This document shows, piece after piece, positions 1 through 16,064 of a stretch of DNA of 16,064 nt; positions within the stretch are counted from its first letter, which is position 1; the number at the start of each line of letters is the position of its first letter. This stretch comes from Candidatus Hadarchaeales archaeon (GTDB lineage: Archaea > Hadarchaeota > Hadarchaeia > Hadarchaeales > Hadarchaeaceae): assembly GCA_038851565.1 (NCBI GenBank), contig JAWCKV010000022.1, positions 1 through 16,064 on the forward strand. Reading direction: 5' to 3'. The position numbers and the translations under genes were made by a program. Under the pieces are notes generated by a model. The model saw only the letters and a list, made by a program, of their open reading frames with translations, made no database searches and was not told where the DNA came from.

Positions 1-351
1 GTTTATCCTGTACACGCACTTCCCGGATCTGTTCACCCACCTGGACACGACGACCTCCTTATTCGCGATCGGTATCTTGCCGTCCTCGTTGTTGAAGTGG
101 ATTGAAACCTCGGCAAAGGGCGCGGGACGCTGTCCGTCCCCTCCCCTGAAGAGAAGGTCTGAGAACCTCTCGGCCCTCATGGTCTTAGCGCTCATCTCCC
201 CCAGAACGAAGCAGAGCGCGTCCATGATGTTGCTCTTTCCGTTCCCGTTTGGCCCTATGATCGCGGTCAGTCCCCTAGAGAGAGGTATCGTGACCTTGGA
301 GTTCCCAAACGACTTGAAACCCCTCATCTCAATTTTCGATATGTACGGCAC
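1..351 (-). CDS. smc: Chromosome segregation protein SMC, N-terminal part (runs off the window start)
   Basis: Not in the ORF track. Manual minus-strand translation from GTG at 351 gives MPYISKIEMRGFKSFGNSKVTIPLSRGLTAIIGPNGNGKSNIMDALCFVLGEMSAKTMRAERFSDLLF...AEVSIHFNN..., with the GFKSF motif and Walker A typical of the SMC head. The frame is open to base 1. Confidence 0.95.
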   Translation of the reverse strand, partial: MPYISKIEMRGFKSFGNSKVTIPLSRGLTAIIGPNGNGKSNIMDALCFVLGEMSAKTMRAERFSDLLFRGGDGQRPAPFAEVSIHFNNEDGKIPIANKEVVVSRWVNRSGKCVYRIN

Positions 352-484
352 GTTTTGACCCCGGGCGAGCTATTCACCCCTGCCTCCCCGGAACGTGCCT
401 CCGATAAACTTCTGTCACATGTACCTTAAATTTCTTTCTGAGAAAGAACTCATTTAAGCCGTGGAAGATATATCTACGGAAAAC

Positions 485-1294
485 ATGGGCAGGACTAGAA
501 TTCCAGTTCACAGGATCCCGGGAGTATCGAGGCTCCTCTCGATCGCCAAGAGGTACTACGAGCAGCAGCTCCTCTACGACATAGCGGGCGCGGGGAGGAT
601 ACCTGAGCACATCGCGATAATACTGGATGGAAACAGGAGATACGCGAGGGATGCGGGCCTTGATCCACTCCATGGCTACCTTCTGGGGGCGAGGAAGCTC
701 GAGGAGGTGCTGGAGTGGTGCCAGGAGCTCGGGATAAAGCACGTCACGGTATACGCGTTTTCCACGGAGAACTTCGAGAGGTCTGAGGGGGAGGTGAACC
801 TCCTCATGGACCTGTTCCGCCGGAAGTTCTGCGAGGCAGCAAGGGATCCCAGGATCCACAGGTACAGGATAAGGATAAGGGCGATAGGGGACCTGAACAG
901 GCTACCTGAGAGCGTCAGGAAGGCCATACTTGAGGCTGAAAGCGCCACGGAAGGATACAACGGACACACCCTGAACCTGGCGGTTGGATACGGCGGAAGG
1001 ACAGAGCTGGCACAGGCGGTCAGGAGGATATGCGAGAGGATAGAGAGGGGGGAGCTGAAGCCCGAGCAGGTGGACGAGGAGCTTATAGGCAAACACCTCT
1101 ACACCTCCGATCTCCCTGATCCTGACCTGGTCATACGAACGAGCGGTGAGGAGAGGCTGAGCGGGTTCCTGCTCTGGCAGTCCGCATACAGCGAGCTTTA
1201 CTTCTGCGAGGCGAACTGGCCAGAGTTCACAAAGCTGGACTTCCTGAGGGCCATCAGGACGTATCAGAACAGGGAGAGGAGGTTCGGAAGGTGA
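485..1294 (+). CDS. uppS: cis-prenyltransferase (undecaprenyl/polyprenyl diphosphate synthase)
   Basis: Motifs HIAIILDGNRRYA, YAFSTENFERS, YGGR and DPDLVIRTSGEERLSGFLLWQSAYSEL. ATG 485 is preferred because TTTAAG lies about 27 nt upstream; GTG 461 is an alternative start. Confidence 0.95.
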   Translation: MGRTRIPVHRIPGVSRLLSIAKRYYEQQLLYDIAGAGRIPEHIAIILDGNRRYARDAGLDPLHGYLLGARKLEEVLEWCQELGIKHVTVYAFSTENFERSEGEVNLLMDLFRRKFCEAARDPRIHRYRIRIRAIGDLNRLPESVRKAILEAESATEGYNGHTLNLAVGYGGRTELAQAVRRICERIERGELKPEQVDEELIGKHLYTSDLPDPDLVIRTSGEERLSGFLLWQSAYSELYFCEANWPEFTKLDFLRAIRTYQNRERRFGR

Positions 1295-2100
1295 GTCCAT
1301 CGGCTGAAGTGGCGATCATAGGCGGCTCGGGGCTCTACTCGCTGGAGTCGCTGGAGGGCGCGAGAAGGGTATCCGTGGGCACACCATATGGAATTGTAAA
1401 GGATGTGCTGGTCGGCGGGATATCGGGGAAGAAGGTCGCCTTCCTGCCCAGGCACGGAAGGGGGCACACGGTTCCTCCGCACCTGGTGAACTACAGGGGA
1501 AACATATGGGCGCTGAGGAGGCTTGGGGTGGAGAGGGTGCTGGCCGCCACCAGCTGCGGCTCCATGAATCCGAGGATCAAACCAGGGGACCTCGCAATTC
1601 TCTCTCAGTTCATCGATTTCACGAGGTGCAGGCCCAGCACCTTCCACGAGGGGGGAAGGTCAGGGGTCGCACATGTCGACATGACCGAGCCCTACTGTCC
1701 TGACCTCAGGGGGCGGCTGCTCCAGGCTGCCAGAAAACTGCACCTGAGGGCGCACGGGGATGTCGTCTACGCGTGCACCGAGGGACCGAGGTTTGAAACC
1801 CCTGCGGAGATAAGGGCAATGAGGATGCTCGGCGCGGATGTGGTGGGGATGACCAACGTCCCAGAGTGCGTGCTGGCGAGGGAAGCTGAAATGTGCTACG
1901 CTGCTGTGGGGATAGTGACAAACTTCGCTGCCGGGATCTCGGAGAGGAAGCTCACGTACGATGAGGTAGTTGAGGTTGTCCGAAAGAGCGCAGATATCAT
2001 ACAGAGAATTTTCGGAGAGGTGATCCAGGAGCTGACTGGCGAGAGGAGCTGCGTGTGCGGAAAGGCGATGGAGGGGGCCAGGGCTCACTCCCCCTCGTAG
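1291..2100 (+). CDS. mtnP: S-methyl-5'-thioadenosine/thioinosine phosphorylase
   Basis: Motifs IIGGSG, FLPRHG..H..PPH.VNYRGNI, EGPRFETPAE, DVVGMT..PE..LARE and VTN. GTGA overlap with the uppS stop. Confidence 0.92.
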   Translation: MSPSAEVAIIGGSGLYSLESLEGARRVSVGTPYGIVKDVLVGGISGKKVAFLPRHGRGHTVPPHLVNYRGNIWALRRLGVERVLAATSCGSMNPRIKPGDLAILSQFIDFTRCRPSTFHEGGRSGVAHVDMTEPYCPDLRGRLLQAARKLHLRAHGDVVYACTEGPRFETPAEIRAMRMLGADVVGMTNVPECVLAREAEMCYAAVGIVTNFAAGISERKLTYDEVVEVVRKSADIIQRIFGEVIQELTGERSCVCGKAMEGARAHSPS

Positions 2101-2339
2101 GTCTCTTCCTCCTCAACCTCGGGCGGCTCGAGTTCAAACTCCTGTTCGATAAGCCTCTTCTTTTTCTTGTCCTCCGTTATGACCGCGACCTCTTTGGGCT
2201 CCTTACACTTCTCGCTTATCCTGTAGGACGAAGGCCTCTTCACCTTTCCCCTGTATCCGCACCTGGGACAAACGAGCTTTCTGGAGCGCCCGACCTTAGT
2301 CGGCATCAACACCGTCCCGCACTTCGGACAGAACTCCAC
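2085..2339 (-). CDS. RpoM/TFS-like protein with the N-terminal Zn ribbon only and an acidic tail
   Basis: (M)EFCPKCGTVLMP...LVCPRCGY matches the N-terminal Zn ribbon of TFS/RPB9. GTG at 2339 is preceded by an AGGTGA Shine-Dalgarno-like site, so it is preferred over the track start at 2387. Confidence 0.75.
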   Translation of the reverse strand: MEFCPKCGTVLMPTKVGRSRKLVCPRCGYRGKVKRPSSYRISEKCKEPKEVAVITEDKKKKRLIEQEFELEPPEVEEEETYEGE

Positions 2340-2453
2340 GGGCTCACCTGACAAAAGAATAAAGGCTCTCCGGACCCTTATAAGCATATCGAGCGTGCGG
2401 ATGACCGGTTACTCTACTTATTTTAGCGTGAAGATATGTGATTTTGGGATACC

Positions 2454-3911
2454 ATGTACCTGCTGCTGGGCTTCACAGACATCGCATACTCCGTCGGAAG
2501 GATGCTGAAGGAGAGGGGCATGGATGTTGTGGTCGTCCAGGAGGACCCAAAAAACAGCGAGCGGATAAAGCTCATGGGATTCAGAACCGTGCTGGGGGAT
2601 CCGTCATCGGTTGCCACGCTTGAGGAGGCATCTTTCAGAGACGCCGAGGCCGTCATGGTGGCTGAGGGGAACCGTGCGAGGAGGGAAGCCATATTGAGGT
2701 CGGTTGACGCTCTCAAGAGGAGAATGGAAAATGAACAATTCATCATAGTCCTGACCACAGATGAATCAGAGGTTCGGGAATGCCTGAGACTTGGCGCTAA
2801 TGAGGCTGTGAGCATGACAGAGGTGACCGCGGAGCAGCTCGTGGGGCGGATGGAGAGGGCAAGGCAGGTGGTCAATGAGAAAAAACTGCGCAAGATCCTC
2901 AAGACGCGGATGAGGGAAAATCCCGGTGAGATGGCCATCGTCATTCAGACCAACCCTGACCCGGACGGCATAGCAAGCGCCGCAGCGCTCAAGCTCTACG
3001 CAAAATCGTTCGGGGTGGATTCAAGAATAGTATACGACGGAGTAATAGGACACCTCCAGAACAGGGCGCTTGTGAACCTGCTCGGGCTGGAGCTGCTGGA
3101 GGCCGAAAACGTGGACTTTAACAGGTTTTCCACGTTCGCCCTTGTGGACGTGGCAAGCAAAAGCCACTGCTGTCTTCCCAGGGACATAATCCCAACCATA
3201 GTGATAGACCACCACGCCGTTCCCGCGGGCGACATCGGGGCGGTACACGAGGACATAACTCCGGTCGGAGCGGCATCCACCCTCATGACGAACTACCTGA
3301 GGAGCGCGGGGATAGAGATAGACAGGGCAACCGCGGCCGCCCTGATGCTGGGGATACTGACGGATACAATGAACCTGAGCAGGGGAACGACCCCCCAGGA
3401 CTTCGAGGCCCTGATGTACCTCCAGAGGATAGCGGATCCGGAGATCCTGAGAAAGCTGATCGAGCCACCGATCTCCTCTGAGACGCTCGACGCCATCGCA
3501 AAGGGTATCAAGGCAGGGAAGCTGAAGGGCAACTGCCTGACGTCCTACATAGGCGTTGTTTTAAACAGGGACATCATCGCACAGGTGGCAGACTTCCTCC
3601 TGAACAGGGAGGGCGTGACCACCTCCTTCGTTTACGGAATATGCGGGGAGAACATCTACGCATCGGCGAGAACGAAGGACCCTGCCCTGAACCTGGGGCA
3701 GATCCTCAGGACGGCGTTCGGAGAAAAGTACGCCGGCGGGCATCCGCACATGGCCGGCGCCACTCTGCCGGCGAGGCTCCTCAGGGTGGGCCAGTCCACC
3801 ACCGGAAGCAGGATGCACTCCCTGATAGCAAAGCGTTTCCTCGAGACCATTGGGGTGATAAAGCCCTCCAGAAGGGGCAGGCGTTCCGGTGCTCTTCCAT
3901 GGGGTGCCTAG
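2454..3911 (+). CDS. TrkA-N/RCK domain fused to a DHH/DHHA1 phosphoesterase
   Basis: N-terminal Rossmann-like segment (VVVVQED...VLGDPS...LEEA) followed by DHH motifs NPDPD, VD, IDHH, GILTDT, SAR and AGGH..AG. Confidence 0.88.
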   Translation: MYLLLGFTDIAYSVGRMLKERGMDVVVVQEDPKNSERIKLMGFRTVLGDPSSVATLEEASFRDAEAVMVAEGNRARREAILRSVDALKRRMENEQFIIVLTTDESEVRECLRLGANEAVSMTEVTAEQLVGRMERARQVVNEKKLRKILKTRMRENPGEMAIVIQTNPDPDGIASAAALKLYAKSFGVDSRIVYDGVIGHLQNRALVNLLGLELLEAENVDFNRFSTFALVDVASKSHCCLPRDIIPTIVIDHHAVPAGDIGAVHEDITPVGAASTLMTNYLRSAGIEIDRATAAALMLGILTDTMNLSRGTTPQDFEALMYLQRIADPEILRKLIEPPISSETLDAIAKGIKAGKLKGNCLTSYIGVVLNRDIIAQVADFLLNREGVTTSFVYGICGENIYASARTKDPALNLGQILRTAFGEKYAGGHPHMAGATLPARLLRVGQSTTGSRMHSLIAKRFLETIGVIKPSRRGRRSGALPWGA

Positions 3912-4723
3912 CCGAGGCGCTCCGGAACGTTCTATCGGACAGGGAGCTGAGCCTTCTTCCTGGCGGCTTCGACCGCATAGGTCACGTGGCAGTGATCTCC
4001 CTTGCGGGGGAACTGCTCCCAAGGTCCCAGGAGATCGCTGGAGCCCTTCTTAGGATGGGCGGAATAAGGACCGTCATGCTGCGGGAGAGGGGCGTATCGG
4101 GGAGAACCAGGTCTCCGGGGCTAAAATTTCTGGCGGGCGATCCAAACACGGAGACCCTGCACAGGGAAAACGGATGCCTGTTCAAGCTCGACGTGGGGAA
4201 GGTGATGTTCTCCACGGGAAACCAGCACGAGAGGGCTAGGATCGCGAAACTCGTCCAGAGGGGGGAGGTTGTCCTCGACATGTTTGCAGGCGTGGGGCAG
4301 TTCACAATACCAATAGCGAGGCTCTCCGAGGCTGCCGTGGTTTACTCTACTGAGATAAACCCGGTCGCATTTCACTACCTGTGCGAAAACGTGCGCATGA
4401 ACAGGGTGGGGCACAGGGTGAGGCCGATCCTGGGGGACTGCGCGCGCGAGGCGCCGAAGGGAATGGCAGACAGGGTGGTCATGGGAATACTTCACGTTTC
4501 ACAGGCATATATCAGGCACGCGATCGAGGCGCTTAAGCCCGCGGGCGGGATAATTCACTACCATGAGAGCGTGCCCTCCAGAATCAGGTTTGAGAGGCCG
4601 GTGAGGAACCTGATGAGCGCGGCGGGAGGACGTGAGATAGAAATACTGGGAAGGAGGGTGGTGAAGAGGTACGCGCCCGGGGTCGATCACGTTGTTATAG
4701 ATGTAAGGGTTGGAAGGAGGTGA
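3899..4723 (+). CDS. taw2: tRNA(Phe) wyosine aminocarboxypropyltransferase Taw2 (Trm5/TYW2 family)
   Basis: Motifs RIGHV, HRENGC.FKLDV.KVMFS.GN..ER, DMFAGVG.F, DRVVMG (rather than the Trm5 NLP motif), IIHYH and KRYAPGV.HVV.D. The likely start is ATG 3899; the track's upstream 86 aa overlap the DHH gene. Confidence 0.8.
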   Translation: MGCLAEALRNVLSDRELSLLPGGFDRIGHVAVISLAGELLPRSQEIAGALLRMGGIRTVMLRERGVSGRTRSPGLKFLAGDPNTETLHRENGCLFKLDVGKVMFSTGNQHERARIAKLVQRGEVVLDMFAGVGQFTIPIARLSEAAVVYSTEINPVAFHYLCENVRMNRVGHRVRPILGDCAREAPKGMADRVVMGILHVSQAYIRHAIEALKPAGGIIHYHESVPSRIRFERPVRNLMSAAGGREIEILGRRVVKRYAPGVDHVVIDVRVGRR

Positions 4724-5217
4724 AACACACGAAGGGACTGGTGGAACCCAGCAGAAAGGAGCTGGCAAAGCTCAGGGCGATGGCGGATTACCTGTTTGAG
4801 AAGGGGGCGGGGATGTCCCTGTTTCCAGACCGCGTGAGGCTGGTCAAGAGCAGCGGAAGAATAAGGCAGGTCTGGCTTGACGGAGAGCCTCTCTGCGCCA
4901 TAAGGGCAAACGACGGATTCATCGTGCTAAACAGGAAGGGAGCGGAGATGCTTCACTCCGCAGTCAGGGCGCCAAGACTTCGGGTGGTGGTAAGCGATGA
5001 CGCCGCCCCCTTCGTGGCGTCCGGGAAAACTGTGTTCGCGGGACATGTCTTGAGCGCAGACCCGGAGATAAGGCCGGGCGAGGAGGTTCTGGTGGTCAAC
5101 GGCAGGGACGAGCTGCTGGCCAGCGGAACCGCTTTATTATCTGGGGAGGAGATGTCAGCGTTCAGACACGGGGTGGCCGTGAAGGTGAGAAGGGGGATGA
5201 AAAGGGAGGGCAAATAG
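4720..5217 (+). CDS. PUA-domain protein resembling the C-terminal C2/PUA part of archaeosine tRNA-guanine transglycosylase
   Basis: LRAMADYLF...GRIRQV...IRANDGF, then RVVV..DAAPFV..GKTVFA.HV...DPEIRPGEEVLVV...LLA.G.A.LSG.EM....GVAVKVRRG. GTGA overlap with taw2. Confidence 0.85.
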   Translation: MKHTKGLVEPSRKELAKLRAMADYLFEKGAGMSLFPDRVRLVKSSGRIRQVWLDGEPLCAIRANDGFIVLNRKGAEMLHSAVRAPRLRVVVSDDAAPFVASGKTVFAGHVLSADPEIRPGEEVLVVNGRDELLASGTALLSGEEMSAFRHGVAVKVRRGMKREGK

Positions 5218-5577
5218 ATGTTTCCAAAACATGTGGACAGAAGGCAGATGGAGAGGCTGATGAGGCAGATGGGGATAAAGACCGTGGAGATGGAGGGAGT
5301 TGAGGAGGTCGTGATAAGGCTCCCGGACAGGGAGATAGTGATCCCCAACGCCGGGGTGACGATCACCGAGATGGGCGGTCAGAGGATATATCAGGTCATG
5401 GGAAAGGAGCAGGAGAGAAAGCGCGAGTACTCGCCGTCCGAGGATGATGTGAGGATGGTGATGGAGCAGGCGGGCGTGGACAGAGAGGCAGCGCTGAGGG
5501 CGCTGACGGAGACGAAAGGAGATCTGGCTGAGGCCATCATAAGGCTGAAGGGCCTTGGGACCAGCCCAGCTCCCTGA
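5218..5577 (+). CDS. nac: Nascent polypeptide-associated complex protein (archaeal NAC)
   Basis: RQM.RLM.QMGI...GVEEVVI...YQV NAC domain plus the UBA-like tail EDDV.MV.EQAGV..E.A..AL....GDLAEAI. Confidence 0.95.
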   Translation: MFPKHVDRRQMERLMRQMGIKTVEMEGVEEVVIRLPDREIVIPNAGVTITEMGGQRIYQVMGKEQERKREYSPSEDDVRMVMEQAGVDREAALRALTETKGDLAEAIIRLKGLGTSPAP

Positions 5578-6355
5578 AAAGGGCGCTCCTGAGCTCCGCA
5601 AACAGCTTCCCGTCACCCCTGATCTCCGTTTTCCCCACTGCGGTCACCTGTGATATGCCCATGAGGGAATTCGTGAGAAAGACGGCATTCGCTGAAAGGA
5701 GGTCCCTGAGCGAGAAACGTCCCTCGACCACCCTCAGACCACATCTGCCGGCGATCGAGATGAGGGCCTCGCGGGTTATCCCCGGGAGGATGCCGCACTC
5801 CAGGGCGGGGGTTAAGAGCCTGTCCCCCTTCGCCCAGAAGACATTGCTCGCCGCTCCCTCCGCGACCTCGCCCCTCTCGTTCAGGAATATCGCCTCATCA
5901 AACCCAAGTGCCGCTGCAGCCCTCCTGGCAACCACGTTCTCCAGATAGTTTGTCGTCTTGAACCTCAGAAGCGGAGAGGATGAATGGCGCCTGAAGTTGG
6001 AAATACAGCACCTCATCTCCGCCCTGGGTTGCACGTACTTTCCAACCACCACTAGAAGCTCACCCCTGCCGGGAGCTGATGCAAATCCAATATCCCCACA
6101 AGACAGGAGAGAGATCTTAACGTACGCATCGCCAATGCCCGATTTCCTCACACACCTTGAAGTGACCTGAATGATCCTTCTTTCCCCCGGGAAGGGAATT
6201 CCGAGGAACTCCGCCCCGCGCCTCATCCTCTCGATGTGCCTTGAGAGGAACACCGGCGGCTTCCCATTCCACCTGAAGGTCTCGAAGAGGCCTTCCCCGT
6301 ACAGGAGCGTTCTGGACGGACTTCCTATGCCGCCCCGCGAGGACACGAACCTCAA
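5537..6355 (-). CDS. pabC: Aminotransferase class IV, probable aminodeoxychorismate lyase (PabC-like)
   Basis: Motifs YGEGLFET, H..R, KTTNYLEN, EG..SNVF, GILPGITR and LTNS. Translationally coupled to the pabB-like gene. Confidence 0.78.
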   Translation of the reverse strand: MRFVSSRGGIGSPSRTLLYGEGLFETFRWNGKPPVFLSRHIERMRRGAEFLGIPFPGERRIIQVTSRCVRKSGIGDAYVKISLLSCGDIGFASAPGRGELLVVVGKYVQPRAEMRCCISNFRRHSSSPLLRFKTTNYLENVVARRAAAALGFDEAIFLNERGEVAEGAASNVFWAKGDRLLTPALECGILPGITREALISIAGRCGLRVVEGRFSLRDLLSANAVFLTNSLMGISQVTAVGKTEIRGDGKLFAELRSALFRELGWSQGPSAL

Positions 6356-7554
6356 TCCAGCTCAGCCCCCATCGCCCTGGACACCGCCCTGGCCTTCACA
6401 AGCGTCTCACGATATTCCATCTCAGGCACCGACCCCCAGGTTATCCCTCCTCCCGCCCAGTAGTATCCCGTCCCACCGTGATACCCCACCACCCTTATCC
6501 CCACGCTCAACACAAAGTCCCCCTCAGGCATGAAAAGTCCTATCGCGCCGCAGTAGGGACCCCTCCTGTGCGGCTCGAGCTCCTCTATTATCTCGAGCGC
6601 CCTGACCTTCGGGGCGCCGGTGACAGATCCGGGAGGAAACGTGGCCCTGATGATCTCCCCCGGAGAAACGCCCTCCCTCACCCTGCCGGATACCTCCGAG
6701 ACCATCTGGTGAAGCGTGGAGTAAGTCTCCACGTCAAAGAGCCTGTTTACCACAACGGTCCCGAACTCGCACACCCTTCCGATGTCGTTCCTCATCAGAT
6801 CCACTATCATCAGGTTCTCCGCCCTCTCCTTCTCGCTGCGCATCAGCTCCCCGCGCATCCTCTCGTCCTCCCCAGCGTTTTCGCCCCTGGGCCTCGTGCC
6901 CTTTATCGGACAGCTCGTGAGCACTCTTCCAGATTTCCTGAGAAAGAGCTCCATGGAACCGCTTATCAGGCCAAAGTCCCCGAAATCCATGCAGCAGGCG
7001 AAGGGCACGGGCTGTGAGGAGTAGAGCCTACGCAGAAAGACCTCAGGGCTCCATCTGAAGGGGAACTTGAACATCTGGGAGATGTTCACCTGATAGACAT
7101 CGCCCGCCCTTATGTGCTCCCTTACTGCATCGACCATGAACATGAACCGCCCTGGATCCATCATCCTGGTCATCCTGCTCCCGGCTTCCGGTTCTATGAC
7201 ATCGCCATCCAGCACCTCCTCCTGGGAGGCCTCCCTGAAAGACCTGTAGAGGGCAAAGGATGCCTCTGGAAAACAGCTCGGCTGCTTGGGCCTTGAACGG
7301 AAATCCGGCAGCAGGCCATGGAAGAACTCGTAGCTTAGGAATCCCACGCCAAAGTATCCCCTGTCAAGCTCCCTGTCCAGGAGGTCAAGAAATTCTCCCG
7401 CGCTGCTGGGCCTCTCCCCTCCCTCCGTTCGCACCCTTCCACCGCTGAACCTCAGCACACGATCCGGCCTCTCGAAGACAGCAGCCCGCCCGCTCCCAAG
7501 CCAGCCCGAACCGAGCAGGATCGCCCGGACCCCGTCCACAGGCTCTGCACGCAT
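6352..7554 (-). CDS. pabB: Chorismate-binding enzyme, probable aminodeoxychorismate synthase component I (PabB/TrpE family)
   Basis: Motifs [45 protein letters not shown] and GGGITW.S....EY.E...K. PIKGT and the PabC neighbour favour PabB over TrpE. Confidence 0.82.
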
Positions 7555-7569
7555 GGGGTTCCCAAAAAA

Positions 7570-7788
7570 TCAGCGCGTCAGGAGGTATATGAGGATTGAG
7601 ACAAGGGAGAGAATGATCAGGAAAGGCGAGGTCACGAAGTAGAAGCCATCGCTGCTGTACACGTATATCAGCCACGAGGGGACTCCCGAGAGATCCACGT
7701 ACCTTCCTATGATCGGCACGAGCACGAAGGCGATGCCTAGCAGGATGAGGAACATCCCCAGCGTGAAGAAGGGATGAACCGTCTCCAT
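7570..7788 (-). CDS. Small membrane protein with two predicted TM helices, function unknown
   Basis: 72 aa with two hydrophobic stretches. Its ATG directly follows the stop of the B3/4 gene. Confidence 0.75.
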   Translation of the reverse strand: METVHPFFTLGMFLILLGIAFVLVPIIGRYVDLSGVPSWLIYVYSSDGFYFVTSPFLIILSLVSILIYLLTR

Positions 7789-8451
7789 CTACAGTACCTC
7801 AACCTTCTCCACGTGTCCGCCGCAGTACCTTCTCGCGTACGTGGCTGAGGTGTTGAGCGCGGCCAGAAGCCTCTCCCCGTCCACCCCGGGGGCGTTCCAT
7901 GCCACCATCAGAGCGTTCGAGGTCTTCTGAGTAACCATGCAGGCCTTTGCGTCCCCAAGCGTGTATGCGGCGATCAGCTTCTGATCGTCCCTCAGCACGA
8001 CCTCGCCTGCCCTGGTGGTAACGCTCTTTCCCGATATGATCTGGAATGACTCCCCGCCCTGGGAGAGCGTGGTGACAGGCGTGCCCTTTATCCTCTCCAC
8101 GTCGTAGACGCCGACAGGGATCCATGTCTCAAGCGTGGCGAGGAGACAAGAGTCCACCAGGTTGTTTATGGCCGGGAACCTGTCGTCAAGCGCCCTCCTC
8201 AGCAGGTACTCGGGAGCCGGGCGGTAGCTCGATGGATCCGCCCCCATCCGCCTGAAGAATTCCCTGTACGCCGAGATCTCCGGGATTGAGCCAATGTCAA
8301 CTGATGAGTACTTTGCCTTTACCTCCCCAAAGACCTTCTCCTTTCTGTCGATAAGTCCCTCCACGGTTGGCTCTATCGTTATCCCGCTGACCAGCGCATA
8401 GCCCGCGGCGAAGCCGGGATATCTCTCCCTGACCTTCGGATCAAGCTTCAA
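7789..8451 (-). CDS. B3/4 domain protein (PheRS-beta-related tRNA editing family)
   Basis: Motifs AYREFF..MG.DPS.YRPA.E.L.RR, P.INNLVD, P.GVYD and GEVV.RD. A GGAGG site lies upstream of the TTG start. Confidence 0.88.
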   Translation of the reverse strand: MKLDPKVRERYPGFAAGYALVSGITIEPTVEGLIDRKEKVFGEVKAKYSSVDIGSIPEISAYREFFRRMGADPSSYRPAPEYLLRRALDDRFPAINNLVDSCLLATLETWIPVGVYDVERIKGTPVTTLSQGGESFQIISGKSVTTRAGEVVLRDDQKLIAAYTLGDAKACMVTQKTSNALMVAWNAPGVDGERLLAALNTSATYARRYCGGHVEKVEVL

Positions 8452-8514
8452 GCCACTACCTCCATTTTCAGATGAAGGTGATGTTATTTTAGCCTTCCGT
8501 GCCCACTATTTTCG

Positions 8515-9087
8515 ATGATCCCCCTACCACGGGAGTTCTACGAGAGAGATCCAGCGGCCGTGGCCCGGGAGCTCCTGGGCATGCTCCTTGTCCGCGAGGC
8601 CCCGGAGGGGAGGATGTCCGGAAAGATCGTTGAAACCGAGGCCTATTACGGAAGGGGGGATCCAGCATCCAGGGCCTCCAAGGGGATGACGAAGCTCAAC
8701 TGGCTCATGTGGGAGAGAGGCGGCCTTGCCTTCGTATATGCGGTGCATGGAAACTGGCTGCTGAACGTGACCGCGCAAGCGAGGGGGATCCCGGGCGCCG
8801 TGCTCATCAGGGCTTTGGAGCCCGTGGAGGGCGTGGAGCTCATGATGAGGAACAGGAGGGCTCCCTTCAGGCTTCTGACCTCCGGCCCGGGAAGGCTAAC
8901 AGAGGCGATGGGGATAACATCCGAACACAACAGAATTGATCTCACGGATGCTGACTCGGAGCTAAAGATCCTTAAAACCGAACACGGGGCGCTGAGGATT
9001 GGCAGGTCGCACAGGATCGGGATCAGGGTGGACCTGAGGAGGAAGCTCAGGTTCTTCGTGGAGGAAAACCCACATGTCTCCAGATGA
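8515..9087 (+). CDS. DNA-3-methyladenine glycosylase (AAG/MPG family)
   Basis: Motifs VARELLG..L, G.IVETEAY, D.AS, YAVHG, LNV, GAVLIRALEP, LTSGPGRL..AMGI and RIGI. Confidence 0.93.
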   Translation: MIPLPREFYERDPAAVARELLGMLLVREAPEGRMSGKIVETEAYYGRGDPASRASKGMTKLNWLMWERGGLAFVYAVHGNWLLNVTAQARGIPGAVLIRALEPVEGVELMMRNRRAPFRLLTSGPGRLTEAMGITSEHNRIDLTDADSELKILKTEHGALRIGRSHRIGIRVDLRRKLRFFVEENPHVSR

Positions 9088-9784
9088 CATAAAGTCCATC
9101 AAGGGGCTGATACGCGAGAGGATCTGGAGGGAGATGGAGTCGAGGGGAGTTGCCTCATTTCCATTTCCGATAAGAGGGAGGGTGCCGAACTTCTTGGGGA
9201 GCACGGAGGCGGCGCTGAGGATGAGGGATCTCGAGGAGTACCTTTCCGCGAAGACCATAATGGTGAACCCCGATTCGCCGCAGCTGCCCGTCCGCAGGAT
9301 GTGCCTGCGGGACGGAAAGAGGCTCCTGATGGCCACGCCTGCCCTGAGGAAGGGATTGGTCGTGATCGATCCCGGGAGGGCGGGAAATCCGGAGAAGGCG
9401 GCAACCATTGGCGGTGCCATTATATGGGGAAAACCAGCAGACCCGAGGGCCATCAGGGTCGACCTGATCGTGGAGGGCTCGGTCGCTGTTGACGTGCTGG
9501 GAGGAAGGGTCGGGAAGGGGGCTGGATGGGGAGACCTCGAATATGCTATACTCAGGGAATCGGGTGCGGCAGATGATGAAGTCAAGGTAGCCACGACGGT
9601 TCATGACATTCAGGTCGTAGAGGAGGCCATTCCAATGGAGCCGCACGACATGCCGGTGGACATCGTGCTCACGCCCACCAGAACCCTCATGACCAGCCGC
9701 GCGCATCCAAAGCCACGCGGGATCTCATGGGAAAAACTGGAAGGGGATAGGCTTGCCCTCGTCAGGCGAATACTTGGAACCTAG
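9074..9784 (+). CDS. 5-formyltetrahydrofolate cyclo-ligase family protein (MTHFSD-like archaeal subgroup)
   Basis: Motifs K..IRE.IW, GRVPNF.G, VNPDSPQ, TP.L, GSVAVD..G.RVGKG.GWGDLEYAIL, TTVHD.Q and HD.PVD...TP. Confidence 0.88.
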   Translation: MSPDDIKSIKGLIRERIWREMESRGVASFPFPIRGRVPNFLGSTEAALRMRDLEEYLSAKTIMVNPDSPQLPVRRMCLRDGKRLLMATPALRKGLVVIDPGRAGNPEKAATIGGAIIWGKPADPRAIRVDLIVEGSVAVDVLGGRVGKGAGWGDLEYAILRESGAADDEVKVATTVHDIQVVEEAIPMEPHDMPVDIVLTPTRTLMTSRAHPKPRGISWEKLEGDRLALVRRILGT

Positions 9785-10359
9785 GCATATGAGAGGGCAA
9801 ATGACGCAGCGACGCCGGCTGCTATAGATGCTCCCAGCGCGAGCAGCAGGTTGGGGAGGGGCCTCCTGTTTCCCCAGTCGCGCCACGGTCTTCCCCTGAG
9901 CCTGTACAGTGCCTTCATCGAGTTCTCTGCGCCGAGGTGCGCAGCCCAGAGTGACAGCGGAAGGTTGGCCACAAGGACCACCGTGATGAAGAAGAGCTGA
10001 CCAAGCTGCGCCGTGGAAAACTCAAGCTGACTGAAGCCGCTGAGGATCGCCGCTGCCCCCTGCAGGAGCAAATAATCGTTCATCCCCCTGCACAGGCTGA
10101 ACAGGGCAGAGGCCGCTCCAAAGAATAGATGTGAGAGGACGAATGCGGCAAGCACCGTGAGGAGAAAATATGGTATCGGCTGCCACCACGCAAGTGATTC
10201 CGGCCCGGGAACGCTCACCGCCCTCCCCATCTCCATCAGAACCGGCTCATAAATCCCTGCCCTTGCCAGCAGGAATCCCAGCGCCCAGCTCCCCGCTATG
10301 ACGAGCCAGAACAGAGGGGGCCAGCAATCGGCCCGCATCGCCACACCCTTGAGTATCAC
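9781..10359 (-). CDS. Hypothetical multi-pass membrane protein
   Basis: About five hydrophobic segments. It fills the gap between neighbours and has a GTGA overlap with the upstream gene. Confidence 0.7.
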   Translation of the reverse strand: MILKGVAMRADCWPPLFWLVIAGSWALGFLLARAGIYEPVLMEMGRAVSVPGPESLAWWQPIPYFLLTVLAAFVLSHLFFGAASALFSLCRGMNDYLLLQGAAAILSGFSQLEFSTAQLGQLFFITVVLVANLPLSLWAAHLGAENSMKALYRLRGRPWRDWGNRRPLPNLLLALGASIAAGVAASFALSYA

Positions 10360-10619
10360 TTGTAATTCTTCTCGTATTCCTTCCTTGCTGATGCTATTGC
10401 CCTCCGGAGGTAATTGTGCTCCACGTTTACTGCAGGTGCGGTCTGCTGCGTGGCCAGCTGTTTCACCGGCTGCCCGCTCATCTGCTGCAGACGCTCGAGC
10501 GCCGAAATCTTCCGCTCTATGTCGGAAAGCCTACGTATCACCTCGTTCAACCTCTGCTCTAGGGCTTCAAGTCTACTTTTCTCCTGAGTGCTCATCAACC
10601 TCTCACCTTTTCTCATCAC
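10356..10619 (-). CDS. Hypothetical small coiled-coil protein
   Basis: Heptad pattern RLEALEQRLNEVIRRLSDIERKISALERL. AT-rich promoter-like sequence upstream. Confidence 0.7.
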   Translation of the reverse strand: MMRKGERLMSTQEKSRLEALEQRLNEVIRRLSDIERKISALERLQQMSGQPVKQLATQQTAPAVNVEHNYLRRAIASARKEYEKNYK

Positions 10620-10686
10620 CGTTATTGTGTATTAAGTTTTTTTGAGGGGACAAAGCTATTTTTCACCGGAGAAGATAGCCTTTTGG

Positions 10687-10759
10687 GCCGCCGTAGCTCA
10701 GCCGGTAGAGCGATCGCCTCGTAAGCGATAGGTCGTGGGTTCAATCCCCACCGGCGGCT
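10687..10759 (+). tRNA. tRNA-Thr(CGT)
   Basis: Acceptor stem GCCGCCG/CGGCGGC, D arm GCTC/GAGC, anticodon arm ATCGC-CTCGTAA-GCGAT, T arm GTGGG-TTCAATC-CCCAC, discriminator T. No encoded CCA. Confidence 0.97.
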
Positions 10760-10788
10760 TCACAGCCTGTGCCTCATTCGGAAACCAA

Positions 10789-11385
10789 TCAATACGTCCA
10801 GACTGGAATCTCCTTCCATCTAGCTCCGTGTGCCTCCAAGGTCCTTGTAATCGCTGATGCCATCTCCCGTGGCACCATCAGCACAGCTTTCCCTATTTTT
10901 AAAACACCGGGACGCACAGCAACTCCATCGTACCTGTGAAGGTAGCGCTTCTTACCCCGCTGGGTTGTTGAGGTCCTGCCATACAGCGCGTGGTTTAACC
11001 TGTTTCTGGCATTCACGTCGAGCCCTTCTGTGTTGTAGGCGATTATCACCATCGGGTTAAGCCTCAGTTTGTGGACCTGCAACACCACTGGTTTGCCTGA
11101 AAGCATGAGCCCCTCCCCGCTCAGCGCCCCAGCCAGAGAAACATTTTTTTCAAGCTCCTTAGAGGTGACATGCACGATGTGGACGCGTGGGGGGGCAAGT
11201 TCTTCTACCTGCTTCATAGTTGCTTCATCTTTCCTTGAATAAATCACGGCAATGTCAATGTCGCTTTCTACCGTGGCCTCGCCCCGAGCAGCGCTGCCAA
11301 AGAGCGCTGCCGCCAAAACACAGGGAAGTTTGCCTACCCTTTCGCCGAATTCGAATAGCTCCCTCAGCCGAGCACCCGCATGCAC
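10789..11385 (-). CDS. Minimal nucleotidyltransferase (MNT) antitoxin with an extra C-terminal domain
   Basis: LFGSAARGEATVESDID is an exact GSX10DXD motif. The gene overlaps the 3' end of the upstream HEPN-like gene. Confidence 0.88.
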   Translation of the reverse strand: MHAGARLRELFEFGERVGKLPCVLAAALFGSAARGEATVESDIDIAVIYSRKDEATMKQVEELAPPRVHIVHVTSKELEKNVSLAGALSGEGLMLSGKPVVLQVHKLRLNPMVIIAYNTEGLDVNARNRLNHALYGRTSTTQRGKKRYLHRYDGVAVRPGVLKIGKAVLMVPREMASAITRTLEAHGARWKEIPVWTY

Positions 11386-11726
11386 GCCTCCCGCACCTCC
11401 CTGAGCATCTCCAATGCCCGCTTGGCTACTCCCCCATCGCTGCCCCTTCCGTAAACGTGCCTCGGCCTGAGCTGTTCCAGCGCATTAATGGCTTCAGCAA
11501 TCTTAAGCTCACCAACCCGGCGCCGCTCGATCTCGCCCGCCAGCCTGTTGTGCTTGATGTCCCTGTCAGCGGGAGTTATCCTGAGCTTGTGCAACGCGGC
11601 ATTCACGTAGTGAGCGGAGATCAGCACGCAGAGTTCGACAATGGCCTCGTAGTCGGCGCTTTGATCCAGCTTACTGAGAGTTCCCTCCATGGCCCGTAAT
11701 TTTTGTAAATGGTCCTCTATTTTCAT
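11364..11726 (-). CDS. HEPN-like toxin of a HEPN-MNT toxin-antitoxin pair
   Basis: 120-aa predicted helical protein with SAH..NA.L, KH and LEQLRPRHVYG, coupled to an MNT gene. Confidence 0.7.
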   Translation of the reverse strand: MKIEDHLQKLRAMEGTLSKLDQSADYEAIVELCVLISAHYVNAALHKLRITPADRDIKHNRLAGEIERRRVGELKIAEAINALEQLRPRHVYGRGSDGGVAKRALEMLREVREACMRVLG

Positions 11727-11763
11727 GTTTTCATATTAATATACTAAAAAGAGAGATTTAAAC

Positions 11764-11788
11764 GTTTTGTTATATAGATATACAAAAC
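11764..11788. promoter_or_regulatory. Palindromic operator candidate next to the TA promoter TATA box
   Basis: GTTTTGT-T-ATAT-AG-ATAT-ACAAAAC is an inverted repeat with one bulge. It abuts TTTAAA (about 11757-11762), some 31-36 nt upstream of the HEPN ATG. Confidence 0.45.
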
Positions 11789-11854
11789 AGGATTTCTGCT
11801 TACAGGGATACAAAAAGCTGCGAAAACAATTTTTACAAATTTTATGAATTTGCA

Positions 11855-11881
11855 TCGTGGGTTCAATCCCTACCGGCGGCT
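11855..11881 (+). repeat. Direct repeat of the tRNA-Thr 3' end (att-like site)
   Basis: TCGTGGGTTCAATCCCTACCGGCGGCT matches 10733-10759 (TCGTGGGTTCAATCCCCACCGGCGGCT) at 26/27 positions and is followed by CCA. Confidence 0.92.
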
Positions 11882-11980
11882 CCACGCGAAAATCGATGCG
11901 ATCCATGTAATGTCAACCAGTTTAAGACCATAGTAAGAATAGTTAGAAATAAATGACAAGCTAAGTATATCATCATATGG

Positions 11981-12964
11981 ATGTATCTAATCGTGGACGA
12001 TTGGAAAACATTCGTTGGTAAAAAAGAGAACCGTTTTGAGTTACTTCAAGGAGAAAAAAGGCAAGAATTTTGCTCGGACGATCTGAGCCAGATAATAATT
12101 GTGGCGGCATCTTCAATATCAATTGGAGCGATTCGCCTAGCATTAGAAAAAGGGATAGACATCGTTTTTATAAGTCGTTTTGGATATCCCGTTGGTCGCA
12201 TATACCCTTGCAAACTTGGCGGAACAACGCTGACTCGCAAAAAACAGCTCGAAGCTTACTTTTCTTGGAAGGGTTTAGAGCTGGCTAAAAAATTTGTTTA
12301 TGGCAAAATAAAGAATCAAGTCGCTGTTTTGAAAAATTTGCAAAAAACGAGAAGCAACGTTGATTTCACCAAATATATAGAAAAAATGGAGGAGAGAGAA
12401 CTCCAAATCGATATGATTGATGGGAGTTTAGACGAAGTCCGCGAAAAACTATTAGGTGTGGAAGGTAATGCAGCCAGCGAATACTTTCAAGCGCTTGCGG
12501 AGATATTGCCGTTTGAAAAACGAGATCGAACTAGCGCTGACCCATTTAACATAATGCTTAACTATGCATACGGAATCATTTATTCAGAAGTCGAAAGGGC
12601 ATGCGTTTTGGCAGGTCTCGACCCATATTTTGGGTATCTACATACAGACCGTTATGGTAAACCCTCCATGGTCTTGGATTTGATCGAAGAATTCCGTGCG
12701 CCCCTATCAGATAAACCCGTAATAACTCTTTTTGCTAGAAAACAAGTACGGGATAAGGACTTTGATAAAAGTGGCGAAAGTGTTCTGCTAAGTGAAACGG
12801 GACGAAGAAAAGTGATTGAGGCCGTGATTGAAAAGTTACACGATACAGCAAAAAACAGGGGTACTGAAAAAAGAATATGTAATATAATAGTTGAACAGGC
12901 ACGTGCGATAGCCCGATTTATTTTGAGTGAATCGGAGAAATATGAGCCTTGGAGTTATGTTTGA
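11981..12964 (+). CDS. cas1: CRISPR-associated integrase Cas1
   Basis: Motifs K..NQ, LLGVEGNAA..YF, D.FN.MLNYAYG, GLDPY.GYLH and S...DLIEEFR...D. The catalytic E/H/E residues are present. Confidence 0.97.
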   Translation: MYLIVDDWKTFVGKKENRFELLQGEKRQEFCSDDLSQIIIVAASSISIGAIRLALEKGIDIVFISRFGYPVGRIYPCKLGGTTLTRKKQLEAYFSWKGLELAKKFVYGKIKNQVAVLKNLQKTRSNVDFTKYIEKMEERELQIDMIDGSLDEVREKLLGVEGNAASEYFQALAEILPFEKRDRTSADPFNIMLNYAYGIIYSEVERACVLAGLDPYFGYLHTDRYGKPSMVLDLIEEFRAPLSDKPVITLFARKQVRDKDFDKSGESVLLSETGRRKVIEAVIEKLHDTAKNRGTEKRICNIIVEQARAIARFILSESEKYEPWSYV

Positions 12965-13264
12965 ATGATTTGGTGGGTTATCTACGATATCGCTGGCAAT
13001 AAAACAAGAAGCCGGGCGGCGTCCGCATGCATGAACTATGGGCTAAAAAGAGTCCAAAAAAGCGCATTTCTGGGTGAGCTTACAAAAAATCGTGCTGAAA
13101 TGCTGGCACTCGAAATTAAAGAAATCATATCTCCAAACGATTGCGTGTTTCTTATTCCATGCTGTTCCAACTGTTTTAAAGATAAGATCATTTATGGCGA
13201 GTTTGATGAAGAAGCTGTAAAGAAAAAGGATTGGTATATTGTAACTGGCGACAATGAAGGATGA
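12965..13264 (+). CDS. cas2: CRISPR-associated protein Cas2
   Basis: VIYDI....R......C..YGL.RVQKSAF.G and a CxxC motif near the C-terminus. Starts immediately after the cas1 stop. Confidence 0.96.
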   Translation: MIWWVIYDIAGNKTRSRAASACMNYGLKRVQKSAFLGELTKNRAEMLALEIKEIISPNDCVFLIPCCSNCFKDKIIYGEFDEEAVKKKDWYIVTGDNEG

Positions 13265-13835
13265 ACAAACCTTATCTGCAAAGGATATAATGAACTTCTG
13301 CTATTGCCCCAGAATTATTTATTATGAGCATGTCCTCAAGATCAGGCAAGCTACAACTAAAAAGGAGCTTATAGGTCGCGAAAAGTACGAAGAATTCAAA
13401 AAGAAATCGAGACGAGGCAAGATAATAAAAGAGTTTCCAAAACTAAAAAAACTTTATGATGTTTATTTATACTCAAATAAAATGAACATTGGGACTCGTG
13501 TTGATTGCGTTGCTATTAATGAGGTAAAAAAAGAAGCGTATCCAATCCAAATAAAGTATTCAAGCAGGCCATCAAAAATATACAAAACGCAAAAGTTACA
13601 ACTGCTTCTTGAAGCTAAACTCATAGAGGAGATAATGGGCTACAGCACGCCTCTAGGTTTTATTAAATTTCTAAAAACTGATGATTTAGTTCCCGTTAAT
13701 GTAAAAAACAGATCGGAACTTGATACAGCAATCTGCGATATAAAAAAGTTCATCCATACGGAAGTGTTTCCCGATCCCACCAGATATAAAAGAAGGTGTG
13801 TCGACTGTTGTTATAGAAAAAGGTGCTGGTTATGA
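13254..13835 (+). CDS. cas4: CRISPR-associated protein Cas4 with a variant nuclease motif
   Basis: Fe-S ligands YCPR..YY and C..C.Y...C, plus RecB-like RVD...PIQIK. Located between cas2 and the effector. Confidence 0.92.
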   Translation: MKDEQTLSAKDIMNFCYCPRIIYYEHVLKIRQATTKKELIGREKYEEFKKKSRRGKIIKEFPKLKKLYDVYLYSNKMNIGTRVDCVAINEVKKEAYPIQIKYSSRPSKIYKTQKLQLLLEAKLIEEIMGYSTPLGFIKFLKTDDLVPVNVKNRSELDTAICDIKKFIHTEVFPDPTRYKRRCVDCCYRKRCWL

Positions 13836-15469
13836 CAAATGAAGGAGTTATAACTAGTGTAAAGTTCAAATTGTATTTTGACAACGAAAACGATAGAAGA
13901 GAGATGGACGAGTTCTTTGATGAATATGCTAAAGCAGTTACCTTTGCAGCAAGGATTATTGACAAATTGCGCAAAAAGTTCAAGCCTTTGGGCAGGTATG
14001 TTGACAAAAGATGGGTCCCAGAGATAGGCGTTTGCAGTAAGTGCAATAAGAATGGTGAGCTTTATCGCGTTAACACTTACAATGGGGAAAAATTGTGTAA
14101 ATCTTGTTACAATCAAGACTTCAGTGACACCGCAATCCGCAAAAGAATCGTGCCTGTGGTTCGTGGCAAAAGGAAGGGTGAAAAAGTTGATGGTAGCCTT
14201 AATCTTCGTAATGTCACAACAAAAATTTCTCAGACACATATGCACTATGCCGTTAGGGACGCCCTTCAAATTCTTGACGCTTTAAAAAAGCAACGAAAAC
14301 AAAGATTAAAGAGGCATATACGTGACAAAAAAAGACTAAAAATGTTCGAAGAAATGCTTTCAGATCCTCTTAAAAGAGTTGAAGTTCCGCAAAGGAAAGG
14401 ACAAAGGGTGGTGAGGTATGTACACAAGTCTCAGGAAGATAGAGTTAACGAACTTCCAGGATACTCGCTGGCCAAAATAAAAAATAAAATTGTTATTCTG
14501 AAAAGAAATCTATATCGCGATAAAAAATCTCTGTTTAAAATGAACCCAATTTATTTCAAGGGAACGAGAGTTACTCTGACCCCGACAATTAAATTCGACG
14601 TTTCGAATAATCGAGTCCGTATTACCCTATTGCGTGCGAGATGGTACGGATTCAGCGGAAGTAACGTTGCAAGTGAGCGCGGCAGGAAATATTTTTCAGA
14701 AAAATTGCAAAAAATATTGGCTTTGAAGCCAAGATACGCTTATCTCATTAGAAAACAGATAGCAGAGGTCAATGGAATGCCAATTTATGAGTATTATCTG
14801 CAGTACGCTGTTGAGGAGTTCCCCAAGCCCATTTTGGAGTATACAGGAGTTTTAGGAATAGACTGGGGAATCAAAAAATTGGCCGCTCTAGTTTTTTTTG
14901 AGAAAAATGATCCAAATAAGCCAAAATTTGTGAAGTTTTTCAAGGCAGATGAGATAATAAAAACAAAGATATCTTGGAGAAAACAGCGATACGCTCTTAC
15001 AGGGTTGCATCACAGAATAGAAAAAATGAAGAGAATGCGTCCGATAAAACCCAAGATTGATTATATATTACATAACATTTCAAAAGAAATTGTTAATATG
15101 GCAAAACAAAAGAATGCTGCAATTGCAATTGAAAAACTTGAAAAAATAAAAAAAAGTAAACCTCGACAAAGATCGAGAGAAAAATACTTCTTATCACTTG
15201 GAGATTATGCAAAATTGGCGCAGTTTATTTCTTACAAGGCAAAAAAAGAGGGTATTGCTGTGATTGAAATTTCACCGGAGTACACAAGCCGGGTTTGTAG
15301 TCACTGTGGTTCGATTAATACTGAACGTCCTTACAAAAAACCGAATGCTTTAAGACCGTCTTGGTCTCTTTTTAAATGCAACGACTGTGGGGTAGAGCTA
15401 AATTCAGATTACAACGCCGCTTGTAATATAGCTAAAAAGGGTTTGGATGAGCTTACTCGTAGCCTTTAA
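13832..15469 (+). CDS. cas12f: Type V-F miniature effector Cas12f2 (Cas14b-like), 545 aa
   Basis: RuvC-I LGIDWG, RuvC-II IAIEKL, YTS..CSHCG...FKCNDCG Zn finger and RuvC-III NSDYNAA.NIA. The N-terminal SVK.K...F.EYAKA.TF, the CSKC/CKSC Zn finger and Y.YLIRK...YEYYLQY match my recollection of Micrarchaeal Cas12f2. ATGA overlap with the cas4 stop; adjacent to cas1/2/4 and the array. Confidence 0.9.
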   Translation: MTNEGVITSVKFKLYFDNENDRREMDEFFDEYAKAVTFAARIIDKLRKKFKPLGRYVDKRWVPEIGVCSKCNKNGELYRVNTYNGEKLCKSCYNQDFSDTAIRKRIVPVVRGKRKGEKVDGSLNLRNVTTKISQTHMHYAVRDALQILDALKKQRKQRLKRHIRDKKRLKMFEEMLSDPLKRVEVPQRKGQRVVRYVHKSQEDRVNELPGYSLAKIKNKIVILKRNLYRDKKSLFKMNPIYFKGTRVTLTPTIKFDVSNNRVRITLLRARWYGFSGSNVASERGRKYFSEKLQKILALKPRYAYLIRKQIAEVNGMPIYEYYLQYAVEEFPKPILEYTGVLGIDWGIKKLAALVFFEKNDPNKPKFVKFFKADEIIKTKISWRKQRYALTGLHHRIEKMKRMRPIKPKIDYILHNISKEIVNMAKQKNAAIAIEKLEKIKKSKPRQRSREKYFLSLGDYAKLAQFISYKAKKEGIAVIEISPEYTSRVCSHCGSINTERPYKKPNALRPSWSLFKCNDCGVELNSDYNAACNIAKKGLDELTRSL

Positions 15470-15472
15470 ATA
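15465..15472 (+). promoter_or_regulatory. TATA box candidate for the tracrRNA
   Basis: TTTAAATA fits the archaeal TATA consensus. It overlaps the cas12f stop and lies about 25 nt before the first stem at 15495. Confidence 0.5.
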
Positions 15473-15494
15473 TAATCAGCAGCATAGAATTAAC

Positions 15495-15793
15495 TGTCAT
15501 GTCTCGTGGGATCCCATTCGCTAAATGAATGGGATTGACGTGGCAACATGTCGCGAGCTACAGTGGTAATGTTCCACACTCGCATGCTACAATAACATGC
15601 GAGGGCGAGCGAAGGATTAAAAGGGCGGCGTTGCACCGCAAAAGGGTTGTAAAACCCTCGATGGCCCGAAAACCACGGTAAGGTATGTCACCAATAGCGG
15701 ATAAATCCGCCCAAGGTGATTTAGCGTGGTGCGAGCCACGCATACCGACGGGCCAATCCGAAGTTCGGTTCATATGGTTCTGCATATGTTTTT
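15495..15793 (+). ncRNA. tracrRNA candidate of the type V-F system
   Basis: Anti-repeat GTTCG-GTTCA-tatg-GTTCTGCA (15763-15784) is complementary to the repeat 5' part. Loop GTTGCA (15630-15635) in a GCGG/CCGC hairpin is complementary to the repeat 3' end TGCAAC. Many stems are present and it ends in a T5 run. Boundaries are inferred. Confidence 0.8.
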
Positions 15794-15876
15794 AAACTCA
15801 TATACGAAAAAATGACAGTCCAAAACTTGATGTAATAAATGATCCCCTTTGGAGATTTGGTTCACTTTACGGCGGT
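15794..15876 (+). promoter_or_regulatory. CRISPR leader candidate
   Basis: AT-rich non-coding stretch between the tracrRNA T-run and the first repeat. Confidence 0.5.
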
Positions 15877-16064
15877 CTTGCAGAACTTGAACTAACGAAC
15901 GTAGGAATGCAACTAATAAAAAGGAGGAATTATTAGTTGACACTTTGGTAAACTTGCAGAACTTGAACTAACGAACGTAGGAATGCAACGTTCTTACCTT
16001 CTCAAGCCTCTGGATGTCCTCAATCTTGCAGAACTTGAACTAACGAACGTAGGAATGCAACTTG
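15877..16064 (+). CRISPR. CRISPR array with 37-nt repeat CTTGCAGAACTTGAACTAACGAACGTAGGAATGCAAC (likely continues beyond the window)
   Basis: Three identical repeats at 15877-15913, 15953-15989 and 16025-16061. Spacers are 39 nt (15914-15952) and 35 nt (15990-16024). Confidence 0.98.

Follow-up and report, generated by a model that had tools for sequence, protein, structure and literature searches.

Gene content and RNA elements of the type V-F2 locus

The window, that is the whole stretch of 16,064 nt analysed here, is the entire contig JAWCKV010000022.1, and all features given below lie on its plus strand unless stated otherwise. Four cas genes with abutting or overlapping frames occupy positions 11981-15469. 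cas1 (11981-12964; 327 aa) matched TIGR00287 at 289 bits (cut-off 72), and its stop codon is abutted by cas2 (12965-13264; 99 aa), which overlaps cas4 (13254-13835; 193 aa) by 11 nt. The cas4 product carries a C-terminal cysteine cluster, as read from the sequence, and its gene shares an ATGA overlap with cas12f2 (Cas14b; 13832-15469; 545 aa), which begins with ATG. Profile searches placed the adaptation module cas1-cas2-cas4 beside the effector, confirming the tightly coupled operon described in an earlier note on this DNA. The AT-richness of the locus was likewise confirmed, the cas genes having a GC content of 0.35-0.40 and a GC3 of 0.35-0.39 as compared to 0.59 and 0.74 in the host genes. 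The same note had termed the locus complete, which applies to the genes and the tracrRNA only; as the window is a whole contig with its end falling inside the array, the array is truncated.

The assignment to subtype V-F2 (Cas14b/Cas12f2) was upheld by NCBIfam NF049972, which matched the effector at 690 bits (cut-off 450), and by the PADLOC Cas14b profile (E 4.5e-134). The tri-split RuvC domain is intact, with D344, E434 and D526 invariant in 12/12 aligned homologue rows, and the cysteines of two zinc fingers are invariant or nearly so in the 12 aligned Cas12f2 homologues. An IS200/IS605 TnpB was ruled out as an identity for this protein, which sits in a cas operon and scored below both TnpB cut-offs (guided_TnpB, 99.6 against 100; IS200_TnpB, 55 against 425). 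The sequence of the 545-aa nuclease was met again in a hot-spring run, while no RNA data set carrying the locus was found among the runs listed. Together with its predicted tracrRNA, it makes an immediate candidate where a miniature nuclease with heat stability is wanted.

Downstream of the effector, the region 15470-15876 folds better than shuffled sequences (z -3.4), and a putative tracrRNA can be placed at 15495-15790, its ends being approximate. It is conserved with the related locus L065, with 11 of 73 predicted pairs altered on both sides. A long anti-repeat (15762-15785) would pair with the 5' 24 nt of the repeat at -21.8 kcal/mol, a value equalled by 0/200 shuffles. A short anti-repeat (15630-15635), complementary to the repeat's final 6 nt, does no better on its own than shuffles (65/200), its support being conservation in three loci (it has the same context in L065 and in L001, a locus of Nanoarchaeota) and co-variation with the repeat in genome G051. 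This two-part pairing presumably resembles that of Un1Cas12f1. No Rfam family matched the tracrRNA, and its use as a DNA query against the genomes of the phylum returned no other genome except for one weak match (E 0.008). The leader (15791-15876) is poorly conserved with L065, and its last 14-17 nt are similar to the leader ends of the arrays in genome G002; a sigma-70 promoter scan, a model ill-suited to archaea, gave chance-level hits only. In the array (15877-16064, cut by the contig end), three identical 37-nt repeats (15877-15913, 15953-15989 and 16025-16061) enclose two unique spacers of 39 nt (15914-15952) and 35 nt (15990-16024). Shuffled sequences gave no repeat match of any kind (0/200). 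The tracrRNA-like region, leader and identical repeats that had been read from the letters stood up to computation.

The tRNA-Thr site and the junction with the host

The insertion hot spot upstream of the operon is tRNA-Thr(CGT) (10686-10761). The earlier note had suggested looking for an empty site in relatives, and seven of them were found to have this tRNA directly before radical-SAM/nreA genes. In the window a 1.1-kb cassette sits between the tRNA and cas1. On the minus strand, it encodes an MNT-type nucleotidyltransferase resembling an antitoxin (10789-11385; 198 aa) and a HEPN-like partner of 120 aa (11364-11726), which would presumably act as the toxin. The former has homologues at 66-73% in three relatives and reached 37 bits with the MntA profile, below the cut-off of 60; the latter is without a Pfam match, its designation coming from an Atlas lead in which HEPN was found on 28% of one cluster. 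Copies of the tRNA 3' end flank the cassette on the left (attL-like, 10733-10763) and on the right (attR-like, 11855-11885), the duplication spanning 31 nt with 2 mismatches. The att-like duplication that had been noticed upstream of the cas genes is thus present, its right copy closing the MNT/HEPN-like cassette; in a sister species the CRISPR locus abuts the tRNA directly.

Such cassettes recur. An MNT/HEPN cassette is also flanked by tRNA-end copies in G004, and additional tRNA-end copies lie downstream of tRNA-Thr in six relatives. G002 has an integrase gene downstream of a tRNA-Thr end, and none was found in the window's own genome assembly, which is 87% complete. The cassettes at this site are small and without an integrase. 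The CRISPR block lies at a tRNA end on its left; a right-end att copy of the CRISPR cassette is absent in G001, and contig C38 of G002 is the only case with an att-like copy behind an array (about 90 nt behind).

Sequence comparison identifies the host as a Hadarchaeon, the phylum following from kinship to a labelled relative: the Cas1 of genome G013, from the same family, is identical in every residue to a protein labelled Candidatus Hadarchaeota. A fused PriS-PriL primase is a marker of DPANN archaea, although not universal among them, and the host has separate, unfused priL (417 aa) and priS (327 aa) genes. These two lines of evidence bear out the non-DPANN, Hadarchaeota-like host that the earlier note had envisaged. 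That note had also singled out the join at 10760-11980 for checking. The same-genus sister G001, whose syntenic host block is 55-80% identical at the amino acid level and whose host dS from the window is about 1.06 (2 genes tested), carries its own tRNA-to-cas1 junction. There tRNA-Thr runs straight into cas1, and the window is identical to this tRNA end and cas1 start from 11872 onward, over 193 nt. At the start of a second G001 contig stand the remnant of a repeat, a spacer of its own and the last repeat, and a radical-SAM gene follows. The gene in question is the one found next to the tRNA at empty sites. As the cas core of G001 is unassembled, identity with the window is known only for the 193 nt and the repeat. 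These junctions indicate that the join of the cas locus to the host is not chimeric.

Ancestry, spread and rival explanations

Traces of the repeat or of cas genes turned up at about nine sites in 7/46 family genomes, while a whole effector of this Cas12f2 clade occurs in only 1/66 genomes of the phylum. The AT-rich cas cores of G001, G002 and G013 fall in assembly gaps and are therefore hidden from effector searches. The earlier note had named near-identical loci already common in the lineage as grounds for rejection, and this applies in part: the locus of one congener matches exactly over the stretch open to comparison, and the related loci are scattered rather than common. The nearest Cas1 (75%) and the nearest Cas12f2 (68%) both come from other Hadarchaeota, and for a gene flanking L065 Hadarchaeota are among the best named matches (70-76%). 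The phylum holds two further Cas12f lineages besides that of the window. One of them is a second Cas12f2 lineage, found in G051 with an array and in G026 without one; it represents an independent acquisition, because it is only 26-28% identical, forms a separate branch, has no adjoining cas1, cas2 or cas4, and is more GC-adapted. One small phylum holds three Cas12f lineages, largely hidden by assembly drop-out of AT-rich cas cores, and we take these as evidence that genes have passed from DPANN archaea into Hadarchaeota more than once, with a hint of contact between host and symbiont.

Cas1 and Cas12f2 trees, which the earlier note had proposed, were built by a quick method, with SH-aLRT support only, unrooted and with most rows unnamed. 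In the Cas1 tree the window groups with G013 (94), and the group of four proteins is sister to a pair with an Aenigmatarchaeota protein (100). In the Cas12f2 tree the window and L065 (100) lie inside a clade holding all four DPANN-labelled rows (96), and the named Cas12f2 homologues other than the L065 type are DPANN proteins at 48-51%. Both proteins therefore nest among those of DPANN archaea, with their closest relatives in Hadarchaeota. GC3 rises from 0.22 in a DPANN locus through 0.35 in the window, 0.41 in L065 and 0.49 in G013 to 0.74 in the host. For all four cas genes dN is 0.17-0.25 against a dS of 2.3 or saturated, indicating purifying selection on each of them.

The locus is probably, judging from these comparisons, an intact V-F2 cassette of DPANN ancestry that has settled in a single family of Hadarchaeota, whose species hand it on to one another as a block of cargo placed at defence hot spots (in the window, tRNA-Thr(CGT)). 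Since the Cas proteins nest in DPANN while their closest kin (68-75%) and the traces in 7/46 genomes are Hadarchaeal, the cassette would be an old import, now resident and moving. An ancestor would have entered Hadarchaeota from DPANN archaea and come to sit immediately behind tRNA-Thr. The latest detectable transfer is between two species of one genus, the host's own; its direction and vehicle are inferred, and a whole adaptive system would thereby have crossed a species boundary recently. The 1.1-kb MNT/HEPN-like cassette would have inserted later in the tRNA 3' end, duplicating 31 nt; a tyrosine integrase supplied in trans is the probable agent.

Going by the Cas12f2 proteins that have been tested, Cas4-Cas1-Cas2 would add spacers of 35-39 nt on the leader side, the RNA of the array would pair with the tracrRNA of about 300 nt through the short and long anti-repeats, and the RuvC site would cut double-stranded DNA next to a 5' T-rich PAM. 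Intact catalytic residues, purifying selection and distinct spacers, which differ between genomes, lend only indirect support to the activity that the earlier note had thought probable. No target was found in IMG/VR for exact 22-25-nt parts of the two window spacers and one G001 spacer, nor were spacer targets found in GenBank phages; spacer 2 had none in the 65 other genomes of the phylum, and the window spacers have no full-length self-match. The spacers therefore provide neither a PAM nor proof of recent use.

Four other explanations were weighed against that of a resident, moving cassette. An assembly chimera, in which a DPANN cas contig was joined to a Hadarchaeon via the tRNA repeat, might be suspected from a junction that falls in a duplicated tRNA end and from the contigs listed for run X1, none of which bridges 11826-11993 and one of which departs from the window at 11891. 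The depth of its contigs, about 3-8 over cas and about 8-12 over host genes, is not a share of cells and was given no weight. Such a join is extremely improbable, however, given that G001 has its own tRNA-to-cas1 and array-to-host junctions, that the exact overlap of the G001 tRNA with the att copy of the window is too short to cause a false join there, and that G004 also holds the MNT/HEPN cassette between tRNA-end copies. The earlier note had favoured horizontal acquisition, perhaps from a DPANN symbiont, and the trees sustain a DPANN gene pool as the origin. A one-off, recent and direct transfer from a symbiont into this host alone would fit the low GC3 of the cas genes, the DPANN labels of the more distant named homologues and the single whole effector in the phylum. 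It is largely refuted, and very unlikely, in view of the Hadarchaeal nearest relatives with saturated dS, the traces across the family, the identical stretch in a congener and the assembly gaps that conceal cas cores. A passenger locus in decay or already inactive is also unlikely. The missing spacer targets, many relic repeats in relatives and a possible cas4 frameshift variant (in one run X1 contig, of depth 3.5, a base is missing at 13817, shortly before cas4 ends, which may be an error) speak for this, while four intact and coupled frames, retained catalytic residues, identical repeats, purifying selection and differing spacers speak against it.

The remaining explanation concerns the vehicle. 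At about nine sites an insertion is capped by a copy of the array repeat; in two cases the repeat is fused to a gene truncated at its 5' end, and in one case an island has a repeat on either side. It is conceivable, though doubtful, that the cassette moves itself, with Cas1-Cas2 joining a repeat end to chromosomal DNA as if to a spacer, so that junctions capped by a repeat and islands bounded by repeats are left behind. The fusion partner of the last repeat in G002 is a conserved ilvD-neighbour gene without its first ~10-14 residues; G006 shows a fusion between a repeat and the C-terminal 95 aa of cas3, and also two co-oriented repeats, one on each side of a gene junction with no interruption in 5/6 genomes compared. 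The gene beside the G006 repeat is sepS, not pheS. In L065 a leader and a single repeat are followed, 13 nt on, by the end of a host gene, and G002 has a 329-nt spacer, without a match in the phylum or viral contigs, and, at two sites, two arrays that share their leader end. A fork of these two arrays at a shared spacer was considered and dropped, as the 16-17 nt that they have in common are similar to the leader end. Against self-mobilisation, every array ends in a repeat, and relics are therefore expected after replacement at hot spots; paired contigs are linked by synteny alone, which fails for G033; breakpoints cannot be fixed to the base, with homologues about 40% identical and no intact cas3 in 5 genomes; and the left end of the window's cassette is a tRNA end, not a repeat. 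The array repeat was absent from viral contigs, and no report of repeat-flanked long-spacer integration was found in openly accessible papers. A broader proposition is that V-F2 Cas1-Cas2 in Hadarchaeota doubles as a mobiliser by coupling the repeat to the ends of long DNA. The locus could in this way settle at further chromosomal positions, and entire defence islands, type I CRISPR loci among them, could be taken in as giant spacers with a repeat on either side. This proposition has an equally small chance of being correct. If true, the CRISPR array would be an integron-style gene-capture site, and a novel route of mobility for CRISPR loci would have come to light.

Comparison with known systems

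Miniature CRISPR systems of this kind have been described mostly from tiny symbiotic archaea, while the Hadarchaeota are a deep-subsurface group. Elements targeted to tRNA genes insert at the tRNA 3' end and duplicate that end. The MNT/HEPN-like insertion resembles them in both respects; unlike them, the cassettes here are without an integrase. In contrast to casposons, no terminal inverted repeats and no polymerase gene were seen, and Cas1 is of the CRISPR type. The second Hadarchaeal Cas12f2 lineage (G051 and G026) is alike in exceeding the NF049972 cut-off and in having the short anti-repeat in the same context, and differs from the window in its low identity, its lack of neighbouring cas1, cas2 and cas4 and its closer adaptation to a GC-rich genome.

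In the accessible part of a recent survey, class 2 systems are listed for no more than 25 archaeal genomes, which belong to four phyla, V-F being confined to Nanobdellota and Micrarchaeota with none in Hadarchaeota (bioRxiv 10.1101/2025.11.27.691053). No report of Cas12f/Cas14 in Hadarchaeota (Hadesarchaea) was found in openly accessible papers, and type V is not mentioned in the searched passages of the literature on Hadarchaeota CRISPR. Un1Cas12f1 (Cas14a1, V-F1), for which structures have been solved (PMC8053092), shares with our effector the C-terminal RuvC/zinc-ribbon region (E 7e-11, C-terminal third only). Known V-F2 examples are Mi1Cas12f2 and Mi2Cas12f2 from Micrarchaeota and AuCas12f2 from Aureabacteria (PMC7229846). 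The window is similar to such systems in that its RuvC effector is compact and exceeds the family cut-off, its locus includes cas1, cas2 and cas4, and a putative tracrRNA lies between nuclease and repeats. The Nanoarchaeota locus L001 has the same order of cas1-cas2-cas4-cas12f2-array. Unlike the known V-F2 systems, that of the window resides in a GC-rich Hadarchaeal host, at a tRNA-Thr hot spot, with evidence of spread between host species. V-F2 is thus a known kind of system, for which Hadarchaeota is a new host phylum.

The coupled V-F2 operon and its putative guide RNA

The window spans the entire contig C22, part of a genome of 823 kb and 87% completeness. It encodes cas1 (11981-12964), cas2 (12965-13264), cas4 (13254-13835) and a 545-aa effector, cas12f2 (13832-15469), whose start and stop codons abut or overlap, coupling the four genes. 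The effector scored 690 bits against the NCBIfam Cas12f2 profile (cut-off 450), fell under the TnpB cut-offs in a profile search and was assigned to Cas14b by PADLOC. All 12 proteins aligned share its RuvC residues D344, E434 and D526, and all four cas genes displayed dN of 0.17-0.25 against dS of at least 2.3. The array downstream of the effector contains three identical 37-nt repeats, matched by none of 200 shuffles. The window locus is a genuine, canonical V-F2 system, although the completeness claimed in the earlier note applies to the operon and the putative tracrRNA and not to the array, which is cut by the contig end. The AT-richness of the cas genes relative to the host was confirmed (GC3 0.35-0.39 versus 0.74 for 12 host genes). 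One contig of the sequencing run X1 (depth 3.5) lacks one base at window 13817, in an A-run near the cas4 end; this loss, possibly an error, would shift the last cysteine of cas4.

The region 15470-15876 folds at a z of -3.4, and approximately 15495-15790 is kept in L065, the closest Cas12f2 locus, while the leader is not. Between these two loci 11 of 73 predicted pairs differ on both sides, which is weak support because the alignment has two rows only. A long anti-repeat (15762-15785) pairs with the 5' 24 nt of the repeat at -21.8 kcal/mol, beating 200 of 200 shuffles. The 3' end of the repeat is complementary to a second, 6-nt anti-repeat at 15630; alone this one is not significant (65/200 shuffles), but its context is preserved in both L065 and the Nanoarchaeota locus L001, and it co-changes with the repeat in the related Hadarchaeota genome G051. 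For Cas12f2 proteins that have been tested, a tracrRNA located as here, a T-rich PAM on the 5' side and cleavage after position 21 are described (PMC7229846), and by analogy the window Cas12f2 would be expected to share all three. No protospacer was found for the spacers tested against IMG/VR and GenBank phages or, for spacer 2, also against 65 other genomes of the phylum.

The host and the tRNA-Thr junction

The proposal of a Hadarchaeota-like, non-DPANN host was upheld by kinship. Cas1 of the same-family genome G013 is letter-for-letter a protein labelled Candidatus Hadarchaeota, and PriL and PriS are encoded by separate genes in the window's own genome, a fused primase being a marker, though not a universal one, of DPANN. 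NCBI taxonomy places Hadarchaeota within Methanobacteriati. Among the host genes, 2085-2387 (minus strand) encodes a TFS/RpoM-like zinc-ribbon protein (TIGR01384 below cut-off) whose usual C-terminal zinc ribbon is replaced by an acidic tail; this protein is kept in the same-genus sister species G001. At 4720-5217 a stand-alone C2+PUA protein is encoded whose match to archaeosine synthase ArcS is confined to the C-terminal part of that enzyme.

In G001, the same 16 host genes occur in the same order (55-80% identity), followed by tRNA-Thr and then cas1 to the contig end, and a second contig starts with the remnant of a repeat, then a spacer unlike those of the window and the last repeat, with the radical-SAM gene approximately 30 nt on. 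The window and G001 are identical over 193 bases from window position 11872, whereas their host genes are approximately 70-75% identical, with dS of about 1.06 in the two genes tested. These junctions, and this identity against diverged host genes, show that the cassette is real and provide good evidence that it crossed recently between the two species. They also argue against a chimeric cas-host join. In run X1 the junction was unbridged among the pieces listed, and one contig departs at 11891. The anticipated empty site was found in relatives, the radical-SAM gene directly following tRNA-Thr(CGT) (window 10686-10761) in 7 of 25 loci, a non-random set picked by motif hits. As the own genome's radical-SAM contig (C42, L085) ends, shortly after that gene, in a cas6 start (5988-6128), 90% to full Cas6, a class 1 locus may, judging by synteny only, share this hot spot with the V-F2 locus.

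The att-like tRNA site suggested upstream of cas exists as a 31-nt tRNA-end copy (11855-11885), but it closes a 1.1-kb cassette in which an MNT gene is paired with a HEPN-like one. This cassette is absent from G001; G004 carries the same pair between tRNA-end copies, and extra copies lie behind tRNA-Thr in G039, G045, G013, G050, G012 and G004. Given the absence of this cassette from G001 and the tRNA-end copies in relatives, tRNA-Thr is a cassette-accretion site across the family, and the toxin-antitoxin-like cassette most likely arrived after the CRISPR block. A tyrosine integrase gene follows a tRNA-Thr end in G002, while the own assembly (87% complete) gave no integrase match. Seven loci (L114, L046, L115, L116, L124, L132 and L133) hold tandem small cassettes, each closed by a tRNA-Thr 3' end copy; these carry beta-propeller proteins, radical SAM and toxin-antitoxin-like pairs, with no integrase inside.

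Traces of the cassette and repeat-capped junctions

Within the 66 phylum genomes, the whole effector of the window's clade was present in one, its Cas1 in two and its repeat in six, a control pattern giving 0 matches. Combined, such traces mark 7 of the family's 46 genomes, and all these counts are lower bounds because contigs break at the cassette in G001, G002 and G013. A model built from the repeats found, otherwise circular, yielded one additional repeat copy, in G033, together with a single weak match. There is good evidence that the cassette is resident in this Hadarchaeota family.

Repeat copies or cas genes of the clade lie at about nine different sites. In G002, arrays at two sites (L108:1-1342 and L109:11860-12231) share the same leader end and differ in spacers; a last repeat runs directly into a conserved ilvD-neighbour gene without its first ~10-14 residues, and a 329-nt spacer contains a promoter-like stretch and gene start. 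In G006, two co-oriented repeats (L111:887-923, L112:1358-1394) cap a junction continuous in five of six genomes, and one of the two runs directly into a C-terminal cas3 portion. L065 has a single repeat and no spacer. The plain reading is that these are relic repeats from turnover at hot spots. That Cas1-Cas2 instead attaches the repeat to the ends of long DNA is improbable: the contig pairs are linked by synteny alone, which fails for G033, and the breakpoints are not fixable to the base.

Further observations accompany these sites. Of the two G002 arrays, one is terminated by a truncated host gene and the other precedes an att-like copy. The G006 island between the repeats holds ATPases, a cas3 fragment and a class 1 repeat, and its junction precedes sepS. 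In the own genome, a solitary relic repeat (C11:15677-15713; L086:5678-5714) lies between two convergent gene ends, by eye ahcY-like and aRF1-like; it matches the L065 repeat at 32/37 positions versus 30/37 for the window's. Its presence suggests that an earlier cassette occupied a different site. In G033, a V-F2 repeat terminates a class 1 array (L110:4101-4137), and a degenerate copy on a second contig, sharing the variant letters of the first, precedes cas6 by 60 nt (L145:293-322). A nucleotidyltransferase cassette followed by an apparent duplicate of the pheT 3' end occurs in G013 (L084:15989-16665) and G050 (L142:818-1501), leading into V-F2 cas1 in the former and cas6 in the latter; this looks like a second hot spot swapping CRISPR types.

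Relatives and known systems

The named Cas12f2 homologues are DPANN (48-51% identity), whereas the closest, L065, reaches 68%, and the gene adjoining it has mostly Hadarchaeota among its best named hits, besides one labelled Methanobacteriota and another under the name 'Hodarchaeaceae', reported as wrongly applied to Hadarchaeota genomes (PMC13700489). The closest Cas1 is that of G013 (75%). In quick, midpoint-rooted trees without bootstrap, most rows of which have no taxon name, the window Cas1 grouped with G013, next to Aenigmatarchaeota and distant from five further Cas1 proteins of Hadarchaeota, and Cas12f2 grouped with L065 inside a clade containing all DPANN-labelled rows. Horizontal gain from the DPANN gene pool, as proposed in the earlier note, is supported by these placements, but the closest Cas1 and Cas12f2 are both from Hadarchaeota.

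A distant Cas12f2 lineage in G051 (L042:6261-8700) and G026 (L043:12605-14500) is without neighbouring adaptation genes, and a third Cas12f lineage in G050 (C27; L113:8352-11336) comprises a Cas14a-like 598-aa effector, 10 repeats and a cas4 fragment. Five repeats and an integrase-like gene lie near the G051 effector; in G026 the tracrRNA-like region is kept and no array was found beside Cas12f2. The G050 locus is capped by a relic V-F2 repeat, in a genome with 8% contamination.

V-F systems are described from DPANN archaea, class 2 being rare among archaea (PMC7694759), and nine of ten archaeal Cas14 homologues are given as DPANN and one as Euryarchaeota (PMC10606334). As a bacterial Cas12f2 exists (PMC7229846), V-F2 outside DPANN has precedent. 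A survey listing class 2 systems in 25 archaeal genomes names four phyla, Hadarchaeota not among them (bioRxiv 10.1101/2025.11.27.691053), and type V goes unmentioned in the portion available of a study covering 13 Hadarchaeota genomes (PMC13477220). Our literature search returned nothing on Hadarchaeota Cas12f or repeat-bounded islands, and subscription papers and supplements may hold records. The V-F2 system described here, of a type itself already known, belongs to the phylum Hadarchaeota, where that search met no earlier report.

Follow-up and report, generated by a model that had tools for sequence, protein, structure and literature searches.

The window, by which we mean the whole 16,064-nt stretch of DNA analysed here, carries an intact cas12f2 gene inside what its gene content identifies as a complete type V-F2 CRISPR-Cas locus, consisting of cas1-cas2-cas4-cas12f2, a predicted tracrRNA and an array of 37-nt repeats cut by the contig end (Table 1). 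This locus likely supplies its host, a hot-spring archaeon, with an RNA-guided DNase that acts against viruses or plasmids at hot-spring temperatures, and nuclease activity as such is highly probable by analogy with published relatives. The family, the locus plan and the expected chemistry are already known, and it is not a new kind of system. It is a real, intact and well-equipped member of a rare and little-studied family, and a good candidate for tests of thermostability.

Table 1. Positions of the genes, protein motifs and RNA elements in the window
Feature	Position	Strand	Evidence or detail
tRNA-Thr(CGT), insertion site	10686..10761	+	
HEPN-like (11364-11726) and nucleotidyltransferase (10789-11385) gene pair	10789..11726	-	PF01909, NF047752 below cut-off
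Att-like scar that closes the HEPN/MNT module, repeating the tRNA-Thr 3' end	11855..11885	+	31 nt, 94% identical to 10733-10763
cas1	11981..12964	+	TIGR00287, 289 bits; sole Cas1 match in the genome
cas2	12965..13264	+	TIGR01573, PF09827
cas4	13254..13835	+	TIGR00372; stop overlaps cas12f2 start (ATGA)
cas12f2 (Cas14b) effector gene	13832..15469	+	545 aa; NF049972, PADLOC, tree
N-terminal four-Cys motif C68/C71/C89/C92	14033..14107	+	32/32 relatives; predicted zinc finger
RuvC-I catalytic Asp344	14861..14863	+	32/32; aligns to the GIDLG Asp of Cas12f chains (PDB 8j3r/8j1j/8j12)
RuvC-II catalytic Glu434	15131..15133	+	32/32; aligned to PDB Cas12f chains
TNB/Nuc zinc ribbon C489/C492/C516/C519 and Arg499	15296..15388	+	PF07282; Cys 32/32, Arg 31/32
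RuvC-III catalytic Asp526	15407..15409	+	31/32
Predicted tracrRNA, ends approximate, about 290 nt	15495..15790	+	Folding, covariation
Loop of the tracrRNA able to pair with the final 6 nt of the repeat (AR:R1-like)	15630..15635	+	Pairing, 10 loci
Anti-repeat against the 5' two-thirds of the repeat (AR:R2-like)	15763..15784	+	Duplex energy, covariation
Putative AT-rich leader	15791..15876	+	Position, composition
CRISPR array start, three identical 37-nt repeats (15877, 15953, 16025)	15877..16061	+	Contig end at 16064

Family and motifs of the effector

Translation of the cas12f2 gene yielded 545 residues with zero internal stops (548 if an alternative in-frame GTG start at 13823 is used), which bears out the unbroken reading frame without frameshift that the earlier note on this DNA had described. 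The same note had called the protein a Cas12f2, and this call is upheld by the curated Cas12f2 model NF049972, which scored 690 bits against a cut-off of 450 over residues 9-541 in a profile search, by PADLOC, which calls the protein Cas14b (E 4.5e-134), and by its position in a tree. There the protein joins P0002 (SH-aLRT 100) inside a 38-row Cas12f2 clade (SH-aLRT 99) that includes Mi1Cas12f2, Mi2Cas12f2 and a Cas14b.3-like protein; all 27 TnpB-like rows fall outside that clade, so the protein is separated from TnpB. The tree is a quick maximum-likelihood one of 67 rows with SH-aLRT as its sole support, without bootstrap; one Cas12f2-like row, P0057, was placed outside the clade, and P0031 and P0049 were taken as Mi1 and Mi2 from their length and a by-eye match of the first 90 residues. 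The models for IS200 TnpB (NF038281, 55 bits against a cut-off of 425) and IS607 TnpB (NF038280, 35 against 350) were rejected.

The motifs lie at residues 68-71 (CSKC), 89-92 (CKSC), 342-346 (GIDWG, with D344) and 433-436 (IEKL, with E434), followed towards the C-terminus by 489-492 (CSHC), 516-519 (CNDC) and 525-529 (SDYNA, with D526). In an alignment with the 32 other proteins of the Cas12f2 clade, D344, E434 and all eight cysteines were kept in 32/32, and D526 and R499 in 31/32, so the RuvC D-E-D triad and the two Cys4 motifs previously pointed out are all present and almost invariably conserved. The N-terminal four-Cys motif is expected to bind zinc, and Arg499 is the likely counterpart of R490 in Un1Cas12f1, whose role is described alongside the RuvC triad in the available part of PMC8053092. 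The basic segment that had also drawn attention exists (ERPYKKPNALRPSWS, residues 498-512), but it is not special, since this KPNA-type insertion before the last Cys pair is common to 4 of 14 close relatives.

The closest database protein, P0002, is encoded on a metagenome contig (locus L016) and is 68% identical, followed by a DPANN-type group (47-51%), the Cas14b.3 group (37-39%), Mi1Cas12f2 (33%) and Mi2Cas12f2 (about 30%). With identities this low to Mi1Cas12f2 and Mi2Cas12f2, the protein is not a characterised orthologue, and the near identity to one that would have spoken against the earlier reading was not seen. Matches in the PDB were restricted to residues 294-541, which leaves the N-terminal half without a solved-structure match; none of the relatives that match along the whole length has a solved structure, and similarity to Un1/As-type Cas12f1 effectors was accordingly not found over the full length. 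A search of 1.84 billion representative proteins gave just 21 matches at E < 1e-30, and the family is named in 13 papers of the literature searched. Among 66 genomes of the phylum, full Cas12f2 genes above the cut-off were detected in three, including the host; the other two belong to a distant branch and stand without cas1, cas2 and cas4 in the stretches fetched.

The locus and its guide RNA

The cas1, cas2 and cas4 genes form a tight operon upstream of cas12f2, and the order cas1-cas2-cas4-effector recurs in all seven of the close loci fetched that span it (L001, L016-L019, L022 and L024). The gap between cas12f2 and the first repeat is about 400 nt, the two spacers (39 nt, 15914-15952; 35 nt, 15990-16024) are distinct, and the third repeat ends 3 nt before the contig end; no further part of the array turned up in the host bin.

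Between cas12f2 and the array lies a predicted tracrRNA that pairs with the repeat at two sites. The region 15490-15913 folded better than 100 of 100 shuffles (z -3.6), and a consensus structure over five loci displayed two-sided changes in 21 of its 50 pairs. At the loop-repeat site, 98% of cells were paired over 10 loci, yet the site is nearly invariant. The anti-repeat:repeat duplex reached -30.0 kcal/mol, a value that none of 200 shuffled repeats equalled, and four of the five core anti-repeat pairs change on both sides over the same number of loci. When both sites were taken together (15 pairs, 10 loci), 92.3% of cells were paired versus 85.6% after shuffling (0/500), while the slid-register control for these pairs gave 20-40%, a control biased toward the tracrRNA structure because that structure was drawn from the window. 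Across nine loci, the duplex energy exceeded every shuffle in only two (the window and L020) and was unremarkable in two. Rfam holds no family for this tracrRNA, and it was not found in five relatives with repeats or cas genes, a search made without a positive control in incomplete bins. Scans for sigma-70 promoters and terminators stayed at chance level, the sigma-70 models being unsuited to an archaeon, no RNA run appeared among those listed as containing the sampled words of the cassette, and no piece of RNA run X3 was placed on the window.

With regard to spacer targets, viral contigs were searched for exact spacer pieces, four from the two spacers of the window and one from a spacer of the congener genome G001; none matched, and the 37-nt repeat was not found there either. 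Spacer 2, searched with up to three mismatches in 66 genomes, matched only the array itself, and 11 spacers searched against the host genome and the fetched loci returned self-hits and three short chance-level matches only. No self-targeting was seen in the host bin, which is 87% complete, and no plasmid record covered 80% of the protein. As the protospacer searches found none, the PAM has to be assumed; by analogy with characterised relatives, a T-rich one on the 5' side is to be expected with good confidence.

Host, heat and origin of the cassette

The housekeeping gene UppS of the window has its named best matches in Hadarchaeales, up to 79%, and by these matches the host is a Hadarchaeales archaeon outside DPANN. 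Run X1, a hot-spring metagenome from a single study and perhaps from the source site itself, contains 0.81 of the words sampled from the cassette, with few differences across the region. The host proteome showed an IVYWREL fraction of 0.439 and a CvP of 10.4, both from crude gene calls on 715 genes, with a tRNA GC of 0.66; converted by formula, the IVYWREL value corresponds to about 76 C. For Hadarchaea, PMC10811742 (available part) gives a predicted growth range of 50-82 C and the enrichment of one of them at 70 C. Neither the host genome (G000, 87% complete) nor G001 yielded a reverse gyrase, though one is present in 7/66 genomes of the phylum, which makes moderate thermophily the likelier form. 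Taken together, the Hadarchaeales host, the hot-spring run and the proteome proxies suggest that the host is thermophilic, as the earlier note had conditionally supposed, while the missing reverse gyrase tempers that supposition.

For the enzyme itself, an optimum of 55 C or more has slightly better than an even chance. In a comparison of 20 Cas12f2 proteins, the present one comes second in both IVYWREL and proline and second from the bottom in N+Q, and its CvP of 15.8 is unremarkable within the range of 11.3-20.2. Such protein-composition signals of heat are weak, and they track GC and kinship. The TemStaPro study places Cas12f2 among the most thermostable Cas12 groups, which the study itself presents as a prediction only; a term search of the running text of its supplement (12,300 characters) gave no match.

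On entering the cassette, the GC content drops from about 0.58 to 0.37. GC3 in the cassette is 0.35, whereas host genes have 0.71 and DPANN-like loci 0.20-0.24 (six of seven) or 0.33 (L020, the seventh). Adaptation to the codon bias of the host is thus incomplete, and a cooler donor is possible. The Cas1 protein of the window groups with those of G013, L016 and L023 in a single clade (support 100), and the repeat type occurs in 6/66 genomes of the phylum, all within the family of the host, which points to long residence in the lineage. Composition and sequence relationships thus indicate a cassette lineage of low-GC origin that has long resided in Hadarchaeales.

It is possible, though we consider it doubtful, that a true V-F2 locus was instead received recently from a cooler-living, low-GC (DPANN-like) donor and is not heat-adapted; the further supposition that the enzyme is inefficient, or active in cooler zones of the spring alone, stands at the same tentative level. 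Besides the GC3 deficit and the reverse gyrase not found in G000 or G001, such a donor would fit the five named homologues among the closest full-length matches, which belong to Nanoarchaeota/Nanoarchaeia, Aenigmatarchaeota and Pacearchaeota (one partial), and the depth of the cassette in X1 of 3-8 versus 7-13 for host genes, contig depth being a poor measure. However, in GC3 the cassette already stands above six of the seven DPANN-like loci, the cas1 genes of relatives in its own clade reach GC3 values up to 0.44-0.49, and the tracrRNA, with a GC of 0.515, is joint highest of nine. Divergence within the clade has already proceeded to 68-75% amino-acid identity; moreover, one clade member resides in another Hadarchaeales genome, and one stands beside a Hef gene 60% identical to that of the host.

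The insertion site was compared with the tRNA-Thr(CGT) loci fetched from four relatives (G001, G011, G017 and G024). In G011 and G024 the tRNA is followed directly by a radical-SAM gene, and G017 has different neighbours. In the host genome, a HEPN-like/nucleotidyltransferase pair with host-like GC3 (0.72 and 0.59) sits between the tRNA and the cassette. This pair is likely an MNT-HEPN toxin-antitoxin module, judging from its two genes, the HEPN assignment being an Atlas lead only (28% of one cluster). Elsewhere in the host genome, the radical-SAM gene is followed by the start of a cas6b gene at a contig end (C42), a 38-aa fragment found by PADLOC and missed by TIGR01877 and the Pfam Cas6 models. 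The gene pair and the cas6b start at this site mark the tRNA-Thr site as a defence hotspot.

In the congener G001, where the flanking genes share 72-78% identity with those of the host, 210 nt 3' of the tRNA match 11855-12064 with one mismatch, and on another contig the last repeat adjoins the radical-SAM gene. Since both cassette ends thus lie at the same site in a genome of the same genus, either a recent transfer or an assembly mis-join has to be considered. We prefer a recent transfer between neighbouring species, which is probable. The other reading, that the cassette belongs to the co-occurring G001 or a strain of it and was mis-joined at the shared 73-nt tRNA-Thr, is rather unlikely. 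It draws on both ends being carried by G001, on the radical-SAM gene of the host adjoining the cas6b start instead, on the presence of a G001-like organism in X1, and on the observation that no X1 contig spans 11826-12785 among the matches listed (eight X1 pieces). Against it, the join at 11855-11885 has its own variant base and then continues into cassette sequence, the tRNA-end stretch shared on either side is under 20 nt and would be too short for a k-mer jump, and one X1 contig of host-like depth (8.2) connects the tRNA 3' flank of the window to the HEPN/MNT pair. If a mis-join did occur, the host species would change and the case for recent transfer would fall, the nature of the enzyme being unchanged; under either reading the host is a Hadarchaeales archaeon.

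The X1 sequence also bears on whether the window allele is attenuated or decaying toward the lone-repeat relics found elsewhere in the order, which we regard as improbable. Within cas12f2, the window and X1 differ at three positions, all non-synonymous (3/3), compared with 5/18 in the neighbouring genes, and X1 carries the family-consensus residue at 345 (R) and 372 (G). The tryptophan of the window at 345, in GIDWG, is unique among 33 proteins (R in 24/32 relatives, W in 0/32). Decay would further accord with a one-base loss near the end of cas4 in an X1 contig (depth 3.5 of 11.5), which may be an error, and with solitary or degenerate repeats in L016, G006, G020, G031 and contig C11 of the host itself. 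Nevertheless, three differences are too few for judgement, the four ORFs are intact and the repeats identical, and departures from conserved columns number 21/169, inside the range of 4-60 in relatives. The active Mi1Cas12f2 likewise lacks R and G at these two positions; its isoleucine at 345 indicates that a residue other than R is tolerated there.

Expected mechanism and known relatives

What the window displays is an intact cas operon, the RuvC triad, a conserved tracrRNA with two repeat-complementary sites, identical repeats and distinct spacers; the steps that would connect them are modelled on Mi1/Mi2/AuCas12f2 and Un1Cas12f1. Cas1-Cas2-Cas4 would insert new spacers at the leader, and the array transcript would pair with the tracrRNA through the long anti-repeat and a 6-nt loop-repeat pseudoknot. 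The Cas12f2-RNA complex would then locate a 5' T-rich PAM, open an R-loop and cleave dsDNA at a distance of about 21 nt from the PAM; collateral cleavage of ssDNA is likely as well.

Mi1Cas12f2 (Cas14b4, 544 aa), Mi2Cas12f2 (586 aa) and AuCas12f2 (603 aa) fall under the same family model and likewise have their tracrRNA between gene and array, and the first two have the RuvC triad and the eight cysteines in common with this protein. All three cut dsDNA beside a 5' T-rich PAM near protospacer position 21 (PMC7229846, available part). Unlike in those systems, the host here is a non-DPANN archaeon; archaeal Cas14 is listed mostly in DPANN by a survey, in the portion available (PMC10606334), and no paper linking Hadarchaea to Cas12f or Cas14 was found in the literature searched. 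The Cas14b.3 (QBM01405.1) cluster shares the Cas12f2 sub-clade and the locus plan, its locus being lower in GC. The nearest relative, at L016, has a near-identical repeat and tracrRNA plan, with a single repeat that abuts the stop codon of a host Hef/ERCC4 gene. Un1Cas12f1 (Cas14a1) resembles the present locus in its 37-nt repeat ending GGAATGCAAC and, as described in the available text of PMC8053092, in two tracrRNA-repeat duplexes, the RuvC triad with its Arg and a four-Cys Nuc finger. Its similarity to this protein is only C-terminal (residues 378-538), its tracrRNA is 140 nt versus about 290 nt here, and Cas12f1 acts as a dimer, which Cas12f2 is not known to do.

SisTnpB1 is likewise a small RuvC nuclease of an archaeon from a hot habitat, with heat-activated collateral cutting at 70-78 C, and already occupies much of the niche of a thermostable miniature nuclease; unlike this locus, it is transposon-encoded and uses a single RNA without array or adaptation genes (PMC11579290, available part). 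That the protein of the window is itself a transposon-associated TnpB and no CRISPR effector can practically be dismissed, for although the broad guided_TnpB model NF040570 scores 100.1 at a cut-off of 100 and several relatives bear the automatic name 'transposase', other Cas12f2 proteins reach similar NF040570 scores, the Cas12f2 model and the tree set it apart, the cas1/cas2/cas4 operon, tracrRNA and array adjoin the gene, and no transposase occurs among the window ORFs around it.

The prospect of a miniature editor, raised in the earlier note, has weakened. In the available part of PMC7229846, the cleavage signal of Mi1Cas12f2 is only 2.5-fold, and E. coli plasmid interference is absent for the three published Cas12f2 and for any Cas14-family enzyme; such weak cutting makes the word editor optimistic. 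With 545 aa, the protein also offers no gain in size over Un1Cas12f1 (529 aa) or AsCas12f1 (422 aa). Its value would lie more in diagnostics at high temperature, the genetics of thermophiles and structural work than in mammalian editing. This complete locus of a hot-spring archaeon, with its well-defined tracrRNA, provides a ready test of the TemStaPro prediction. Only tentatively do we put forward the fullest reading, namely a heat-adapted, adaptation-competent Cas12f2 of a Hadarchaeales-resident lineage, carried by a transposase-free tRNA-Thr cassette that moves between co-living hot-spring species. If it holds, strong cutting would be expected at 60-75 C, the poor results obtained with the Cas14b family at 37 C would be partly explained, and the enzyme could provide a first Cas12f2 structure and serve in one-pot diagnostics.

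Solitary repeats and the tRNA-Thr hotspot

The 37-nt V-F2 repeat of the window array was also observed as solitary or degenerate copies at intergenic sites in several genomes, frequently directly after the stop codon that ends a convergent host gene (Hef/ERCC4 or translin). Two of these genomes, G006 and G031, carry a second, different repeat, presumably type I-B-like, immediately before the V-F2 copy. These solitary and degenerate copies look like remnants of earlier cassettes, left at sites that CRISPR loci have occupied more than once. At the tRNA-Thr(CGT) site of the host genome, the start of a cas6b gene was detected across the assembly gap, on its far side, implying that a class 1 CRISPR locus, absent from the assembly, shares this hotspot with the window cassette.

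Coordinates of the repeats, genes and array segments described
Feature	Position	Source
Solitary/degenerate V-F2 repeat	L016:3540-3576	metagenome contig
Solitary/degenerate V-F2 repeat	L111:887-923	
Solitary/degenerate V-F2 repeat	L112:4101-4137	
Lone V-F2 repeat	L110:7352-7388	G020
Solitary/degenerate V-F2 repeat	C11:15677-15713 (L123)	own genome
cas6b gene start	L122:2016-2129	own genome, C42 end
HEPN/MNT-like gene pair	10762-11885	window
Second-branch Cas12f2	L014:6420-8700	G029
Second-branch Cas12f2	L015:8605-10680	G044
Cas14a/Cas12f1-like gene, array and cas4	L110:7422-10336	G020
Insert between two intact repeats	L109:278-606	G002

Further observations in the window

A pair of HEPN/MNT-like genes, spanning about 1.1 kb, is bounded on one side by the 3' end of tRNA-Thr and on the other by a duplicate of that end; no integrase was found within this segment, and the pair is missing from the equivalent site in the congener (G001). 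Close to the cas4 end, one contig of the hot-spring metagenome run X1 lacks the base at window position 13817 (depth 3.5 of 11.5), which would shift the final cas4 codons, and this loss may be an error.

Other effectors and arrays in Hadarchaeota

A distant second Cas12f2 branch (26-28% identity, exceeding the family cut-off) was noticed in two Hadarchaea, accompanied by five repeats in G029 and two, degenerate, in G044; adaptation genes were not found beside either gene within the fetched stretches. In G020, a divergent Cas14a/Cas12f1-like protein of 592 aa (PADLOC E 2.8e-40, under all NCBIfam effector cut-offs) sits on a long branch of the tree; its gene adjoins the lone V-F2 repeat, together with a cas4 and an array belonging to it, with about ten repeats of 37 nt. 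The G002 array displays two intact repeats separated by a 329-nt insert, about nine times the normal spacer length, which holds the beginning of a gene-like stretch.

Follow-up and report, generated by a model that had tools for sequence, protein, structure and literature searches.

Our results show that the distal end of the window, the 16,064-nt stretch of archaeal DNA analysed here, contains a predicted tracrRNA gene belonging to a type V-F2 (Cas12f2/Cas14b) CRISPR-cas locus. The gene would run on the + strand from 15495 to about 15784-15793 and give an RNA of about 290-300 nt, a reading that we hold with a probability of roughly 85%. A five-module fold, composed of stem 1, a stem 2 junction, a hairpin with a GUUGCA loop, a branched stem-4 domain and a 3' anti-repeat, lies between the effector gene and the array in 16 of 16 related loci. 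The anti-repeat follows the repeat of each locus, and with the location of the gene added the tracrRNA interpretation becomes very likely. All of the structural elements that a sequence-only reading had listed for 15495-15793 on the + strand were recovered at their places; its judgement that the RNA is unusual fared less well, as discussed below.

The end of the window is a CRISPR-cas locus in which cas1 (11981-12964), cas2 (12965-13264) and cas4 (13254-13835), identified by their Pfam domains, lie upstream of the effector gene cas12f2 (13823-15469, + strand, 548 aa). A gap of 407 nt separates cas12f2 from the array, whose first 37-nt repeat occupies 15877-15913 (+ strand); further copies are found at 15953-15989 and 16025-16061 on the same strand, and the contig terminates within the array. 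The predicted tracrRNA region begins 26 nt past the cas12f2 stop and is separated from the first repeat by 84-93 nt. By its profile scores the effector is a Cas12f2/Cas14b protein, reaching 690 bits against the NCBIfam model NF049972 CRISPR_Cas12f2 (cut-off 450) and 446 bits against the PADLOC Cas14b model. Its sequence aligns with the solved Cas12f1 chains over the C-terminal half only (E 7e-11), and its AlphaFold model (pLDDT 81.4) matches the whole AsCas12f, OsCas12f and Un1Cas12f1 chains in Foldseek; no structure among the matches listed for this model carries Cas12f2 in its title.

The base composition of the locus sets it apart from its genome, an assembly of 823 kb in 50 contigs that is 86.7% complete. 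The GC content of the CRISPR-cas locus (11701-16064) is 38.4% as compared with 56.5% for the genome (sd 2.7, 751 segments of 2 kb), and the three segments of lowest GC in the whole assembly all fall within it. The closest relative, L001, whose effector is 68% identical, has a single repeat (3540-3576) and no array; its contig goes on for 600 nt, and the GC content jumps likewise to 58-62% directly after this sole repeat. The low GC of the locus and the same jump in L001 argue for a recently acquired island more than for a mis-assembly. Upstream, the 3' end (10733-10763) of a tRNA-Thr(CGU) gene (10686-10761) is repeated 1.1 kb downstream at 11855-11885 (31 nt, 94% identity), like the attachment sites of an integrated element, and the CRISPR-cas locus begins just past this second copy. 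Between the two copies, 10789-11726 on the - strand holds a 198-aa ORF with an NTP_transf_2 nucleotidyltransferase domain and an overlapping 120-aa ORF without a Pfam match, a pair which we take to be possibly a toxin-antitoxin system of the MNT/HEPN type.

Protein and locus searches provided 15 further distinct loci with full-length effector homologues, 38-68% identical to that of the window and mostly from DPANN-type archaeal MAGs. The distance from the effector stop to the first repeat is 304-407 nt in these relatives, and the whole gap can be aligned. MAFFT followed by RNAalifold on the 16 intergenic regions predicted 35 pairs, 28 of them with compensatory changes. Since plain MAFFT mis-registers several helices (the outer helix of stem 1, hairpin c and the second-level helix of the branched domain), covariance models were built from reference-based alignments, R1 for the 5' half and R2 for the 3' half, and the loci were realigned. 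In the R1 alignment 91.7% of 456 cells are paired and 23 of 30 pairs have changed on both sides; in the R2 alignment the corresponding values are 85.7% of 308 cells and 16 of 22 pairs. None of 500 shuffles scored as high in either half, and slid controls gave 30-52% and 19-43% respectively. These pair counts come from alignments fitted to the structure being tested, and they overstate the number of independent events because the 16 loci are interrelated (L041 and L042 are near-identical, and L008 and L044 are close), so that what the pairing numbers of the two alignments show is a conserved fold and not a series of independent events. A covariance model from homologous loci was among the checks that the sequence-only reading had proposed, and the helices do covary.

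Within the window itself, RNAfold gives 15495-15793 on the + strand an energy of -120.5 kcal/mol (z -5.9), and none of 200 shuffled sequences was as stable. In the unconstrained minimum-energy structure part of 15546-15560 pairs with the 3' anti-repeat, which indicates that alternative folds exist. With 51-52%, the region is richer in GC than the locus at large (about 38%). We rejected the possibility that it is coding: there is no conserved reading frame, and the longest stop-free stretch goes down to 28 aa over both strands in L004.

The RNA family defined by the two models follows the Cas12f2-type effectors. The R1 search took 55 of the 117 sources collected and matched 19, namely the window, the 15 other loci and three duplicates, all on the + strand and directly downstream of a Cas12f2-type gene; the other 36 sources, TnpB- or Cas12f-like loci and one truncated relative, gave no R1 match. 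In the R2 search, which took 52 sources, the 16 matches were again all on the + strand directly downstream of Cas12f2-type genes. The window scores 90.7 bits with R1 and 91.7 bits with R2 over the full model, matches that follow by construction from its presence in the seed alignments. More informative is the lack of matches elsewhere: in the 823-kb genome this is the single match of the family, and none was found in the 65 other genomes of the phylum (56-95% complete; the sample of 66 genomes spans 0.6-2.2 Mb). Rfam returned no match at E values up to 10 for 15300-16064 on both strands.

Stem 1 (15495-15545, + strand), delimited by the fold and by the pairing counts of the family, consists of an outer 9-bp stem around a hairpin of 10-11 bp. 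As the sequence-only reading had described, the outer helix (15495-15503/15537-15545) contains two G.U pairs, T15497.G15543 and T15500.G15540, and encloses two perfect 9-nt arms (15511-15519/15527-15535), which lengthen to 11 bp in the fold. Across the family the inner helix is paired in 96.3% of cells, with both sides changed in 10 of 10 pairs, and the outer helices in 79-88%.

Stem 2 (15551-15612, + strand), drawn from the fold and the covariance-model alignment, is a three-way junction; neither this junction nor the insertion that it carries was on the earlier list of elements. An outer helix (15551-15554/15609-15612) is followed by a purine-purine internal loop (GA/GA) and by the pairs 15557-15559/15604-15606, and two hairpins are inserted at 15563-15577 and 15579-15603. 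The stem 2 helix (helix 4) is paired in 91.3% of cells and five of its seven pairs are compensatory. The inserted hairpins are limited to six of the 16 loci, where the insertion measures 41-43 nt, and RNAalifold on these six loci alone predicted 17 pairs, 11 of them compensatory; the second hairpin cannot be aligned across the family and was scored for its presence locus by locus. Ten relatives have a short UAUAY loop in place of the inserts. The internal loop (15555-15556 and 15607-15608), which lies beside a GC helix of 2-3 bp, is made of conserved purine dinucleotides, GA/GA or, in relatives, AA/AA. In the Un1Cas12f1 complex two purines of stem 2 are described as inserting into the inactive RuvC pocket (PMC8053092), and it is a speculation that the purine loop might do likewise here.

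Stem 2 is followed by the putative pseudoknot hairpin GCGG-CGUUGCA-CCGC (15625-15639, + strand), whose stem (15625-15628/15636-15639) closes a 7-nt loop. All 16 loci form this stem, and one compensatory change turns a G-C pair into U-A. Next to it, the small accessory hairpin AGGGTT/AACCCT (15643-15658, + strand; arms 15643-15648/15653-15658) was found as predicted, and the family alignment places it in 10 of the 16 loci, six having none; it is paired in 83.7% of cells and five of five pairs are compensatory.

The largest module is the multibranch domain (15662-15755, + strand), located at the position of stem 4 in Un1Cas12f1 and supported by covariation. Its closing stem (15662-15668/15749-15755) is paired in 81.3% of cells across the family and its second-level helix (15682-15686/15742-15746) in 80.4%, while hairpin c (15724-15741), with a GCGA loop, reaches 94.8% and keeps a closing U.G pair in 15 of 16 loci. 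Hairpin b (15687-15720) is variable, being missing or shortened in three loci; it is too variable for the family alignment and its presence was scored per locus. The closing stem and the inner pairings TCACC/GGTGA, GCGGA/TCCGC and GCGTGG(T)/(G)CCACGC proposed from the sequence are all there. For the remaining one, GGTATG/CATACC, a competing pairing CGGTA/TACCG exists in the window sequence, and it is the proposed register that the family keeps.

Our results point to two contacts between this RNA and the CRISPR repeat. The bases 15630-15635 of the hairpin loop complement nt 32-37 of the repeat (UGCAAC) over 6 bp with -7.8 kcal/mol, in agreement with the loop pairing put forward in the sequence-only reading, and neither the loop GTTGCA nor the repeat end TGCAAC varies among the 16 loci. 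The second contact is a gapped anti-repeat, which turned out wider than had been claimed and occupies 15757-15784 on the + strand: its four segments 15757-15759, 15763-15767, 15768-15772 and 15776-15784 complement repeat nt 28-30, 20-24, 12-16 and 3-11 respectively, forming 22 bp within repeat nt 3-30. The duplex has an energy of -27.1 kcal/mol, a value reached by none of 1000 shuffles of the anti-repeat, and the anti-repeat is the top + strand partner of the repeat within the whole window. Together, loop and anti-repeat would engage 28 of the 37 bases of the repeat.

The anti-repeat also varies with the cognate repeat. In four loci, for example, the tracrRNA segments TTAATCCC, TCAATCCC, TTAACTCC and TTTACTCG stand opposite the repeats GGGATTAA, GGGATTGA, GGAGTTAA and CGAGTAAA, respectively. 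Judged by duplex energy, and in a test that is weak for close pairs of loci because their repeats are related, the cognate repeat ranks first in nine of the 16 loci and is surpassed by at most two non-cognate repeats in 15; with the same reservation, no non-cognate repeat beats the cognate one by the longest exact complement in 12 of 16. In one relative, L044, the repeat (4253-4289) matches that of Un1Cas12f1 (Cas14a1), as printed in the supplement of Karvelis 2020, at 36 of 37 positions when compared by eye, and its effector is of the Cas12f2 type, with 45% identity to the Cas12f2 of the window. Repeats may be shared between the Cas12f1 and Cas12f2 branches.

Two TATA-like boxes bracket the predicted gene. 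The first, TTTAAATATAAT (15465-15476, + strand), lies over the cas12f2 stop codon and starts 30 nt before the first pair of stem 1. In 15 of the 16 loci an A/T run starts 27-34 nt ahead of the stem 1 base; in 14 of these 15 the box sits within the final effector codons (K-G-L-K; the last ~45 nt of cas12f2). In the window the K-G-L-K codons differ and the new box overlaps the stop codon at an unchanged spacing from stem 1. That the box has been relocated with its spacing kept argues for selection on this spacing, and places the predicted start of the RNA near 15495; TTTAAATATAAT is the predicted promoter of the tracrRNA. A scan for promoters and terminators of the bacterial type, with bacterial models on an archaeal locus, yielded nothing useful.

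At the other end, the pairing with the repeat stops at 15784 and a run of five T follows at 15789-15793. The sequence-only reading was correct in noting this run after the anti-repeat, but the run belongs to a conserved TATA-like box, TTTTTAAA (15789-15796, + strand), which marks a possible 3' end of the tracrRNA and the predicted TATA box of the array leader. It is not kept as a T-run, and most loci have TTT alone inside the box, which reads CTTTATAAA in most of them. Subtracting positions places this second box 87-89 nt ahead of the first repeat in every one of the 16 loci. The box is probably the promoter of the leader and might in addition terminate the tracrRNA. In 11 of the 16 loci it is followed, after 12-20 nt, by a motif (A)TGCA(A/G)AAA that looks like the end of the repeat. 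The motif is degenerate in the window, for which reason we gave up here the idea that it imitates the repeat end and binds the GUUGCA loop. In this stretch (15789-15830 in the window) box and motif are bracketed by a covarying inverted repeat, paired in 71.9% of cells as compared with 29-45% for slid controls, with three of eight pairs formed in the window; this element could be promoter architecture, a 3' hairpin of the tracrRNA or a fossil repeat.

Is this RNA unusual? Measured between stem 1 and the second TATA-like box, the element is 204-301 nt long in the 16 loci and 293-301 nt in six of them (the window, L001, L007, L008, L044 and L045). The RNA had been called unusually long, which it is when compared with the 140-160 nt of Un1Cas12f1 but not among the Cas12f2 loci. 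The sequence-only reading had itself named a size and fold shared by all Cas12f2 tracrRNAs as the finding that would make this RNA real but not unusual, and this is largely what we see, the fold being present in 16 of 16 loci at sizes of 204-301 nt. Being common to all 16 loci, the large fold characterises the family and does not single out this genome. The long subgroup is marked out by the two-hairpin insertion in stem 2.

The same comparison bears on the branched domain, which had been interpreted as an expansion that may stabilise the complex or be dispensable in an sgRNA. The idea of a local expansion does not survive: in 13 of the 16 loci, the window included, the domain is 96-110 nt long, and in the other three 63-82 nt. 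On this evidence it is an elaboration shared by the family, placed where Un1 has stem 4. As to dispensability, covariation of its closing stem, second-level helix and hairpin c makes it unlikely that the whole domain can be spared, but the suggestion retains some force for its middle hairpin (15687-15720), which is variable or absent in relatives. If parts of the RNA can be spared, the best candidates are the accessory hairpin at 15643-15658, hairpin b and the stem 2 inserts.

The main alternative that we have considered is that the functional tracrRNA is much shorter, about 15620-15785, and runs from the pseudoknot hairpin through the branched domain to the anti-repeat, with stems 1 and 2 either trimmed away or forming the untranslated 3' end of the cas12f2 mRNA. 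Co-transcription of this kind would fit the four loci in which the effector reading frame runs into the 5' arm of stem 1. Un1Cas12f1, moreover, remains active when its stem 1 is removed, and cleavage persists with an sgRNA shortened from 222 to 90 nt (PMC8053092); the dispensability of stem 1 there means that conservation may overstate the importance of the 5' modules here. However, covariation is as strong in stems 1 and 2 as elsewhere in the RNA, both stems are contiguous with its core in 16 of 16 loci, and the upstream TATA-like box holds its distance from stem 1 in 15 of 16, even in the window, where the box has moved and the C-terminus of the protein is different. We therefore consider the short form unlikely, and retain the full-length tracrRNA as our reading.

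Two further explanations concern the nature and the strand of the element. The region abuts a leader of conserved length (the 87-89 nt noted above), as might be expected if it acted at the DNA level or in cis, through leader or adaptation signals or as a regulatory 3' UTR, with no role as a guide scaffold in trans. Against this, the compensatory changes and the excess of G.U over A.C indicate selection on a + strand RNA, the complementarity to the repeat follows the cognate repeat, and Cas12f effectors are reported to require a tracrRNA (PMC8053092, PMC7229846), so that a cis-acting element seems highly improbable. To a structured RNA from the - strand, which would be an antisense RNA with a repeat-like 5' part, we give hardly any credence. 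This strand folds far better than its shuffles (z -5.1), so that folding energy alone cannot choose between the strands, and the second TATA-like box is nearly palindromic. The family, however, has 90 G.U against 23 A.C wobble cells, in line with the orientation that had been deduced from the G-U pairs of the window; reading the alignments on the - strand lowers pairing to 83.6% in the 5' half (from 91.7%) and to 76.0% in the 3' half (from 85.7%), and an RNA from that strand would carry sequence in the sense of the repeat and be unable to pair with the crRNA.

We propose that transcription of the full-length tracrRNA would begin about 30 nt downstream of the TATA-like box that overlaps the cas12f2 stop, and that the RNA would grip the crRNA repeat twice, by the hairpin loop on nt 32-37 and by the 3' anti-repeat on nt 3-30, the pseudoknot between loop and repeat serving to position the guide. 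By analogy with Un1Cas12f1, the RNA may scaffold an asymmetric dimer of Cas12f2, with the branched domain placed where stem 4 of Un1 bridges the protomers. A bolder version, to which we give even odds, is that the Cas12f2 tracrRNAs would be the largest class yet seen (200-300 nt, five modules), the RNA of about 295 nt outweighing here a protomer of 548 aa; that the stem 2 junction and the stem-4 domain would take over the scaffold and dimer-bridging roles; that the promoter would be lodged in the final effector codons, with the 3' end abutting the promoter of the leader; and that the covariation map would be enough for direct sgRNA design.

The practical interest of such a map is that the Cas12f proteins are sought after as very small genome editors, whose performance is decided by the design of the guide RNA (Kim 2021, PMC8763643). 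For the Cas12f2 branch, the literature that we found treats the helper RNA as an unmapped "putative tracrRNA" region; in the Cas12f/Cas14 papers covered, mostly as abstracts and with the possibly relevant Harrington 2018 outside their scope, we found no description of the fold of a Cas12f2 tracrRNA. The module map separates fixed parts (the GUUGCA loop, the core of stem 2 including the purine loop, the proximal anti-repeat and, in the branched domain, hairpin c and the closing stem) from variable or optional ones (the stem 2 inserts, the hairpin at 15643-15658 and hairpin b), and both sgRNA design and structural studies of Cas12f2 can start from it. For the window itself the outcome is mostly a correct annotation and holds no surprise; the useful product is the map for the whole family.

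How does this RNA compare with those of known systems? A small RuvC nuclease combined with a large multi-domain RNA, resembling Cas12f2 and its tracrRNA, is also seen in IscB and TnpB; their omega/reRNAs carry the guide in cis and have neither a separate crRNA nor an anti-repeat. The nearest model is Un1Cas12f1 (Cas14a1; PDB 7C7L and 7L48), which, like the locus of the window, has its RNA gene between effector and array. Its tracrRNA, of 140 nt in Xiao 2021 (PMC8053092), has four stems, the loop of stem 3 pairing with the repeat, and its 34-nt stem 4 lies between the two protomers; the sgRNA printed in the supplement of Karvelis 2020 (PMC7229846) has about 160 nt, and this RNA is called oversized in Kim 2021 (PMC8763643). 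The order of the modules is shared (stems 1-2, a repeat-pairing hairpin, a stem and a gapped 3' anti-repeat; PMC8053092) and, as in the Un1Cas12f1-type fold, a hairpin loop complements the 3' end of the repeat, and the 3' end of the RNA its upstream part. The parallel drawn in the sequence-only reading, the same logic at about half the length, is therefore sound, with 140 or about 160 nt in Un1Cas12f1 against about 295 nt, roughly twice as long, in the window. In contrast to Un1Cas12f1, stem 2 of the window RNA is a three-way junction, an extra small hairpin follows the pseudoknot hairpin, and a branched domain of 94 nt stands where Un1 has its 34-nt hairpin. A comparison by eye shows similar sequence in the pseudoknot hairpin and the repeat only, and the Un1Cas12f1 repeat given in the supplement of Karvelis 2020 ends in the same ...GGAAUGCAAC as that of the window.

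Closer in effector family are the Mi1, Mi2 and AuCas12f2 (Cas14b) loci of Karvelis 2020, in which a putative tracrRNA is likewise placed between the nuclease gene and the repeats (PMC7229846). These loci cut DNA with the whole stretch from gene to repeat included, and in the portions of that paper available to us the ends and the fold of the RNA are not mapped (PMC7229846). On the protein side, the closest solved folds among the matches listed are those of the AsCas12f and OsCas12f sgRNA complexes (PDB 8J12, 7WJU and 9NZQ), with Foldseek E values of 1e-15 to 1e-12 and target-normalised TM scores of 0.55-0.64. Both are dimers of Cas12f on one guide RNA, and they share 14-17% sequence identity with the effector of the window.
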